Below are positions 1 to 64,000 of a stretch of 64,000 bases of DNA, one piece after another. The first letter of the stretch is position 1. The number at the start of each line of letters is the position of its first letter. The position numbers and the translations under genes were made by a program. Source of the DNA: Myxococcales bacterium (GTDB taxonomy: Bacteria; Myxococcota_A; Polyangia; Polyangiales; DASUME01); the NCBI GenBank assembly GCA_047601445.1, contig JASGJH010000001.1, positions 6,112,001-6,176,000 of the forward strand. The letters run 5' to 3'. The notes beneath the pieces are model-generated. The model ran no database searches, was not told the DNA's origin, and worked only from the letters and a program-made list of their open reading frames with translations.

Positions 1-50
1 ATGCCGAGCGCGGCGCGCTCTGCGACGTGTTGGCGGTAGGCTTCAAGCAT
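1..50 (-). CDS. acnB: Aconitate hydratase B, 5' end only (runs off window)
   Basis: Reverse strand from ATG at 50 reads MLEAYRQHVAERAALG, matching the AcnB N-terminus; GGAGAG RBS upstream. Not in the ORF track. Confidence 0.85.
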   Translation of the reverse strand, partial: MLEAYRQHVAERAALG

Positions 51-667
51 GCTGCTGCTCTCCTTACGGACGTGACGACCATGTTGGGCTCGGTCGCCCT
101 CTCCGAGGGCGGCGCTAGAACCACGAACGACTCGATTCCACATAGCATTTTTCTGCGCCTTTGCGGCCCCCAAGCGCGGACGGAGCGCGGCCTGCGGCGC
201 CGCAGGACTGTTTCGAGTCAGCATCAGCCAGAGCCGGGTCGGCTCGCACCCAGCTCGGTGTCCGACCAACTCCGACCTCGCGTGCCCGATGCGAGGGAAG
301 TTGCAGGTTCGCTCACCGAGCGCTGCTCGAGACACGGGCTCACCACCATCACCCCAAGTACTCCGGGAGAGTTCTGTGCACGCACCGAGTGGAAGAAATG
401 CCCATGGAGCGCCCGGACCCTGGCTGACAAGCTGCGTTGACGCGCGCTGTTTGTCCCCGTTTTTGTGGGATGAGTCCGCGTGAATGCAACGGGCAGCACA
501 GGCTCGACGAGCGCGGAGAATGGCTTGCTCCAATCGCGCAACACCGGCTAAGAACGTAGACCCAGGAGCTACGTTGATAGCTGGAACACGTGGCCCGAGG
601 CGCACTGTTATCGTCCGTTCGCGCACCCGAGGGTGCGCTTCGACTTCTCCCTCAGGATCCGCGTAAC

Positions 668-2245
668 GTGAAGTTGTCCGATCGCCCTTGGTCCCCACCA
701 GAGACCGGCCAGGGATGTCCTACCCAGACCCTGGAGAGCGTTCCCGGCACGCGGCCGAGCGGCGACTATCGCCCTCCGGCCGACAGCTTGCGCGATTTAC
801 CGGCCCAGGCGCCGCAAACACTCGACTCTCTTTGCGCTCAGGTGGAGCGCGAAGAACACGCCGGCAACGTGCTGCGCATGCGCCAAGCCGCGGCCATCGG
901 CGCCTGGTTGTGGCCGTGCTTCTTCGCTACCGACTGGCTGATGGCCAGCTTCGTGACCCCCACGAGCTGGGTGTCGTATGCGGGGCTCCGGCTGGCTGGC
1001 TGGATCGGCGTGATCGCGGGCTACCTTGTGCTCAAGTTGCCGCCGCATCCCAGCAAGGCCCTGGTGCTCGCGAGCGAACTCATGGTCTACGGCACCACCG
1101 CCGCCGCCGTGTCGTTCATGTGCCTGCTCCAAAGTGGGCTCGACTCTCCCTACGCGGCCGGCATCCCCGTGATCTTCACGGTGCGCGCCGCCTTCTTGGC
1201 AGTGCCCTGGCGCCGCGCGCTGCCCTCCACCGTGGTCTGTGCGCTGACCTACCCGCTCGTGATGTTGGGCGCTGCCGTGGTGCGCGGTGACCTCGTGGCG
1301 ACGCTCTCGGACAAGAGTGAGCTGGCCGTCTTCTTGCTGTACAACGCCCTGATCTGGACCACCATGTTCGCCACCCTCGTGGGCGGCAACGCCACCTGGG
1401 CCCTGCGGCGTCAGGCCTTCGAGGCGCGCAGCGTGGGGCGCTACCGGCTCGTGCGCCAGATCGCGCGTGGCGGCATGGGAGAGGTGTGGATCGCCCATCA
1501 CATCACGCTGCGACGCAACGTGGCGCTCAAGCTACTGCGCTCCGATCGTCTCTCCGACGTGGCGCTCAAGCGCTTCGAGCGCGAGGTGCAGGCGACCTGC
1601 GAGCTCACGCATCCGAACACCGTGCGCGTGTTCGATTACGGGGCCACCGACGACGGTCTCTGGTACTACGCCATGGAGTTGCTCGAGGGGCTGGACTTGG
1701 CGAGCAGCGTGCAGCGCGACGGACCGATGGCCGAGAAGCGTGCTCTGCAGCTCATGCTGCAGGTCTCGGGTGCCCTGGCCGAAGCCCACGCCCGCAACAT
1801 CGTGCACCGCGACATCAAGCCCGAGAACATCTTCCTGTGCCAGACGGGTGGCAATCAGGAATTCGCCAAGGTGCTCGACTTCGGTATCGCCAAGCGCAGC
1901 GACGGCGATCAGCCCATCACGCACTCCGATCGGTTGCTCGGCACGCTGGCCTATTTGTCGCCGGAGATCGCGCTGGGCGGGCAAGCCGACGCGCGCACGG
2001 ATGTGTATGGGTTGGGCGGCGTGCTCTACTACGCGTTGGTGGGCGGGGCGCCCTTCGACGGGGTACCTGCCTCGCAGTTGGTGGCCGCGCACATCTCCCA
2101 AACGCCGGCCCTGCCGAGCGTGCGTCTCCAGCGCGGCATCGACCCGCGCCTCGAGGAGATCGTGATGCGCTGCCTCGAGAAGAAGCCGACCGAGCGTTTC
2201 GCCCACTCAGGGGAGCTCTACGCGGCCCTGGCCAACCTCACCTGA
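668..2245 (+). CDS. Membrane Ser/Thr protein kinase with N-terminal multi-TM domain and C-terminal kinase domain
   Basis: About 6 hydrophobic segments, then GGMGEVW, VALK, HRDIKPEN, DFG, GTLAYLSPE. Start uncertain (GTG 590 or 668). Confidence 0.9.
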   Translation: MKLSDRPWSPPETGQGCPTQTLESVPGTRPSGDYRPPADSLRDLPAQAPQTLDSLCAQVEREEHAGNVLRMRQAAAIGAWLWPCFFATDWLMASFVTPTSWVSYAGLRLAGWIGVIAGYLVLKLPPHPSKALVLASELMVYGTTAAAVSFMCLLQSGLDSPYAAGIPVIFTVRAAFLAVPWRRALPSTVVCALTYPLVMLGAAVVRGDLVATLSDKSELAVFLLYNALIWTTMFATLVGGNATWALRRQAFEARSVGRYRLVRQIARGGMGEVWIAHHITLRRNVALKLLRSDRLSDVALKRFEREVQATCELTHPNTVRVFDYGATDDGLWYYAMELLEGLDLASSVQRDGPMAEKRALQLMLQVSGALAEAHARNIVHRDIKPENIFLCQTGGNQEFAKVLDFGIAKRSDGDQPITHSDRLLGTLAYLSPEIALGGQADARTDVYGLGGVLYYALVGGAPFDGVPASQLVAAHISQTPALPSVRLQRGIDPRLEEIVMRCLEKKPTERFAHSGELYAALANLT

Positions 2246-2275
2246 GGCGCAGTTCGAGCAGCGCGGAGGGCTCGC

Positions 2276-3028
2276 TCACGGGAGCGCTGCCACGAAGCGC
2301 ACGCGGACGTAGTCGAGGGTCCAGTTGCCGTCCGCGTCCTTCAACCTGGGCGCTACCCGGGCCCGTACGTCGTCGAGGTACGCGGCACGCTCCTTCACGG
2401 GCAAGGCATCCGTGAAGTGCTGACCGAAGGTGGCGATCCAGGCCGCGACATCGCCAGGCAGCGGGGTCGGACGCGGGAAGCACACCACCTGCTGCACGCG
2501 AAAGCCAGCCGCGGTCAGCAATGCGCCGTACTCGGCGTCGCTCCGGAAGTGCCACGGCACGCGGGCCTCTCCGTTCACGCCGCGCCGATCGAGCTCCTCC
2601 ACCAGAGCGCTTCGCAGGATCTGTACGTTGCCCGCACCGCCACACTCGGCGACGAAGCGCCCACCCGGGCGCAGTGCCCGCGCCACACCCGCGAACACGG
2701 CTTCGATCTGCGGCATCCAGTGCAGCGCGGCGTTGCTGAACACCGCGTCGAACTCCGCCACGAAGGGCAGGGCCTGCGCGTCCATCACGCGTGCGTCCAC
2801 GCCGCGTGCCTGGGCCGCTGCGATCAGCTCGGGACTCGCATCCACGCCGACCACCTCCACGCCCTGGCTCGCCAGCTCGAGCGCCAAGCTGCCCTCCCCA
2901 CAGGCGAGGTCCAGCACGCGCTCACCCGCCTTCGCCTCGAGCAGCTCCAGCAGCGACATGCCGAACCGCGATACGAAGCTGGCATTGGTGACGTAGCGTT
3001 CGGCGTTCCAGGTTTGCTTGTAAGTCAA
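2276..3028 (-). CDS. Class I SAM-dependent methyltransferase (Tam-like)
   Basis: VLDLACGEG motif I and FDAVFSNAALHW; TTG start. Confidence 0.9.
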   Translation of the reverse strand: MTYKQTWNAERYVTNASFVSRFGMSLLELLEAKAGERVLDLACGEGSLALELASQGVEVVGVDASPELIAAAQARGVDARVMDAQALPFVAEFDAVFSNAALHWMPQIEAVFAGVARALRPGGRFVAECGGAGNVQILRSALVEELDRRGVNGEARVPWHFRSDAEYGALLTAAGFRVQQVVCFPRPTPLPGDVAAWIATFGQHFTDALPVKERAAYLDDVRARVAPRLKDADGNWTLDYVRVRFVAALP

Positions 3029-3029
3029 A

Positions 3030-3059
3030 GGGCACCGTCCTCTCTCGAGTACGGTGCCC
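3030..3059 (-). terminator. Hairpin: possible terminator, overlapping the RBS of the methyltransferase
   Basis: GGGCACCGT/ACGGTGCCC 9-bp stem followed by TTTGACTT on the minus strand. Confidence 0.45.
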
Positions 3060-3117
3060 CTTTCTAAGCTATCGATCCAATGAAACGTTTTCGCCGTTTC
3101 TATTCACGGCGAGAATA

Positions 3118-4533
3118 TCACGGTGCGGGCGCGAACAGGTGCCCCTGCTCGTTGGCCTCGTCCGCGAGGAGCTTGGAGATCCACTCGGCGATGGTCAGGT
3201 CGTTGGTGTTCTTATCGTAGAACTCCGAGCGCCACAGGTGCATGTGCTTGCCGCCCTCGAGCGTGTAGAAGCCGACGGTGCCGCGCTTCACCACGTTGGT
3301 GAGCACGTCCTGTAGACCCTTCGTGAACTTGTCGACCGAGTATGCACCGCCGTTGGCGATGGCCTGCTCCACCGTGTTGGACATGGGGTCCACCGTGCAG
3401 TTGTTCTCGCCCGGAGCGTAGAAGGCGCGGATGATCTCGTCGCCCACGCTGGAGATCATGCCGCCCAGCATGCGTCCCTTGTACTTCTCGTGGAACAGGT
3501 ACTTGCCGTAGCCCGTGACGATGCCACCGCCATCGGCCTGGAAGCAGTCCGCGCAGTCCTTGGGCAGGATGGCGTCGAGACCCCAGGTTTCGCGCCAGCG
3601 CTTCTGCAGGCATGCCGCCATGAAGTCGTCCTGGAACGGCACGCCGGAGTCGCTGATGGCGTAGACCTTGGCGTTGCCGCGCTTCTTGAACCACTCGATG
3701 GTGTAGTCGGCGTTGAACAGGGTGCCGAAGCCGCCCGCGCTGGAGCCGGTGAGCAACACCTTGTCGGAGTTCTTGAAGGTGGGGCCGAAGCTGTCGAGGA
3801 ACTTCTCGTAGTTGAGGCGGCCGGTGAACTGCTGGGGGCCGTCGATGCCCTCGATCATCACGTCCTTGCGCGTGCCCGCGTGGATGTCACCCGTGCAGTA
3901 GGGGACGTAGATCATGCTCCACTTGGCGGCCGGATTGCTCGCGTCGGCGCGCTTGAAGATGCCCTCCTCGGGAGCCTTCTGCTTGCCGCGCAACGACAGG
4001 TTCTCCGCGCCGTTGATGCCCACCAGCAATTCCGGCAAGCCGTGGATCAGCGACTCGATGGGGAAGTCGTAGTTCACGTTGGTGGGGTTCAAGTTGCAGA
4101 AGAACTTGTCCGCGCAGGCGCCGCCACCGTTGAGGTAGATCAGCAGGCTGTTCTCGGTACCCTTGCGATAGAAGTAGCCGGCGGGCGAGCCATCGCGGCA
4201 AGTGGTGTTCGCCATCGAGACCCAGTTCCAGTCGTTGTCGTCGGGCATGCCCTTGGGCAGCTCGCCGTTGCCCGTGTCGCCATCGCCGTCGCCCGTGCCG
4301 CCATCGCCGTCGCCGTCACCCGTGTCACCGTCGCCGGAGTCGCCGTCGCCGGAGTCGCCATCGCCGGAGTCGCCATCGCCGGAGTCGCCATCGCCGGAGT
4401 CGCCATCGCCGTCCCCGTCCCCTGGGGTGGAGGGATTGCCCTCGCTGCGGGTAGTCGTGCTGTCGCCACAGGCAGCGAGGCCGGATGTAAGCGTCGAAAG
4501 CCCAATTAACCAAGCCAATGCACGCGAGTTCAT
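3118..4533 (-). CDS. Pectinacetylesterase-family hydrolase lipoprotein with GDGDS linker
   Basis: Lipobox LAAC; CRDGSPAGY, YLNGGGAC, YVPYCTGD, LTGSSAGG nucleophile motif. Start taken at MNSRAL. Confidence 0.85.
   Translation of the reverse strand: MNSRALAWLIGLSTLTSGLAACGDSTTTRSEGNPSTPGDGDGDGDSGDGDSGDGDSGDGDSGDGDSGDGDTGDGDGDGGTGDGDGDTGNGELPKGMPDDNDWNWVSMANTTCRDGSPAGYFYRKGTENSLLIYLNGGGACADKFFCNLNPTNVNYDFPIESLIHGLPELLVGINGAENLSLRGKQKAPEEGIFKRADASNPAAKWSMIYVPYCTGDIHAGTRKDVMIEGIDGPQQFTGRLNYEKFLDSFGPTFKNSDKVLLTGSSAGGFGTLFNADYTIEWFKKRGNAKVYAISDSGVPFQDDFMAACLQKRWRETWGLDAILPKDCADCFQADGGGIVTGYGKYLFHEKYKGRMLGGMISSVGDEIIRAFYAPGENNCTVDPMSNTVEQAIANGGAYSVDKFTKGLQDVLTNVVKRGTVGFYTLEGGKHMHLWRSEFYDKNTNDLTIAEWISKLLADEANEQGHLFAPAP
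4331..4405. repeat. Five tandem 15-bp coding repeats (DGDSG)
   Basis: TCGCCGGAGTCGCC(A/G) x5. Confidence 0.9.
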
Positions 4534-4747
4534 GCAGAACCTCAAGGTAAGAAGGGCACTCAAGTCATGTGCCCGCACAGACCACACCAGTAACCGGAGC
4601 GACCACATTGGATCCAGCGCAATGCGCTTAATGTCAGGCACATGGCATCTGTGGTCACCCATATTCCAAAATCACCACCACGATGCGGTTTCGGTGAATT
4701 CCGAACGTGAGCAAGCTCGCACCACCGCCTGCTAGGAAACCGAGGTC

Positions 4748-5401
4748 ATGATCCGCTTCGAGCTCGACCACCCGACACTGAGACTCGGCGTCGTCCGCGC
4801 CGACATCCTTCGAGTAGGGCCGTCCGATGAACGCCTCCTCTCCGCCATGACGGCCGCCGAGGCAGCGCTCCGCGTAAACCCGGCTGGCTTCTCCGAACCT
4901 ACCCGCGCAGCCATTCGGGACGTTCTCCGGCGCGGTGGCTACAAGCCGACCGGACGAGGCAAGCCGGCCTCGGAGTTCTTGTTCGGCGCCGCGACCAGCG
5001 AAGCGGGCATGCCGCGCGTGAACAACCTGGTGGACATCAACAACCTGGCGTCGTTGGAGAGCGCCCACCCGATCTCCATCTTCGACGCGGCTCTATTGGG
5101 AGACGACATCACGCTGCGCTTCGGAGGCGAAGGCGAAAGCTACGTCTTCAATGCGTCGGGCCAGACCATGGATGTGAAGGGACTCCCGGTGATCTGCCGT
5201 GGCGCCGCGCGCGAACCCGTGGGCAATGCCGTGAAGGACTCGATGCTGTGCAAGGTGCATCCGGGCACGCGAAGAGTGCTCGTGGCGGCGTACGGCACGC
5301 GCGCGCTGCCGGAGCGAGCGCTAGAGCTGGTGTGCGAGCGACTCGGGGAGCTGCTGGAGGCTCATGCGGGAGGCACGCTCATCGAACACGCGGTGCTCTA
5401 G
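4748..5401 (+). CDS. Standalone B3/B4-domain protein (PheT editing-like)
   Basis: YKPTGRGKPASEFL, PRVNNLVDINN, PISIFD motifs. Confidence 0.85.
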   Translation: MIRFELDHPTLRLGVVRADILRVGPSDERLLSAMTAAEAALRVNPAGFSEPTRAAIRDVLRRGGYKPTGRGKPASEFLFGAATSEAGMPRVNNLVDINNLASLESAHPISIFDAALLGDDITLRFGGEGESYVFNASGQTMDVKGLPVICRGAAREPVGNAVKDSMLCKVHPGTRRVLVAAYGTRALPERALELVCERLGELLEAHAGGTLIEHAVL

Positions 5402-5410
5402 CTGGCACCC

Positions 5411-5662
5411 GTGGCCTCTGGCAGGAGCGGGGCGGCGGGCCGTCTGGCGGCCGAGAGTCGCGCCATGAGGCGAGCGCCACGCCGTGGGGTCGGCCATGGA
5501 GTCGCTTCGAGTCTTGGTGCGCAAGGCGCGCAGGAAGCGCGCAGGCTCAGTCTCCGTCGGATCGTTCGCTGACAGCGTCCACCGGTCGAGCTGCGCTTCT
5601 GATCGAGGCGCGCCAAGACTCGGCGCCAGACGGCCCGCCGCCCTGCTCCTGCCAGAGGCCAC
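5411..5662 (+). repeat. Hairpin element copy A (~250 bp, 39-bp terminal inverted repeat)
   Basis: Arms GTGGCCTCTGGCAGGAGCGGGGCGGCGGGCCGTCTGGCG and its reverse complement with one G-T pair; core shared with copies B, C, D. Confidence 0.9.
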
Positions 5663-5761
5663 TGCGTCCACACGAAGGCTCGGGGTGCTCGAGTGATCGT
5701 TGGTCCAAGTGCGCTCGAATGGACTCGTGCACCCAATGAGATCGCACGGACGTCGAGCGAT

Positions 5762-5851
5762 CAGATGAGGACATCGAGCTCACTAGAGAACAGATGAGGA
5801 CATCGAGCTCACTAGAGAGACCACACGAGGAGGCTCGAGCTTACTAGAGAA
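5762..5851. repeat. 29-30-bp tandem repeats between hairpin copies A and B
   Basis: CAGATGAGGACATCGAGCTCACTAGAGA twice exactly, plus one degenerate unit. Confidence 0.85.
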
Positions 5852-5859
5852 CACACGGG

Positions 5860-6100
5860 GCCCCTGGTAGCGTCGTGCGGGCGGGTTCCCTCTGGCGCCG
5901 AGTCTTGGCGCGCCTCGACTCGATGCGAAGCGAGACCGGTGGACCCGGTCAGCGAACGGAGCGACGGAGACTGAGCCTGCGCGCCTTGCGCACCACGACT
6001 AGAAGCGATCTATGAACCGACGCCCATGGCGTGGCGCCTGATCCATGGCGCGACTCTCGGCCAGCCAGAGGGAACCCGCCCGCACGACGCTACCAGGGGC
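5860..6100 (-). repeat. Hairpin element copy B (inverted relative to A)
   Basis: Perfect 37-bp terminal IR GCCCCTGGTAGCGTCGTGCGGGCGGGTTCCCTCTGGC; core is the reverse complement of the A core with a short deletion. Confidence 0.9.
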
Positions 6101-6317
6101 TGCGAGTGTCGTTTACATCGCAGACCGTTTACGTCCCTGATTCCAGGGCGAAAAAGTCGTTGCTCCCAGCTGGCGACGTGCCGCACCATCGTTGATGGCA
6201 CTGAAAGTATGAGCTCGTAGCGGAGAGCCGGGGGGCTCTCGCTCGTAGCGGATGCTGTCGCGGAGACGTGGGATCCGCGCGCTGTGTACCTGCGCGCGCG
6301 ATACCCGAGGGGGCGTA

Positions 6318-7001
6318 ATGAAGTCGTGGATCCTGCGTGGTGCTTGGGCCGCGCTGCTCTCGTTAGGTTCGTGGGCCTGCATCATTGGAAACGAAAAGTG
6401 CGATGCCCATCAAGTCGAGCTGAATAAGGATAGCTACTCCCTCTGCGTCTGCGAACCGAACGCGGTCATCAACGCTAACGGCGTGGGCTGCACGCCGTGC
6501 GGAGCCAACGAAGAAGCCAAGGACGACCAGTGCGTCTGCAAGGATGGCTTCGCGAAGTTGAGCGCCGATGGCGGCTGCGAGCCGAGTGCGATCGGTGGCG
6601 CGTGCAACGTGGCGTCCGACTGCAGCGAGGCCTTCCCGTACTGCACGGGCGAGTCTGGCTACTGCACTGCGCGCGACTGCAGTGCGAACGCGGACTGTCC
6701 CGCTGGCTGGTCGTGTGAAGCCGCGGGCGACGTCAAATACTGCAAAAAAGCCCCTTCTGGCCTCGGTTCTCCCTGCGAGAGCAACGACGACTGTAGTGGC
6801 TTCGAGGCTGCGTACTGCGACCAGGTCCAGAGCCACACCTGCATCCTGCAAGGTTGCGCGGTGGGCGACGCGGTGTGCCCGAGCGAGTGGGGTTGCTGTG
6901 ACTACTCGGCGCTGCTCGGCTCTCCGCTTTCCGTGTGCGTCGGGCCCGACGCATTGAGCGGCGGCAGCTGTCCTTCGGGCGGAAGTTTGGTGACGCCATG
7001 A
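6318..7001 (+). CDS. Cys-rich putative lipoprotein
   Basis: Signal ending SWAC; many CxxxxDC repeats; GGGGG RBS-like run upstream; ATGA overlap with next gene. Confidence 0.8.
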   Translation: MKSWILRGAWAALLSLGSWACIIGNEKCDAHQVELNKDSYSLCVCEPNAVINANGVGCTPCGANEEAKDDQCVCKDGFAKLSADGGCEPSAIGGACNVASDCSEAFPYCTGESGYCTARDCSANADCPAGWSCEAAGDVKYCKKAPSGLGSPCESNDDCSGFEAAYCDQVQSHTCILQGCAVGDAVCPSEWGCCDYSALLGSPLSVCVGPDALSGGSCPSGGSLVTP

Positions 7002-8497
7002 AGAAGCTGCGCACGCTCCTCTTCGTGGTGCTGGGGCTCGCCTTCGTGGGCCCGCTCACCGTGGCACGTGGTCAAGAAGCACGACCTGGTGCGGAATCGG
7101 ATCCGTCGGCGACGAGCGCCCCGACTCCGGCTCCGACCGAGGCGACGTCCGAAAGCACTCCGAATGGTGAGGCCGCCGCCTCCGCGCCGAGTGAACCGGC
7201 GGCGCAGGCCGAGCCAGCCCTGGTGGAGGAGTCCATCGCGGTGCCGGCTTTGCCCGCGAGCGGCGACGCGGCAGGCGCGGCCACCTTGAGCGCTGCCGAG
7301 CTGGAGAGCATGGGTCTCGAGCTCGACAATCGCGGCCTCGACACCAGCATTCGTTTCAGCGGGTTCAGCGACTTCACCACGTACACGCCGATCAAGCCCG
7401 GTGGTGCCGCTAGCGTGGGTTTGCCTCGGCACTCCTCCTTCTATGTGGGCAACCTGAACCTCTATGTGTCCAAGAACCTCAGCGAAGCGTTCCGGACCAT
7501 GGCGGAGGTTCGCTTCACCTTCTTGCCCAATGGCTCGACCCAGGGCGCCGGGCTCGGTTCCGATCCGGTGGACTCCACGGTCCGCGACTACGCGGAGAAC
7601 AACCGCACCATCCGCTACGGCGCCATCATCATGCAGCGCGTCTACCTCGAGTGGACCATGCACCGCCTGATCACGGTGCGCGCCGGTCAGTTCCTCACGC
7701 CCTACGGCATCTGGAACGTGGACCATGGTTCGCCGGCCTATATCCCCACGCAGCGCCCCTACGCCGTCAACAGCAACTACTTCCCCGAGCGCCAAACGGG
7801 TCTCGAGATGTTCGGTCGCTACGACGCCGGCAACTTCAACACCTTCGGCTATCACCTCACGCTCTCGAATGGCGTGGGCTCGATCAGTGAGTACCGCGAC
7901 CTGGACGACAACAAGGCCATCGGTGGTCGGCTGTACTGGGAGAGCCACCGCGTCGGTTACTTCAGGCTCGGCACGTCGGGTTACTACGGACGCGCCACGA
8001 ACTCGCTGGCCAAGGTCAATCTCGGCGGGACCAAGGTCGACGTCAACGAGGTCATCTCCCTCCAGTACGACGCGCTCGCGCTGGCAGCGGACATGCAGTT
8101 CAAGGTCAAGGGCTTCCACCTCCAGGCGGAGTGGGTGAGCCAGCAGCGGCGCTACACCAAGGACGGTCGCACGGTGCACGGCATCGTGCTGGGTCCGGTG
8201 GCGCGTGGCTTCTCGCAGGACTCGTTCTCCTGGGGCGGCTACGGCTTGTTGGCCTACCAGTTCGATTGGTTCGGTCTGACTCCCTTCGTGATGGCTCAAT
8301 ACAACAGCGAGATGTTCATGGATCCGCTGTACGACACGCGCCTGAGGACGGTCGCGCTCCACGGCGGCCTGAATGTGCACCCGATCGACGCGGTCACCCT
8401 CAAGGCCGAGTACCTGCAGGGCACCTTCCCGGGCGCCAACGCGTTCTTTTCGCATCCAATCAGGGCGGTCGAGTTCCAAGCCGCTTGGGCGTTTTGA
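6998..8497 (+). CDS. Outer-membrane beta-barrel/porin-like protein
   Basis: Signal peptide, Pro/Ala linker, amphipathic strands, AGQFLTPYGIWN, DNKAIGGR, terminal Phe (AAWAF). Confidence 0.75.
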   Translation: MKKLRTLLFVVLGLAFVGPLTVARGQEARPGAESDPSATSAPTPAPTEATSESTPNGEAAASAPSEPAAQAEPALVEESIAVPALPASGDAAGAATLSAAELESMGLELDNRGLDTSIRFSGFSDFTTYTPIKPGGAASVGLPRHSSFYVGNLNLYVSKNLSEAFRTMAEVRFTFLPNGSTQGAGLGSDPVDSTVRDYAENNRTIRYGAIIMQRVYLEWTMHRLITVRAGQFLTPYGIWNVDHGSPAYIPTQRPYAVNSNYFPERQTGLEMFGRYDAGNFNTFGYHLTLSNGVGSISEYRDLDDNKAIGGRLYWESHRVGYFRLGTSGYYGRATNSLAKVNLGGTKVDVNEVISLQYDALALAADMQFKVKGFHLQAEWVSQQRRYTKDGRTVHGIVLGPVARGFSQDSFSWGGYGLLAYQFDWFGLTPFVMAQYNSEMFMDPLYDTRLRTVALHGGLNVHPIDAVTLKAEYLQGTFPGANAFFSHPIRAVEFQAAWAF

Positions 8498-8502
8498 GGA
8501 GC

Positions 8503-8999
8503 ATGAAGATGGGCAAGCTAATGCACATGTTCGCTGTCTTCCTCCTGGGCCTCGCGATGCTCCTGCCGGTGCAGTCTGGTGTTCGGGCCGAGGTCAACCA
8601 GCCGCTCGTGGTGGTGGTCGGCGTGAAGACAAACCTCACCGACATCTCGCTCGCGATGCTGCGCCGCGCTTTCCAGGGCGAGGGCGCCAGCACTTCCGAC
8701 GGCAAGCGTCTGGTGCCGCTCAACCACGCCGTGGGAAGCAGCGAGCGCGCGCTGTTCGACCGCGCGGTACTGGGCCTCGAGCCAAGCGAGGTGGGTCGCT
8801 TTTGGATCAACCGTCGCATCCGTGACGAAGGCGCGCCGCCGCGCACCTTGCCGTCGGCGGACATGGGCGTGCGCGTGGTGGCCTCCTATCCTGGCGCCAT
8901 CACCTACGTGAGCGCCAAGAACGTCAACGCCAACGTCCGCGTGCTGCGGATCGACGGCAAGCTCCCGCAGGACGCGGGCTACCTGCTGACGGGGCGCTG

Positions 9000-9000
<1 letters not shown>
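8503..9000 (+). CDS. Small periplasmic protein resembling phosphate-binding-like (PBP) proteins
   Basis: Signal peptide; [11 protein letters not shown] and [11 protein letters not shown] motifs; GAGGAG RBS. Confidence 0.7.
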
Positions 9001-11647
<2,647 letters not shown>

Positions 11648-11658
<11 letters not shown>

Positions 11659-12052
11659 ACTGAAAGTACTGGTGGTCGACGATGACGACGTAGTGAGGGT
11701 GCAGCTCGCCAGCTTGCTCACTGCCGCGCAACACATGGCGTTCCAGCTGCCGAGCGCCATCGGCGTCACGCGCGCCGTGATGCAACACCAGGTCGACGTG
11801 GTGGCCATCGACATCATGATGCCGTCCTTGCCGGGCGACAAGCTCGCCTCCTTGCTGCGACAGAATGCCAAACTGAAGCACCTCGGCGTGGTGCTGATTT
11901 CGAGCCGGCCGGTGGAAGAATTGCAGCAGTTGGCCGATGAAGTAAGCGCGGATGCGGTGGTGGCCAAGGACAGCCTGCGCACCGATTTCGTGCCCGCCAT
12001 CGAACGCGCTGCGCGCGCCCGTGCCGGCCTTGCCCGCGGCAAGACCGGCTGA
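11648..12052 (+). CDS. Single-domain response regulator
   Basis: VLVVDDD, IDIMMP, VAK motifs. Confidence 0.85.
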
Positions 12053-12149
12053 GCTCATCTCACGCTGCGCGCGCTCGCGCGAAAGATCTGGCTCCATCCC
12101 CGTCCCGGGTCCACGCTGTAGGGTGGCGCTCAACCTCCGCTTGTCTTCC

Positions 12150-13406
12150 ATGGCGCGGGCGCTGCGCCATCGGAACTATCGGTTGTTCTTCGCGGGTCAG
12201 AGCATCTCCCTGATCGGCACCTGGGTCACCAAGATCGCCACCAGCTGGCTGGTCTACAAGCTCACCGACTCACCTTGGCTGCTGGGACTCGTCACTTTCG
12301 CGAGCCAGGTTCCCTCGCTGTTGCTCTCGCCGCTGGCCGGCGTCTGGATCGACCGCGCGAACACGCACCGCGTGCTGCTGGTGACGCAGGTGTTGGCGAT
12401 GTTGCAGTCGGGTCTGCTCGCCTACTTCGCGCTGACCGAGACCATCGACGTACCCAGTGTGCTGGCGCTGAGTCTGTTCCAGGGGTTGATCAACGTGGTC
12501 GACATGCCGGCCCGTCAGAGCTTCCTGGTGGAGATGATCGAGGATCGTCAAGACCTCCCCAACGCCATCGCGCTCAACTCGTCCATGGTGAACATGGCTC
12601 GCCTGCTCGGGCCGTCCCTGGCGGGCCTCCTGATCACCGCGTTCGGTGAGGGCCTCTGCTTCACGCTCGACTCGCTGAGCTACGTGGCGGTCATCGCCTC
12701 GCTGCTCGCCATGCGTGTTTCACCGCGGGCGGTGGCGATCGAGGAGGCCGCCGTGTGGTCGCAGCTCAAGGAGGGCTTCCTCTACGTCGCGCGCTTCCCG
12801 CCGATCCGGGCCGTGCTCGTACTGTTGACCCTGACCAGCATCGCGGGTGCCCCCTACACGTTGCTCACGCCGGTGCTCGCGCGCGAGGTGCTGCATGGGC
12901 AGGCGGGCATGCTGGGCATGTTGATGGCGGCCTCTGGCCTGGGCGCGCTCGGTGCGGCTCTGTACCTCGCGTCGCGCGCCACGGTGCTTGGACTCGGCCG
13001 CGTGATCGCCGGCTCCACCGCGGTCTTCGGGGCGTCGCTGATCGCCCTCGGGCTGTCGCGCAGCTTCGTCTTCTCGCTGCTGCTGATGTTCGCGTCGGGG
13101 CTCTGCATGATGCTGCAGATGGCGGCCACCAATACGATCCTTCAGACGGTGGCCGACGAGGACAAGCGCGGGCGCGTGATGGGCTTCTACACCGTTGCGG
13201 TATTCGGCACGGTCCCCATCGGAAGCTTGCTCGCGGGCGCCCTCGCGGAGCGTGTAGGTACGGCGGAGACCTTGGTGCTCGGGGGCGGCCTGTGTCTTTT
13301 TGCCGCGCTGTGCTTCGCGCGTACGTTGCCGCGCTTGCGCGCGATCTTGCGCCCGGTGTACCAGCGCTTGGGGATCTTGCCGGCGCCGCGGCCGCTCGCC
13401 CGTTGA
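12150..13406 (+). CDS. MFS transporter
   Basis: ALRHRNYRLFFAGQSISLIGTW; about 12 TM. Start may be GTG 12123. Confidence 0.9.
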   Translation: MARALRHRNYRLFFAGQSISLIGTWVTKIATSWLVYKLTDSPWLLGLVTFASQVPSLLLSPLAGVWIDRANTHRVLLVTQVLAMLQSGLLAYFALTETIDVPSVLALSLFQGLINVVDMPARQSFLVEMIEDRQDLPNAIALNSSMVNMARLLGPSLAGLLITAFGEGLCFTLDSLSYVAVIASLLAMRVSPRAVAIEEAAVWSQLKEGFLYVARFPPIRAVLVLLTLTSIAGAPYTLLTPVLAREVLHGQAGMLGMLMAASGLGALGAALYLASRATVLGLGRVIAGSTAVFGASLIALGLSRSFVFSLLLMFASGLCMMLQMAATNTILQTVADEDKRGRVMGFYTVAVFGTVPIGSLLAGALAERVGTAETLVLGGGLCLFAALCFARTLPRLRAILRPVYQRLGILPAPRPLAR

Positions 13407-13450
13407 GGAGCCTTGTGAGGTGCGCCATCACGGACTACGAAAGAGGCCCT

Positions 13451-14512
13451 ATGGCCCATTCCTTCAAGCTACCAGGTGCACTGTCGTCCTTGTTCGTGGT
13501 TTGCCTCGTGGGTTGTGCATCGGCTCCACCGCCCGCACCCGAAGCTCCTGTGTCACCGCCGCCTCAGAGCGAAACGCAGGTCACGGTCGTGGCGGAGCCC
13601 GCACCGCCGCCGCCGAGCCCCGAGGAGCTTGCGCGCGCCGAGGCCGCTTCGAAACTGGCAGTCGAGCGCGAGCAGATGCGCGCCGATCACCAGGCTGCCG
13701 TCGCGCGCTTCACGCCCGAGATGCACGAGCAGGCCAAGAAGCTCGCCGAGACCTCCTTCCCCAACGCCAAGGCCGCGCTCAAGGCGAGCGTCGCCGGCAC
13801 ACACCGCTCCGAGGACCACAAGGCGCGCGACAAGGATCGCCACCCCGTGGAGACGCTCGAGTTCTTCGGCCTCAAGCCCACCGCTACCGTGCTCGAGTAC
13901 TCGCCGGGCGAGGGCTGGTATACCGAGATCCTCGCGCCTGCACTGGCCACGCGCGGTAAGCTGCTCGCGACCAACACCGATCCCAACGGGCCAGCCGATC
14001 AGCGCAGCTCCTTCTATGGAGAGCGCTTCAAGCTGTTCCTCGAGACCGCACCCGAGCTCTACGGCAAGGTGCAGGTGGTGCCCATCGACAGCAAGCAGCC
14101 CGCGCTCGGTCTCGACGGCAGCGTGGATATGGTGCTGGCCTTCCGCACCTTGCACGGCATGGTGAATCAGGGCCAGCTCCAGGCCTGGCTCGCGGAGTTC
14201 CACAAGGCGCTCAAGCCGGGCGGCGTGCTCGCCATCGAGGCGCACCGCGCCAAGCCCGACGCCGTGGCCGAAGAGAGCGCCAAGCAGGGCTATTTGCCCG
14301 AGAAGTGGGTGATCGAGCAGGTGGAGGCCCAGGGCTTCAAGCTCGCGGGCAAGAGCGAGATCAACGCGAACCCCAAGGACACCAAGGATTACCCGGACGG
14401 CGTGTGGGATCTGCCGCCCACGTTGCGCCTGGGTGACCAGGATCGGGCCAAGTACGAGGCCATCGGCGAGAGCGACCGCATGACGCTCAAGTTCGTCAAA
14501 GTGAAGAAGTGA
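13451..14512 (+). CDS. Exported lipoprotein with class I SAM-methyltransferase fold
   Basis: Lipobox LVGC; RDKDRHPVETLEFFG, PGEGWYTEIL, SEINANPKD, GESDRMTLKF. Confidence 0.8.
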   Translation: MAHSFKLPGALSSLFVVCLVGCASAPPPAPEAPVSPPPQSETQVTVVAEPAPPPPSPEELARAEAASKLAVEREQMRADHQAAVARFTPEMHEQAKKLAETSFPNAKAALKASVAGTHRSEDHKARDKDRHPVETLEFFGLKPTATVLEYSPGEGWYTEILAPALATRGKLLATNTDPNGPADQRSSFYGERFKLFLETAPELYGKVQVVPIDSKQPALGLDGSVDMVLAFRTLHGMVNQGQLQAWLAEFHKALKPGGVLAIEAHRAKPDAVAEESAKQGYLPEKWVIEQVEAQGFKLAGKSEINANPKDTKDYPDGVWDLPPTLRLGDQDRAKYEAIGESDRMTLKFVKVKK

Positions 14513-14565
14513 GCTGAGCGCTTCGGTCGAACGCGCGGTTCTGCGCGCAAGCTAAGGGAGCTCCC

Positions 14566-15960
14566 GTGGTCCACGACATGACGCAGGGTTCCATCCGCGG
14601 GCACGTGCTGCGGATGGTATCGTTCGTGTTCGCCGGCCTGGCGATCCAGACACTCTACTCGCTGGTGGACATCTTCTGGGTCGGGCGCCTGGGAGAGCGC
14701 GCGGTCGCGGCAGTGGCGCTCTCCACCAACTTGATGTTCCTCTCCCTGGCGCTCACGCAGACCCTCTCGGTGGGCTGCGTGGCGCTGGTGTCGCAGGCGG
14801 CGGGACGCAAGGACGCGCAGGCCGTGCAGCGTCTGTTCAATCAGGCCCAGTCGCTGTCGGTATGTGCGGGGCTCGCGTTCTTCGCGGGCAGCCTCGCGTT
14901 CATGGGGGTGTACACCGAGCGGCTGTCGGGTGATGCGCAAACGGCTCAGCTGGCCCGTGAGTTCTTGGTCTACTTCATTCCCTCCATGGCATTGCAGTTC
15001 ACCATGGTGGGGTTGGCCTCGGCCCTGCGCGGCATCGGCGACATGAAGCCCGGCCTGGTGGCCCAGACACTCTCGGTGCTGTTCAACATGATCCTGGCGC
15101 CGTTCTTGATCTTCGGTTGGTTCGGCACCAAGCCGCTCGGTGTGGCGGGCGCGGCGCTGTCCACCTTGGTCGCCACGCTGGCGGCGGTCATCGGACTCTC
15201 CGTGTACCTGGCGCGCGGTGGCTCCTCGTTGCGCGTGAGTTTCGCAGACTGGCGGCCTGACTTCTCGGTGTGGCGGCGCATGTTGAGCATCGGTTTGCCT
15301 GCGGGCACCGAGTTCGTGTTCATCTCCCTGAACATGGGCGTCATCTACGCCGCCATGAAGAAGTTCGGACCCGAGGCCCAGGCTGGCTTCGGCATCGGCT
15401 CGCGCGTCATGCAGGCCGGCTTCATGCCCGCTGTGGCGATCAGCTTCTCGGTGGCCGCGGTGGTCGGGCAGAATTTCGGCGCGGGCGCCTATCCGCGCGT
15501 ACGCGAGGCCTACCGCGAGAGCGCCAAGCTGACCGTCGTCCTCATGCTGTTGTTCACGCTGGTGTGTCAGGTGGTGCCGGCACCGATGGTGCGCGCTTTC
15601 ACGGCCGACGCCGGATCCATCGAGGTGGGCGCGGACTACCTGCGCAGCATCTCACTGATGTACGTGGCCTCGGGCCTGGTCTTCGTCATCGCCGGCATCT
15701 TCCAGGGCATCGGCAACACCTGGCCGTCCCTCGCCTGCTCGGCCGTGCGCTGTCTCTTGTTCGTGGGACCGGTGGCGGCCCTGATGGTCCACGGGGACTT
15801 CGAGATCCACACCATCTGGATCTTGAGCGTCGCCAGCGTGTTCGTGCAGCTGGGGTTGTGTCTCTATCTCTTGCGGCGCGAGCTCGCCATCAAAGTGCCG
15901 CTCACCGCGCCCGCAACCGCGGCCAGCGATCAGTCTGCGTACTTGACCGAGCAGCCGTAG
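14566..15960 (+). CDS. MATE family efflux transporter
   Basis: DMTQGSI, LVDIFWVGRLG, LRGIGD, VGQNFGAG. Confidence 0.92.
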   Translation: MVHDMTQGSIRGHVLRMVSFVFAGLAIQTLYSLVDIFWVGRLGERAVAAVALSTNLMFLSLALTQTLSVGCVALVSQAAGRKDAQAVQRLFNQAQSLSVCAGLAFFAGSLAFMGVYTERLSGDAQTAQLAREFLVYFIPSMALQFTMVGLASALRGIGDMKPGLVAQTLSVLFNMILAPFLIFGWFGTKPLGVAGAALSTLVATLAAVIGLSVYLARGGSSLRVSFADWRPDFSVWRRMLSIGLPAGTEFVFISLNMGVIYAAMKKFGPEAQAGFGIGSRVMQAGFMPAVAISFSVAAVVGQNFGAGAYPRVREAYRESAKLTVVLMLLFTLVCQVVPAPMVRAFTADAGSIEVGADYLRSISLMYVASGLVFVIAGIFQGIGNTWPSLACSAVRCLLFVGPVAALMVHGDFEIHTIWILSVASVFVQLGLCLYLLRRELAIKVPLTAPATAASDQSAYLTEQP

Positions 15961-16736
15961 GGCGGCGTATCGGCCAGCGCGATGGTGCGCGCGGCCTTGA
16001 GGTCGGCTAGCGCGTTGGTGACGTAGGGGACCAGCTCACCAGGCTTGGCGTCGGCTGGTCGCGGACGCGCGTCGTCGGGTACGCCCATCGGGGCGTTGTC
16101 GAGTCCGCCGCGATACACGAGGTTTCCTGCGGGATCGATGATGAACATGTGGGGTGTCTTGGCGGCACCGTAGGCGCGGCCCACGCTGCCGCTCTCGTCG
16201 AGCAGGATGCTGTTGGTCATGTGGTACTCGACCTTGGCGTCCACGTTGCGCTGTTTGCCGTTGCCTTGCTTGCCCGGTGCGCTCGAGTTGACGGAGAGCC
16301 AAACCAACTCGGGGGTCTCGTACTTGCTGGCCATGTCCGTGAGCGGGCCCTTGCCGTGGGCGTGCTTGATGAAGGGACAGTCCGGGTTGAACCACTCGAG
16401 CACCACGGTCTTGCCACGCAGCTCGCGGAGCTTGAAGACCTTATCCGCGGTGTCGACCAGCGTGAAGTCGGGCGCCGGCTTGCCGAGCTCGGCGGCCTGG
16501 GTTGTGGGCGCGGCTGCAGGTGGAGGCGCTGCGCTCGGGCTTGGCGTGGCAGGTTCGGTGACGGCCTGCGATGCCGCGCCGGGCTTGGCGCCGTCCTCGC
16601 TCGCACCGCGATTGCAGGCAGCGAGACAGGCTGCAGACATGAGCGCCGCGAGCAGACCGGCGAGCGAGACCTGGGCGCAGGCAGAAGCGCGTCGAAGCGG
16701 ACGGGTCCGCCCGCGAGCAACATAGAGACGCTGCAT
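15930..16736 (-). CDS. Redoxin/AhpC-TSA family lipoprotein
   Basis: APDFTL, VLEWFNPDCPF, TPHMFII, YGCSVKY; lipobox LAAC. 3' end overlaps the MATE gene by 31 bp. Confidence 0.85.
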   Translation of the reverse strand: MQRLYVARGRTRPLRRASACAQVSLAGLLAALMSAACLAACNRGASEDGAKPGAASQAVTEPATPSPSAAPPPAAAPTTQAAELGKPAPDFTLVDTADKVFKLRELRGKTVVLEWFNPDCPFIKHAHGKGPLTDMASKYETPELVWLSVNSSAPGKQGNGKQRNVDAKVEYHMTNSILLDESGSVGRAYGAAKTPHMFIIDPAGNLVYRGGLDNAPMGVPDDARPRPADAKPGELVPYVTNALADLKAARTIALADTPPYGCSVKYAD

Positions 16737-16766
16737 GAGAAAGCCCTCCTCGAAAACGAGAGGGCT

Positions 16767-18254
16767 CTACTGTAGCAACTCGAGGTAGGCGTCGGGGCAA
16801 TCGAGGGGCGGGTCCACCACTTGGGTTACCGACTCGGGACCGTCCTCGGTGGTCCACTCGATATTCGTGCCGTGCAGTGCGAAGGTGGGCACGCGCGCGA
16901 GCACTTCGGGTGCGAGATCCCCGGAGGCCACCAGATCGTTCAAGATGTCCATGCCCACCGGGCGCATCAGCAGACGTGCGCTGACGCGCGCCGGCAGCGC
17001 CTTGATGTCGCGAGGCAGTACGATCTCGACCTCCTTCACGTGACGTCCCGGCACCATCACGGCCAAAGGCAGGACGTTGCTCGTGAAGCCCGTGGGATAG
17101 GTCGCGGACATCTCGGCGTCCCAGAACATGTGCACTTCTTGGCCCATCGCATCGAAGATGCGATCGCGGAACATGCTCAAGTAGGGGTCATGGCCGGGGT
17201 CGCCTTCGGGTAGCTCCTCGACGGCGCCATCCGCGATCACGCCGGTCTGGAACAACACGTTGTCCTGCGCGTCGTAGGCGATGAACTCGAGCCAGAGTCG
17301 GCGATCTTGCGCGGCGCCCGAGGGCTGCGCGTGCCCCATCTGGGCTTCCAACGTGAGCTTGAACGCTGTGAACACCGGGTTGGTGGCCTGGAGCTCCAGG
17401 CTCACGGTGCCGTTCATCAGCGCGCACTCCACGGCCTTGCGCTGGGCGGCCTGATCCGGGAAGTCGTCGCTCAAGGCCACGTCGACACCGGGCCACAAGT
17501 GCTCGTGCATCTTGCGCTTGGGCAGCTCGCGACCCGGCATCACGGCCACGGGCGCACCGCTGCGTGACACGTCCATGTGACAGCCGGTGCAGGTCTCGAA
17601 AGGAGGCGTGCCTACCTTGCTGAAGCCGCTCTCGTTGTACTCGGCGAAAGTGCGTTCCAGGTGCACGCCCTTGGGCGTGACCACGTCGTGACAGCTGCCG
17701 CAGAACACCGAGCTCTGCACGCTGTCGCGGTCGTGGAGCGTGGAGTACTGCACGGCGTGCACGCCCGGATCCACCGCGTCGTGCAGGGAGCCACGCATGG
17801 TCTGGTCGTTCGCCAGCGTGACCTTGCCGTTGTGATCGGCCTCGAGCCCCACGGCGTTGTGGCAGAAGTAGCAGGTCACGCCCTGGAACTCTGGCGGCAC
17901 GTCGGCCAAATTGAGGCCGTCGCTGGTGAGACCTTCGCGCACGGCCAGCGGCGCGTGGCAGCCCACGCAGAAGTCGCCCATCTGCCCGTAGGTCTCGCGC
18001 TGACCGCGCTGGTTCATGGCCAAGAACACGGGGTCCTTGGAGGCGTAGGCGTGCATGCTGCTCGACCACTCACGGTAGTGCCGCGGGTGACAGCCCGAGC
18101 AGGTCACCGGGTTCATCAGCTCCTCGCGCGACATGCGCGTGGGCGGCACCACGCTGGCGTCACCCTGCGACGGGTCGTCGCCTCCGCCGCCACAGGCCGC
18201 GAGCATGCTCCATCCGAGCGCGAACCCAAGGACACCAAACCGTGTGCTTTGCAT
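16767..18254 (-). CDS. Pentaheme cytochrome c lipoprotein (copy 1)
   Basis: Lipobox LAAC; CSGCH, CVGCH, CYFCH, CGSCH, CTGCH. Confidence 0.9.
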   Translation of the reverse strand: MQSTRFGVLGFALGWSMLAACGGGGDDPSQGDASVVPPTRMSREELMNPVTCSGCHPRHYREWSSSMHAYASKDPVFLAMNQRGQRETYGQMGDFCVGCHAPLAVREGLTSDGLNLADVPPEFQGVTCYFCHNAVGLEADHNGKVTLANDQTMRGSLHDAVDPGVHAVQYSTLHDRDSVQSSVFCGSCHDVVTPKGVHLERTFAEYNESGFSKVGTPPFETCTGCHMDVSRSGAPVAVMPGRELPKRKMHEHLWPGVDVALSDDFPDQAAQRKAVECALMNGTVSLELQATNPVFTAFKLTLEAQMGHAQPSGAAQDRRLWLEFIAYDAQDNVLFQTGVIADGAVEELPEGDPGHDPYLSMFRDRIFDAMGQEVHMFWDAEMSATYPTGFTSNVLPLAVMVPGRHVKEVEIVLPRDIKALPARVSARLLMRPVGMDILNDLVASGDLAPEVLARVPTFALHGTNIEWTTEDGPESVTQVVDPPLDCPDAYLELLQ

Positions 18255-18267
18255 CGTGTCCGCAGTC

Positions 18268-18813
18268 CTACTCTTCCTCGACGCATACGTCGAAGATGAG
18301 GTAGTCGTCACCCCCGGCCTTCGGCGAGGTGAGCTCGAAGCGCACCTGCCAGGGCCCACGCATGGTGAAGTTGAAGCCGTCGAACTCGTAGCGCCCGGGC
18401 TGCTCTAGCGGCTTGGCCTTGGGCTTGAAATTTCCCTGGTGCCCGTGGACCGGCATGTACGTGTACACGTCGATGAACTCGAGGTCCGTGAGCGGCACGC
18501 CGCCGTCCGCGGTGGTGAAGTCGACCACCCAGTCCGCCCGACCCTTGAGCAGCGGGAGCGGATCGGAGCTCACCACCTTGCCCTTCACCCTCATGGTCTG
18601 GTTGCCCAACTGCTCCGTGCCCACCATCAATGGCGGCAGTTTCGGATCGCAGGGCGTATCCGGGTAGCTGGCGTCGCTGCCGGCGTCCTCGTGAACATGG
18701 GCGTCGTGATCGTGGCCATCTACCGGCACGTGATCGTCGCCGCACGCCGACAGCGTGAGCAGCGAGGCGACCGCCAGGACCGTCGAAAGAGAGTGTTTGC
18801 GGAGGGCGATCAT
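18268..18813 (-). CDS. YtkA/FixH-like lipoprotein with His-rich N-terminus (copy 1)
   Basis: Lipobox LSAC; DDHVPVDGHDHDAHVHED; MPVHGH; FTMRGPWQV. Confidence 0.75.
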   Translation of the reverse strand: MIALRKHSLSTVLAVASLLTLSACGDDHVPVDGHDHDAHVHEDAGSDASYPDTPCDPKLPPLMVGTEQLGNQTMRVKGKVVSSDPLPLLKGRADWVVDFTTADGGVPLTDLEFIDVYTYMPVHGHQGNFKPKAKPLEQPGRYEFDGFNFTMRGPWQVRFELTSPKAGGDDYLIFDVCVEEE

Positions 18814-20378
18814 CGCCTTGCTTCCTTTCGCGCGCGCCGCCTGTGCAGGCCGACGCCAGCGAGCAGGGTGAACAGCGCGCTCAAAGACATGGCGCGGTCT
18901 CGCTGGTAGGGGTGCACGCTGCAATCTTCCTTGGGCTTCTTCACGGCGCCCCCACTTGTGTCGGGCAGCTTGCCGCCATCTAGCAAGGAATCGCCACCGC
19001 CATCCGTACCCGCGTCGGTCGCCACGCCCGCATCGTTGGGCATCCCGGCGTCGGCCCAGTGCAGCGCTTCAGGGCCGCAGTACTGCTCGTGGTAGGCGCC
19101 GCACATGGGCGCGCTCGCGAAGTGCACGGGGCCACACCAGCCGGCCTGACACAGCTGATCGTGGCAATCCGCCACGACATCCTGGCCCGAGCACGACTTG
19201 ATGCTCTGCACGCTGGTCATGCTCGCGAGCTCGGTGAACGTCTTGGTGCTCGGGTCGAAGCGGCCGAAATCGCTGTAGTGGCACAAGAAGAGATCGCTAC
19301 TTCCAGTAGGCTTGCCGAGGCAGCTGATCTCGCGATCGGTGATCACGTGCTCGGGTTGGCTGGCGAGCCCGGGCGCGGCTTTGAGCAGGCCTTTGGGCAT
19401 GGTGTCGTCGCTCGGGGAGCCGGCGTCGGCGATCCAGAGTGTGCCGTCCGCCTCGAAGACCACATCGTCGAAGTCGGTTCCGTCGAACCACGGGGCGAAG
19501 CTCTGGCCGCCGTCGCTGCTGACCACCATGCTGTCCTTGTTGCTCTCGTAGTCCCCGCCGTCCTTGAAGCGCTGGAACCTGCCCACCACGCGGTTCTCAT
19601 TGGTGGGGTCCACCCCGAGCAAGTTGAACGAGGCTTGCTCCGGCAGGTTGGTAATCTCGTGCTCGGCCCAATGTGCGCCGCCGTCGTCGGAGCTCAGAAG
19701 CAGCACCTTGGAGCCGCCCGTAGGCGCGAACCGCAACGACACCGTGTAGAAACGCGTGCCGCCGCCCATCCGGGCCACAGCGAGCAGGCCCGTGTTGCTC
19801 CAGCTCTCGCCGTCGGGGGGCACTAGGCGACCGGAGAGCTGGGTGTAGGTCCCGCTCTCGTCGCGCTTCCACAGTCCCTCACCCGCGTTGTCCGTGGCGC
19901 CGTTGGTAAGGACGTAGCTCACGCGGGGCTCGGTGGCGGTCGAAGCCAGGCCGGAGACCCACAGACCCGCGACCTGATCGATCCGATGGAAGCCGCAGCC
20001 CGTGCCGTCGTCTTCGAAGACGCCGCTCGTGGTTCCTAGCAGCGTGCGGCCCCCCCCGGTCACCCGCGCCATGCGCGTGCGCGACAGGCTCGAGCGGGTG
20101 CGTGAGGCGACGTCGGTCGCGCCGTCTCCGAGGGCCCGCAGGGCCGCTTCGGCCACCGCTGAGGTGCACACGAGGCTGAAGTTCGCGCCCGCGTCGTCGC
20201 TATAGATGAGGCCGGTCTTGGAGCCGGTGTTGTCGTAGCGAAGGATCAGGCGCTGGGGATTCTCGGGATCGACGTAGACCCCCACCATCACTTCGACGGG
20301 CCCGCTCGCGTGGACGGACGAAGCCAGGAGAGCGGACGAGAGGGGAAGGAGCAAGGCCAGTGCTGGGCCGGACTTCAT
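18810..20378 (-). CDS. Secreted BNR/Asp-box propeller-like protein with MYXO-CTERM-like tail (copy 1)
   Basis: SDDAGANF, SDDGGAHW, SSDGGQSF; Cys cluster; DAG linker; Cys + TM + RRRARK tail. Confidence 0.75.
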   Translation of the reverse strand: MKSGPALALLLPLSSALLASSVHASGPVEVMVGVYVDPENPQRLILRYDNTGSKTGLIYSDDAGANFSLVCTSAVAEAALRALGDGATDVASRTRSSLSRTRMARVTGGGRTLLGTTSGVFEDDGTGCGFHRIDQVAGLWVSGLASTATEPRVSYVLTNGATDNAGEGLWKRDESGTYTQLSGRLVPPDGESWSNTGLLAVARMGGGTRFYTVSLRFAPTGGSKVLLLSSDDGGAHWAEHEITNLPEQASFNLLGVDPTNENRVVGRFQRFKDGGDYESNKDSMVVSSDGGQSFAPWFDGTDFDDVVFEADGTLWIADAGSPSDDTMPKGLLKAAPGLASQPEHVITDREISCLGKPTGSSDLFLCHYSDFGRFDPSTKTFTELASMTSVQSIKSCSGQDVVADCHDQLCQAGWCGPVHFASAPMCGAYHEQYCGPEALHWADAGMPNDAGVATDAGTDGGGDSLLDGGKLPDTSGGAVKKPKEDCSVHPYQRDRAMSLSALFTLLAGVGLHRRRARKEARR

Positions 20379-20630
20379 GGACACCCTGCCTAAGTAGAAG
20401 CCAATGAGCCTCCATCCCTAACAAGATCCGGAGCGTCGGTGAAAGCCCTTTTCATTGACCGGATTCGCCTTTCCTTTCGAGCACAACGCCGGTTTGAGAC
20501 CGGAGCTGGAAAAGGACGCGAACGGCGGATCGGGCAGGCGCCGCCTTCGCAGGGCGGGGAGGTGCCGCGCGCACACACCAGGGGGCGCCGCGCCCGCACA
20601 GCCGGGGACGCCGAGGGGCACCGCTTAAAT

Positions 20631-20670
20631 AAAAAAGGCAGCTCGCACGAAGGGGGACGGCCGAGCTGCC
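20631..20670 (-). terminator. Intrinsic terminator
   Basis: GGCAGCTCG/CGAGCTGCC 9-bp stem followed by TTTTTTATTT on the minus strand. Confidence 0.8.
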
Positions 20671-20724
20671 TGGCAACCGCTGCGGAAGGGGGGGTTCCCG
20701 CATTCTGCGGCCGCGCGTATGTAC
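20631..20724 (-). ncRNA. Candidate sigma54-dependent sRNA with two C-rich stem-loops
   Basis: Bounded by a -24/-12 promoter and a terminator; stem TGCGGGA/TTCCGCA with loop ACCCCCCC; TCCCCC in the terminator loop. Confidence 0.65.
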
Positions 20725-20734
20725 ACGACATCAT

Positions 20735-20751
20735 TGCGAAGCTCGTGCCAA
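20735..20751 (-). promoter_or_regulatory. Sigma54 (-24/-12) promoter
   Basis: Minus strand TTGGCACGAGCTTCGCA with exact GG-N10-GC spacing. Confidence 0.75.
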
Positions 20752-21338
20752 CTCCGGCGCCGCGAAAGGATGAGGGATTTTGTGTGATCCCGGCCGCACG
20801 GCCTCCCACATCGTTCGTCGCTGCAATGATAGGCGTTTCAGTCCTGCGAATTGAGTGTTGGCTGGATCGCAGCCGACTGCAGAGGCTGAAGCGCGCGCGC
20901 CCGGGCGCGCCGCACGGAAGTACTCGCCGCTCCGACCCAACGAGCGGACCCGAGCAGGCCCGGGCCCATGGGTGGCCTTGATCACTCGGGGAAGGATCAA
21001 AATCCAGGGGTGCTGTGTTACCGTCGTCCCGCGCTGGCCCGGGCATCGGTCCGTGAGGTGGCGCCAGCGGGGCGGTTGGCTGTCCCGACTCGAACCCAAG
21101 GTGGCGCAGCCGTTGTCTCTGGATCGCTCTCGTGGACCGCTTCATTCCCTTGAGAATCCACCCGTGGAAGGTCCACTCTCGCCTTTGTCACCCCTGCTGC
21201 GCTCGCCTGCTGCGGCGAGAGTCTCACGGCGCCGGCCGCGCGCGCCCGCTCACGCGCCCCTCCCGGGGCCACGTCTTGGTGTCTTGAACGCGCTGCCCCG
21301 AGGGCACGCCGTGAATCGCTCGTTGAGGTAGGTACAGG

Positions 21339-22745
21339 ATGAGTGCTGCTGCTCCTTCGCATGGAAGAGCCGTCGTCATCGGCGGAAGTATGGTCGGACT
21401 CGCGATGGCTCGCGCCCTCAGTGGGCACTTCCGTGAGGTGATCCTGATCGACAAGGACGAGTTCCCGGTCGACGCTCCAGCGCACCGCGTGGGCGTGCCG
21501 CAGAGCTATCACATCCATAACCTCACGCTGCGCGGCCAGAAGGAACTCGAAGACCTGTTCCCGGGCTTCGGCGAGGAGGCCGTGAAGCTCGGCGCCATGC
21601 GCATCGATTACGGTCGGGACGTGGCACGCTGCTCCGAGCTGGGCTGGCAGAAGCAGTTCCAGAGCGGGCTGATCGCCCTGTCGGCCACGCGCATCCTGGT
21701 GGAGTTCGCCGAGCGCCAGCGCTTCCGCGCGCTGTGCAAGAACGTCCGTGTGATCGAGAACACCCGCGTGGTCAACCTCATCACGGAGGGCGAGGGCAAT
21801 AAGCAGCGCGCCGTGGGTGTGGTCACCGACAAGCAGGACGAGACCCAAATCCGCGCGGACTTCGTGGTGGATTGCAGCGGTCGCGGCACCAAGTGGAAGA
21901 AGTGGTTCGAGGAGCGCAAGCTCCCGCTCCCACCCGAGACCGTGGTGGACTCGCGCTGCGGCTACAGCTCGCGCTTCATGCGGCCCAAGAACCCTGGCAA
22001 GTACCAGTGGAAAGCCATGGTGGTCGACGGAACGTATCCGGACCATCAGCACTGGGGTGTGATCGTCCCGCTGGAGAACAACGACTGGGTGGTGACCCTC
22101 GGTGGCATCGGAGAGAACTATCCTCCGGGCGACGAAGAGGGCTTCTTGAAGTGCGCCCAGGGCTTGCTCACGCCGCTCTATGCAGAGGCCATGGCAGAGG
22201 CCGAGCCCCTCACACCCATCCGTACCTTCCGCCGCATGGAGATGCGCTGGAACCACTTCGAGCGCGTGGGCGTGGCGCTCAACCGCTTTCTGGTCGTGGG
22301 CGACGCAGCCTGGGCCTACAACCCGCTCTACGGACAGGGCATGTCCATCGGCGTCACCTGCGCGCGCATCCTGCGCGACCTGCTCGACAAGAACCCGAGT
22401 CTCGACGGCATCGACCGCCGCTTCTACCCACCCGCCAAGAAGTTTTCCTGGCCCGCCTGGGAATCCACGGCGCTGCTCGACATGCGCTGGCCCCAGACCC
22501 ACGGCAAGCGCCCCTGGCACATGGCGCTCACGCATCGCCTGATGAACTTCGCCTGGCGCGCCGCGCACTACGACGAAGACCTCTTCATGGCCGTGCTGCA
22601 GAACGTGCATCTGCTCAAGTCGCCCACGGAGCTCATCACGCCCAAGTTGATGTGGGCGTTCACGAAGTACGTGCTCAAGCTCGTAACCTTCATGCCTCTC
22701 CGGCCCGTGCCTCAACTTCCGGCTCTCCCTTCTCCCGCGGAGTGA
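21339..22745 (+). CDS. FAD-dependent oxidoreductase/monooxygenase
   Basis: AVVIGGSMVG, VVDCSGR, VVGDAAWAYNPLYGQGMS. Confidence 0.88.
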   Translation: MSAAAPSHGRAVVIGGSMVGLAMARALSGHFREVILIDKDEFPVDAPAHRVGVPQSYHIHNLTLRGQKELEDLFPGFGEEAVKLGAMRIDYGRDVARCSELGWQKQFQSGLIALSATRILVEFAERQRFRALCKNVRVIENTRVVNLITEGEGNKQRAVGVVTDKQDETQIRADFVVDCSGRGTKWKKWFEERKLPLPPETVVDSRCGYSSRFMRPKNPGKYQWKAMVVDGTYPDHQHWGVIVPLENNDWVVTLGGIGENYPPGDEEGFLKCAQGLLTPLYAEAMAEAEPLTPIRTFRRMEMRWNHFERVGVALNRFLVVGDAAWAYNPLYGQGMSIGVTCARILRDLLDKNPSLDGIDRRFYPPAKKFSWPAWESTALLDMRWPQTHGKRPWHMALTHRLMNFAWRAAHYDEDLFMAVLQNVHLLKSPTELITPKLMWAFTKYVLKLVTFMPLRPVPQLPALPSPAE

Positions 22746-22751
22746 CTCGGA

Positions 22752-22805
22752 GCTCCCTGATTGCGGCGGGCACGTGGGTTGCCTCTGGCTGGCCGAGAGT
22801 CGCGC
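22752..22805 (+). repeat. Truncated 5' fragment of the hairpin element
   Basis: Arm plus GCCGAGAGTCGCGC only; ACTCGGAGCTCCCTG directly repeated at 22745 and 22806. Confidence 0.8.
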
Positions 22806-22812
22806 ACTCGGA

Positions 22813-23065
22813 GCTCCCTGGCAGGGGCGCGCGGGTGGCCTTCCTATGGCTAGCCGAGAGTCGCGCCATTGGCGGTGCGCCACGCGGTGGGGTCGGTCAT
22901 GGGGTCGCTTCCAGTCGTGGTGCGCAAGGCGCGCGGGAAGCGCGCAGGCTCAGTCTCCGTCGTTTCGCTCGCTGACGGGGTCCACCGGTTGAGCTTTGCT
23001 TCGAGTCGAGGCGCGCCAAGACTCGGCGCCATAGGAAGGCCACCCGCGCGCCCCTGCCAGGGAGC
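22813..23065 (+). repeat. Hairpin element copy C
   Basis: Perfect 38-bp terminal IR GCTCCCTGGCAGGGGCGCGCGGGTGGCCTTCCTATGGC; same core as A; followed by CCCGTGTGTTCACTAG. Confidence 0.9.
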
Positions 23066-23403
23066 CCCGTGTGTTCACTAGGCTCGTGCGTCCTTTCGTG
23101 ATTCTCTTTGCCCGGACGAGCTCGTGTGATCTCTTGGCCCGAACAGGCTCGTGTGATCTCTAGGGCTTGAACGCTCTCCGGCGAATGCTCGTACTTACCC
23201 ACGTGAGCTCAAGCGCAATCCGAGAGTCGCAGGAACACTCGGGTGCACTCGAGGAGGAGCTCACGTGAAAACGTGGGAGCTCCATCAATCACATGAGCGT
23301 ACTCGAGCAGAGCCTCAACTAGGATTGTCGAGCCACCAGTGATCACACGGCGCACTTGAGTGAGATCCCACCCGAGGCGCTCGAGCCCTAGTGAACACAC
23401 GGG

Positions 23404-23656
23404 GCTCCCTGATTGCGGCGGGCAGGTGGGGTGCCTCTGGCGCCGAGTCTTGGCGCGCCTCGACTCGAAGCGAAGCTCAACCGGTGGACCCTGTAAGCGG
23501 CCAATACGACGGAGACTGAGCTTGCGCGCTTCCTGCGGGCCTTGCGCACCAAGACTGGAAGCGACCCCATGACCGACCCACCGCGCTCAAGCTCGCCCCA
23601 TGGCGCGACTCTCGGCCAGCCAGAGGCAACCCCACCGCGCGCCCCTGTCAGGGAGC
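23404..23656 (-). repeat. Hairpin element copy D (inverted relative to C)
   Basis: Preceded by CTAGTGAACACACGGG; imperfect terminal IR; core is the reverse complement of C. Confidence 0.9.
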
Positions 23657-25096
23657 TATGGGAGATCGCTTGAACGCAGTCCGCACGTCCACTCCGAGAA
23701 ACACCCGTAGCCCGCCCACGAAGGACCCCACCACGAGGGCGACGTCGATCGCGAGTCGAAGTCCCGGATTGGCCGGCAAAAATGGCCTCACTGCGAGCAG
23801 CGTGATGACCACGCCCGAGAACACCACCACGGGTCCGCCCATGCTCTTGAGGAGTGCCCAAGGAGAGAGCGCCACGGCGTGCTTGGACATGATCAACGAC
23901 ACGGCCACCAAGCTCACGGTGGCCGCCACCCAGGCGAGGGAGATCACGAACACGCGATCCCAGTCCGTGAGGGTCAAGCCCAGGAACATCGCGAGCGCCA
24001 CCAGCAGCAAGTTGACCACCGAGTGCACGAGCGAGAGTCTCGACTTGCCTGCGGCCACGTACACGCTCGGGATGGTCTCGGCGATGCCGCGCATGAAGGC
24101 GGCCACCAGTAGGAGGCGGATCGCGTCGCCCGCGTGGGGCCAACCGCTCTTGCCGAGCAGCTGCAGCACGTTTTCGCCGTCCACGAAAATGAGCGCCATC
24201 ACGGGGACGGTCATCAGCGTGACGGTGCGGGCGGTCCATAGCCACGCTTCGTTCAGCTTGCTTAGCTCGCGGCCCAGGCGCGAATACACGGGCAGAGCGG
24301 TGCGATTGCCGACCTGCAGGATGGCGATGCTGGGGGCCATGGCGAGATCGAAGGCCACGCGGTAGCCGCCCAGGGCTTGCGTGGAGACCAGGCGTCCGAG
24401 CAGCAGGTAGTCGAGATTTCGGCTGAGCTGGACCACCGCCACGGAGCCGCTGATGTTGAGGCCGGTCTTGGCCATCCCGCGCAGGGACTCCCAGTCGAAC
24501 TCACGTCGCGAGTAGGGACCGCACAGCACGCTCGCCCCGAGCAGCTGCATGAGTCCGTTGGAGACGTTGCCAAGCAAGGGAGCCCAGGCGCCTGCGCCGG
24601 CGGCGGCCAGGCCCAATGTGACGAGTCCCGAGACCAAGGTGGCGAGCGTGGTGACGGCGCCCAGGGCCCGGTAGCGCATCTCGCGCGCGAGCAGCGCCAG
24701 GGGCACGGCGGCCAAGCCCACGAAGACGAGCTTCATGGCCGACACGCGGATCATGGAGGTCAGCTCGGGGGCTCGGTAGGCGTCGGCGATCCAGGGCGCG
24801 GCCAGCACCACCATGGTCGACAGTACGGCGGCGATGCCCGTGGCGTACCAGAACGCGCTCGAGGTCTGTCGTGGCGTGAGATCGGGCTGCTGGAGCGTGG
24901 CCGTGCCGATGCCCAGGCCGTTGAAACACTCCACGAAGACCGCCACGGACCAGGCCAAGGTGGCGACGCCGATTTGCTCGCGGGTGAGGAAGCGCAGTAC
25001 GAGGATCAGCGAGAGGGCGTCCAGGATGCGCGCCACCGCCGTGGCCGAACCGAGCCAGACGAGTCCGCGTGCCAGCTGCTGACGTTCTTCGCTCAT
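23648..25096 (-). CDS. Oligosaccharide flippase (Wzx/PST family)
   Basis: LARGLVW, 12+ TM, NLDYLLLGRL, LGGYRVAF. Confidence 0.85.
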   Translation of the reverse strand: MSEERQQLARGLVWLGSATAVARILDALSLILVLRFLTREQIGVATLAWSVAVFVECFNGLGIGTATLQQPDLTPRQTSSAFWYATGIAAVLSTMVVLAAPWIADAYRAPELTSMIRVSAMKLVFVGLAAVPLALLAREMRYRALGAVTTLATLVSGLVTLGLAAAGAGAWAPLLGNVSNGLMQLLGASVLCGPYSRREFDWESLRGMAKTGLNISGSVAVVQLSRNLDYLLLGRLVSTQALGGYRVAFDLAMAPSIAILQVGNRTALPVYSRLGRELSKLNEAWLWTARTVTLMTVPVMALIFVDGENVLQLLGKSGWPHAGDAIRLLLVAAFMRGIAETIPSVYVAAGKSRLSLVHSVVNLLLVALAMFLGLTLTDWDRVFVISLAWVAATVSLVAVSLIMSKHAVALSPWALLKSMGGPVVVFSGVVITLLAVRPFLPANPGLRLAIDVALVVGSFVGGLRVFLGVDVRTAFKRSPIAP

Positions 25097-25212
25097 CTCG
25101 GCGCGTGCTCTCGTTTCTTCGCTCGCGCGCCCGAGGGCGCACTTCGACGCGGGGCGCTCGGCGCCCGGCGCGACCTTTGCGGAGCCCCAGGCTTACGGTC
25201 ATTCTTGGGCCC

Positions 25213-26355
25213 GTGACCCATTCGGTCAGTATTTTGTGCCATACGCTCGCAGGGAACGCCTTCGGACGCGCGTGGCTCCTGGCCGACTTGCTGAGCCAGG
25301 ACTTCTCCGTGCACATGGTGACGGCCTGTCGTCCGAACGACGAACTTTGGGCTCCCGCGCGGGGTAGCTGCCAGTTCGAGATCCGTCGCTGGAGTCCTTG
25401 GTCCTATCCGGGGTACGTCGCACGCGCCCCCAGTATTGCGCGTCGCCTGGTCACGGGCGACATCGTGCTGGCGGTCAAGCCCCACTTGAGCTCGCTGGGG
25501 CTCGGGCTGGTGGCGCGCGAGGTGCGTAAGCGGCCTTTGATCGCCGATGTCGACGACTGGGAACTGGGCTTCAGCTCGCTGGCCGGGGATCTGCTAGGCG
25601 CGCCCTGGGCGGCGCTGTCGGCGGCGAGCGCGCTGCATACCCGCCGCATGAGCGCGAAGGTGCGCACGGCCGACGCAGTCACGGTCAGCAACTCGTTCCT
25701 TCATGAGCGCTACGGCGGCACCTGGATCCCGCACGCGCGTGACGAGGAGCGCTTTCGGCCTGTGCCCGGGCCGGCCGGCGAGCCGCCCACGGTGTTGTTC
25801 GCGGGTACGCCGCGCCGTCACAAGGGGCTCGGTGAGTTGCTCGAGGCCTATCGTCAGCTGCGGGTCCCTGCGCGCCTGCGCATCGTGGGGGGCATGCTCG
25901 ATCCCGAGCTGGTGCGCGAGACCCGTGACGAGGCGGGCATCTCGGTGGAGCCGCCGGTGCCCATGCAGGAGTTGCTCGGCATCTTGGCGAGCGCCGACGT
26001 GGTGGTGATCCCGCAGAGTGATAGCCCAGCTAGTCAGGGGCAGCTGCCGGCCAAGCTGCTCGATGCGATGGCCATGGGTCGCGCAGTGGTGTCCACGAAC
26101 GTGGGCGATATTCCGCGTTGGCTGGCAGACGGAGCCGGTCGCGTGGTGCCGCCCGGTGACGCTGGCGCGCTCGCGCGGGGGCTCGAGGAGTTGCTCGGCG
26201 ATGCGGCGCTGCGGGCCCAGCTCGGCGCGCGCGCCCGGGAGCGCTTCCTGCGCTACGGATCCCAGGGCGTGTTGAGGCCGCGCTTGGTGGGGCTGCTGCA
26301 GCGCGTGCTGGCAGGCGAGTCCTTGGCGCCCCCGGCGGCGCCGTTCTCCGATTGA
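25213..26355 (+). CDS. Glycosyltransferase family 4
   Basis: VLFAGTPRRHKG, PAKLLDAMAMGRAVVSTNVG. Start uncertain. Confidence 0.88.
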   Translation: MTHSVSILCHTLAGNAFGRAWLLADLLSQDFSVHMVTACRPNDELWAPARGSCQFEIRRWSPWSYPGYVARAPSIARRLVTGDIVLAVKPHLSSLGLGLVAREVRKRPLIADVDDWELGFSSLAGDLLGAPWAALSAASALHTRRMSAKVRTADAVTVSNSFLHERYGGTWIPHARDEERFRPVPGPAGEPPTVLFAGTPRRHKGLGELLEAYRQLRVPARLRIVGGMLDPELVRETRDEAGISVEPPVPMQELLGILASADVVVIPQSDSPASQGQLPAKLLDAMAMGRAVVSTNVGDIPRWLADGAGRVVPPGDAGALARGLEELLGDAALRAQLGARARERFLRYGSQGVLRPRLVGLLQRVLAGESLAPPAAPFSD

Positions 26356-26380
26356 AGGGGACACGCTCAGCCGAGCGTGT

Positions 26381-27334
26381 TCAGTCGAGGACCCGCCAGG
26401 CGATCTGGGCGAACAGGGTGCGCTCGCGCTCCGCGCGCACGCGGGCCTCGTCGAAGTTCGCGAGCTCCGACACCGAGGCGTACCAGTGCACCACGTGCGT
26501 GTCCGCCTGGAGCACCAAGTCCGCGCTCTCACGCGCGTTGGCGCGTTCGCGGAAGTACTGGCGCGAGATCTCGGGGCCCAGCGGGTAGAAGACACTCGGC
26601 GGCAACTGGCGCACCCCGAGCGCGTCGCCTGCTTCGGCCAAGCACTCCTGCAGCAAGTGCGTTCCCAGCCGATAGCGCAGCGGCAGATCGGCCTCCGGCA
26701 AGGCCGCCACGCGCTGCAGCATGTGGCGCACGAAAGGGTGGCGCGCCGTAAAGCCGAGCACCGCATTGTTGGCGGCCGTGAAGTAGAGCGGGCTCAAACG
26801 TCGGAATACCCGTTCGCCGCGGGGCAGGCGGGCACAGGCGTTGCGCACGAGGCCGCGCAAAGGACCGCCCAACACGCGATAGGGATGGAACCCGTAGCGC
26901 TTCTCGAGAGGCCATATGACGTGCTCCAAGCCGCAGTACGCCTGGTAATGCGCGAGGTCCGCCAGGTCGCGCAGGGTGACGGTGTCGGTGTCGAGATAGA
27001 CGCCGCCTTCGCGATACAGAATCAACAGGCGCGCTAGATTCGCGCGCGCGGCGGGCTGCGACAGGCCCGCGAACAACCGCGCGAGCAGTTCACACGGGAG
27101 CTCGTCGGACGCATCGGCGAACAGGTCGCGCTCGTTGAGGTGCGCGACTCCGAAGCGCGGATGTCGGCTGAGCGCCTGGGTGCACGCGTCGGAGCTCAGA
27201 TCATGGGTGGCCCACAGGGTGGCGCGCGCGCGGGGACAAGCCTTGAGCGCGCTTTCCACGGCCAGTCGTGCGAACCAGGGCAGACGCTCGCCGATCCACA
27301 CAAAATGGAGCTTTTCGGGGATCGAAGCGGTCAT
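26381..27334 (-). CDS. DXD glycosyltransferase (GT32-like)
   Basis: IPEKLHFVWIG, RLLILYREGGVYLDTD. Confidence 0.85.
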   Translation of the reverse strand: MTASIPEKLHFVWIGERLPWFARLAVESALKACPRARATLWATHDLSSDACTQALSRHPRFGVAHLNERDLFADASDELPCELLARLFAGLSQPAARANLARLLILYREGGVYLDTDTVTLRDLADLAHYQAYCGLEHVIWPLEKRYGFHPYRVLGGPLRGLVRNACARLPRGERVFRRLSPLYFTAANNAVLGFTARHPFVRHMLQRVAALPEADLPLRYRLGTHLLQECLAEAGDALGVRQLPPSVFYPLGPEISRQYFRERANARESADLVLQADTHVVHWYASVSELANFDEARVRAERERTLFAQIAWRVLD

Positions 27335-27431
27335 GCGCGCGCGGATTGTGAAGGAAAGTCAGGCCGGGCGCACTCCTCGTGCGAACTTCCTTGACCCCGA
27401 TCCGGGCAGGCCACACAACCACGCTCGCCCC

Positions 27432-29234
27432 ATGACCGAGCACCAGACCTCCCTCACCCCAGCGCGTCCCGGCTTGGTCCGGCGCCTCCAGGGGTACGTG
27501 GGTTCGCTGCTCGCGATCGAAGCGGGCGGGTCCGCCCGCGAGCAAACCCAAGATGCGTTGCTCAAGCGACTCGTGCTCCTCTACGTGCTGGTGCAGCTGG
27601 TGGGGGCACTCTGGGACCTACCCGGGGACCACGGCTGGGAGAACGATGGCATCGCGCCGCGCGGTGTGTTCAGCGGTTTGAGCGGCAATCTCAAGCCCGG
27701 CAATGCCCATCGCTACCCGCTGTTCCACTACGTGCTCTCGCTGATCGCGAGCTTGCCCGCGCTCTTGCTCACGCCGCTCGCCGCCGGCTCGCTCGGCAAG
27801 ACGGCGCTGCTCGAGGCCGGCGCAGGCACGCTGGTGATGACGGGGGTGTCGCTCTGCGTGAAACTGCTCGGCATCGGCCTGAGCGCGCTCGCGTTGCTCG
27901 CCCTGGCAGCCTTCACGCGTCGCAGCGCCAGTGTGGAGGCATCGCGCTGTGCCGCAGCCTTTTGCGCGCTCAACTTGAGCTTCGCCTACTACGGGCGGGC
28001 CTCCAACCTCGACGGACCTTACTTGGCGTGGTCTGCGCTCTTGCTGGAGCGGCTCTCGCTCTTGGGCCAGGGGGACGCGCGCGCGCAAGCTGCTCGCTAC
28101 GTGCAGATGGGGTTGTTGGGGGCCGCCGCCGTGGCCACCAAAGACCAGGCCTATGCTGTGGTGTTTCCCTTGTTCGCGGTGGCCGGCGTGCATGCCTTGA
28201 TGGCGCGCTCGCTGCCGCGTCTGGTGCGCCTCGCGCTCTCGGCAGGCGCGGGCTACGCGGTGTTCAGCGGGGCGCTCTTCAATCCGCGCGGCTTCGCGGC
28301 GCGCATCACCATGCTGCGCGGGACCAACAGCCAGGACTGGAAGATCTACGAGGACACCAGTCTTGGACTGTGGACCAACGTCGGCGATCTGGCGGGTAAC
28401 GTTCCGATGTGGTGGTGGCCTTGGCCGGTGCTCGTGCTGGCGGGGCTCGGCCTTTGCGTGTGTCTGGTGTGGGGGACGCGCGACCGCAAGCTGCTCCCGC
28501 TGTTGCCGCTCGTGATGGGTCTCGGTGGCCTCTGTCTCTTCACGCTAGTGGTCCGGCGAAACGACCATCGCTTCGTCCTGCCCGCGGCCTTCGTGGCCAG
28601 CTATTACGCCGGCGTGGGGGCGAGCGCGTTGCTGCGGGCGAGCTCGGGACGCGCGCGTCGCGCAACGCAGGTGGGCCTGGGGCTGTTGTTCGCTGCAGCG
28701 GGCTTTCAGAACCTGCTGCTCTTGGTCACGCAGTTCAGCGATGGTCGACGTCAGGTGGCGGCCTTCCTGGCCGAGCGGCCTCGGGGGACGCGCGTGGAGA
28801 CCTATGGCTTGCCTGTTTATCAACCCCACTATTGGCTGGGATCCGATGCTCCCTATCAGGTCACACGTCTCCAGCCGTTGAGTGGCGAGCCCTGGGCACC
28901 CATCCGCGGTCTGACGAACGTGCGCGACAGCTATGCCAACCTGTCCGCGCGCGGCCCGGACATCCTGCTCATCCCCGAAGGCTTCGCGATGCGCTACTTC
29001 GAGCGAACCTTGCGGCCGGGTGAGCGGCTCTCCGAGCAGGAGCGCAAGGCCCAGCTCGACCGCGATGCCACCGAGTTCATGCGCGCCGCCGTGGCGAACG
29101 AACTGCCAGGCTACGAGCTGCTGTTCGTGGCCGGCGAGGACCTGCCTGCGCCGCTCGCGCGCCTGGGGCTCTCGCCCGTGAGCGTCCACGGCAGCACGGG
29201 CATGCGCTACTGGGTGCTGTCGAAAAAGGGCTGA
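27432..29234 (+). CDS. Polytopic membrane protein, likely GT-C/PMT-like glycosyltransferase
   Basis: Many TM; acidic WEND loop after TM1, RYPLFHY, NLDGPY, ATKDQ, HRFVLP. Confidence 0.6.
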   Translation: MTEHQTSLTPARPGLVRRLQGYVGSLLAIEAGGSAREQTQDALLKRLVLLYVLVQLVGALWDLPGDHGWENDGIAPRGVFSGLSGNLKPGNAHRYPLFHYVLSLIASLPALLLTPLAAGSLGKTALLEAGAGTLVMTGVSLCVKLLGIGLSALALLALAAFTRRSASVEASRCAAAFCALNLSFAYYGRASNLDGPYLAWSALLLERLSLLGQGDARAQAARYVQMGLLGAAAVATKDQAYAVVFPLFAVAGVHALMARSLPRLVRLALSAGAGYAVFSGALFNPRGFAARITMLRGTNSQDWKIYEDTSLGLWTNVGDLAGNVPMWWWPWPVLVLAGLGLCVCLVWGTRDRKLLPLLPLVMGLGGLCLFTLVVRRNDHRFVLPAAFVASYYAGVGASALLRASSGRARRATQVGLGLLFAAAGFQNLLLLVTQFSDGRRQVAAFLAERPRGTRVETYGLPVYQPHYWLGSDAPYQVTRLQPLSGEPWAPIRGLTNVRDSYANLSARGPDILLIPEGFAMRYFERTLRPGERLSEQERKAQLDRDATEFMRAAVANELPGYELLFVAGEDLPAPLARLGLSPVSVHGSTGMRYWVLSKKG

Positions 29235-29323
29235 GCCGCGCGGTCGGATCATCCACAGATGCCAGGTCGAGGTCACGCCTTCCCGGCTTTCCTCCGCCTG
29301 TCAGGTTGCGTAGGATGCGCCCC

Positions 29324-30979
29324 ATGCACGCCTCCGACCGCATTGACCCCTGGGCACGCTGGGAATCGGGCCTGAGTAGGACCGCCGCCAATCATCAAGC
29401 GCTGAGTCCACTGAACTTCCTGGCGCGCACCGCCCAGACCTATCCCGATCGTACCGCGCTCGTCCACGGTAGCTTGCGGCGTGACTACCGCAGCCTCGAG
29501 CAGCGCTGCCTCCAGCTCGCCAACGCGCTTGCGCGTCGCGGCGTCGGTGCGGGGGATGTGGTGAGCCTGCTGGCGCCGAACGTGCCGTGCGCGCTCGAGG
29601 CTCACTACGGCGTGCCGATGGCAGGGGCCGTGCTGCACGCCATGAACGTGCGACTGGATCCCGCCACCATCGCGTACATGCTCGATCACGCCCAAACCAA
29701 GGTCTGGATCGTCGATCGCGAGTTCGCGGCGCTCGCGCGTGAGGCCCTCTCGCGCGCCAAGGTGCGCCCGTTGATCGTGGCTGCCGACGATCCGAGCTTC
29801 ACGGGCGGCGAGCTCATCGGCGAAGTCGGCTACGAAGAGCTGCTCGCCGAGGGAGAGCCGTCGCTCCATTGGGTGCGACCCGACGACGAGTGGCGGGCCC
29901 TCGCGCTGAACTACACGAGCGGCACCACCGGCAATCCCAAGGGCGTGGTGTACCACCACCGCGGCGCCTACCTCACGGCTATGGGCAACGTGCTCGCCAC
30001 CAACCTAGGGCGGCATGCGGTGTACCTGTGGACGGTCCCCATGTTCCACTGCAATGGCTGGTGTTTCCCCTGGGCCGTGAGCCTGGTCGCGGGCACCCAC
30101 GTGTGTCTGCGCCACGTGCGCGCGGACGCCATCTACGACGCCATCGAGAAGCACGGCGTGACCAACTTCTGTGGCGCTCCCACCGTGCTCAACATGATCG
30201 TGCAGGAGGGCCAGAAGCGCTCACTCAAGCTCGAGCGCGTGGTGGACGTGGCCACCGGAGGCGCACCGCCGCCTGCGGCCATCCTCTCGGCCATGGAGAA
30301 GGCGGGCTTCCGCGTCACGCACCTGTACGGCCTCACCGAGACGTACGGACCCGCTGTGTTCAACTCGTGGCAGGACGCCTGGGACCAGCTGCCCGCCGAC
30401 GAACGCGGCAGCAAGAACGCACGGCAAGGCGTTCGCGGGCCGACCCTGGAGGGGCTCACGGTGCGTCACCCGGAGACGCTCGAGGAGTGTCCCCACGATG
30501 GCCAGACCGTGGGCGAGGTGATGTTCGCCGGCAACATCGTCATGAAGGGCTACCTGGCCGATCCCGAGGCCACCGAACGCGCCTTCAAGGGCGGCTTCTT
30601 TCACTCGGGTGATCTCGGCGTGATGCACCCCGACGGCTACATCCAGCTCACGGATCGCTCCAAGGACATCATCATCTCGGGCGGCGAGAACATCTCGTCC
30701 ATCGAGGTGGAGAACACCCTCTTCAAGCATCCGAGCGTGCTCGAGGCCGCCGTGGTGGCGCGGCCGGATCCCCTGTGGGGAGAGACTCCGTGCGCCTTCG
30801 TCACGCTCAAACCCGGCGTTGCCCCGGTCACGGCCGAGGAGATCATCGCGTTTTGCCGCACCCAGATCGCTGGCTTCAAGTGCCCCAAGCACGTGGTCTT
30901 CGCGGAACTGCCCAAGACCTCCACGGGAAAGGTGCAAAAGTTCATTCTGCGCGAGCGCGCCAAGCAGGAGTCGCTGTAG
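29324..30979 (+). CDS. Acyl-CoA synthetase (AMP-forming)
   Basis: YTSGTTGNPKG, YGLTET, HSGDLG, DRSKDIIISGGENI, LPKTSTGK. Confidence 0.93.
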   Translation: MHASDRIDPWARWESGLSRTAANHQALSPLNFLARTAQTYPDRTALVHGSLRRDYRSLEQRCLQLANALARRGVGAGDVVSLLAPNVPCALEAHYGVPMAGAVLHAMNVRLDPATIAYMLDHAQTKVWIVDREFAALAREALSRAKVRPLIVAADDPSFTGGELIGEVGYEELLAEGEPSLHWVRPDDEWRALALNYTSGTTGNPKGVVYHHRGAYLTAMGNVLATNLGRHAVYLWTVPMFHCNGWCFPWAVSLVAGTHVCLRHVRADAIYDAIEKHGVTNFCGAPTVLNMIVQEGQKRSLKLERVVDVATGGAPPPAAILSAMEKAGFRVTHLYGLTETYGPAVFNSWQDAWDQLPADERGSKNARQGVRGPTLEGLTVRHPETLEECPHDGQTVGEVMFAGNIVMKGYLADPEATERAFKGGFFHSGDLGVMHPDGYIQLTDRSKDIIISGGENISSIEVENTLFKHPSVLEAAVVARPDPLWGETPCAFVTLKPGVAPVTAEEIIAFCRTQIAGFKCPKHVVFAELPKTSTGKVQKFILRERAKQESL

Positions 30980-31018
30980 CTCGCGTCAGCCCGTCGTGGT
31001 CGCATGCCAAGGATTTCC

Positions 31019-33202
31019 ATGACTCGGCTTCCCAATCTCCTGTTCGCACTGTTGGGGCTGTTCATCGCCGCCTGCGGACCCAGCCAGCCACGCAGCACCG
31101 CGGCAGCGCGGGCGGACACGGCGCCTTCCGCGGCGGTGCAGCCGCCCCGGCCCGAGCCGCGACCGCACCTGGTGAGCTCGCCTTCCGGAGACCGCAACGA
31201 CGAGTACTACTGGCTGCGCGACGACACGCGGAGTTCGCCCGAGGTGCTGGCACTGTTGGCCCAGGAGAACGCCTACGCCGATCGCCAGCTCGCCCATATC
31301 GCGGACGCCAAGCGCGCGCTGTACCAGGAAATCGTCGCGCGTATCCCGCCGAACGACGACTCGGTGCCCGTGGAGGACGACGGCTACTGGTACCAGAAGC
31401 GCTTCGTGGAAGATGGTGAGTACCCACTCTACGTGCGTCGCAAGGGAGCTCCCGACGGCCGCGAAGAGGTCTTGCTCGACGGCAACCAACTGGCTCAGGG
31501 CCACGGCTTCTTTCGCATCTCGGACTACGAGGTCTCACCCGATACGCGCGTGCTCGCCTGGGCGGAAGACACGATGGGGCGTATGCAGCACACGCTGCGC
31601 TTCAAGGATTTGAGTCGCGGTGAACTGCTGCCGGATGTGATCTCGAACGCGGAGGCTGCGCTCGCCTGGGCCGCCGATAGTCAGACGCTGCTCTACATCG
31701 AGAAGGACCCCGAGACGCTGCTTGGCAAACGCGTACGCAAGCACCGCCTGGGGACCGACCCGCGCCTCGACCCCGTGGTGTATGAGGAGCCCGATGAGTC
31801 GTTCTACCTCGCGGTCTGGAGCAGCCGCAGCGAGCGCTTCCTCAACATCTACGCGATCTCCACCGTGTCGAGCGAGCAGTGGGTGGCCGACGCAAACGAT
31901 CCCGAGCTCAAGTTTCGCGTCTTGATCCCACGTCAGCGCGACCACGAGTACCTGGCGCAGGACCATGCCGATCAGTGGGTGCTGCGCAGCAACGCCGGGG
32001 CACCCAACTTTCGCTTGCTGACGGTGCCGATGACTCAGGTGGCCGACCGTACGCGTTGGCGCGACCTGGTCGCGGAGCCCAAGGCAGGACTGATCGACGA
32101 TTTCGATGTATTCGACGGTTTTTTGGCCTACAGCGCGCACCAGGACGGCTTGAGTCGTGTGCACGTGAGGGCTTGGGCGAGCGGCAAGGATCGCGAGATC
32201 GCCGTGCCCGAACCGGCCTCCACCGTGACCCTGGGCGACAACCGCGAGGCCGCGACCACCCACCTCCGCTACGAATACACTTCGCTGAATACGCCCGTCA
32301 GCACCCTGCAGTACGAGCCCGAGACCGCGCGCAGCGAGCTCCTGAAGCAGGAGACCGTGCTCGGCAGCTTCCAGGCCTCCGACTACGCCACCGAGTACCT
32401 ACGCGTCGCCGCGCGCGACGGCACCGTGGTGCCTGTTTCTCTCGTCTATCGCAAGGGGTTCGCGCGTGATGGCTCGGCGCCGCTCTATCAGACGGCCTAT
32501 GGAGCCTACGGTGAGAACTCCGATCCCGAGTTCGACTCGGCGCGCCTCAGTCTGCTCAATCGCGGCGTGGTCTTCGCCATCGCCCACGTGCGCGGGGGGC
32601 AAGAGCTCGGGCGCGCCTGGTACGACCAGGGCCGGCTACTCAACAAGCAGCGCACGTTCTCGGACTTCGTCGATGTTACGCGCTCGCTGGTGGCCCAGGG
32701 CTACACGGCCAGCCAGCGGGTGGCGGCGCGGGGCGCGAGCGCGGGCGGGCTCTTGATGGGGGCCATCGCGAATCAGGCTGCGGGCGACTACCGGGTCATC
32801 GTGGCGCACGTGCCCTTCGTGGACGTGGTGACCACCATGCTCGACGAGTCCATCCCGCTCACGACCAATGAATGGGACGAGTGGGGAGACCCTCGGCAAA
32901 AGCCGTTCTACGAAGCGATGCTGGCCTACTCACCCTACGACAACGTGAAGGCTCAAGCCTACCCGGCGCTGTACGTCACGACCGGGTTGTGGGACTCGCA
33001 GGTGCAGTACTACGAGCCTCTCAAGTGGGTTTCCCGTCTGCGCGCGAAGAAGACCGACGATCAGCCGGTCATCTTGCGCGTCAACATGGAGGCCGGACAT
33101 GGCGGGAAATCGGGGCGCTTCGTGCGTCAGCAGCAGATCGCGGAGGAGTACGCTTTCGTGCTGCACGAGCTGGGCGTAAACGTGGGCGCCCCGAGTCCCT
33201 GA
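31019..33202 (+). CDS. ptrB: Oligopeptidase B (S9A), lipoprotein
   Basis: DEYYWLRDD, GASAGG, DSQVQYYEP, AGHGGKSGRF; lipobox IAAC. Confidence 0.9.
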   Translation: MTRLPNLLFALLGLFIAACGPSQPRSTAAARADTAPSAAVQPPRPEPRPHLVSSPSGDRNDEYYWLRDDTRSSPEVLALLAQENAYADRQLAHIADAKRALYQEIVARIPPNDDSVPVEDDGYWYQKRFVEDGEYPLYVRRKGAPDGREEVLLDGNQLAQGHGFFRISDYEVSPDTRVLAWAEDTMGRMQHTLRFKDLSRGELLPDVISNAEAALAWAADSQTLLYIEKDPETLLGKRVRKHRLGTDPRLDPVVYEEPDESFYLAVWSSRSERFLNIYAISTVSSEQWVADANDPELKFRVLIPRQRDHEYLAQDHADQWVLRSNAGAPNFRLLTVPMTQVADRTRWRDLVAEPKAGLIDDFDVFDGFLAYSAHQDGLSRVHVRAWASGKDREIAVPEPASTVTLGDNREAATTHLRYEYTSLNTPVSTLQYEPETARSELLKQETVLGSFQASDYATEYLRVAARDGTVVPVSLVYRKGFARDGSAPLYQTAYGAYGENSDPEFDSARLSLLNRGVVFAIAHVRGGQELGRAWYDQGRLLNKQRTFSDFVDVTRSLVAQGYTASQRVAARGASAGGLLMGAIANQAAGDYRVIVAHVPFVDVVTTMLDESIPLTTNEWDEWGDPRQKPFYEAMLAYSPYDNVKAQAYPALYVTTGLWDSQVQYYEPLKWVSRLRAKKTDDQPVILRVNMEAGHGGKSGRFVRQQQIAEEYAFVLHELGVNVGAPSP

Positions 33203-34336
33203 TCAGTTACCGCTACCGCCCCAGGTTCCCGGCACGGTGACACCGTCGCCATCGGTGCCCGTGTCGTCGTCCGGGTCGGTCACGCCCTTCGGATCTTCCT
33301 CGATGTCCACCGTGAAGGTGAAGGGGGTGGTGATGTCCTCCTTCTTTCCGTTCACGTTGGTGGTGGTGATCAAGTTGCCGCTGATGCGGTAGCGACTGTC
33401 GGGGTCCGTCAGCACATACATGCCCTCGCCGGTCACGGTGACCGCGCCCAGGCGGATGCCCGAGCTCACGCCGGCGAAGGCGTGCTCGAGGCCCATGGCG
33501 TCCGACGCCTCGATGAAGGAGCCGCCGGTCTGCTCGGTCAACTCCGTAAGCTGCCTGTAGTCGAGCTGCTTGCCCAGGCCGATGGCGTAGATGGGGATGT
33601 GATTGTTCTGCGCCTTTTCGATCACGTCCTGGAAGTCATTGTCGTCATCGGCGATGCCATCCGTGAGCACCACCAGCGCCGGAATGCTCGAGTCCTGCTT
33701 GGCGATCAAGAGGTCGAGTCCCTCGAGGATGGACTCGTAGAGCGGGGTGCCGCCGTCCTCGGTCAGGCTGTTGAGGGAGGCGTCGAGCAAGGTGCGATCG
33801 TTGGTGAAGTCCTGCAGTACGCGTGAGTAGTCGAGCGGCGGGGTCGAGCTGGGTCCGAAGTCGAGCACGGACACCTGATCGTTCGGCCGGAGCACGTCGA
33901 ACAGGGCCTTGCCGCCCAAACGCCGACCCATGCCCTCCGGATCGTTGTCGGCCATGCTGCCCGAGCTGTCGAAGATCATTACGGCGCGCAGGGCTGCGTC
34001 GGGGTCGGCCTCGATGGTGTCCACCTGCTTGACCTGAGCGTTCACCGCGATGGGCGCGGCTTTGTCGTCATCGAGCGACTGCATGGTGACGTTCGCGAAG
34101 GAGAAGGCGCTCTTGGGCAGGTGCTGACCCACGAAGTTGCCCTTTGCGTCCTTGGGCGAGACGTCGATGCGAAGGTCGCCCTGGTTCGCGTAGAAGTGTC
34201 CGCTCGCGCCCACCAGCACGGCTTCCTTCACCTCCGCCGTCGGCTGGTCATTCTCGTCGCATGCCGCGCCGAACACCAAACCGGCCGTGAGAATCGACAA
34301 CACCTTGCGCGTCGCGCTGGATCCTTCGTTGAACAT
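33203..34336 (-). CDS. VWA-domain lipoprotein
   Basis: DSSGSM MIDAS, GGTPLY, LTDG; lipobox GAAC. Confidence 0.85.
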   Translation of the reverse strand: MFNEGSSATRKVLSILTAGLVFGAACDENDQPTAEVKEAVLVGASGHFYANQGDLRIDVSPKDAKGNFVGQHLPKSAFSFANVTMQSLDDDKAAPIAVNAQVKQVDTIEADPDAALRAVMIFDSSGSMADNDPEGMGRRLGGKALFDVLRPNDQVSVLDFGPSSTPPLDYSRVLQDFTNDRTLLDASLNSLTEDGGTPLYESILEGLDLLIAKQDSSIPALVVLTDGIADDDNDFQDVIEKAQNNHIPIYAIGLGKQLDYRQLTELTEQTGGSFIEASDAMGLEHAFAGVSSGIRLGAVTVTGEGMYVLTDPDSRYRISGNLITTTNVNGKKEDITTPFTFTVDIEEDPKGVTDPDDDTGTDGDGVTVPGTWGGSGN

Positions 34337-34628
34337 GTCCTCGTTCCTTTGATTGCCCGCAGGCTCGCTGCTGGTGGCGAACTGAACGTGCAGGACCGTG
34401 GTCTGCTTCACGTGAAATCGGGGTTGTTTGGGGTGACCTTGGCGGTGGGCGCAGCGGAATCCAGCGTGGGCGCGCGGCGCAGCGCGACCCTCGCGGCCCG
34501 CGATGCTTAACCGAGGTGGCCTTCGGATTGACCCGCATCACCCCGACCGCACAAAGGGCTTGCCCGCCATGGGGACGCGTACGACTCCTAGGCATTGCTC
34601 GGGAAACCGGGCTCGCCAGGACGAACTT

Positions 34629-36128
34629 ATGCAGAAATCGAATGCCTTGCTGATCTCGTGTTTGGCCCTTGCCCTGGGCTGCGGCAGCTCCGCCAAGCAG
34701 GGCGACGTCGCTCCTGCAGGCGGTGACGGCGATGGCGATGGCGACTCGGGCGACGGAGACGGCGACTCGGGCGACGGTGATGGCGACGGCAATCCGTCGA
34801 ATCCCGGCAATGAGTTTGGTGATGGGGATGGCGATGGCGATGGCGGCCCGAAGGTGCTGCCACCCTACGAGGGCGACGGCGATCCCTGGACGAAGCCTGC
34901 CCCGCGCGCCACCTGCGCCCCGGGCGACGAAGTCGACGGTCCGCTCTCGGGCGTGGACGGCAACCTGCGCTGCAACGTGGAGCTGCTGCACGATGTGGCG
35001 GCGCCTCACTACCTCTCTGTCGCGTGGTACCAGGACTGCGCGTACGTGAACGGCAACGACGGCACCACGGTGATCCAGGTCGCGCCCGACGGCACCGCCA
35101 CCATGACCGACTACCTCACCCAGGTGGGCTTCCGCAGCAACTGGGAGAGCATGAAGGCGAGCCCCGTGAGCGGTCTATTGGTGGGCTTCCAGTCCAACAA
35201 CCCGGGCTTGAGCGTGTTCGACGTGGCGGGCGACTGCGCGCACCCCGCGTTCAAGGGATCCACCGATCTCAACGGCGGTCTCGGACACGCAGGCAACTTC
35301 TCTCCCGACGGCACCATCTACTACGCGAGCTCCATGTTTAGCGCGACCGTGTATGCCGTGGATCTCGCCGATCCCACCAAGCCCACCGTGATGACTACGG
35401 ACTTCGGCGGCGTCAGTTCCCACGACTTGAACACCAACAAGGACGGCACGCGCGGCTACTTCGCTTATCCCAGGCTCGCCGCGGACGTGGGCCAGGGCAG
35501 CATCGCCATCATGGATCTGAGCGAGATCCAGGCGCGCAAGCCCAACCCCAAGGCCACCGTCATCAAGCAGTGGAATTGGGCCGACGGCGACACCAGTCAA
35601 TACACCATCCCGGTGAGCTTCCGCGGCAAGAGCCACCTCATCGTCTCGGACGAGATGGGCGCTCGCAATTGCCTCGACCCCAACAAGTCGATCTGGGGCT
35701 ACGCGCGCATCTTCGACATCAGCGACGAGCAGAACCCGAAGCTCGTGGCGCTGATCAAGACCGAGGCGCAGGATCCGGCGAACTGCTCGGCGGCAGGGCA
35801 ATCCACGGACTTGCCCTTCGGTGTGAGCACCCACTACTGCAACGTCGATCGTCCCGATGACCCGCGCTTGCTCGCGTGCGGCATCTGGCAGGGTGGGGTG
35901 CGTCTCTATGACATCCGCAACCCATGGCGCCCCAAGGAAGTGGCCTATTTCGACCGTATCGAGACCAGCGACACCCCCGGAAACGTGCCGGGCCTCACGC
36001 GCATCGTGGCGGAGAAACGCGAGTGGTGGCTGGCGATGACCCAGCTCAGTTCGGTCGGCGGCTCGGGCAAGTTCTACGTGCTCAAGTTCCCCGAGGGGGG
36101 CGTGGTCGATCAGATCCTGTCCGAGTAG
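34629..36128 (+). CDS. LVIVD-repeat-like propeller lipoprotein with GDGD linker
   Basis: Lipobox ALGC; GLSVFDV, SIAIMDL, ARIFDIS, GVRLYDIRNP. Confidence 0.7.
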   Translation: MQKSNALLISCLALALGCGSSAKQGDVAPAGGDGDGDGDSGDGDGDSGDGDGDGNPSNPGNEFGDGDGDGDGGPKVLPPYEGDGDPWTKPAPRATCAPGDEVDGPLSGVDGNLRCNVELLHDVAAPHYLSVAWYQDCAYVNGNDGTTVIQVAPDGTATMTDYLTQVGFRSNWESMKASPVSGLLVGFQSNNPGLSVFDVAGDCAHPAFKGSTDLNGGLGHAGNFSPDGTIYYASSMFSATVYAVDLADPTKPTVMTTDFGGVSSHDLNTNKDGTRGYFAYPRLAADVGQGSIAIMDLSEIQARKPNPKATVIKQWNWADGDTSQYTIPVSFRGKSHLIVSDEMGARNCLDPNKSIWGYARIFDISDEQNPKLVALIKTEAQDPANCSAAGQSTDLPFGVSTHYCNVDRPDDPRLLACGIWQGGVRLYDIRNPWRPKEVAYFDRIETSDTPGNVPGLTRIVAEKREWWLAMTQLSSVGGSGKFYVLKFPEGGVVDQILSE

Positions 36129-36153
36129 TCGACGCGATAAGCTGAAGCCCCCG

Positions 36154-37605
36154 ATGTCGCTCCCCCGCGCCCTCCTCGTTTCGCTGACGCTCGGCCTCGG
36201 GCTGGCCCCTGCGCGGGCGGCGCTCGCCAACGGACGCATGCCGGGCGCCAACGACGTGCTGTTCAACGCGGGAGACCCGCAGCAGTTGATCACCCGGGCG
36301 ACCTTCGGCATCGTGCAGAGCTTCGATCGCGGCGCTTCCTGGCAGTGGATCTGCGAGCAGGTCATCGACGTGAGCGGCGTGGTGGCAGATCCGCCCTTGG
36401 CCGTGATGTCCGACGGCACCCAGGTGTTGTTGCCACCCACCGGCAGTGCGCTCGTCAGCATGGACCACGGTTGTTCGTGGCAGCGCGCGCTCGAGCCTTT
36501 GGCCGGAAATCGCGGCGTGGATCTCACGCTCGACGCCAACGACCCCAAGCGTGTCTTACTCCTGATGTCCACGCTGGCCGAGGTCGACGCGCAGGGATTC
36601 GGCTCCTATCGCAACCTGGTGATCGAGAGTCTCGACGATGGCCATAGCTGGCACACGATGGCGACCTTGCCCGACGATCTGATCGCCGAGACCCTCGAGG
36701 TTGCGGCCAGCGATTCGCAGCGCATCTACGTGAGCGGCACCGACCGCAAGAACTCCCGGCTCGGTATCATCGAGCGCAGCGAAGACGGGGGACAGAGCTG
36801 GCAGCGCACCACGCTGGCCTTGCCTGCGGGAACCGGTAGCTTGCTGATCAGCGCCATCGCGCCGAACGATCCAGACCGGCTGTGGGTGCGCGTGCCGGCG
36901 AGCGGCGACACGCTGGGGCTGTTGCCGGCCAGCTTGATGGTGAGCGACGACAAGGGCGCAACCTTTCGGCTGCTGGCTTCCACCCAGAAGGCCATGTTCG
37001 GTTTGGCGGTCTCGCCCGATGGCAGCCGCCTGGCCTACGGTGGGCCCACCGACGGCTTGTTCGTGGGGCCTTCCGACGGCAGCGGTCCGTTCGAGAAGCG
37101 CGCCGACCTCGGCGTGCGTTGCCTGCGTTGGACCTCGGCGGGGGAGCTCTACGTGTGCGGCAGCGAGCCCCAGGACGCGTTCAGCCTGGGCGTCTCGCTG
37201 GATGAGGGCCAAACCTTCCGCGCGCTCTTTCGCCTCGCGGAGACCTGCCCCGCTAGCTGTGCAGCCGACAGCTCATTCGACGAGATCTGCGGGAACGCCT
37301 GGGGCATGACGCGGCCCTTCATCCGGGCTTCGGGCGCGATGTGCAGCGTGCCTTGGGCGGCGCCGGTGATGGACGCGGGGGCGGCTTCGGACGCTGGCAA
37401 CGGGTTGCTCGACGCGGGCGGCACTCCGTCACCGGACGCGGGCGAAGCCGAACCCGAACCCAAGTCCGGGGCGGAAGGTTGCTCCTGTCGCTTGGCGCCC
37501 TCGGAGCGACCCGGAGTGGCAGCGTGGGCCCTGAGCGCATGGCTCGGATTGGCCCTGCGTGCGCGCCGCCGCGCGCGGGTCGGGAGACGAGGAGGCCAGG
37601 CATGA
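36154..37605 (+). CDS. Secreted BNR/Asp-box protein with MYXO-CTERM-like tail (copy 2)
   Basis: ANGRMP, SFDRGASW, SLDDGHSW, SEDGGQSW; EGCSC + TM + RARRR. Confidence 0.8.
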   Translation: MSLPRALLVSLTLGLGLAPARAALANGRMPGANDVLFNAGDPQQLITRATFGIVQSFDRGASWQWICEQVIDVSGVVADPPLAVMSDGTQVLLPPTGSALVSMDHGCSWQRALEPLAGNRGVDLTLDANDPKRVLLLMSTLAEVDAQGFGSYRNLVIESLDDGHSWHTMATLPDDLIAETLEVAASDSQRIYVSGTDRKNSRLGIIERSEDGGQSWQRTTLALPAGTGSLLISAIAPNDPDRLWVRVPASGDTLGLLPASLMVSDDKGATFRLLASTQKAMFGLAVSPDGSRLAYGGPTDGLFVGPSDGSGPFEKRADLGVRCLRWTSAGELYVCGSEPQDAFSLGVSLDEGQTFRALFRLAETCPASCAADSSFDEICGNAWGMTRPFIRASGAMCSVPWAAPVMDAGAASDAGNGLLDAGGTPSPDAGEAEPEPKSGAEGCSCRLAPSERPGVAAWALSAWLGLALRARRRARVGRRGGQA

Positions 37606-38124
37606 AGGTCCGCATCACGCTGCTCGCGCTGGCGTTGTGCGCCTGTGCCGGCGACGAGAACGATTCACTTCAGGCGGGTTCGGACGTGGACGGCGCGGTC
37701 TACGAGGGCTGTGGCTCCACGCCAGCGTTCGCACTCGGCACGGTCGAGCGCGGCATGTCCGGGCAGATCGAGGCCGTATTGCTGGATGCCATGCCCAAGC
37801 CGCCCATGCGCTATCGCAACGACTGGACCGTGCAGTTCAGGAACGCCGACACGCACAGGGTGCTGCCTGACGCGGACATCACCATGGTGCGTCCTTTCAT
37901 GCCGGTGCACGGCCACGACGGAAACGTGCTGCCCACGGTGAGCCGAGGTGCCGACGACAGCTTTCGCATCGAGAACCTGAATCTCAACATGCGCGGCCCC
38001 TGGGAGATCCGAGATCCACGTGACCTCGCCGTGGCTCTCGCCCGACGCCTCTGCGCCGGAGGCCGACGCCTCTGTGTCGCTCGCGACCGACTACATCGTG
38101 TTTCATGTCTGCATCTCGGAATAG
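37602..38124 (+). CDS. YtkA/FixH-like lipoprotein (copy 2), +1 frameshift near 38010
   Basis: Lipobox LCAC; MPVHGH; NMRGPWEI. Removing one base restores HVTSP...DYIVFHVCISE, matching copy 1 LTSP...DYLIFDVCVEEE. Confidence 0.78.
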
Positions 38125-39532
38125 CTCGCTGCACCTGCTGTGCCTAGCGCTGGTCGTCGCTTGCGGCGACCCCGAGCCAAACCAAGAGGCCGCTCCGCTG
38201 CTCACCCGCGAGCAACTGATGGACCCCACCCAGTGCAAGGACTGCCACCCCAAGCACTATCGCGAGTGGGCCAGCAGCATGCACGCCTATGCCAGCACCG
38301 ACCCGGTGTTCTTGGCGATGAACCGCCGTGGTCAGCGTGAGACCCAGGGCGCGCTCGGCGACTTCTGCGTGCGCTGCCATGCACCCCTCGCAGTGCGCGA
38401 GGGACTCACCAAGGACGGCTTGAATCTGGCCGACGTGCCGAGCTCCATGCAGGGCGTGACCTGCTACTTCTGTCACAACACGAGCTCGGTTGGAAACCAC
38501 GCCAACAACGATCTGCAGCTGGCCGACGATCGAACCATGCGCGGCGGCATCACCGACCCCAAGCGCGCCGGGGCCCACGACTCCGCGTACTCGAACTACC
38601 ACGATCGCAATGCCGGCCAGAGCACGAGCCTGTGCGGGAGCTGCCACGACGTGGTGACGCCGAGCGGCGTGGCCCTCGAGCGCACCTTTCAGGAATACCA
38701 AGCCAGCTTGTTCGCCCATGAAGGTCCCGGCTTCGAGACTTGCTCCGGATGCCACATGCCGGGTCGCACGGGCCAAGCCGCGAGTGGCGGCCGCGTAGAC
38801 CGCGTGGTGCACGAGCACCTGTGGCCAGGCGTCGACTTGGCGCTGAGCGAGTTCCCTGATCGCGAGGCCCAGCGTCTTGCTGTGGAGTGCAACCTGGCGC
38901 TCAATGCACGCATCTTCTCGTTCAGTGTGGATGGCGTGGGCGGGGTTTCGATCAAGGTGGAGACTGCGGCCGGACACGCGCAGCCGAGCGGTGCCGCCCA
39001 GGACCGCAGGCTGTGGCTCGAGGTGGTGGCCTACGATGCGAACGACAAGGTGCTCTTCGAGAGCGGCACGCTGGAGGACGGCGAGCTCGAGGACAAGGCA
39101 CCCGAGGATCCCGGCTACGATCGCAACCTCGTGCTGTACCGCGAGTGGCTGTACGACGCACAGGGGCAGCCCGTGCACATGTTCTGGGAAACGGCGGTGT
39201 CGAGCGCGTATCCGTTGGGCTATTCGAGCCTAACGTTGCCTGCGGCGGCCCGACTCAACGAGGCGCATTCGCTGGAAGCCCGCTACCTGCTGCCCAACTA
39301 CGAGCAGGTCACGCGCATCACGGCGCGCTTGCGCATGCGTGCGGTGGGCATGGATGTGCTGCAGAGCCTGGTGGACTCCCAGGACCTCGATCCCGCCGTG
39401 CTCGCCGAGATGCCCACCTTCACGCTGCACGGTGCCAGTGCCGAGTGGACCAAGGCCGACGGAATGCTGCGCTCGTTGTGGCCCGAGGATCTGCGCTGTC
39501 CGGACGACTACCGGATGCTGCTCGGAGAGTGA
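38105..39532 (+). CDS. Pentaheme cytochrome c lipoprotein (copy 2)
   Basis: Lipobox VVAC; CKDCH, CVRCH, CYFCH, CGSCH, CSGCH; shares long motifs with copy 1. Confidence 0.9.
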   Translation: MSASRNSSLHLLCLALVVACGDPEPNQEAAPLLTREQLMDPTQCKDCHPKHYREWASSMHAYASTDPVFLAMNRRGQRETQGALGDFCVRCHAPLAVREGLTKDGLNLADVPSSMQGVTCYFCHNTSSVGNHANNDLQLADDRTMRGGITDPKRAGAHDSAYSNYHDRNAGQSTSLCGSCHDVVTPSGVALERTFQEYQASLFAHEGPGFETCSGCHMPGRTGQAASGGRVDRVVHEHLWPGVDLALSEFPDREAQRLAVECNLALNARIFSFSVDGVGGVSIKVETAAGHAQPSGAAQDRRLWLEVVAYDANDKVLFESGTLEDGELEDKAPEDPGYDRNLVLYREWLYDAQGQPVHMFWETAVSSAYPLGYSSLTLPAAARLNEAHSLEARYLLPNYEQVTRITARLRMRAVGMDVLQSLVDSQDLDPAVLAEMPTFTLHGASAEWTKADGMLRSLWPEDLRCPDDYRMLLGE

Positions 39533-39541
39533 GGCGTCACT

Positions 39542-40843
39542 TCACTCGCCTGGCAGGGTGCCGCTGGCGGTCTTGGGTTGGGGCTGTTCCCGGGCCTGAT
39601 TGCCGCGCACCCAGCGCGCGATGCTCTGCATGGCGCGCGAAACGGCGGAGCCCAGCGGCGGCACGGACTTGCGATCCTCTGCCGGCGGCGCCGACGAATT
39701 GCTCACGTGTTTGGGGCCGCTCTTGCGGATGGGCTTGGTGACCAGCGTGCGACGCGTGGTGCGTCCCGCGCGGCCGACTTCCGGCTCACTCATGCGCCGT
39801 GAGTGCTGCACGATCATCTTGCGGTACTCGCGCGAGCCCGGAAACATCGCATCGAGCCAGCTCCCGAGGGCCGCCCGCGGGATGTGCCCGAAGTGGCTCG
39901 ACATGAGCTGCTCGAGCGCGTTGCCGAAGGCCAGGGCGTCGGCGTAGCGGTCGTCGGGGTGGCGCCTGAGCGCGCGCATCACCACCTCGTCCAGATCGGG
40001 AGGCACGAAGTCGTTGTGCTTGGAGGGCGGGTCGATCTTGCCGAGCTCCACGCCCACGCTGGCCTTGGTCTCGGACTCGTGTGAGAAGAGCGCCCTGCCC
40101 GTGAGCATCTCCCAGGTCACCACACCCAGCGACCATACGTCAGTGCGTCGGTCGACCTCCTGGGCACGCACTTGCTCGGGCGACATATAGGCGCACTTGC
40201 CCTTGATGGTTCCCTCGGGCGTCAGCGGGCCGCCGCCGCCGCGCGCCACGCCAAAGTCGAGGATGCGCACCGTGCCGTCGTAGAGCAGGAACAGGTTCTG
40301 TGGCGAGATATCGCGGTGCACGATCTTGAGCGGCACGCCTTCCTGATCTTGCACCTCGTGGGCGGCGTGGAGCCCTTCGCAGAGCTTGGCCACCGTGCGC
40401 ACCAGGCAGCCCGTGGAGAAGTCCGAGCGATTGGCCGACATCAACGGGAACAGGCGCGAGAGCGGTTCGCCGACCAGATATTCCATGGCGAGAAAGGGCG
40501 AGCCGCCCGCGGTCCCCACGTCCCACAGCTTGCACACGTAAGGATGGTTGATGCTGGAGAGCACGCGGGCCTCCGACACGAACATGCGCACGAAGTCCGG
40601 GCGGTCGGTGAGGTGCGAGCGAATCGTCTTCAGCGCCACCGTGCGCTCGATGCCGGTCTCCTCGGTGCGTTGCGCAACGTAGACGGTTCCCATGCCGCCC
40701 GCGGCCAACTCGCAGACGAGTCGATAGGGCCCGAGTGCGCCCCGTGCGGGGCGAAACGAGGGCAGCTGGCCGTGCGCCACGAGGGACGTTCTTTCTAGCT
40801 CAATTGAGGTCCTCGTGCGCAGCGTGGCCGTATCCCAAGCCAT
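39542..40843 (-). CDS. Cytoplasmic Ser/Thr protein kinase
   Basis: GGMGTVY, VALK, HRDISPQN, DFG, YMSPE; no TM seen. Confidence 0.9.
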   Translation of the reverse strand: MAWDTATLRTRTSIELERTSLVAHGQLPSFRPARGALGPYRLVCELAAGGMGTVYVAQRTEETGIERTVALKTIRSHLTDRPDFVRMFVSEARVLSSINHPYVCKLWDVGTAGGSPFLAMEYLVGEPLSRLFPLMSANRSDFSTGCLVRTVAKLCEGLHAAHEVQDQEGVPLKIVHRDISPQNLFLLYDGTVRILDFGVARGGGGPLTPEGTIKGKCAYMSPEQVRAQEVDRRTDVWSLGVVTWEMLTGRALFSHESETKASVGVELGKIDPPSKHNDFVPPDLDEVVMRALRRHPDDRYADALAFGNALEQLMSSHFGHIPRAALGSWLDAMFPGSREYRKMIVQHSRRMSEPEVGRAGRTTRRTLVTKPIRKSGPKHVSNSSAPPAEDRKSVPPLGSAVSRAMQSIARWVRGNQAREQPQPKTASGTLPGE

Positions 40844-41231
40844 AGAGCTCTCCCCCGGCGAGCTCCCCCTGAGCTCACGCAACCATGCTATCCGCCCGAC
40901 GCAAGCGACGTAAAGTGACCTGCCTCGCAGCATCTAGCTTTCTTGGGCAAGAATCTTTGCAGATCCAGCCTCGAACCAGCCTTTGTTAGGCTATTCAGTG
41001 CGACTGCGAGGGGCTCCGAAATCGCTCAGCTAAGCCGACGCGCCGTGCCCGAATCAGTGTTTGAGCACACTCCCTACAGCATCGCTCGTGTGAGATAGAA
41101 GCCGTTGCAAGTCGGGATATTTGACTTGAATCGGTCATTTGAGCAGTACGAAAATACTTTACACGGGCTGGCCGACGGGCTGCGACCCGGGTCGCCAAAG
41201 CAGCTCGTTTAGGCCATCAAGCAGGGGACGT

Positions 41232-43037
41232 ATGGGCGCAGAACAGCCTGTGTTGCACAAGAACGCCGCCGCTTTGAGTGACCCTCCCACCACGCTTCGC
41301 GCCGGCAACCTGCCGACCATCCGCCCCGTCACGGGCAAGTTCGGTCCCTACGATTTGGTGTGCCAGCTGGCGTCCGGCGGCATGGGCACCGTCTACGTAG
41401 CCAGCCGCACTCACGAAGAGGGCGTGCGGCGCACCGTGGCGCTCAAGACGATCCATCCGCACCTCGCGGTGGACCGCCGCTTCGTGCGCATGTTCCTGGC
41501 CGAGGCGCGCATCGTTTCGCGCATCAGCCATCCCTACGTGTGCAGGCTCAGCGACATGGGGCGCGAGAGCATGTCGCCCACCGCGGGCGCCGACACGCAG
41601 CCCGTGCCGTACGTGGCGATGGAGTACCTGGTGGGCGAGCCGCTCTCGCGCATGCTGCCGCTGTTGTCCTCCAATCGCTCGGAGTTCTCCACGGCCTGCA
41701 TCGTGAAGATGGTGGCGCAGCTGTGTGAGGGCCTGCACGCAGCGCACGAGGTGGCCGACGAAGAAGGTCGCTCGCTCCACGTGGTGCACCGCGACATCTC
41801 ACCCGACAACCTGTTCCTGCTCTACGACGGCACCGTGCGTGTGGTGGACTTCGGCATCGCGCGCGCCGACGACAACGTACGCACCACGGTAGCGGGCGGA
41901 CCGAAGGGCAAGTTCGCGTACATGTCTCCGGAGCAGCTGCAGTGCGAGAAGATCGACCGGCGCTCGGACATCTGGTCCATGGGCGTGGTGTTGTGGGAGC
42001 TGCTCACCGCGGTGCCGCTCATTCCGCGCGGCTCGGACATGCACGCCTCCAACGCGATCCTCACGATGCCCATCGTGCCGCCCTCCACGCGCAATCCGCA
42101 CGTGCCACACGTGCTCGACCAGATCACGCTCAAGGCGCTCAAGCGCAATCCCGACGAGCGCTTCGATACGGCCATCGACTTCGCGCACGAGCTCGATCAG
42201 TTCCTGGCGCGTTACTACGGCCCGATCTCTGCGGCCACCATGGGCAACTGGCTCGAGGCGATGTTTCCGGGCTGCCGTAGCTATCGTCAGCGCATCGTGC
42301 CCAACGCGCGCAAGTTGCTCGAGGAGAGCGGTTCGCTGCAGCTCGGGAGCCCGCTGGCAGGGCTGCGTACCGCGGCCCAAGGGGTCCCCAAGCATAAGAA
42401 AGAACCGCGACACGAGGGGGCCGGAGCGATCTGGCATGCGCTCTCGTCGCGGGCTTCTGCCGTGCCGAAGTGGGCTTACGGTCTGTGTCTGGTGTTGCTC
42501 TTGTTCGCGGTGTGGACGGAATCGAGGGGGTACCTCTCACCTGGCGAGCGCAGCGCCCGCGCGGCCGAAGCGGGCACGAATGGATCAGCGCGCGCGGGGG
42601 AGGCTCCCATCCCGAACCCGCGCGCGCTCGATGCTCCGCCGGTGCCACTTGCGGCCCAACCCGTGGTGACGCCCCTGGTGGAAGAGGTGAAGCCCACGGC
42701 GGCCGAGAGCGAGCTTGCGCCCACCCTGATCAGCGCGCAGCGCGCGGCGGTGGCGCGCACGCGCATCACACGGGCCGTGCCGCGGGACGGTTCGCTCGCA
42801 CCAGGTGAGGACCTGCCGACCGTTGGTGCGACAGGGCAGGTCTACGTGTCCACGCCAGGCGCCAGCGTCCCCATCGAGCTCAACGGCAAGGTGCTCGGCT
42901 CCACTCCGTCGAGGCTCCAGCTGCCCGTGGGTTCCCACGTGCTGCACTTGAAGCGCGCCAACGCTTCGCCGCTGCCGGTCGAAGTGAAGGTCGCAGCGGG
43001 CAAGGTCGTGTTCATCGAGGTCCCGCTCGGGAGCTGA
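41232..43037 (+). CDS. Ser/Thr protein kinase with TM and C-terminal PEGA-like domain
   Basis: HRDISPDN, DFG, YMSPE; TM; NGKVLGSTP...LPVGSHVL. Confidence 0.9.
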   Translation: MGAEQPVLHKNAAALSDPPTTLRAGNLPTIRPVTGKFGPYDLVCQLASGGMGTVYVASRTHEEGVRRTVALKTIHPHLAVDRRFVRMFLAEARIVSRISHPYVCRLSDMGRESMSPTAGADTQPVPYVAMEYLVGEPLSRMLPLLSSNRSEFSTACIVKMVAQLCEGLHAAHEVADEEGRSLHVVHRDISPDNLFLLYDGTVRVVDFGIARADDNVRTTVAGGPKGKFAYMSPEQLQCEKIDRRSDIWSMGVVLWELLTAVPLIPRGSDMHASNAILTMPIVPPSTRNPHVPHVLDQITLKALKRNPDERFDTAIDFAHELDQFLARYYGPISAATMGNWLEAMFPGCRSYRQRIVPNARKLLEESGSLQLGSPLAGLRTAAQGVPKHKKEPRHEGAGAIWHALSSRASAVPKWAYGLCLVLLLFAVWTESRGYLSPGERSARAAEAGTNGSARAGEAPIPNPRALDAPPVPLAAQPVVTPLVEEVKPTAAESELAPTLISAQRAAVARTRITRAVPRDGSLAPGEDLPTVGATGQVYVSTPGASVPIELNGKVLGSTPSRLQLPVGSHVLHLKRANASPLPVEVKVAAGKVVFIEVPLGS

Positions 43038-43180
43038 TCCCAGTCGCCCAGAGCATGAGGACGAGGCGTGACGCTCGCGACCAAGCGAGCGCCAGGCGGC
43101 GGCGCGTCTGCGCCATATCGCGAGCTCACAGCAGCGTGATGTGCGGATCCCTCGCGAGAGGGGTCGAGGGGGTAAAAGAT

Positions 43181-45094
43181 ATGCGGAGGACGTTGTGGTT
43201 AGCAGTCTTGTTGTGGCTTGGAACGTTGGGCACGGCGCAGCAGGCGCGGGCCTACACCGATTGTGGCGCCCAGGTCTGTGGCTCGGCCGGGTCACGCCTG
43301 GTGAGTGTGAGCTCCGAACGCGGTGCATTACTCAACGCCCTGCTCTCGAGCCTCACTGGCGGGTCCATCAAGCTGAGCGTCGCCGACTACAACGCGCTCG
43401 CCAATGCTGACCTCGAACTCGCGCCGTTTCTCGCCACGCTGAAGACCCAGCTCGGCGCGGTCGACTACCAAGACGTGCTGACTGCCAACCTTACCCTGGA
43501 CAGTATTTTCCAGGCCGCCGCCTCGGCGCTCGTGACTCAGGACGCGCAGCTGGCGGCGGACGCTCTAGGCGCGCTCGTCTTGGCCACGCTTCCCGATGAG
43601 ACGATCGCGCTGGGCGACATGCTCTCGCTGGATCTGCGCGGCGCCGCCCTCACCCACGCCAAGATGAACGTGCTCGATCTCGTGATGGGCTCCGCCAGCC
43701 TGTTCAACCACAAGAACGCGCTCACAGTCGAGAACGTCAGCGTCAGCGGCAACCTGCTCGGCCTCGGTGCCCTGGTGAAGGACCTCGACCTCGGTGTCAC
43801 GGTGCCGGTCCCACCGGTGGCCGGCTGCGGCCCGGTGGGACTCTCGTTTCGCTCGGCGAGCATGCGCGTGCGCCTGCGCGTGCGCCTCGTCAGCAACAGC
43901 ACCGCGCTCAACGTGGTCGGACTGAATATCGCGTCCGCTGGCCTCAACATCGGCAACCTGGACTTGCTGGTCGACGTGGCCCCTGGTCAGGGCGTGGTCA
44001 GCGCCATCGACGCGGTCGCGGCGGCGGTCACCGTGCACGCCACGCCGGGAGTGGCGAGCCTCTATCTGGGCACCGTCTCGGATGCGAACCTGCTCGACTA
44101 CACCACGCCGATCGATCCGGCCAGCGAGCTCGACTACGCCAAGATCGCCACCATCAGCGTCACGCTGCTCAACGCGCAGCTTGCCTCAGTGAACGTCAAT
44201 GCGCGCTCCTTCGTGATCGCCGACGATCCGTCGCCCGAGGACCTCGCGTTCACCACGCCGTATCCGAAGAAGCTCACCGCGCAGACCCAGGGCGATTTCA
44301 TCGCAGGTCTGGTGGACGACCTGATCGGGAACCTGCAGCTCACCGTGAGCACGGCATCGAACCTCGGCGACACGCTGCTCAATGGGCTGCTCGGTAAGGT
44401 CACCGATGTGCTCAAGGGGGCGAATAGTCTCCTGCAGGCCCCACTCACCAACCTCACCAACAACCTGGTGAACCCCCTGCTCGGTCTGCTCGGGATCGGC
44501 CTCGGTGAGCTCGACGTCCAGATCTGTTCGGCGCCGATTCCCCCGAACGCGGGCTGTCCCTGTGACGACGGTCTGTACTGCACCGTCGGCGAGACCTGCA
44601 ATGGCGAAGGCAGCTGCACCGGCGGCAACTCGCCCTGTCCCGTGCCCAACGACGAGTGCCAGCAGGCCACATGCTCCGAGGACACCGACGCCTGCGGCGT
44701 GGAACCCGCGGGCTGCATGATCGACGGCTCCTGCTATCCCGCTGGCCGCGGTCCCGGTGAGAACTCGTGCTTCGTATGCGACCCCGACGTGAACCCGTTC
44801 GACTTCGTGGCCGATCCCGACTGCGATCCGACAGCGAACCCCGGCGCGATGTCTGATGGCGGTGCGGGCGGCGCTGGCGGCGGCGGCGACCTCGAGATGT
44901 TCGGCGACGGCGGCACAGTGGATCCGAACCGCGGCGACGCAGGCGTCGACATCAACGGCAACGTCGACCTGGGCCTCGCTGGCGGCGCCCGTTGCGCGCT
45001 CGCACCGGCGGGTGGCCAGCGCGCCGGCGGCAGCTTGCTCCTACTGCTCGTCCTCGGGCTGCTGGTGGAGCGACGCAGGACTCGTAGCTCATGA
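43181..45094 (+). CDS. Cell-surface protein with Leu-rich N-domain, Cys-rich repeats and MYXO-CTERM-like tail
   Basis: Signal peptide; [43 protein letters not shown] + TM + RRR. Confidence 0.7.
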
Positions 45095-46860
45095 TGAACC
45101 GGCTCCTGCAGGTCGCCATCGGCATGTGCGTGCTCCTCTGGAGCGCCGCTGCAGGAGCCCAAGTCACGCTCGATCAGTTCAACCCGGCCGCCAGCCTGCG
45201 CGACGGTTTCGCGATCGCGAGGCCCGATCATCCAGGGCACCTGCGGCCCGGGTTTCAGTTCGTGCTCGACTACGCGAAGGACCCCCTGGTCCTCGAGGTG
45301 ACCGTCGACGGGGTCAAGCAGCCCAACACCACGATCGTGAGCGATCAACTGGTGGGCCACGGTCTGCTCTCCCTGGCACTCTGGGATCGCCTGCTCGTGT
45401 TCGCCCACGTGCCGGTGTCCTTCGTGATGAACGGGGAGAGCCTCTCCCGCACGCTGCGTCCGGATGGAGCGGCCATGGGCAACCTGGAGCTGGGCGGCCG
45501 TCTGCGTCTTTGGGGCGACCCCGACGACTGGTTCGCGCTCGGCGCTCAAGTCACGCTGGGCATGCCAAGCGCGCACTGGGCCAACGCGGACAACACCTTT
45601 GCGGGCGAGAAGTCGGCTACCGGACATTTTCAGCTACTGGCTGAAGTGCGGGGCGAGCGCTGGCGCCTCACGTCCAACGTTGGCACGCGCGTGCTCGACA
45701 GCCAGGTGCGCGGCCTGCACGTGGACGACATGCTCACCTTCGGCCTCGGCGCGGCGTGGGGTGTGCTGCGCGAGGGCAACGGGAACCTTGATCTCGACCT
45801 CGTCGGTGAGCTCTTCGGCACGAGCCCTTACAAGCACTTTGGGGATCGCGAGAGCTCGCCACTCGAGTACCTGGTGGGCCCCAAGCTACGGCACGCGAGC
45901 GGCCTCGGAGGTGGCCTCGCCGCTGGTGCGGGCCTCTCTCACGGCTACGGCGCGCCCGCCTATCGGTTGGTGGCGAGCCTCGGCTGGCTGAAGCCGAACG
46001 TCCCCGATCGCGATCACGATCGCGTTCCCGACAGCAAGGACGCCTGCCCCGACGACCGCGAGGATCGCGATGGCTACGAGGACCGCGACGGCTGTCCCGA
46101 TCCCGACAATGACGGCGATCTCGTGCCCGACACGATCGATCGCTGTCCGCTCGAGCCCGAGGACCGTGATGGCTTCCACGATGACGACGGCTGTCCCGAA
46201 GGCGACAACGATCGCGATGGCATCCTGGATCGCGTCGATCGCTGCCCGAACGAGGCTGAAGACCCGGACGATTTCCAGGACGCCGACGGCTGCCCCGACC
46301 CGGACAACGACGGCGACGGCGTGCTCGACGCGAACGACGAGTGTCCCACGGAGCGCGAGGATCTCGACGGTTTCAAGGACACCGACGGCTGCCTCGATCC
46401 CGACAACGATAGCGACGGCCTGCCCGACGCGCTCGATGCGTGTCCGCTGGAAGCCGAGACCGTCAATGGCAACGAAGATCAGGATGGCTGCCCGGACAAG
46501 ATCCGCGTCGATCGCAAGCAGGGCCAAATCTTGATCCTCGAACCGGTGCAGTTCGCCCTCAACAGCGCGCACATCCTGCCGGCCAGCTTCGACATGCTCA
46601 ACGAGATCGCAGCGGTGCTCAAGGCACACCCCGAGATCGAGAAGCTCTCCATCGAGGGCCACACCGACTCCCAGGGCAGCGACCTGCGTAACCAGGTGCT
46701 CTCCGAGGAGCGTGCCCAGAGCGTCCGCGAGTATCTGATCCAGGCGGGTATCCCGCTCGAACGCCTGGACGCTCAAGGATTTGGCGAGTCGCGCCCCGTC
46801 GCGGATAACGCGACGCTCGAGGGCCGCGCCAAGAATCGCCGCGTCGAGTTCCGCATGTAG
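45091..46860 (+). CDS. OmpA-family beta-barrel protein with thrombospondin type-3 repeats (TraB-like)
   Basis: Barrel N-domain; DxDxDG...DxCP repeats; IEGHTD, LSEERA, GFGESRP, NRRVEF. Confidence 0.9.
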
Positions 46861-46997
46861 CCGCGGGGTGATGCGCGGAGCAGACCGCCGCCCACGTCTG
46901 ATCGGCGCTCTAGCCATTGGCCCTCAGGTTGCAGTACGGTGCCTCCGCGCCTCCTTCGAGCGACTTCTGGCTCGAGTTGGCGCGTTTCGAGGTGCTT

Positions 46998-49271
46998 ATG
47001 CTGCTTAGGGAAATCTCCTCATCCACGCGGGGCCGCCTGCTCGCGCTGGCACTCGCGTCGAGCGGCTGCCACAGCGATTCCGCCGGAAGCGTCGTGGATT
47101 CTGGCCTGCCGGACGGGTCGACCCAGCGAGACGGTTCGGACCAGGATCCCGCCGACACACCGACACCCGTCGAAGTAGCGCCCAACGCGAAGGCCAAGGC
47201 TAAGTTCGATGCGCTCGCCGCGCAGCTCGCCGAGGCCGAGAGAATCACGCGCGCCGACTTCGATCAGCGATACCGCGTGGCCGACGAGCCGCTGAGCTTC
47301 GACCCCATGAGCGCGGCCAACCTCGACCAGATCCAGAAGTCGTTCTTCGAGCTCAATGCGCAGGAGCTCTTCGCGCTCGAGAAGTACGGCGTCGTGATCC
47401 AGAAGCGTCACAACTTCCCTCACTTCACAGCCGGCCTCCAGCACATCTACATGGAGGATCTCCCGGTCTACGTGAGCGCAGACTCCATCCTCGACGCACT
47501 CCACATCTCCTACGACGGAATGCTGGAATCCCTCGAGTTGAGCGCCCTGTCTCCCACGCTGTTCAAGCTGCTCTCACGCCTGATCAATCAGCTCGAACAC
47601 AGCTCCAACAACCTCGGCGACTCTCGCGAGGACCTCGACGTTTATCTCGGCGTGGCGCGCGCACTGCTCACCGGCAACCCCTATCCCACACTGGTGGCCG
47701 GCGGTGACGAAGAGCTTGCCGGCGAGCTGGTCCAAGCCGCCATGGACGCCGATGGGATCCAGAACTTCCAGCTATTCGGCGTCAAGCGCAGCGAAGACTT
47801 CTCCCAGTTCAAGCCGCGCGGTCACTACGAAGGCAACCTCGATCTCGAGCGCTATTTCCGGGCCATGGTCTGGCTCGGGCGCATCGACTTCCGCCTGCTC
47901 GAGACCCAATCCGACGGCAGCGTCGTATTCCGCAGGCGTCAGTTCGACGCCACGCTCGCGCTGTACCAACTGTTCGACGCCGGCAGCCTCGCGGCCTTCG
48001 GTGCCATCGACGGAGCGCTCCAGGAGTTCGTCGGTGAGAGCGACTACATGGTGCTCTCGCAGGTGCCAGACCTGCTCGCGGCGCTCAAGGTGCAGAAGCC
48101 CGAAGACACCACAGCCCTAGCCGACGCCGACATCGCCGAGGCCATCGCGCAGAGCGGCTTGGGAGACCAGCGCATCGCCAGTCATTTCATGGTCAGTGAC
48201 GGCACGGTCGGAATGCTTCCGCTCAACCGCAGCTTCGCCTTGCTCGGACAGCGCTACATCGTCGACTCTCACGTGTTCTCCAAGCTCGTCCACGACCGCG
48301 TGCCCGGACGCATGATGCCGAACCCGCTCGACGTGGCGTTCGCCGCCCTCGACAATGATCGCGCGGCCCAGCTCCTCGGATCGGAGCTCGACCAGTACGG
48401 CTACCAAGGCGCGCTGCATGCGACGCGCATCACGGTGGACGCGCTCGAGCCCGATTTCTGGCAGGAAAACCTCTACAACAGCTGGCTCACGGCCCTGCGC
48501 GCCCTGTCCCCGGCCGCGGCCCCCGAGGGCTTGCCCGCGCCGATGAAGAGCGATGGCTGGGGCCGCCGCATGGTCAACAGCCAGCTGGGCTCCTGGGCCG
48601 AACTCAGGCACGACACCGTCCTCTACGCCAAGCAGTCCTACACGCTCGGCGCCGTCTGCGAGTTCCCGGAGGCCTACGTCGACCCATACCCGCAGTTCTT
48701 CGCGGCCATCATCGCCTACTGCGATCGCGCGCTCGATATGACCGACCGCCTCGAGGGCTTCGTCGAGCCGAGCCTCCTCGATTCCATGCGGGACTACTTC
48801 GGCACCATGCGCTCGAGTCTGGTCACGCTCAAGACCATGGCCGAGCAACAGCTCGCTGGCACGCCCTTCACGCTGGAGCAGCTCGCGTTCATCAACGACG
48901 CGGTCCGCATCCAACCGACCGAGCCGCACGGTTGCGGGCCATCGGACCCGGTTTACCTCGGTTGGTACCCCCGCATGCTCTGGAAGACGCCCAAGGACTT
49001 CGACCCCACCATCGCCGACGTGCACACCCAGCCCACCGATCTCGCGGGCAACCTCGTGGGTCGCGTGCTGCACGTGGGCACCGGCGCGCCGCGCTCGATG
49101 GTGGTCACCGTGAACACCTGCCAGGGACCCCGGGCCTACGTGGGCCTGGTGTTCGCCTATCACGAAGTCATCAAGGACGACTTCCAGCGCCTCACCGACG
49201 AGGAATGGTCCGCGAGCTACTTCACCGAAAAGCCCGCGGATGTGCCCTGGATGTCCTTGGTCGTGCCCTGA
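46998..49271 (+). CDS. DUF3160-family lipoprotein
   Basis: DFSQFKPRGHY, YFRAMVWLGR, SWAELRHDTVLYAKQS, IADVHT, RLTDEEW. Confidence 0.82.
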   Translation: MLLREISSSTRGRLLALALASSGCHSDSAGSVVDSGLPDGSTQRDGSDQDPADTPTPVEVAPNAKAKAKFDALAAQLAEAERITRADFDQRYRVADEPLSFDPMSAANLDQIQKSFFELNAQELFALEKYGVVIQKRHNFPHFTAGLQHIYMEDLPVYVSADSILDALHISYDGMLESLELSALSPTLFKLLSRLINQLEHSSNNLGDSREDLDVYLGVARALLTGNPYPTLVAGGDEELAGELVQAAMDADGIQNFQLFGVKRSEDFSQFKPRGHYEGNLDLERYFRAMVWLGRIDFRLLETQSDGSVVFRRRQFDATLALYQLFDAGSLAAFGAIDGALQEFVGESDYMVLSQVPDLLAALKVQKPEDTTALADADIAEAIAQSGLGDQRIASHFMVSDGTVGMLPLNRSFALLGQRYIVDSHVFSKLVHDRVPGRMMPNPLDVAFAALDNDRAAQLLGSELDQYGYQGALHATRITVDALEPDFWQENLYNSWLTALRALSPAAAPEGLPAPMKSDGWGRRMVNSQLGSWAELRHDTVLYAKQSYTLGAVCEFPEAYVDPYPQFFAAIIAYCDRALDMTDRLEGFVEPSLLDSMRDYFGTMRSSLVTLKTMAEQQLAGTPFTLEQLAFINDAVRIQPTEPHGCGPSDPVYLGWYPRMLWKTPKDFDPTIADVHTQPTDLAGNLVGRVLHVGTGAPRSMVVTVNTCQGPRAYVGLVFAYHEVIKDDFQRLTDEEWSASYFTEKPADVPWMSLVVP

Positions 49272-49443
49272 GCGGAGTTGCACGTTTAGAAGTCGCCGTT
49301 GACGTCAAAGTCCACGTTGCCGACCAAGTCGCGGTCAACGGGCAAGGGCACGCTTGTGCGACTTTGACGGCGACGGCCTGCGTGGGCGGCTCCGCTTGAC
49401 GATCAGAGCTCGAAGGCACGTTGATAGCCGACGGCGTCGCTCC

Positions 49444-50085
49444 TCACTCGCTGACGATGCCGCGCTCTTCCAAGAAGGAGAGGAACTCGGTCAGCCGTGC
49501 CAGGCTCGCGATCTCGAGGCCGTCCTCCACGGGCCGCACCAGACCCACGCGGATCAAGCGCCCCACGACTTCGTCGACCTCCGCGCGCTTCACGCCGAGC
49601 TCCTCGGCGAACTCCCCGAGGTCGCGCCCCACGATCACGGCATCCTCCTCGGAGCCAGGAAAGCCGCGCAGCTCGCCCTCGCGGGCCAAGCCCAAGATCA
49701 CCCGCGTCTTGGGGTCGCGCTTGGTGAGGATGGTGATCAGCGCGTCTGCGTTCTCGAGGCGCCGCGCCAGCTTCTGGATGATGCGCACGGCGATCTCGGC
49801 CTGGCTCGTGATCATGCTCTCGAAGCGCGACGCATCGAGCTCCACCAGCGTCACCGGCTCCAGGGCGGTCGCAGTGGCCGAGCGGGGCTTCCCGTTGAGA
49901 ATCGCCATTTCCCCAAAGAACTCGCCGGGGCCGAGCACCGCAAACGTCTTCTCGCCGCCCCGCACCTGCTTGGTGATGCGCACCCGTCCCGCCCGCAGGA
50001 CGAACATGGTGTCGCCCGGCTCGCCCTCGCGAAAAATCACGTCGGAAGCCGCGAAGGACTTGGTGAAGCGCTGAGAATCCGCCAC
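49444..50085 (-). CDS. cNMP-binding Crp/Fnr-family protein
   Basis: IFREGEPGD, FFGEMAIL, PRSATA; C-terminal HTH-like region. Confidence 0.85.
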   Translation of the reverse strand: MADSQRFTKSFAASDVIFREGEPGDTMFVLRAGRVRITKQVRGGEKTFAVLGPGEFFGEMAILNGKPRSATATALEPVTLVELDASRFESMITSQAEIAVRIIQKLARRLENADALITILTKRDPKTRVILGLAREGELRGFPGSEEDAVIVGRDLGEFAEELGVKRAEVDEVVGRLIRVGLVRPVEDGLEIASLARLTEFLSFLEERGIVSE

Positions 50086-50272
50086 TGACTTCGCAGGGTA
50101 TCAAAGCGAAAGCGGTGCAGCCCAGCAAAGTGAACGAGCGAAATCCATCCCTTGCGCCTCCTCACCGATCTGTCCTGGAGGAACACGACACGCAATTGGG
50201 CTGAGTATCACAAAAGATTCGTGCGCGGTGCTTCCTTGACTGCCCAGGGTGGGAGCAACACCTTACGCTGCC

Positions 50273-51696
50273 GTGTCGAAGCCCAAAAAGACGATCCACT
50301 TTGTCTCGCTCGGATGTCCCAAGAACCGAGTCGATACCGAGGTCATGCTCGGCGTGGGTGCGGGTGAGGGCTTCAAGAATCGTGGCGGACCCCAGTCAGG
50401 CCGAAGTGATCGTCGTGAACACCTGCGGGTTCATCGGTCCGGCCAAGGAAGAGTCCATCGATACCATCCTGGAGATGGGCTCCTTCAAGGAGAGCGGCAG
50501 CTGCAAGAAGCTGGTGGTCTCGGGCTGCCTCTCGCAGCGCTATCCGGAAGAGCTCGCCAAGGAGATGCCCGAGGTGGACTACTTCTTGGGCTCGAGCGAC
50601 ATGCTCAAACTCGGCGATGTGCTGCGCGCCAACGAGAAGCACCCCCTGGAGCGCGTGCTGGTGGGCAACCCCGCGGATTACACCTTCCGCGCCACGGACC
50701 CGCGCCTGCCCTCCATGGCCACCCACAGCGCTTACGTGAAGATCGCCGAGGGTTGCTCGCGCAAGTGCAGCTTCTGCATCATCCCGAGTATGCGCGGCAC
50801 CCAGCGCTCGCGTCCGGTCGAGGACATCGTGAGCGAAGTGGAGCAGCTCGTCTCGCGCGGGACCCAGGAAATCAACCTGGTTTCCCAGGACACCATCTCC
50901 TACGGGCGCGACCTCAAGCAAGACGGGCGCAACCTGTCGCATCTGGTGCAGGCCCTGGGCGAGGTGAAGGGCCTCAAGTGGCTGCGCCTGTTCTATCTCT
51001 ATCCCGAGCGTCTCACCGAAGAGATCATCGAGCTGTTGGCGCACCACCCGAAGGTCCTGCCCTACGTGGACATGCCGCTGCAGCACGCCAGCGACCGCAT
51101 GCTCAAGCTCATGCGCCGCGGCCACGGGCCCGACCGCCAGCGCAAGCTGGTGGAGCGCATGCGCACCGAGATCCCGAACCTCACCTTCCGCACCGCTTTC
51201 ATCGTCGGCCATCCTGGGGAGACGGATGCGGACTTCGCGGAGCTGTGCGACTTCGTGAAGTGGGCCGAGTTCGACCGCGTGGGCGTGTTCAAGTACTCCC
51301 ACGAGGAAGGCACGCGCTCGGGGACGCTCGACGAGGAAGTCCCGAGCAAGACCATCGCCGCGCGCCATCGCAAGCTCATGCAGATCCAGCGCCCCATCAG
51401 CCGCAAGAAGATGCGCCGCATGGTGGGCAGCCGAGATCGAGGTCCTGGTGGAGGGCGTGAGCGACGAGAGCGAGTTCTTGCTCGAAGGTCGCCACGCGGG
51501 CCAGGCCCCGGACATCGACGGCAAGGTGTACCTCGCCAACGGGGAGGCCAAGCCCGGTGAGATCCGCAAGGCCATGGTGACCGACGCCGCCGACTACGAT
51601 CTCGTGGCGGACCTGCTGCCCCGCGAGGGGGGCGGACTCGACCGACCGCCGGGCGCCAAGCGGGTGCGCCTGCGCACGCTCAACGGGCAGGTCTGA
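50273..51696 (+). CDS. rimO: Ribosomal protein S12 methylthiotransferase, with two +1 frameshifts (near 50378 and 51432)
   Basis: SLGCPKNRVD, VNTCGFI, EGCSRKCSFC, APDIDG (TRAM domain). Confidence 0.92.
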
Positions 51697-51789
51697 GAGC
51701 GACCTCGTGCGCCCACGCCGGACCGGCCCTGTCCGTGAATGGCGCCAGGGCCATTCTCAACTAAGGTGGCTGCGGGGTACGAAACGACG

Positions 51790-52095
51790 ATGAATCCAGG
51801 CCAGCTCACGCTAGACAGCCGCATCCGGCCCTCCGACAAGACCTTGTTTCGCAACGTGGAAGGGGAGGCCGTGCTCCTCGGATTGAATGCGGGTTCCTAT
51901 TTCGGGCTCGACCCCGTGGGCACCCGCATGTGGGAGCTGATCGCCGAGCGCGGCCTCTTGCGGGACGTGGTGAGCGGCATCGTGGCCGAGTTCGAGGTCG
52001 ACGCGGCGCGCGTCGAAACCGACCTCCTTAAGCTGGTTTCCGCATTGCTGGAGAAGCAGCTGGTGGAGCTCGCTGGGTCCGGCCCGCATCCCTGA
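51790..52095 (+). CDS. PqqD-family RiPP recognition element (lasso B1-like)
   Basis: EGEAVLL...YFGLDPVGTRMWELI...EFEVD...DL pattern; about 101 aa. Confidence 0.9.
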   Translation: MNPGQLTLDSRIRPSDKTLFRNVEGEAVLLGLNAGSYFGLDPVGTRMWELIAERGLLRDVVSGIVAEFEVDAARVETDLLKLVSALLEKQLVELAGSGPHP

Positions 52096-52104
52096 GCTGG
52101 CCCC

Positions 52105-54042
52105 ATGAGCGGCATCGCGGGCATCGTGTGCAGCGGAGCGGACCCTCGACCCGGACAGGGCGCTGCGCTCGAACGAATGCTGAGGGCGCTGGAGGCCAAG
52201 GGCCCGGACGGTGCCTCGCGCTGGCAGGAAGGGCCTGCATCGCTGGGCCTCACCCTGTTTCGCAGTACGCCCGAGCAAGCGCATGAACACGGGCCGACAC
52301 AGGTCGAGCATGTGGTCGTGGTGGCCGACGCTCGGCTCGACGAGCGTACGGAGCTGCTCGATCTGCTCGAGGTGCCTGCCCATGCCCATGACGGCATCCC
52401 GGATAGTGAGCTCATCGCGCGTGCCTATTTGCGCTGGGGCGCCGAAGGCTTCGGCCGCCTGCGAGGAGATTTCGCCCTCGCACTCTGGGATCGACAGCAG
52501 CGGACGCTGTGGTGCGCGCGGGACGTGTTCGCGGTGCGGCCTTTCTACTACGCGGAACTGCCGCAGGGCTTCATGTTCGCCTCGAACTTCGAAGCGTTCC
52601 GCCAAAGCGAGCTGATCGCGGCCGCGGTGGATCCGGTCCGCGTGCACGACGCGCTCACCTGGCGCTGGCTCGAGTTCGGGGAACCGGGACGCACGTACTA
52701 TCGCGACATCATGCGCCTGCCAGCCGGTCATGTGCTGCGCTTCCAGGCTGGGCAGCTGCGCCTGCAGCGCGTGGATCTCTTGCGGCCCACGCGGGATCCG
52801 CTACCGCGGGACTCTCGCGAGCTGCCGCTGCTGTTCCGGCATCACTACAAGCGTGCGGTGGCGCGCCGCCTCAGAGCCGAGCGCCCAGTGGCCTCGATGT
52901 TGAGCGGCGGCCTCGATTCCGGAAGCGTCGTGTGCCTGGCCCGCGAGGTCTTGCGTGAGCGCGGCGGGCCGCAGCTCATCACGTGCTCGGTGTTGGGGGA
53001 TCCACCCCTCGACGGCGAGACCCCCTACGTGCGCGCCGTTCAGGCGAGCGGGGACCTTCGTTGTCACGACCTGACCTTTGCGCGCCTCCCAGAGCTCGGA
53101 CCCGTGATGAGCCGCTACTTCGAGCGCTCGCCCTGTATGCCCGTCGAGTGGGCCTACTGTCAGATGATGCTCGCCTGCTCGGTCAGCGCGCGCGAGGCGG
53201 GCGCCCGCGTCCTGCTGACCGGCGAGACAGGTGACATCGCCCTCGGCGTGGCTTGCAACCCCACACGCCGGGCGCTGCAGGAGGGCAAGGTCGTGGAGGC
53301 CTACGGGCTGCGACTGGAGGAGGCGCGCTTTGTGGGCTGGAGCGGGCGCGAGCTCATGACTTCGTGGCTCGCCGACAGCACCTGGTTCCTCCAGCAGGAC
53401 GTGCTGCAACGGGTGTCTCCTGCGTTCCACTGGGCACGCAGGAAGCGGCGCCATGCGGTCTGGAGGCGCGCGCTGCAGGCCGAGCGGCCAGAGCTCAAGT
53501 CGCTGCCGGAGCCCCTGGCTGCCGAGTTCTTGAGCCGCTTCCACGAGGTGCAGGTGGCCGCCGAGTGGCCCAATCGCGAACGCGAGGATCACTATTTCGC
53601 CAACGGAGTCGATCGCGGCATGGCCGGGGTCGGCGAGGCATACGACCGGGTCTGCAGCGCCCATGGGGTCGAGGCCCGCCACCCGATCTTGGACCGGGAT
53701 CTCGTGGAATTCTGCATGGCAGTGCCCTGGCGCGAGCGCCGGCTGGGAGGAACCAACAAGTCCCTCCTCAGGCGTGCGGAGATCCTGCCCGAGCTGCACG
53801 AGCGTCAGCGGCCCATGCCGAACGTGAACACCGAGGCGCGCCACACCATGTGTGCCCAGGTGGGACCATGGCTTGGGGACCGGCTTGCCAACGTGCAGGC
53901 GGCCTTTCAGTGGGCGACTGAGGACTACGTCAGGCAGCTCGAGCAGAGCTTCCGTGCGAGCCCTGCTCTCGGGGGAAACAGGCTCGACCAAGTGCTTGAG
54001 CTCATTGCGCTTGATGCCTGGGCGGGGCCGCGCGCGAGTTGA
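52105..54042 (+). CDS. Asparagine-synthetase-like lasso cyclase (C protein)
   Basis: MSGIAG (glutaminase Cys replaced by Ser), LSGGLDS, LLTGETGD, EARHPILDRDLVEF. Confidence 0.88.
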   Translation: MSGIAGIVCSGADPRPGQGAALERMLRALEAKGPDGASRWQEGPASLGLTLFRSTPEQAHEHGPTQVEHVVVVADARLDERTELLDLLEVPAHAHDGIPDSELIARAYLRWGAEGFGRLRGDFALALWDRQQRTLWCARDVFAVRPFYYAELPQGFMFASNFEAFRQSELIAAAVDPVRVHDALTWRWLEFGEPGRTYYRDIMRLPAGHVLRFQAGQLRLQRVDLLRPTRDPLPRDSRELPLLFRHHYKRAVARRLRAERPVASMLSGGLDSGSVVCLAREVLRERGGPQLITCSVLGDPPLDGETPYVRAVQASGDLRCHDLTFARLPELGPVMSRYFERSPCMPVEWAYCQMMLACSVSAREAGARVLLTGETGDIALGVACNPTRRALQEGKVVEAYGLRLEEARFVGWSGRELMTSWLADSTWFLQQDVLQRVSPAFHWARRKRRHAVWRRALQAERPELKSLPEPLAAEFLSRFHEVQVAAEWPNREREDHYFANGVDRGMAGVGEAYDRVCSAHGVEARHPILDRDLVEFCMAVPWRERRLGGTNKSLLRRAEILPELHERQRPMPNVNTEARHTMCAQVGPWLGDRLANVQAAFQWATEDYVRQLEQSFRASPALGGNRLDQVLELIALDAWAGPRAS

Positions 54043-54067
54043 CCCATTGCCGGGATTCCATCAAGAT
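54039..54067 (+). promoter_or_regulatory. Possible sigma70-type internal promoter for the precursor
   Basis: TTGACC-N17-CAAGAT about 70 nt upstream of the precursor start. Confidence 0.35.
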
Positions 54068-54137
54068 GTGAACGCCCGACGGGGGTCTGGCAACCAACAT
54101 CACGGGGCTGGAGCTCCCACGAACTTGGGGATGAATC

Positions 54138-54317
54138 GTGTCGAATCCGAACAACACCGTGCGCAAGTCCTACAGCGAGCCTCGTCTGGAAGAGTACGGT
54201 GCCCTGACCGATCTCACCCGCTCGTCGCTCTTGTCGATGAACAACCAAGAGAACCTGAAGACCCCCACCCAGTGTCAGATGCCGAACGGTGACCGGACCG
54301 GTCCCAAGCCCTGCTGA
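54138..54317 (+). CDS. Lasso-type RiPP precursor peptide (59 aa; absent from ORF track)
   Basis: MSNPNNTVRKSYSEPRLEEYGALTDLTR-SSLLSMNNQENLKTPTQCQMPNGDRTGPKPC; YxxPxLxxxGxxxxxT leader; GGGGA RBS; TGATG overlap with next gene. Confidence 0.9.
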   Translation: MSNPNNTVRKSYSEPRLEEYGALTDLTRSSLLSMNNQENLKTPTQCQMPNGDRTGPKPC

Positions 54318-55477
54318 TGGGCGCGTACTCGCTCGGCTCCTACGCGAGCATGCTGGCGTGCCGTACCCGCATGCCCGCCTATTTCGAGGCGCTTGAACGC
54401 ACGGTCAAGCCGGGGTCCGTTGTCCTCGACCTCGGGGCCGGATTCGGATACTTCGCGCTGCTGGCCTGTCGCTTGGGCGCGGCCCGTGTGTACGCCATCG
54501 AGCCCGCTGAGTCGATCTCCGTGGCCGCCGAGCTGGCGCGCCTGAACGGCTTTGGCGATCGCATCGTTCCCATCCGTGATAGCTCGCGCAATGTGAAGCT
54601 CCCGGAGCGCGTCGATGTGATCGTCTCGGACATCCGCGGTGCGCTCCCGACCATCGGCGGTTCGCTGCGAACCCTGATCGACGCCCGCGATCGGTTGCTC
54701 GCTCCAGGCGGTACCTTGATTCCCTGGCGTGATCGTCTGTGGGTTGCCCCGATCGACGATCGCCCTCAGTGGCAGCGCTCGGTGCGCCCGTGGGCCGTGG
54801 TAGCCGAGGCGTTCGAGCCGGCTCGTGGGCTCAACCTGACGCCCGTCGAAGAGCGCCTGGTCCACTACACTCGCTCCAGCGAGCTGCTGATCGCGTCGTT
54901 CATGGCCACGCCTCAGATCTGGGCCGAGATCGACTATCACACGAACCAGAACACCGACGTCGAGGGCGCGGTGGAGTTCCAGATTGCGGAGCGCGGCACC
55001 GTCTACACCCTGGGCATCTGGTTCGACGCGGAGCTGATGGAAGGCATCCGCTACGCGTCGGGGCCGGAGCGCGGCACCGTGTATGCGAACATGAGCCTGC
55101 CGTTGAGCCAGCCGCTGAGCGTGCAGCCGGGCGACACACTGAAAGTTCGCCTTCTCTCCAGCGACATCGGTGGGACCTATCACCTGAGCTGGTGGACCTC
55201 CCTGATCCGCGGCGGACAAACGCTGAGCTCGTTTCAGCAGAGCGACTTCTTGTCGGAGCCGCTAGTGCTCGATCGCTTCAAGCAGCGTCTGCCCAACCAC
55301 ATGCCCAAGCTTGAGCGCCGCGCGGAGATCGTGCGGCAGATTCTGGATGGCGCTCACGCAGGGCTCAGCCTCGGGCAGATCGCAGCGAAGTTGATGGAGA
55401 ACTTCCCCGACCGTTTCGAGAGCACGACCGCCGCGCTGGAGCACGCCGCCAACGCTTTCGAGCTGTTCAACGGCTGA
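54317..55477 (+). CDS. PRMT-like SAM-dependent methyltransferase
   Basis: MLxxxxRxxAY, VLDLGAGFG, VYAIE, PERVDVIVSD, RDRLLAPGGTLIP, WFDAEL. Confidence 0.8.
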   Translation: MGAYSLGSYASMLACRTRMPAYFEALERTVKPGSVVLDLGAGFGYFALLACRLGAARVYAIEPAESISVAAELARLNGFGDRIVPIRDSSRNVKLPERVDVIVSDIRGALPTIGGSLRTLIDARDRLLAPGGTLIPWRDRLWVAPIDDRPQWQRSVRPWAVVAEAFEPARGLNLTPVEERLVHYTRSSELLIASFMATPQIWAEIDYHTNQNTDVEGAVEFQIAERGTVYTLGIWFDAELMEGIRYASGPERGTVYANMSLPLSQPLSVQPGDTLKVRLLSSDIGGTYHLSWWTSLIRGGQTLSSFQQSDFLSEPLVLDRFKQRLPNHMPKLERRAEIVRQILDGAHAGLSLGQIAAKLMENFPDRFESTTAALEHAANAFELFNG

Positions 55478-55483
55478 CCGGTC

Positions 55484-56374
55484 ATGCCGACGTATTCGAT
55501 TCTGGGACTTCGGTTCGAGCTGCCCTGGAGCCTCGATCTGCCGGCAGTAGAGGAGCCGGCGGACTACCAGGTGACATTCGGCCCGGTCGAGGATGTTCCC
55601 GACGATCCTGCGATCGACTCGCCCTTGATGACGCGCAAGGGACGCGCGCTGGAGCTCTCCATGGGCGGCATCTGCCGCATGGTGGTGCCCGGCCAGGGCA
55701 CGCCCGCCCAGGTCGAGTGCTATCCCCACCGCGAGCAAAGCATCGAGGAGGTCAAGCGACAGGTCCTCGAGCACCTCATTCCGCGGCTGCTCTCACGGCA
55801 CTACCAGCTGGTGTTGCACGCGAGCTGTGCCGTGTTCGAGCACAATGCGCTCGGGTTCTTCGCTCGCTCGGGAAGCGGCAAGTCCACCATGGCGCTGGCG
55901 ATGGCGCGTGCGGGCGCCACGATTTTGGGCGACGACAGCCTGGTGCTCGATCGAGGTCCCGATGGCGCCATGGCGCGTGCGCTGTGGTCCACCGTGCGCG
56001 CCTTCAACGACAGCCTGAGCACCACGCTGGAGGTCGAGCGTCCCGACGCCGAGAGCAGCAAGATCGTGCTCACCCACGGTGAGGCGGCACGGCTTACTTT
56101 CGAGCGCGGGGCGCATCCGCTGAAGGCCCTGTATGCGCTCGAAGAGAGCGACGAGATCCGGATTCTGCCCATGAGTCCGCGCGAGGCCATGTTGGCGCTC
56201 CTGCGAGAGGCCTATCACCTCGAGTTCGACGACATGAAGGGCATGGCCGAACTGATGGCGCGAACCGAGCAACTCGGGCTCACGCGGCGCACCTTTCGGC
56301 TCGCCTATCCTCGCGATTTCGCGCGCCTGCCGGAGGTGGTCGCGCGCGTGCGCGCACATGCGGCGAGCTTGTAG
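55484..56374 (+). CDS. HPr-kinase-like peptide kinase
   Basis: VLHAS, SGSGKST, LGDD. Confidence 0.82.
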   Translation: MPTYSILGLRFELPWSLDLPAVEEPADYQVTFGPVEDVPDDPAIDSPLMTRKGRALELSMGGICRMVVPGQGTPAQVECYPHREQSIEEVKRQVLEHLIPRLLSRHYQLVLHASCAVFEHNALGFFARSGSGKSTMALAMARAGATILGDDSLVLDRGPDGAMARALWSTVRAFNDSLSTTLEVERPDAESSKIVLTHGEAARLTFERGAHPLKALYALEESDEIRILPMSPREAMLALLREAYHLEFDDMKGMAELMARTEQLGLTRRTFRLAYPRDFARLPEVVARVRAHAASL

Positions 56375-56376
56375 CG

Positions 56377-58137
56377 ATGTCCCCCCTCTACGCCCGCGCT
56401 AGAGGCCTCCTGCTCCCACGCTGGCGGCTCGTGGTCCTCGCCATCGCTTTTGCCTTTCTGTCGGCCCTCACGGACGCGGGATTCGCGATCACAGCAGGCG
56501 GCGTGGCTGGCTGGCTGTTCGACAAAGCAGGCAGCCAGTCGTCGATTGTGGCGGCCTTCGGTGTCGATCGCGGCTTCGGCCTCGTCATGGGTCTCGGCCT
56601 GATCGCCGGCCTGCGTGCTCTCGGTACGCTCGGCGCGGCCTGGGTAACCGCGCGCCTGGGCTCGGAGATCGCCCACGAGCTACGTACGGAGCTCTACGAG
56701 CGCACGGCGTTGAATGCGCTGCCCCGGGTCCTGGCCCACCACCGCGGCGAAGTCGTCTCGCGGCTCCAGGACGACGTAGAGACCATTCAGGTAACACTCA
56801 CGTACTCCGTCACCGGCATCGCGCACACCGTGCTCTCCACGTTGATGGTGGGCAGTGTGATCTTGTCGATCGATCCCTGGGTCGGTCTCTCGTGTTTCGT
56901 GGGCGCCCCGCTGGCGGCGCTGGTGGTTCGTCTGGCGAACCGCCGCTTCTACGTGCTCTATGAGCAGCTTCGCCAGGACCACGGCATGCTCATGGGACGC
57001 ATCGAAGAGATCGTGGATGCGGGGGATGTGGTGCGCAGTCTGGGCGGCGAGCGCAGGGTCATCGAGCGCTTCACCAAGCTTTCGGAGCGCGTGAAACAGG
57101 CATCGCTAGAGGTTGCGCGCACGTCCGCTTTGACCAAGCCGATACTGTCCCTGGTGGGCGCCCTCGGCCTTGGTGTGCTGTTGGTCTATTGGAACTCGGG
57201 AAATGCGCCGGCTCCTGCCGAGCAAGCCGCGCTGTTGGCCGCTGCGGCCATCTTGATTCGCCCGCTCCATGCGGTGTCGCGCTGGTACGAGGTGGTGGCC
57301 TCGACACGCAGCTCGTTCCTGCGGGTGGACGAGATTCTGCAGACCCCACGAGTGGAGCTCGCTTCGGACGAACCCACGCAGCGACCGGATGCGCAAGCCT
57401 TGCGTGCTCGGGAACTGGCGTTCGCATTCGGGGAGACGTCGGTCTTCACAGGCGTGTCTTTCGAGCTCCGGCGCGGCCAAGTGCTGGCGGTGGTGGGCCC
57501 GAGCGGTAGCGGCAAGACCACCTTGCTCAGGCTCCTCACGGGCTCACTCGAGCCTGCGACGGGTAGCGTAGAGATCGACGGCAAAACTCGGGCGGACATG
57601 GAAATGCGCAGCTACCGCCGGCATTTTGCCTGGGTCCCCCAGGAAGCGCGCTTGTTGTTCGACAGCGTGGCCGAAAACCTGCGACTCGGTCGACCCGGGG
57701 CGAGCGACCTCGAGCTTAGCCAGGCCCTGCAAGCCGCCGACTTCCCGCTTTCGGCTCAGCACTTTCCGCAAGGCCTGGAGACCAAGATCGCCGACGACGG
57801 ATCGCCGTTTTCGGTCGGGCAACGACAGCGCTTGTGCATTGCTCGCGCGCTGCTCACGCAGGCGCCTTTCTTGGTGCTAGACGAGCCCACGGCTGCGCTC
57901 GACGAACGTACAGCCGAGGAACTCCACCGAACCCTGCTCGGGTTGCGCGAACGGTTGGGCGTGTGCCTCGCGACCCATCGCTTGAGCAGCGTAGAGCAGT
58001 GCGATTGGGTGGTCGTGCTCGAGGGAGGGCGGGTGGTCGAAGAAGGGCGCCCCGCAGATCTGCGCCAGCGTGGTGACCGCTTCCGTTCGCTGTTCGCTCA
58101 GGACATCGTGCGCCTGGAGGCGGGCAAGGTCGGCTGA
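56377..58137 (+). CDS. ABC exporter (TMD+NBD), no peptidase domain
   Basis: GPSGSGKTT, FSVGQRQR, LDEPTAALD, THRL; sequence starts directly with TM helices. Confidence 0.92.
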   Translation: MSPLYARARGLLLPRWRLVVLAIAFAFLSALTDAGFAITAGGVAGWLFDKAGSQSSIVAAFGVDRGFGLVMGLGLIAGLRALGTLGAAWVTARLGSEIAHELRTELYERTALNALPRVLAHHRGEVVSRLQDDVETIQVTLTYSVTGIAHTVLSTLMVGSVILSIDPWVGLSCFVGAPLAALVVRLANRRFYVLYEQLRQDHGMLMGRIEEIVDAGDVVRSLGGERRVIERFTKLSERVKQASLEVARTSALTKPILSLVGALGLGVLLVYWNSGNAPAPAEQAALLAAAAILIRPLHAVSRWYEVVASTRSSFLRVDEILQTPRVELASDEPTQRPDAQALRARELAFAFGETSVFTGVSFELRRGQVLAVVGPSGSGKTTLLRLLTGSLEPATGSVEIDGKTRADMEMRSYRRHFAWVPQEARLLFDSVAENLRLGRPGASDLELSQALQAADFPLSAQHFPQGLETKIADDGSPFSVGQRQRLCIARALLTQAPFLVLDEPTAALDERTAEELHRTLLGLRERLGVCLATHRLSSVEQCDWVVVLEGGRVVEEGRPADLRQRGDRFRSLFAQDIVRLEAGKVG

Positions 58138-58170
58138 GCCAGGCGCGCCAAGGGACCGCGTTCGACGTAT

Positions 58171-59037
58171 TCAGGAGCCGATCAGCTCGAACTCGTTCTC
58201 ATCGTCGTGACTCTCTTGAGCATCGGCGGTGACCTGCGCACGGCGCTCGGCTCGCAGCTTGTTGACGCGGGCCACGTCGACCTTGAGTCGGGGCAATAGG
58301 GTCCGATTCACCAGCTCGAGCTTGGTCACCATGGGGCGCGTAAGTGGACGCTGCTTACGTACCATCTCGTAGAACTCTTCGAACACCGTGGCGATGCTCG
58401 CTTCTACGCTCGCGTTTTGGGCGCGCGCGCGCTGGGTCCGATGCTCCGGCCGCACTGCTTCCAGCGCGGCGCTGAGGTCCCCACCGCCAACGAACGAGAG
58501 CGCCTCACGCACGGTGCGCTCAGGCTCCTCGAGCATCGTGTCGTAGGCCCAGAGGCGGAGCGGGTACTTGCGGCGCAGACCGTCGACCAGCAGGCCGTAG
58601 TTGCAGGTCCACCACTCGAATACCGGGTCGAGTCGGGCCGGCGGCTCGAAGTTGGGGTGCTTCTGACGACGGGAGTCATCCTCCATCTTCCACATGCGTC
58701 GGCGCGACTCCTCGTACTCGCGGAAGTCGCGCATGCTGGCGATCACGCGTCCGAGGTAGCGCGGGTTCGTCCGCACCACGCCTGGCACGAAGATCTTCAC
58801 CACGTGCTTCTCGAACTGCGCGGGATCGAGCGCTCGACCCGTGGTCGGATCGAGCTCGGCCTTACCGTAGACCCCGCGCCGGAGCTTCGACTCGTAGAAC
58901 CCTTCCGGATTCGCCGCGCCGATGCTCTCCTTCCACTGACCAGGAAAGCGCTCGCCGAGATAGGGTAGCCCGGCCGCGATGAGGACTTGCATCCACATCG
59001 ACGTTCCAGAGCGTTTGGTGCCGGTGACCACGATCAC
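58171..59037 (-). CDS. Sulfotransferase-like P-loop protein
   Basis: N-terminal IVVTGTKRSGTSM resembles the PAPS-binding loop; NPEGFYE; YDTMLEEP. Confidence 0.6.
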   Translation of the reverse strand: MIVVTGTKRSGTSMWMQVLIAAGLPYLGERFPGQWKESIGAANPEGFYESKLRRGVYGKAELDPTTGRALDPAQFEKHVVKIFVPGVVRTNPRYLGRVIASMRDFREYEESRRRMWKMEDDSRRQKHPNFEPPARLDPVFEWWTCNYGLLVDGLRRKYPLRLWAYDTMLEEPERTVREALSFVGGGDLSAALEAVRPEHRTQRARAQNASVEASIATVFEEFYEMVRKQRPLTRPMVTKLELVNRTLLPRLKVDVARVNKLRAERRAQVTADAQESHDDENEFELIGS

Positions 59038-59071
59038 GGGGAGAGCTCATGGCACCGGCCTGGCCGGGTCG

Positions 59072-60145
59072 TCAAACCTTCTGGTCGGGCTTCGCGGGCG
59101 CGCTCTTGCGCCGACGACGCGTGAGCCACAGCGCGAGGGCCGTGAGGGACAAGGTGCCCAGGCCATTGCCCATGGAGTTGCCGGTGGTGCTGCAGTCGCA
59201 GCCACCGCCGCCAACCTCGCCGCCGTCTTCGCCCGCGTCTTCGCCCGCATCCGCCACGGGTTCGCCGCCATCGGGTGTGCCGCTGTCCACATGATGGCCG
59301 GCGTCCACGCCGCCATCCGTGTGCGTGCCGGCGTCCGCGACGCCGCCGTCCGTGCCGCCGTCGGTTTCGGTTCCGCCATCCGGCGTTCCGGCGTCGGGCA
59401 CAGGCTCGTCCACGCCGTTATCGCCATAGAGCGAAAAACCGAGCGTAACGTTGGGATAGTCCTGGGGCAGCGTGCCGCCGTAGAAGATGTTGCAGTTGCC
59501 GAAGGGCAGGTAGTGAAAGGGCCCGTTGATGCCGTTGCTCGCCGTGATCTCCGTGGTCTTGTAGCCGCAGTTGGTGCGCAGCGCGAGCTGGAGGTCACCA
59601 GGAGCCGTGGAGCGCTTCACCACGTCGACGAAGAACTTGCCACCTGGTGCCGTGTCGACCGTGACCATGAACCAATAGCGTCCTGGTGGGAGGACACAGG
59701 CGGTCGGCAGCTTGTAGCTCAGGTCGTAGGGCGCCGTGATGGTCGGCGTCACCGCGGAGGCGGAGCAGTTGGGGTCGGCGAGCGGCTGGTCCGGCAGGTT
59801 CGACGCGCTGTTGCTCCAGATCTGAAACGTGAGCTTCGGATCGAAGGCCGGCACGCCCTGATACCTGCCCTCGATGAAGACTCGCTCGAGGGACCAGTTC
59901 GCACCCTCTGGCACCAAGAAGTCGTCGGCGACCTCGGTGTCGTAGGTCCAGACCGGGTTGCCGACCCCGTCGTAGGGATCGTCGGTCTCGTCGTAGGTGT
60001 CGTGGAGCTCTGCGAAAGCTCCCGACCCTGCCTGAACAGGGCCTGGATTCGAGTAGAGCACTTCCTCCTTGTGCTGGGCGGAGGCCACGAGCGGGAGGCT
60101 CGCGGTGACAGTGGCAAGAACGGACAACTTTTTGGCAGCAGTCAT
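59072..60145 (-). CDS. Secreted protein with DAG linker and MYXO-CTERM tail
   Basis: Signal peptide; ADDFLVP; GGGGCDC + TM + RRRRK. Confidence 0.78.
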   Translation of the reverse strand: MTAAKKLSVLATVTASLPLVASAQHKEEVLYSNPGPVQAGSGAFAELHDTYDETDDPYDGVGNPVWTYDTEVADDFLVPEGANWSLERVFIEGRYQGVPAFDPKLTFQIWSNSASNLPDQPLADPNCSASAVTPTITAPYDLSYKLPTACVLPPGRYWFMVTVDTAPGGKFFVDVVKRSTAPGDLQLALRTNCGYKTTEITASNGINGPFHYLPFGNCNIFYGGTLPQDYPNVTLGFSLYGDNGVDEPVPDAGTPDGGTETDGGTDGGVADAGTHTDGGVDAGHHVDSGTPDGGEPVADAGEDAGEDGGEVGGGGCDCSTTGNSMGNGLGTLSLTALALWLTRRRRKSAPAKPDQKV

Positions 60146-60378
60146 GTAAGTGCTTCCCCGGTCTTAGACGTCCCTAGTGCACTGGCTTATGTAACGCCGT
60201 GGCGACTGCGAGGCAATCCCGAGTCATGACGGGCACATGTGCACATGTGTGCCAGACACGTTCCGTTGGTTGCCCGGTCCCAGTCAGGAGTTCAAAGCAG
60301 GTGGCCGAGGCTCACATTAGGCGCCCCCGGCCGGTACCGTTCCGCAACCGCAGGAGGTTGCTCGGTCTTTGAGGGGGC

Positions 60379-61815
60379 TCAGCGCTCCGCGTAAGACATC
60401 GGCTCGAGCGCGATGTGTCCCACGTCCAGCTGCTTTTTGAACAGGACCACGCGCGGCACGTAGCCCTCGGCCGATACACGTAATTCGTGAACTTCGTCGT
60501 CGAAGTAGGTCGGCGCACGGAAGTCCCCGCGTCCGAGGCTGACCCCGTCGACGATGACCGAGGCGTCGGCGGGGGTGACGTAGACCCGGCGCTGAGGCTG
60601 AGCGCTGGAGGCGGCGGCCGCCAGGAAGGCCGGGTTGGTGGCCTGATCGAGCAGGGTGCCCGGCAGCGTGGCCCCGATGGCCAGCGTGGCATCGGGACGC
60701 GGTGTCGGGGACGTGCGGGCGCGCAAGTAGCCCACCGCCACGCTCAGCACCAGCACGACGCTGGCCATGGTCACGAAGGTGGGCGAGAAGAAGCCCTTGC
60801 GTCTGCGAAGGTGCCGCGTGGCCTGACCGCCGCGCGAGAACACTGGCGTGACGCTCGTCGGTTCGCCGGCGATGTCGTTGTCCACGCGGAAGGCGCCCGA
60901 CAACAGCTGCGCGCTGGCCACGCCCTCACGGTGGTCGCGCGAGACCCACAGGTTGCGCGTGCGCTCGCTGGCGAAGGGCAAGAGAGCTTCGGCGAAGTCG
61001 GTCACGCGCGGAAAGCGCTTGGCGGGGTCGAACGAGCTAGCGCGCGCCAATACCTCGTCGATCGACGATGGCAAATCGCTGCGATGGTGTGACAGACGCG
61101 GGAACTTCCCGCGCGCGACGCGCTCGAGCACGTCGTTGATGTCGTCTTCGGGACCCGCGAAGGGCTCACGCCCCGTGAGCATCTCGAACAACATGCTGGC
61201 CAGTGAGTACTGGTCGCTGCGCTCATCGAGGCTGCGATTGCCGCGGGCCTGCTCCGGGGACATGTAGTGCGGCGTGCCGATCGGCCCGAGCGCGCCCGTG
61301 ATGCCGCGTCGCTCTTCCAGCGTGGCGATGCCGAAATCCACCAGCTTGGGGACGACGCTGCCGTCTGGGTTGCGTGCGAGCAGAATGTTCCCGGGCTTGA
61401 TGTCGCGATGCAAAACGCCGGCAGCATGCGTGGCAGCCACGCCGTCGAGGATGGGCAAGAGCAGTTCCACTGCCGCTCTTAGACTCATTCGCCCGTCGCG
61501 CTGGAGTTTGCGCTCGAGGGTCTCTCCCTCCAGCAACTCCATCACCAAGTAGGGCACCCCTTCTTCCATACCCACGTCGAGCACGTCGACCACGTTGGCG
61601 TGGGACACTCGCGCAGCGCACTGACCCTCACGCAAGAAACGTCGAACGGAGTCGATCTCGCGGCACAGCGAAGGTCGCAACAACTTGAGCGCGACACGCT
61701 TGCGAAGACCGCTGTGCATGGCGACGAAAACATCGCTCATACCGCCGGACCCCAAATATTCGAGGAGCTCGTAACGCCCGAGCGACCGCGCTGCTGTGTT
61801 CAGCCCCGCACCCAT
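60379..61815 (-). CDS. Membrane Ser/Thr protein kinase with PEGA-like C-terminus
   Basis: GSGGMS, VALK, HRDIKPGN, DFG, GTPHYMSPE; TM. Confidence 0.9.
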   Translation of the reverse strand: MGAGLNTAARSLGRYELLEYLGSGGMSDVFVAMHSGLRKRVALKLLRPSLCREIDSVRRFLREGQCAARVSHANVVDVLDVGMEEGVPYLVMELLEGETLERKLQRDGRMSLRAAVELLLPILDGVAATHAAGVLHRDIKPGNILLARNPDGSVVPKLVDFGIATLEERRGITGALGPIGTPHYMSPEQARGNRSLDERSDQYSLASMLFEMLTGREPFAGPEDDINDVLERVARGKFPRLSHHRSDLPSSIDEVLARASSFDPAKRFPRVTDFAEALLPFASERTRNLWVSRDHREGVASAQLLSGAFRVDNDIAGEPTSVTPVFSRGGQATRHLRRRKGFFSPTFVTMASVVLVLSVAVGYLRARTSPTPRPDATLAIGATLPGTLLDQATNPAFLAAAASSAQPQRRVYVTPADASVIVDGVSLGRGDFRAPTYFDDEVHELRVSAEGYVPRVVLFKKQLDVGHIALEPMSYAER

Positions 61816-62084
61816 GACTCGTGTTCCCCCATGGAGACTACGCGGGAAGCGTAGCAAAAACGCGGAACAAGCCGATCTAACTTTCTGCAGGTCCCCAGTC
61901 AGATCACGGCGAATTCACACGTTGTACACAGTTAATTGAGGCAGTTACTGCCGAGATACTCGGTCGTTACCGTCTGTTCATGAAACCTGTCATGTACCTT
62001 GGCAGGGACAGTCAACTCCGCTTGCCTGCAGGCTTATTCGTCGCGGGCGCAGGCGCGCGGGGACACGCACGATAGACTGGCCGG

Positions 62085-62996
62085 ATGCGGGTGTTGATGA
62101 TCGGTGCGGGCGGGGTGGGCGGCTACTTTGCGGGGCGTCTTTCGCAGGCCAAAGTGGACCTTACTGTCGTGGCTCGGGGTGAACACGGCCGAGCCCTGAA
62201 GGAACGTGGGCTGCGTCTCGAAGGCAGTCCCAATTTGGAGACGATCTCCTTTAACCGCGTGTTCCCGTCGGCCGCCGCCGTGGAGCCCGCCTTCGACGTG
62301 GTGTTCTTGGCCGTCAAATGGCCGGCCCTGGACGACGCCTGCGCGGAGCTGCAGCGCCTGTTGGACCCACATGGGGTGGTGATCCCCCTGCTCAACGGGC
62401 TCGAATCAGAAGAAGTGGTGGCGAGCTACGTGGGCGCACAGCGGACCCTCTCGGGGGTGGCCTATATGTCTTCTGGGCTCTTGGGACCGGGACGCATCTA
62501 CGCCCACGGAAACACCCGTGCAGGCCTGGCGCCTTTCCGCCCGGGGCAGGACGCCGACGTGGCGAAGGTGGCGCAGCTGCTCGAGCGAGCCGGGATTCCC
62601 GTGCGCGTGCAGGCCGACTTCCGAAGCATGCTCTGGGAAAAGATGCTCTGGAACGCCCCCTTCAACGCGGTCTGCGCGCTCACTGGGCAGCCGGCCGGGG
62701 CGGTGCTCGGACCCTGCGAGGACGTGGTGCGCGCAGCGATGCAGGAGGTGGTGGCCGTGGCGCGGGCCGACGGCGCCGACCTGAACCCCGCGGCCATCGA
62801 GGCCATGTTGCAGGTCACGCGCGCAGACTTTCCGCGCACCGAACCTTCCATGCTGCAAGACGTGCGGGCCGGCCGCGCCACCGAGGTGGAGATCCTGCAA
62901 GGGGCCGTGGTGAGGCGTGGCGAGGAACTCGCGGTGGCGGTGCCTGTGCTGAGGACCTTGGCGAGCCTGGTGCGCGGGAGAACGCTGGGCGCCTAG
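62085..62996 (+). CDS. panE: 2-dehydropantoate 2-reductase
   Basis: GAGGVGG, AVK, LNGL, WEKMLWN, PSMLQD...TEVE. Confidence 0.88.
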   Translation: MRVLMIGAGGVGGYFAGRLSQAKVDLTVVARGEHGRALKERGLRLEGSPNLETISFNRVFPSAAAVEPAFDVVFLAVKWPALDDACAELQRLLDPHGVVIPLLNGLESEEVVASYVGAQRTLSGVAYMSSGLLGPGRIYAHGNTRAGLAPFRPGQDADVAKVAQLLERAGIPVRVQADFRSMLWEKMLWNAPFNAVCALTGQPAGAVLGPCEDVVRAAMQEVVAVARADGADLNPAAIEAMLQVTRADFPRTEPSMLQDVRAGRATEVEILQGAVVRRGEELAVAVPVLRTLASLVRGRTLGA

Positions 62997-62999
62997 AGA

Positions 63000-63596
63000 C
63001 TAGCCGCCGTCGACCGTGGGTGGATAGGCCAGGTGCTCGGGCGGCGCGTTCATGATTTCGTTGGGAAACTGATCGGCGAGGAACGCGATGATGCTCTGCA
63101 GGGAGACCAGCGCGACGGGATAGCCAGCCTCATCCACCACGGGCAAGTGGTGGTAGCTGCCGAGCGCGAGCGTGCGCAGTGCCACGCTGAGCAACGTGGC
63201 TTCGGTGAGCACGTGGGGCGAGCGTGTCATCAAGTCCGAAACCGGGCGCTCGAGACCTGCCCCGGCCTCCAAGACACGCGTCAGCACATCACGCTCCGTG
63301 AAGATGCCGAGCACATGATCGTTCTCGAGCACCAGCGCCGCGCTCGCGTGGGCGCGATTCATCTGGGCGATCACGTCGGCCACGCGCGCCTCCGGTACCA
63401 CGCACAGTGGAACCTGATGCTCCATCTCACCCAGGCTGAGCTCGAGCCAGCCCGCGCGCCGCACCGGTTGCGAACCGCTCAGCCAGTCACCGTATTCGTC
63501 GGCGAATTCGCTCGTGGTCAACATGGATGGATCCTGACCCGCGCGATCGGGAAGGTCGCGCACTTTTGCGGGGTTGTTGCGAGACACGTGAGCCAT
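63000..63596 (-). CDS. CBS-domain protein
   Basis: GIFTERDV, VSDLMT, HHLPVVD. Confidence 0.85.
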   Translation of the reverse strand: MAHVSRNNPAKVRDLPDRAGQDPSMLTTSEFADEYGDWLSGSQPVRRAGWLELSLGEMEHQVPLCVVPEARVADVIAQMNRAHASAALVLENDHVLGIFTERDVLTRVLEAGAGLERPVSDLMTRSPHVLTEATLLSVALRTLALGSYHHLPVVDEAGYPVALVSLQSIIAFLADQFPNEIMNAPPEHLAYPPTVDGG

Positions 63597-63737
63597 CGGC
63601 CAGCAGGTAAGCCCGCGCTTTCGCGCCGCAAGCTGCGGGCACGCTTATGGCTCGGCTCCGAGCAGCGCCCTGGGGTACAGTTCGGGCTCGTCAGTATCAG
63701 CGCGCGAGCGCGCGCCCGCAACGTGAGGAGAGCGCAC

Positions 63738-64000
63738 TTGATCTCGACCCTCGGCTACGCCGCCCAGAACGCCAAATCTCCGCTCGAGCCCTACCGCTTC
63801 GAGCGCCGCGACCCTGGCCCACTCGACGTGGAACTCAGCATTCTCTACTGCGGCGTGTGTCACTCGGATGTTCATCAGGCGCGCGACGAGTGGGGCGGCT
63901 CGATCTTCCCGATGGTTCCGGGTCACGGAGATCGTCGGACGCGTGAAGCAAGTGGGAAGTCAGGTCACCAAGTTCAAGCCGGGCGACCTCGCCGGCGTGG
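63738..64000 (+). CDS. Zn-dependent NAD(P) alcohol dehydrogenase (CAD-like), partial, +1 frameshift near 63928
   Basis: GAGGAG RBS + TTG; YCGVCHSD, PMVPGH then EIVGRV...FKPGD in the shifted frame. Confidence 0.88.
   Translation, partial: MISTLGYAAQNAKSPLEPYRFERRDPGPLDVELSILYCGVCHSDVHQARDEWGGSIFPMVPGHGDRRTREASGKSGHQVQAGRPRRR

Follow-up and report, generated by a model that had tools for sequence, protein, structure and literature searches.

A lasso peptide operon lacking its own B2 peptidase in a Myxococcales genome that encodes a single, distant B2

The operon described here, at positions 51790 to 58137 of the window (the whole 64,000-nucleotide stretch of Myxococcales DNA that was analyzed), is probably a working lasso operon of an uncharacterised subfamily that has lost its own leader peptidase (B2) and relies on the single B2 encoded ∼224 kb away: we give this reading a probability of roughly 0.6. 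A trans-acting B2 is the best explanation because B2-less clusters recur and because the genomes checked that contain them all keep a B2 elsewhere. Judged from its sequence, the operon does not represent a new RiPP class: its precursor has a canonical lasso leader, and the RRE and the cyclase match lasso-specific models (NF033536 and NF033535, the cyclase below threshold). The cluster is part of a widespread, apparently uncharacterised subfamily with the composition PqqD-(B2)-C-A-K-MT, where MT is a methyltransferase.

The ORF listing, together with Pfam/NCBIfam scans, bears out the original prediction of six co-oriented, tightly packed genes, all of them on the + strand; a possible accessory gene follows on the − strand.

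51790..52095, +: PqqD-family RRE / B1 (PF05402, E 2.4e-13; NF033536 lasso_PqqD, 3.1e-14)
52105..54042, +: lasso cyclase C, Asn-synthetase-like, 645 aa (NF033535, PF00733, GATase_7)
54138..54317, +: precursor A, 59 aa, MSNPNNTVRKSYSEPRLEEYGALTDLTRSSLLSMNNQENLKTPTQCQMPNGDRTGPKPC (ORF with GTG start, motif scan)
54317..55477, +: PRMT-fold SAM methyltransferase (PDB sequence search, AF2 model, Foldseek)
55484..56374, +: HprK-like lasso-peptide kinase K, 296 aa (TIGR04352 at 1e-5 and TIGR04355, both weak)
56377..58137, +: ABC exporter D with fused transmembrane and ATPase domains (PF00664, PF00005)
58171..59037, −: sulfotransferase-like protein, possible accessory gene (ESM Atlas clusters)

Gaps along the operon measure 9, 95, −1, 6 and 2 bp, which is too little for a B2 gene (∼450–500 bp), just as had been claimed. 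The exporter aligns over its full length to MsbA/CydDC-type exporters (ABC_membrane plus ABC_tran), and the Pfam/NCBIfam scans found neither a C39 nor any other peptidase domain in it, again as expected from the earlier reading. No peptidase families were found among the genes flanking the operon. PF13471 has no match above noise in the window: the only candidate, at genome position 6145894 (E 0.32), contains an internal stop and was rejected. The RRE scores 50.6 bits against PF05402 (cut-off 23.4 bits); its longest ORF runs from 51739, the likely true start being the ATG at 51790, and a metagenomic homologue in locus L202 begins at the equivalent Met.

The cyclase matches PF00733 (E 1.4e-36) and, as its best NCBIfam model, NF033535 (300 bits over residues 1–563, below the 525-bit cut-off); against our own cyclase HMM it scores 542 bits over its full length. 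Its N-terminus, MSGIAG, has Ser where the amidotransferase has Cys, and the SGGLDS PP-loop is present. It sits on a long branch in the cyclase tree, and the single protein used as a query against the genome contigs returned no relatives. In its closest relative anywhere, a likewise B2-less metagenomic cluster with a 69% identical cyclase, PqqD stops 8 bp before the cyclase start and both genes are open. Cyclase N-termini (M/V-S-G-I-V/A-G) are alike in B2-bearing and B2-less clusters, and for this reason the idea that the Ntn-like N-terminal domain stands in for B2 was rejected.

The precursor ORF has a GTG start, with a Shine–Dalgarno-like run (GGGGA) 6 nt upstream, and its stop overlaps the methyltransferase start (TGATG). 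The leader, residues 1–28, matches the canonical lasso motif YxxPxLx3Gx5Tx exactly (Y12, P15, L17, G21 and T27, the last at position −2), and in 18 of 23 sources (the window, L012, L013 and 20 kinase loci) the cores are likewise preceded by it. According to excerpts of PMC10368454, Thr(−2) and YxxPxL serve B1/B2 recognition in known systems. The predicted core comprises the 31 residues 29–59 (nt 54222–54314), with Glu at position 10, K13-T14, Cys18 and Cys31, and ends in GPKPC. Glu10 is the first acidic residue past the predicted cut and falls outside the 7–9 residues given for known lasso rings in excerpts of PMC8498205. A leader motif scan recovered 68 precursors from 56 of 80 methyltransferase-type (MT-type) loci: the first acid stands at position 9 in 37 of these, at position 10 in 17 and at position 8 in 12. 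A K-T/S motif is found in 53 of the 68, usually C-terminal and far from the ring acid, and the E-N-L-K stretch of our precursor corresponds to it. For this family the core is atypical in its length, its internal K-T and its acid at 10.

The genome-wide search for PF13471 that accompanied the original prediction as a check has now been run: the 9.5 Mb genome holds exactly one intact B2, and PF13471, NF033537 and our own B2 profile each return one real match.

G000:C1:6394019-6394507, ∼224 kb from the operon: only B2 in the genome (PF13471, NF033537, own B2 profile)

This protein scores 93.8 bits against NF033537 (cut-off 33), and in a 23-row B2 alignment neither its Cys110 nor its His145 column varies. 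A weak second transglutaminase match at 5.27 Mb lies out of frame within a Wzy_C gene and was rejected. The distant B2 adjoins its own PqqD and an ABC-2 transporter; profile and motif scans of the locus revealed no cyclase and no precursor motif, and the nearest B2 to it is the G005 copy, which sits in a B2-C-A-K cluster. Because it comes with its own PqqD, this B2 may be what is left of a third cluster and not a dedicated enzyme shared between clusters. The same genome contains another B2-less lasso cluster (PqqD-C-A-K), ∼100 kb upstream of the operon. Structure prediction of the window RRE with the precursor and the distant B2 gave a median score of 0.39, against 0.09 for the best control (116 of 157 solved complexes reach the mark, as do 2 of 215 mismatched pairs, and a pass at or below 0.60 counts as weak); runs share at least 52% of contacts and partner pLDDT is at least 73. 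The model thus lends weak backing to an assembly of the three.

In the species-genome collection the methyltransferase has 253 relatives, and the methyltransferase–kinase pair occurs in cyanobacteria, Acidobacteriota, Gemmatimonadota, Chloroflexota and Pseudomonadota. At 56 evaluable MT-type loci, B2 is adjacent in 30, nearby in nine and absent within 10 kb in 17 (B2 was called in the 80 loci with an own-built HMM; Pfam confirms locus absence in five of the 17). The absence of B2 therefore recurs among homologous loci; B2 in every homologous cluster, the outcome that was to have counted against the original prediction, is not what is seen. B2-less MT-type loci include three multi-species clades, and the forms span three phyla. 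Within the genus, ten genomes carry one PF13471 gene each (two in one genome), and of the 11 PqqD/cyclase clusters counted six lack B2 and five encode it. Parts are often gained and lost here, and PqqD-B2-A-K loci without a cyclase exist. In the cyclase tree, a B2-bearing orthologue groups as sister to the B2-less copies of two species (a quick tree was used for cyclases and FastTree for B2, PqqD and the methyltransferase; branching orders are provisional).

Genomes with B2-less clusters retain a B2 elsewhere in 10 of 10 cases checked (G000, G002, G005, G007, G058 and G410–G414; related genomes among these are not independent samples), compared with a base rate of 83 in the 401 genomes sampled from the phylum. 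A single intact B2, recurring and persistent B2-less sister clusters, and a B2 elsewhere in every genome checked all support the earlier proposal that the protease acts in trans. In lasso systems generally, B2 is considered a core cluster gene acting with B1 and C, whereas this operon has none; the literature listings and abstracts searched, with subscription-only papers outside their scope, do not describe any lasso cluster dependent on a B2 encoded far away.

Could the leader instead be cut by an unrelated housekeeping or periplasmic protease, or by some unrecognised activity of the cluster proteins, with the distant B2 uninvolved? Other RiPP classes do rely on unclustered general proteases, and a lasso cyclase can act without B. 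In G089 (97% complete), PF13471 has no match despite the presence of a kinase-PqqD locus, but that locus showed no cyclase. Against this explanation stand the B1/B2 recognition features retained in the leader, the presence of a B2 in all 10 genomes checked that have B2-less cyclase clusters (the base rate is given above), cyclase N-termini that are the same with or without a cluster B2, and the lack of peptidase families in or beside the operon. We consider it unlikely.

A comparably low probability attaches to decay, that is, to the operon being a non-productive remnant from which B2 was deleted and whose other genes are out of use. The two methyltransferase-bearing clusters among the 20 phylum kinase loci (L064 and L069) have B2 between PqqD and C, from which it follows that loss in this operon is derived and could be recent. 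The heavy turnover of parts in the genus and the atypical core point in the same direction, as does the neighbouring rimO, broken up across three reading frames, a sign that genes decay or that assembly indels arise nearby. However, none of the six ORFs is disrupted, their starts and stops overlap or nearly abut, which suggests translational coupling, and the catalytic motifs of the kinase, the cyclase and B2 are retained. The PqqD–cyclase junction is the same in the relative with the 69% identical cyclase, and multi-species clades of B2-less forms are seen in three phyla.

That the Asn-synthetase-like enzyme performs non-lasso chemistry needing no leader peptidase, for example a Glu10–Lys13 side-chain isopeptide on the uncleaved precursor, would suit the missing B2, an acid at 10 rather than 7–9 with Lys three residues on, and the cyclase's low NF033535 score and long branch, but is very improbable: ordinary PqqD-B2-C clusters contain cyclases of this profile family that resemble it at the N-terminus and are accompanied by the same leader motif; NF033535 is an ‘exception’-type model that takes its name from cyanobacteria, and a protein from a distant phylum can be expected to score below its threshold; and since the K-T/S motif is mostly C-terminal, far from the ring acid, a conserved Glu–Lys crosslink is unlikely. 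The suggestions of different chemistry and a new RiPP type, and of an isopeptide at E-N-L-K, are thus not supported: the leader follows the lasso textbook, the cyclase is an ordinary lasso cyclase of full length, and the stretch is a K-T/S motif rather than an obvious isopeptide site.

An alignment of 26 sequences shows no variation at the kinase residues H112, G132-K133-S134 and D150-D151, which agree with the H-G-G-G-K-S-D-D motif of BsfK and known lasso kinases, as given in excerpts of PMC10368454. The precomputed Pfam label of the family is PF27840. Characterised lasso kinases of the paeninodin type target a C-terminal Ser, whereas this core ends in Cys; BsfK targets Ser3, which makes other sites possible (PMC10368454, in excerpt). 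The substrate of these kinases is the linear precursor, and BsfK is accelerated by the RRE (excerpts of PMC8498205 and PMC10368454).

The methyltransferase retrieves PRMT10/4.2 at 8e-23 in a PDB sequence search, as well as PRMT6 and PRMT1, and its AF2 model (pLDDT 90.2) aligns to PRMT6, PRMT10 and PRMT1 in Foldseek with E about 1e-27 and TM 0.65–0.71. The fold in common with these eukaryotic type-I enzymes, a Rossmann domain plus β-barrel, spans residues ∼10–310, and an extra three-helix domain occupies residues ∼334–384; the latter might be an RRE, but hhalign against our own PqqD alignment gave only 12% probability over 27 columns. In PRMTs, the loops named ‘double-E’ and ‘T-H-W’ bind arginine. 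The two Glu are replaced here by D105 and Gly (HMMER alignments to PRMT10 and PRMT6), and T-H-W becomes T-V-Y in the PRMT10 alignment, the only printed one that reaches the stretch. Both the D/G and the V-Y substitutions are conserved across the bacterial family, whose motif is VSDLRGxLP. The original description as PRMT-like therefore stands for the fold, by sequence and Foldseek, and fails for the arginine-binding residues. With an Asp…Arg loop in place of the arginine-binding acidic loop, the methylation target could be phosphate, carboxylate or lysine. Among the loci examined the MT-type enzyme is always paired with the kinase.

If the distant B2 does act in trans, as we favour, the cluster RRE would bind the YxxPxL...T(−2) leader, a motif seen in the sequence, and the HprK-like kinase would phosphorylate a Ser/Thr of the linear precursor, our best guess being Thr14 of N-L-K-T. 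The methyltransferase, with its extra helical domain, would then modify a non-arginine site in or near N-L-K-T. Recruited via the leader-bound RRE, the trans-encoded B2 Cys protease would cut after Arg28, upon which the cyclase would link the Ser1 N-terminal amine to Glu10, giving a 10-residue ring (9 residues if cleavage shifts by one). A Cys18–Cys31 disulfide may form in the tail, and the product would leave through the ABC transporter. Several observations speak against this reading: Glu10 outside 7–9, the core ending in Cys, the distant B2's own PqqD, and B2 in L064 and L069.

Among the closest comparisons are systems for phosphorylated lasso peptides that use HprK-like kinases: paeninodin (Paenibacillus), ThcoK/SyanK and Bradymonas sediminis bsf. 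Like the operon they have a split B1 (PqqD), an Asn-synthetase-like cyclase and an ABC exporter, and their kinases share its H / G-K-S / D-D catalytic motif (PMC10368454, in excerpt). In contrast, their B2 lies beside B1, their kinases target a C-terminal Ser (Ser3 for BsfK), and none has a PRMT-fold methyltransferase. Lassomycin-type clusters (StspM) also use a SAM methyltransferase that tailors the linear precursor before folding; StspM, however, is a peptide C-terminal carboxyl O-methyltransferase (both points from excerpts of PMC8498205), whereas the enzyme here has a type-I PRMT fold in which the charge of the substrate loop is altered, carries an additional helical domain at its C-terminus and has a kinase partner. 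The combination of cluster-specific modifying enzymes with a protease encoded elsewhere, as proposed here, is found in class III lanthipeptide-type pathways, one instance of RiPP biosynthesis with a leader protease gene located outside the cluster.

A wider scheme, possible though doubtful, is that of a hub and spokes: one genomic B2 would serve several clusters that lack B2 but encode an RRE and a cyclase apiece, and the MT-type spokes would make a kind of lasso peptide not seen before, whose rings could reach 10 residues and whose K-T/S motif would be phosphorylated before the PRMT-fold enzyme methylates it. A shared B2, if real, would imply a protease that recognises a generic leader–RRE complex rather than a cluster-specific partner, which would aid combinatorial lasso engineering; a natural 10-residue ring, likewise, would extend the known range. 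Genome mining that expects adjacent B and C would miss B2-less clusters, ∼30% of the subfamily (17 of 56 evaluable loci), and such a cluster expressed alone in another host would fail. The listings and abstracts covered (subscription-only papers lay outside scope) contain no relevant account of a PRMT-like methyltransferase in lasso or RiPP clusters, and no published description of its pairing with a kinase as tailoring enzymes.

The sulfotransferase-like gene is convergent with the operon and lies 34 bp past the exporter stop. The protein has no Pfam match at E 0.01, and no homologue turned up in the 80 MT-type loci searched. Its nearest ESM Atlas clusters score 0.98, with PF13469 (Sulfotransfer_3) in 11–15% of members, and it is a possible member of the cluster.

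The cluster consists of six genes, all on the forward strand and separated in the ORF listing by gaps of 9, 95, -1, 6 and 2 bp:

51739/51790-52095, +, PqqD-family RRE (PF05402, 2.4e-13; NF033536 lasso PqqD, 3.1e-14)
52105-54042, +, Asn-synthetase-like cyclase, 645 aa
54138-54317, +, precursor ORF, 59 aa, with lasso leader motif
54317-55477, +, methyltransferase, 386 aa, PRMT fold
55484-56374, +, HprK-related protein, 296 aa, with lasso kinase motif
56377-58137, +, ABC exporter with fused membrane and ATPase domains (Pfam/NCBIfam scans)

The original prediction of a six-gene operon that lacks, and has no space for, the transglutaminase-like Cys protease of leader removal (B2) is confirmed by the ORFs, the domain scans and these gaps. 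Its further suggestion of a new RiPP type is not borne out: the leader of the precursor, MSNPNNTVRKSYSEPRLEEYGALTDLTRSSLLSMNNQENLKTPTQCQMPNGDRTGPKPC, matches the lasso consensus YxxPxLx3Gx5Tx at every defined position and places Thr27 at -2, leaving a predicted core of 31 residues from Ser29. Judged by its sequence, the operon is a lasso cluster and not a new RiPP class. A scan for the same motif returned a candidate precursor in 18 of 23 sources (the window, L012, L013 and 20 of the phylum's kinase loci), together with 68 precursors from 56 of the 80 loci collected by relatives of the methyltransferase (MT-type loci).

If the Thr(-2) rule sets the cut, the core has its first acidic residue at position 10. 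Among the 68 MT-type precursors it lies at position 8 in 12, 9 in 37, 10 in 17 and 11 in one, with none in the remaining one. Natural lasso rings have 7-9 residues according to PMC8498205, and a 10-residue ring was obtained with engineered fusilassin (PMC13352647). MT-type precursors with the acid at position 10 would either form 10-residue rings or be cut at a site shifted by one residue.

The genome (G000; 9.5 Mb, single contig) encodes exactly one B2, at G000:C1:6394019-6394507, according to each of three independent models: Transglut_core3 (Pfam PF13471), NCBIfam NF033537 and an in-house profile of 23 B2 sequences. It lies outside the window cluster, ∼224 kb downstream, scores 93.8 bits on NF033537 against a cut-off of 33, and retains the Cys and His found in every sequence of the B2 alignment. 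The gene follows its own PqqD, with which it forms a pair at G000:C1 ∼6393760-6394525, and genes for an ABC ATPase and an ABC-2 permease; neither a cyclase nor the precursor motif was found at this locus. A recurrent weak match at 5.27 Mb, considered as a second B2, is out of frame within an O-antigen-ligase gene and is spurious. A second lasso cluster without B2, in the order PqqD-cyclase-precursor-kinase, precedes the window cluster by ∼100 kb, and in it the stop codon of PqqD overlaps the start of the cyclase. The genome therefore holds two B2-less clusters and one PqqD-B2 pair without a cluster. The second cluster (G000:C1 ∼6063877-6067500; L013 8877-12496) has an HprK-like kinase and a core with Trp first, Glu at position 8 and Ser-His at the end; among its orthologues B2 is present in two same-genus genomes and absent from one other.

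We favor, with a probability of roughly 0.6, standard lasso maturation in which the distant pair supplies B2 in trans. This was one branch of the original prediction, and it gains from the two B2-less clusters and the single genomic B2. Complex prediction with the window RRE, the precursor and the distant B2 yielded a median score of 0.39 versus 0.09 for the best control. Of 157 solved complexes 116 reach the score mark, as do 2 of 215 mismatched pairs, and passes of ≤0.60 count as weak. At least 52% of contacts are shared between runs, and partner pLDDT is at least 73; the model weakly supports such an assembly.

The absence of B2 is recurrent. An alignment scan of a species-genome collection with the methyltransferase returned 253 relatives, from which 80 loci were kept, in cyanobacteria, Acidobacteriota, Gemmatimonadota, Chloroflexota, Pseudomonadota (including Erythrobacter donghaensis DSM 16220) and a Labilithrix MAG. 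The Erythrobacter strain is a cultured member of this family, and its locus (L174) has the order cyclase-kinase-methyltransferase...PqqD-B2. Twenty of the 80 have no cyclase in the locus and four are truncated upstream of it. Among the 56 evaluable loci, B2 is directly upstream of the cyclase in 30 and elsewhere within 10 kb in nine, and is missing from the locus in 17. PqqD abuts the cyclase (gap 0-227 bp) in 14 of these 17, which in a quick methyltransferase tree form three multi-species clades (four Gemmatimonadota, six Acidobacteriota, three cyanobacteria) plus singletons. Pfam searches of five genomes with such loci bore out the absence of B2 from the locus and found B2 elsewhere in all five. 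Overall, B2 occurs elsewhere in 10/10 checked genomes with B2-less cyclase clusters, compared with a base rate of 83/401 genomes in the phylum sample; the ten are related to one another, so the comparison does not amount to a formal test. In G089, a genome with a kinase-PqqD locus and no detected cyclase, B2 was not found anywhere.

Within the phylum, the kinase profile matches 119 of 401 sampled genomes. In the best 20 of many kinase loci, B2 stands beside the kinase or PqqD in 17; a cyclase lies within 10 kb in 13, 12 of them with B2. Two of the 20, L064 and L069, are the sole ones with a methyltransferase homologue (order PqqD-B2-cyclase-precursor-kinase-methyltransferase); since both carry B2, its loss from the window cluster is a derived state. 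All ten genomes of the genus have a PF13471 gene, one each and two in one genome. Of 11 PqqD/cyclase clusters counted there, five have B2 (L093, L094, L095, L096, L101) and six are without it (the window, L013, L102, L103, L105, L107), L105 being a 3-kb contig and L107 having its PqqD 6 kb distant. A quick tree of the cyclases groups the B2-less copies from G000 and its congener G005 as sisters to a B2-bearing orthologue in a third genome (G008). Among B2 sequences, the distant B2 is sister to that of a B2-cyclase-precursor-kinase cluster in G005.

Another protease might remove the leader, which we regard as improbable; the Pfam/NCBIfam scans found no peptidase domain in the exporter (56377-58137), and domain scans found no peptidase family in the neighboring genes. 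The lasso exporter McjD likewise lacks a C39 domain. Nor is it likely that the window cluster is a decaying remnant: the kinase retains His112, Gly132-Lys133-Ser134 and Asp150-Asp151, invariant among 26 family members, and in the closest relative, whose cyclase (69% identical) lies on a metagenome contig of 2 kb, the PqqD gene ends 8 bp short of the cyclase start and neither reading frame is interrupted. Non-lasso chemistry, the other branch of the original prediction, is very improbable. Among NCBIfam models the cyclase best matches the lasso isopeptide cyclase NF033535, with a score of 300 bits that falls under the cut-off of 525. What is new here is the proposed dependence on a distant B2, recurring across phyla, and the pairing of a kinase with a PRMT-fold methyltransferase; the titles and abstracts searched describe neither a lasso cluster depending on a distant B2 nor such a pair.

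Mutagenesis of BsfK and further lasso kinases has shown that the motif retained by the kinase is important (PMC10368454). Characterized lasso kinases act on the linear precursor at a C-terminal Ser (PMC8498205), and a Bradymonas enzyme, sped up by the RRE, targets Ser3 (PMC10368454). The window core, in contrast, ends in Cys, so the phosphorylation site must differ from a C-terminal Ser.

The methyltransferase has, by its predicted structure, a true type-I PRMT fold. A PDB sequence search ranked PRMT10/4.2 first (8e-23), closely followed by PRMT6 and PRMT1; the AlphaFold model (mean pLDDT 90.2) matches PRMT6/10/1 in Foldseek at E ∼1e-27 and TM 0.65-0.71, and has an additional three-helix domain (residues ∼334-384). 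However, the PRMT substrate-loop Glu pair is replaced by Asp105 and Gly (HMMER alignments), the H-W of the PRMT10 T-H-W stretch is V-Y (PRMT10 alignment), and the family consensus reads VSDLRGxLP. In PRMTs the corresponding double-E and T-H-W loops bind the arginine. Given the altered residues, canonical arginine methylation is unlikely.

The family numbers more than 1000 homologues of ∼380 aa, and in the 80 MT-type loci the methyltransferase nearly always follows the kinase. One 10.8-kb ENA contig carries both a 75% identical methyltransferase (P0151) and a 66% identical kinase (P0123). Of the 68 MT-type precursors, 53 contain a [K/R][T/S] pair, which mostly sits in the last 2-4 residues. The window core has N-L-K-T at positions 11-14, a string that is terminal in several family members, followed by 17 further residues including Cys18 and Cys31. 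We infer that kinase and methyltransferase act on or around the K-T/S motif, candidates for the methylated atom being a lysine nitrogen, the phosphate or a carboxylate.

Methyltransferase homologues also occur without a cyclase or kinase at the same locus (L135, L144, L149, L152, L154, L161, L180, L182-L184), mainly in Chloroflexota, and PqqD directly follows in L154, L180 and L183; the family may thus serve other RiPP contexts too. In the genus, L097-L100 (genomes G009, G004, G003, G001) are PqqD-B2-precursor-kinase loci with no cyclase at the expected place and cores that begin F-T-G-x-H-D, their acid being residue 6. The window cyclase found no match at 1e-20 in G004 and G009 (89-90% complete) and only N-terminal AsnB-like matches in G001 and G003. 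The products may be leader-cleaved, phosphorylated linear peptides. A separate Asn-synthetase-like clade (L064 15557-18733, L104, L106, L108, L024) scores 313-363 bits on the in-house cyclase profile; no PqqD, kinase or precursor motif was found near its members, which are probably not lasso cyclases.

The cluster is flanked upstream by rimO and downstream by a sulfotransferase-like gene on the opposite strand, a gene without a Pfam match that, to judge from its translation, looks to encode a secreted protein, and a gene for a Ser/Thr kinase. The sulfotransferase-like protein (58171-59037, -; 288 aa) has no Pfam match; in the ESM Atlas its closest clusters, at a score of 0.98, come mostly from Myxococcota, with Sulfotransfer_3 in 11-15% of members. 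No homologue was seen in the 80 MT-type loci. Some Firmicutes lasso clusters are flanked by sulfotransferase genes, according to PMC8498205. Directly upstream of the cluster, rimO (50249-51696, +) is distributed among three frames. Its N-terminus shares the frame of position 50249, 50301-51560 encodes the radical-SAM core (TIGR01125, 405 bits, profile positions 29-371 of 432 only), and the TRAM domain falls in 51448-51696 (PF18693, 1.4e-11). The gene is either a pseudogene or the product of assembly indel errors.

Follow-up and report, generated by a model that had tools for sequence, protein, structure and literature searches.

A conserved lasso-type precursor with a candidate ring acceptor at core position 10 in a Myxococcales bacterium

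A small gene in the window, by which we mean the whole analysed stretch of 64,000 nucleotides, is by its sequence features a genuine precursor of a lasso-type peptide. We give a probability of about 0.6 to the reading that this precursor matures into a lasso-type RiPP whose macrolactam has 10 residues and is probably held by a disulfide. The predicted ring would be one residue larger than that of any natural lasso described so far, and the locus appears to work like a lasso pathway, yet one that departs from the defining features of lassos in its acceptor position and in lacking a local B2 leader peptidase. Lassos have been structurally characterised with rings of 7, 8 and 9 residues according to the accessible text of a June 2026 review (PMC13352647), in line with the statement in the initial annotation that natural rings typically use Asp or Glu at positions 7-9. 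The same rule is found in the available parts of PMC6993621, PMC8498205, PMC12214591, PMC13060267 and bioRxiv 2020.11.25.399105. Neither a natural 10-residue lasso nor a PRMT-like lasso methyltransferase was returned by a literature search confined largely to main texts outside subscription journals; mining tables in supplements may hold such precursors.

The precursor belongs to a set of genes that follow each other on a single strand in the order RRE, cyclase, precursor, methyltransferase, kinase and ABC exporter; the successive gaps measure 9, 95, 0, 6 and 2 bases:

51790..52095, + strand: RRE, a PqqD-type leader-binding protein (B1); open reading frame readable from 51739
52105..54042, + strand: lasso cyclase with asparagine-synthetase fold, 645 aa; NF033535 is the best family
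54127..54131, + strand: putative ribosome-binding site GGGGA, 6 nt 5' of the GTG, suggested by the sequence
54138..54221, + strand: leader peptide, 28 aa; YxxPxL at 54171-54188, Thr(-2) at 54216-54218, Arg(-1)
54222..54317, + strand: core peptide, 31 aa and stop; Ser1, Ser5, Glu10 (54249-54251), Asn11
54273-54275 and 54312-54314, + strand: core Cys18 and Cys31, the latter within the terminal Lys-Pro-Cys31
54317..55477, + strand: PRMT-fold SAM methyltransferase, 386 aa; PDB sequence matches to PRMTs, Atlas
55484..56374, + strand: HPr-kinase-related peptide kinase; TIGR04352 E 1e-5, below the cut-off
56377..58137, + strand: ABC exporter with membrane and ATPase domains; Pfam

The start of the RRE was taken from its orthologue in locus L046. 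The protein matches PF05402 (E 2e-13), and its best NCBIfam family is lasso_PqqD_Bac (52.9 bits, below the cut-off of 80). As is typical of lasso clusters, the RRE and an asparagine-synthetase-like cyclase adjoin the precursor, with the ATP motif present and the amidotransferase Cys absent from the cyclase. The Pfam matches of the exporter include no peptidase domain. Upstream, a rimO-type radical SAM gene (50249-51696, +) is read in three frames, with frameshifts near 50370 and 51430 that are probably assembly indels, or possibly mark a broken gene.

The precursor itself is a 59-codon open reading frame at 54138-54317 (+), translated from a GTG start to a TGA stop that shares bases with the ATG of the downstream methyltransferase gene. 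Because a TGA stands in frame at 54132, no start other than the GTG is possible. G or C occupies the third codon position in 49 of the 59 codons, compared with 30 for the first position and 28 for the second, and in 27/31 codons of the core alone. The hidden 59-aa precursor first proposed is hence a real gene, as judged from translation, codon bias, its enzyme neighbours and two orthologues. These orthologues begin 3-4 residues upstream (MG(K)TVSN), and the corresponding Val codon serves as the start here (54131-54140); an out-of-frame ATG is found at 54131, and the core and leader motif are unchanged by the start difference. For a cut after Arg28, the leader places Tyr12 at -17, Pro at -14, Leu at -12 and Thr27 at -2, the spacing given for lasso leaders in the accessible text of PMC10368454, and the leader motif with Thr at -2 noted earlier therefore stands in the standard lasso register. 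The core, SSLLSMNNQENLKTPTQCQMPNGDRTGPKPC, has N-N-Q at positions 7-9, Glu10 as its first and Asp24 as its second acidic residue, and no aromatic residue; Glu10, N-N-Q, Cys18 and Cys31 are all found in the translation as the initial annotation had them. The strict leader motif has eight matches in the 9.5 Mb genome, two of which (the precursor and one other) adjoin lasso enzymes. The peptide scores weakly with NF033521 (13.9 bits, cut-off 19), and its Atlas matches, at most 0.90 and all unnamed, are a lead only. Promoter and terminator scans at the locus gave results at chance level.

Two orthologues were recovered, P0083 by a full HMMER scan (E 6e-5) and P0084 by a two-sequence profile (E 8e-15). 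They lie on contigs of 1276 and 2022 bp and probably belong to a similar operon. The last 10 leader residues, EYGALTDLTR, are identical in all three clade members, and the identical block stops exactly at Arg28; after it the cores read SGSPSKTVNENRNSMTGLCGTGTMRKPC in P0083 and ASSASKPQTENMCPPNGTNTMKEIKSC in P0084. An alignment of homologous precursors had been suggested as a check on the acceptor, and it places Glu10 there in 3/3. Invariant in register across the cores are Ser5, Glu10, Asn11 and a terminal K-x-C, while any pair of cores shares only 2-3 of the ring positions 1-9, and positions 1-22 hold no Asp or Glu besides Glu10. Since Glu10 was kept while other ring positions differ, it is under selection. 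When the three cores were shuffled 200,000 times, the first acid fell at a common position in 0.16%, which overstates the case because the cores are kin. Lys13, Asn7, Asn8, Gln9 and Asp24 are not conserved among the cores, so that side-chain rings through these residues are unsupported; Lys13, Asp24 and the Asn/Gln residues were rejected as ring partners on this ground. Two further sequences from the HMMER scan, P0081 and P0082, were dropped as repeat-protein artefacts. Word matching with the single sequence against 5.8 billion proteins retrieved the query itself only. Members of the EYGALTDLTR clade were missing from overlapping samples of 400 further genomes of the order and 400 of the phylum, as well as from the viral contigs searched.

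The orthologues also bear on the idea that an assembly error or a decaying precursor made Glu10 an accident of this one genome. The two frameshifts in the upstream rimO make indels conceivable, but a slip at Glu10 itself is ruled out by its retention in both orthologues, which are independent records. Moreover, the codon bias holds through the core, the reading frames of the five enzyme and transporter genes are uninterrupted, and the cyclase has relatives at 69% and 52% identity, which together render this explanation extremely improbable.

Whether position 10 is the true count depends on the cut site, and the Thr(-2) rule was therefore applied to 41 other precursors from lasso-type loci, with the first acid sought within positions 6-12. 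The set consists of 23 methyltransferase clusters, 5 own-genus clusters without methyltransferase, the genome's second precursor, and 8 and 4 from further locus sets; the count leaves out a chance motif match in L013 and the loci L077/L078, which duplicate the DNA of L013/L014, and in one set of 11 loci the leader motif was missing from three. The first acid occurs at position 8 in 31, at 9 in 6 and at 10 in 3, and is absent from one, with the caveat that several of the 41 are close kin and that L040 and L153 carry extra acids at 3 and 5. An ordinary acceptor at 8 or 9 is thus obtained for 37/41, and the rule works within this group, many clusters without a local B2 included. Under this standard register all three clade members have Glu10, outside the positions 7, 8 and 9 at which characterised lassos carry Asp or Glu.

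If the cut were shifted, or if one or two N-terminal residues were trimmed off, Glu10 would instead close an ordinary ring of 9 or 8 residues. Characterised peptides set a prior of 7-9, the cluster has no dedicated B2, and the first two core residues are small (Ser-Ser, Ser-Gly, Ala-Ser), which would allow trimming; removal of one residue would leave position 2 (Ser/Gly/Ser) as an acceptable N-terminus. Pseudomycoidin, in addition, can form even without B1/B2, its leader and B2 being dispensable according to the accessible text of PMC6993621. Against this stands the residue that each shift brings to the cut. A shift of +1 leaves Arg at -2 in 3/3, where the available text of PMC10368454 names Thr and, rarely, Ile or Val. 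A shift of +2 gives Ser/Ser/Ala at -2, which is more favourable, but Pro at position 2 of P0083, and a shift of +3 brings this Pro to position 1; the most tolerant cyclase reported still refuses Pro1 (PMC13632552, accessible text). The 37/41 ordinary acceptors under the standard leader spacing, many without a local B2, also speak against a shift, as does L162, a related locus that combines Asp10 with its own B2. We therefore regard the shifted cut as unlikely; the shift by one is disfavoured by the Arg at -2 in 3/3 and keeps some probability because the cluster is without a peptidase of its own. The computed mass of the cyclised, disulfide-bonded and untailored core is 3368.537 Da with the ring at Glu10, and 3281.505 (ring at Glu9) or 3194.473 (Glu8) for the shifted cuts.

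On the peptidase the initial annotation was silent, and the B2 that counts among the marks of lasso clusters is missing here: none was detected in the window by Pfam, NCBIfam or a custom profile built from 13 B2 sequences. All three agree on a single B2 in the genome (G000:C1:6393992-6394525), which lies ~228 kb downstream and has its Cys-His-Glu residues intact. Around it, G000:C1:6391866-6394525 (L001, L009) encodes an ABC ATPase, a permease, an RRE and the B2, with no cyclase or precursor, and is a candidate for a shared maturation and export module. A second lasso cluster at G000:C1:6063876-6067495 (L010, L032) has an RRE, a cyclase, a Trp1/Glu8 precursor and a kinase, again with no B2, and its own-genus relatives include some with B2 and one (L045) without. 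The simplest reading is that the two B2-less clusters would share one peptidase in trans. More broadly, B2 is found at 7/23 methyltransferase loci, of which six are profile seed, and three loci are clipped by contig ends. Ten related genomes with methyltransferase clusters contain no B2 above either library's cut-off, hence other proteases may act; a divergent B2 in G300 was overlooked by both libraries.

A second lineage with the acceptor at position 10 was found among the 41 precursors. Asp10 occurs at three loci, one from the same genus (L040) and two from other families (L161, L162):

L162:3387-11126, - strand: Asp10 locus
L040:3079-7308, - strand: Asp10 locus
L161:8501-13023, + strand: Asp10 locus

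In a quick tree their cyclases group together (SH-aLRT 99, with a long branch for L161), separate from the branch that unites the cyclase of our cluster with its 69% and 52% relatives (support 100). L162 is complete, with RRE, B2, cyclase, precursor, kinase, methyltransferase and exporter, and its B2 exceeds the NF033537 cut-off. Position 10 thus tracks cyclase lineages and occurs where a normal peptidase is encoded. The best match to our methyltransferase is that of L162 (38.7%). A single methyltransferase branch for all position-10 clusters is not claimed, as the trees disagree: a quick full-length tree joined them (support 85), an earlier careful tree without L162 lacked the joint branch, and the catalytic part did not resolve it (AU p 0.41).

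Among the three options first offered for this core, the 10-residue ring is therefore the best supported, by Glu10 invariant in 3/3, by sequence identity that ends at Arg28 and by the independent Asp10 branch (3/3); against it, the clade has three members only and the Thr(-2) rule was applied to a presumed peptidase. In the 10-residue reading, the RRE would bind YxxPxL of the leader, as the motif suggests, and the leader would be removed behind Thr-Arg by a peptidase from another locus, most likely that of the RRE and B2 pair at G000:C1:6393760-6394525, 228 kb away. From family chemistry and conservation, the cyclase would then adenylate Glu10 and join it to the Ser1 amine, and the ABC protein would export the product.

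The cyclase supports this scheme in most, though not all, of its features. NF033535 is its best family at 300 bits (below the cut-off of 525), Ser2 replaces the amidotransferase Cys, and SGGLDS and GxxGD are intact in the alignment. The AlphaFold model (pLDDT 88.9) matches TsnB9, beta-lactam synthetase and AsnB, and among the structure matches listed there is no solved lasso cyclase. The contig of the closest relative (L046, 69%) stops short of the precursor. In a phylum search, NF033535 retrieved mostly asparagine-synthetase-like genes, with a precursor nearby at 2/29 loci. In the late R..K motif, whose Lys is catalytic in related enzymes, the Lys is replaced by Met571; Lys is present in 70% of 76 other homologues, and Met571 also occurs in P0005.

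This replacement, together with other branch-specific changes of the cyclase and the long stem of its branch (1.04), raises the question of whether a lasso ring is formed at all. The diverged cyclase might make another bond or no N-terminal lactam, leaving a product that is phosphorylated, methylated and disulfide-closed; that aromatic plugs and a local B2 are both missing would agree with this. However, the same Lys is also missing from cyclases next to Glu8 and Asp8 precursors (L019, L096), the ATP-binding motifs are intact and the fold is confident. The genome's second cyclase, which stands beside an ordinary Glu8 precursor, scores even lower with NF033535 (265 against 294 bits). Glu10 is also invariant as an acceptor should be, while Lys13, Asp24 and Asn7-Gln9 vary. 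A product with no lasso ring is thus quite improbable.

Each of the three cores contains exactly two Cys and no Phe, Trp or Tyr. The Cys lie at positions 18/31, 19/28 (P0083) and 13/27 (P0084), in all cases beyond the acceptor, as class IV lassos have it, and a second Cys is found in 3/3 clade cores but in 0/23 other cores from methyltransferase clusters. This conservation supports a disulfide between them, as first suggested, while the tail-only arrangement of class IV is not established because the inner Cys moves (13, 18, 19). In P0084 the inner Cys sits three residues past the acceptor, which equals the minimum loop length of LassoPred (PMC12214591, accessible text), and lasso loops of 1-3 residues are also described in the available text of PMC13060267. 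A 10-residue ring without aromatic plugs may lose its threading, although 14/23 ordinary-ring relatives are likewise without aromatics. Given a wide ring and cores free of aromatic plugs, the most plausible lock would be a disulfide cycle, and the conserved pair most likely closes a loop that keeps the tail in place. A more elaborate possibility, which is doubtful, is a natural 10-residue lasso held by a disulfide from the loop to the C-terminal Cys that passes through the lactam ring, with a borrowed peptidase and PRMT-fold tailoring; such a disulfide cycle would make a pretzel-like [1]catenane, a linked topology that falls outside classes I-IV.

The tailoring enzymes bear on the terminal Cys. 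The methyltransferase has a PRMT-like fold, both by its best PDB match (E 8e-23) and by Atlas, and a C-terminal winged-helix (RRE-like) part that TIGR03859 matches weakly (326-366, E 0.05). In PRMTs the second Glu of the double-Glu loop binds Arg, and the THW loop is a further motif. Our enzyme has SDIRGALPTIGGS where PRMTs have SEWMGYF..RES, and TVY instead of THW, and thus lacks both marks of an arginine methyltransferase. Its SDIRG fits the pattern SD[LIV]RG, which stands in for the double-Glu loop in a lasso-linked branch of 18 members (support 100/100). A terminal Met is found in 13/23 cores from methyltransferase clusters but in 0/6 own-genus clusters without the enzyme. This points to a target at the C-terminus that could compete with the disulfide, and the methyltransferase probably, if tentatively, works at or near this end.

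It follows that the terminal Cys could be S-methylated and form no disulfide, which would be compatible with a 10-residue ring. The terminal Met of so many relatives and the missing Arg-binding Glu and THW agree with such a target; the second Cys, present in all clade cores at varying positions and in none of the 23 others, does not, and a carboxyl methylation like that by StspM would leave the thiol free (PMC9266682, accessible text). We regard S-methylation as unlikely. The lasso family with a PRMT-fold methyltransferase and short, Met-ending cores comprises L076, L079, L080, L082, L083, L085, L089-L092, L094, L013 and L014.

The kinase keeps His112, Lys133 and Asp150-Asp151, the His-Lys-Asp-Asp motif described in the accessible text of PMC9266682. 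Paeninodin and pseudomycoidin clusters share this HPr-type kinase, but their enzymes phosphorylate a C-terminal Ser (PMC6993621 and PMC9266682, available parts), whereas the cores of our clade end in K-x-C. As a terminal Ser is missing and BsfK acts on ring Ser3 (PMC10368454, accessible text), the invariant ring Ser5 is a candidate site, which the kinase would probably phosphorylate, although the case is slight.

Among known systems, the cluster resembles bsf of Bradymonas sediminis (BsfA/B1/B2/C/D/K/N), of deltaproteobacterial type, in its RRE, cyclase, HPr-type kinase and exporter and in having YxxPxL at -17 to -12 of the leader. In contrast, bsf has a B2 of its own, a ring between Gly1 and Asp8 and Ile at -2, and the genes named in the accessible text (PMC10368454) include no PRMT-like methyltransferase, while our cluster combines Glu10, Thr at -2 and two Cys with no local B2. 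Class IV lassos (LP2006, pandonodin, felipeptins) contain one disulfide between two post-acceptor Cys, as putatively here, and their clusters need no dedicated oxidase (PMC13352647 and PMC9266682, available parts). The core of 31 aa is near the 33 aa of pandonodin, yet in class IV the ring has 7-9 residues and a tail-tail disulfide is demonstrated, whereas our clade has acceptor 10 and a variable Cys spacing of 9-14 residues. A 10-residue macrolactam made by a lasso cyclase is described for FusC, as fusilassin accepted engineered rings of 7-10 (PMC13352647, PMC8498205 and bioRxiv 2020.11.25.399105, accessible text); that 10-mer is an unnatural variant of a 9-residue ring, while the spacing here is natural and conserved. 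LasF and StspM, carboxyl methyltransferases of the lassomycin type, are likewise SAM enzymes in lasso clusters with a possibly similar C-terminal target, but StspM was modelled on an O-methyltransferase (PMC9266682, accessible text) and our enzyme has the PRMT two-domain fold.

If a 10-residue ring is formed, its cyclase would have evolved for a larger ring, which would be a tool for engineering and would reveal the determinant of ring size. Definitions and prediction tools take the 7-9 rule for granted, so that natural 10-residue rings would be missed systematically; LassoPred, for instance, discards cores without an acid at 7-9 (PMC12214591, available text). With three natural substrates, distinct predicted masses and a related complete locus (L162) that encodes a peptidase of its own, the locus lends itself to testing. 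How an oversized ring stays threaded could likewise be examined on these cores, which lack plugs but conserve the Cys pair.

Several minor observations were made at the compared loci and beside the operon. A precursor at L081:6718-6939 (-), within a rearranged cluster, has a perfect leader and an 8-residue core without an acid. In many methyltransferase clusters the RRE is followed, often at the usual place of B2, by a ~310-aa lipoprotein-like gene (e.g. L077:7679-8695, L083:4543-5511 and L085:12013-12960), of which our cluster has no counterpart. Finally, a 288-aa gene without a Pfam match (58171-59037, -) is convergent on the exporter, and the N-terminal GTKRSGTS of its product resembles a sulfotransferase loop.
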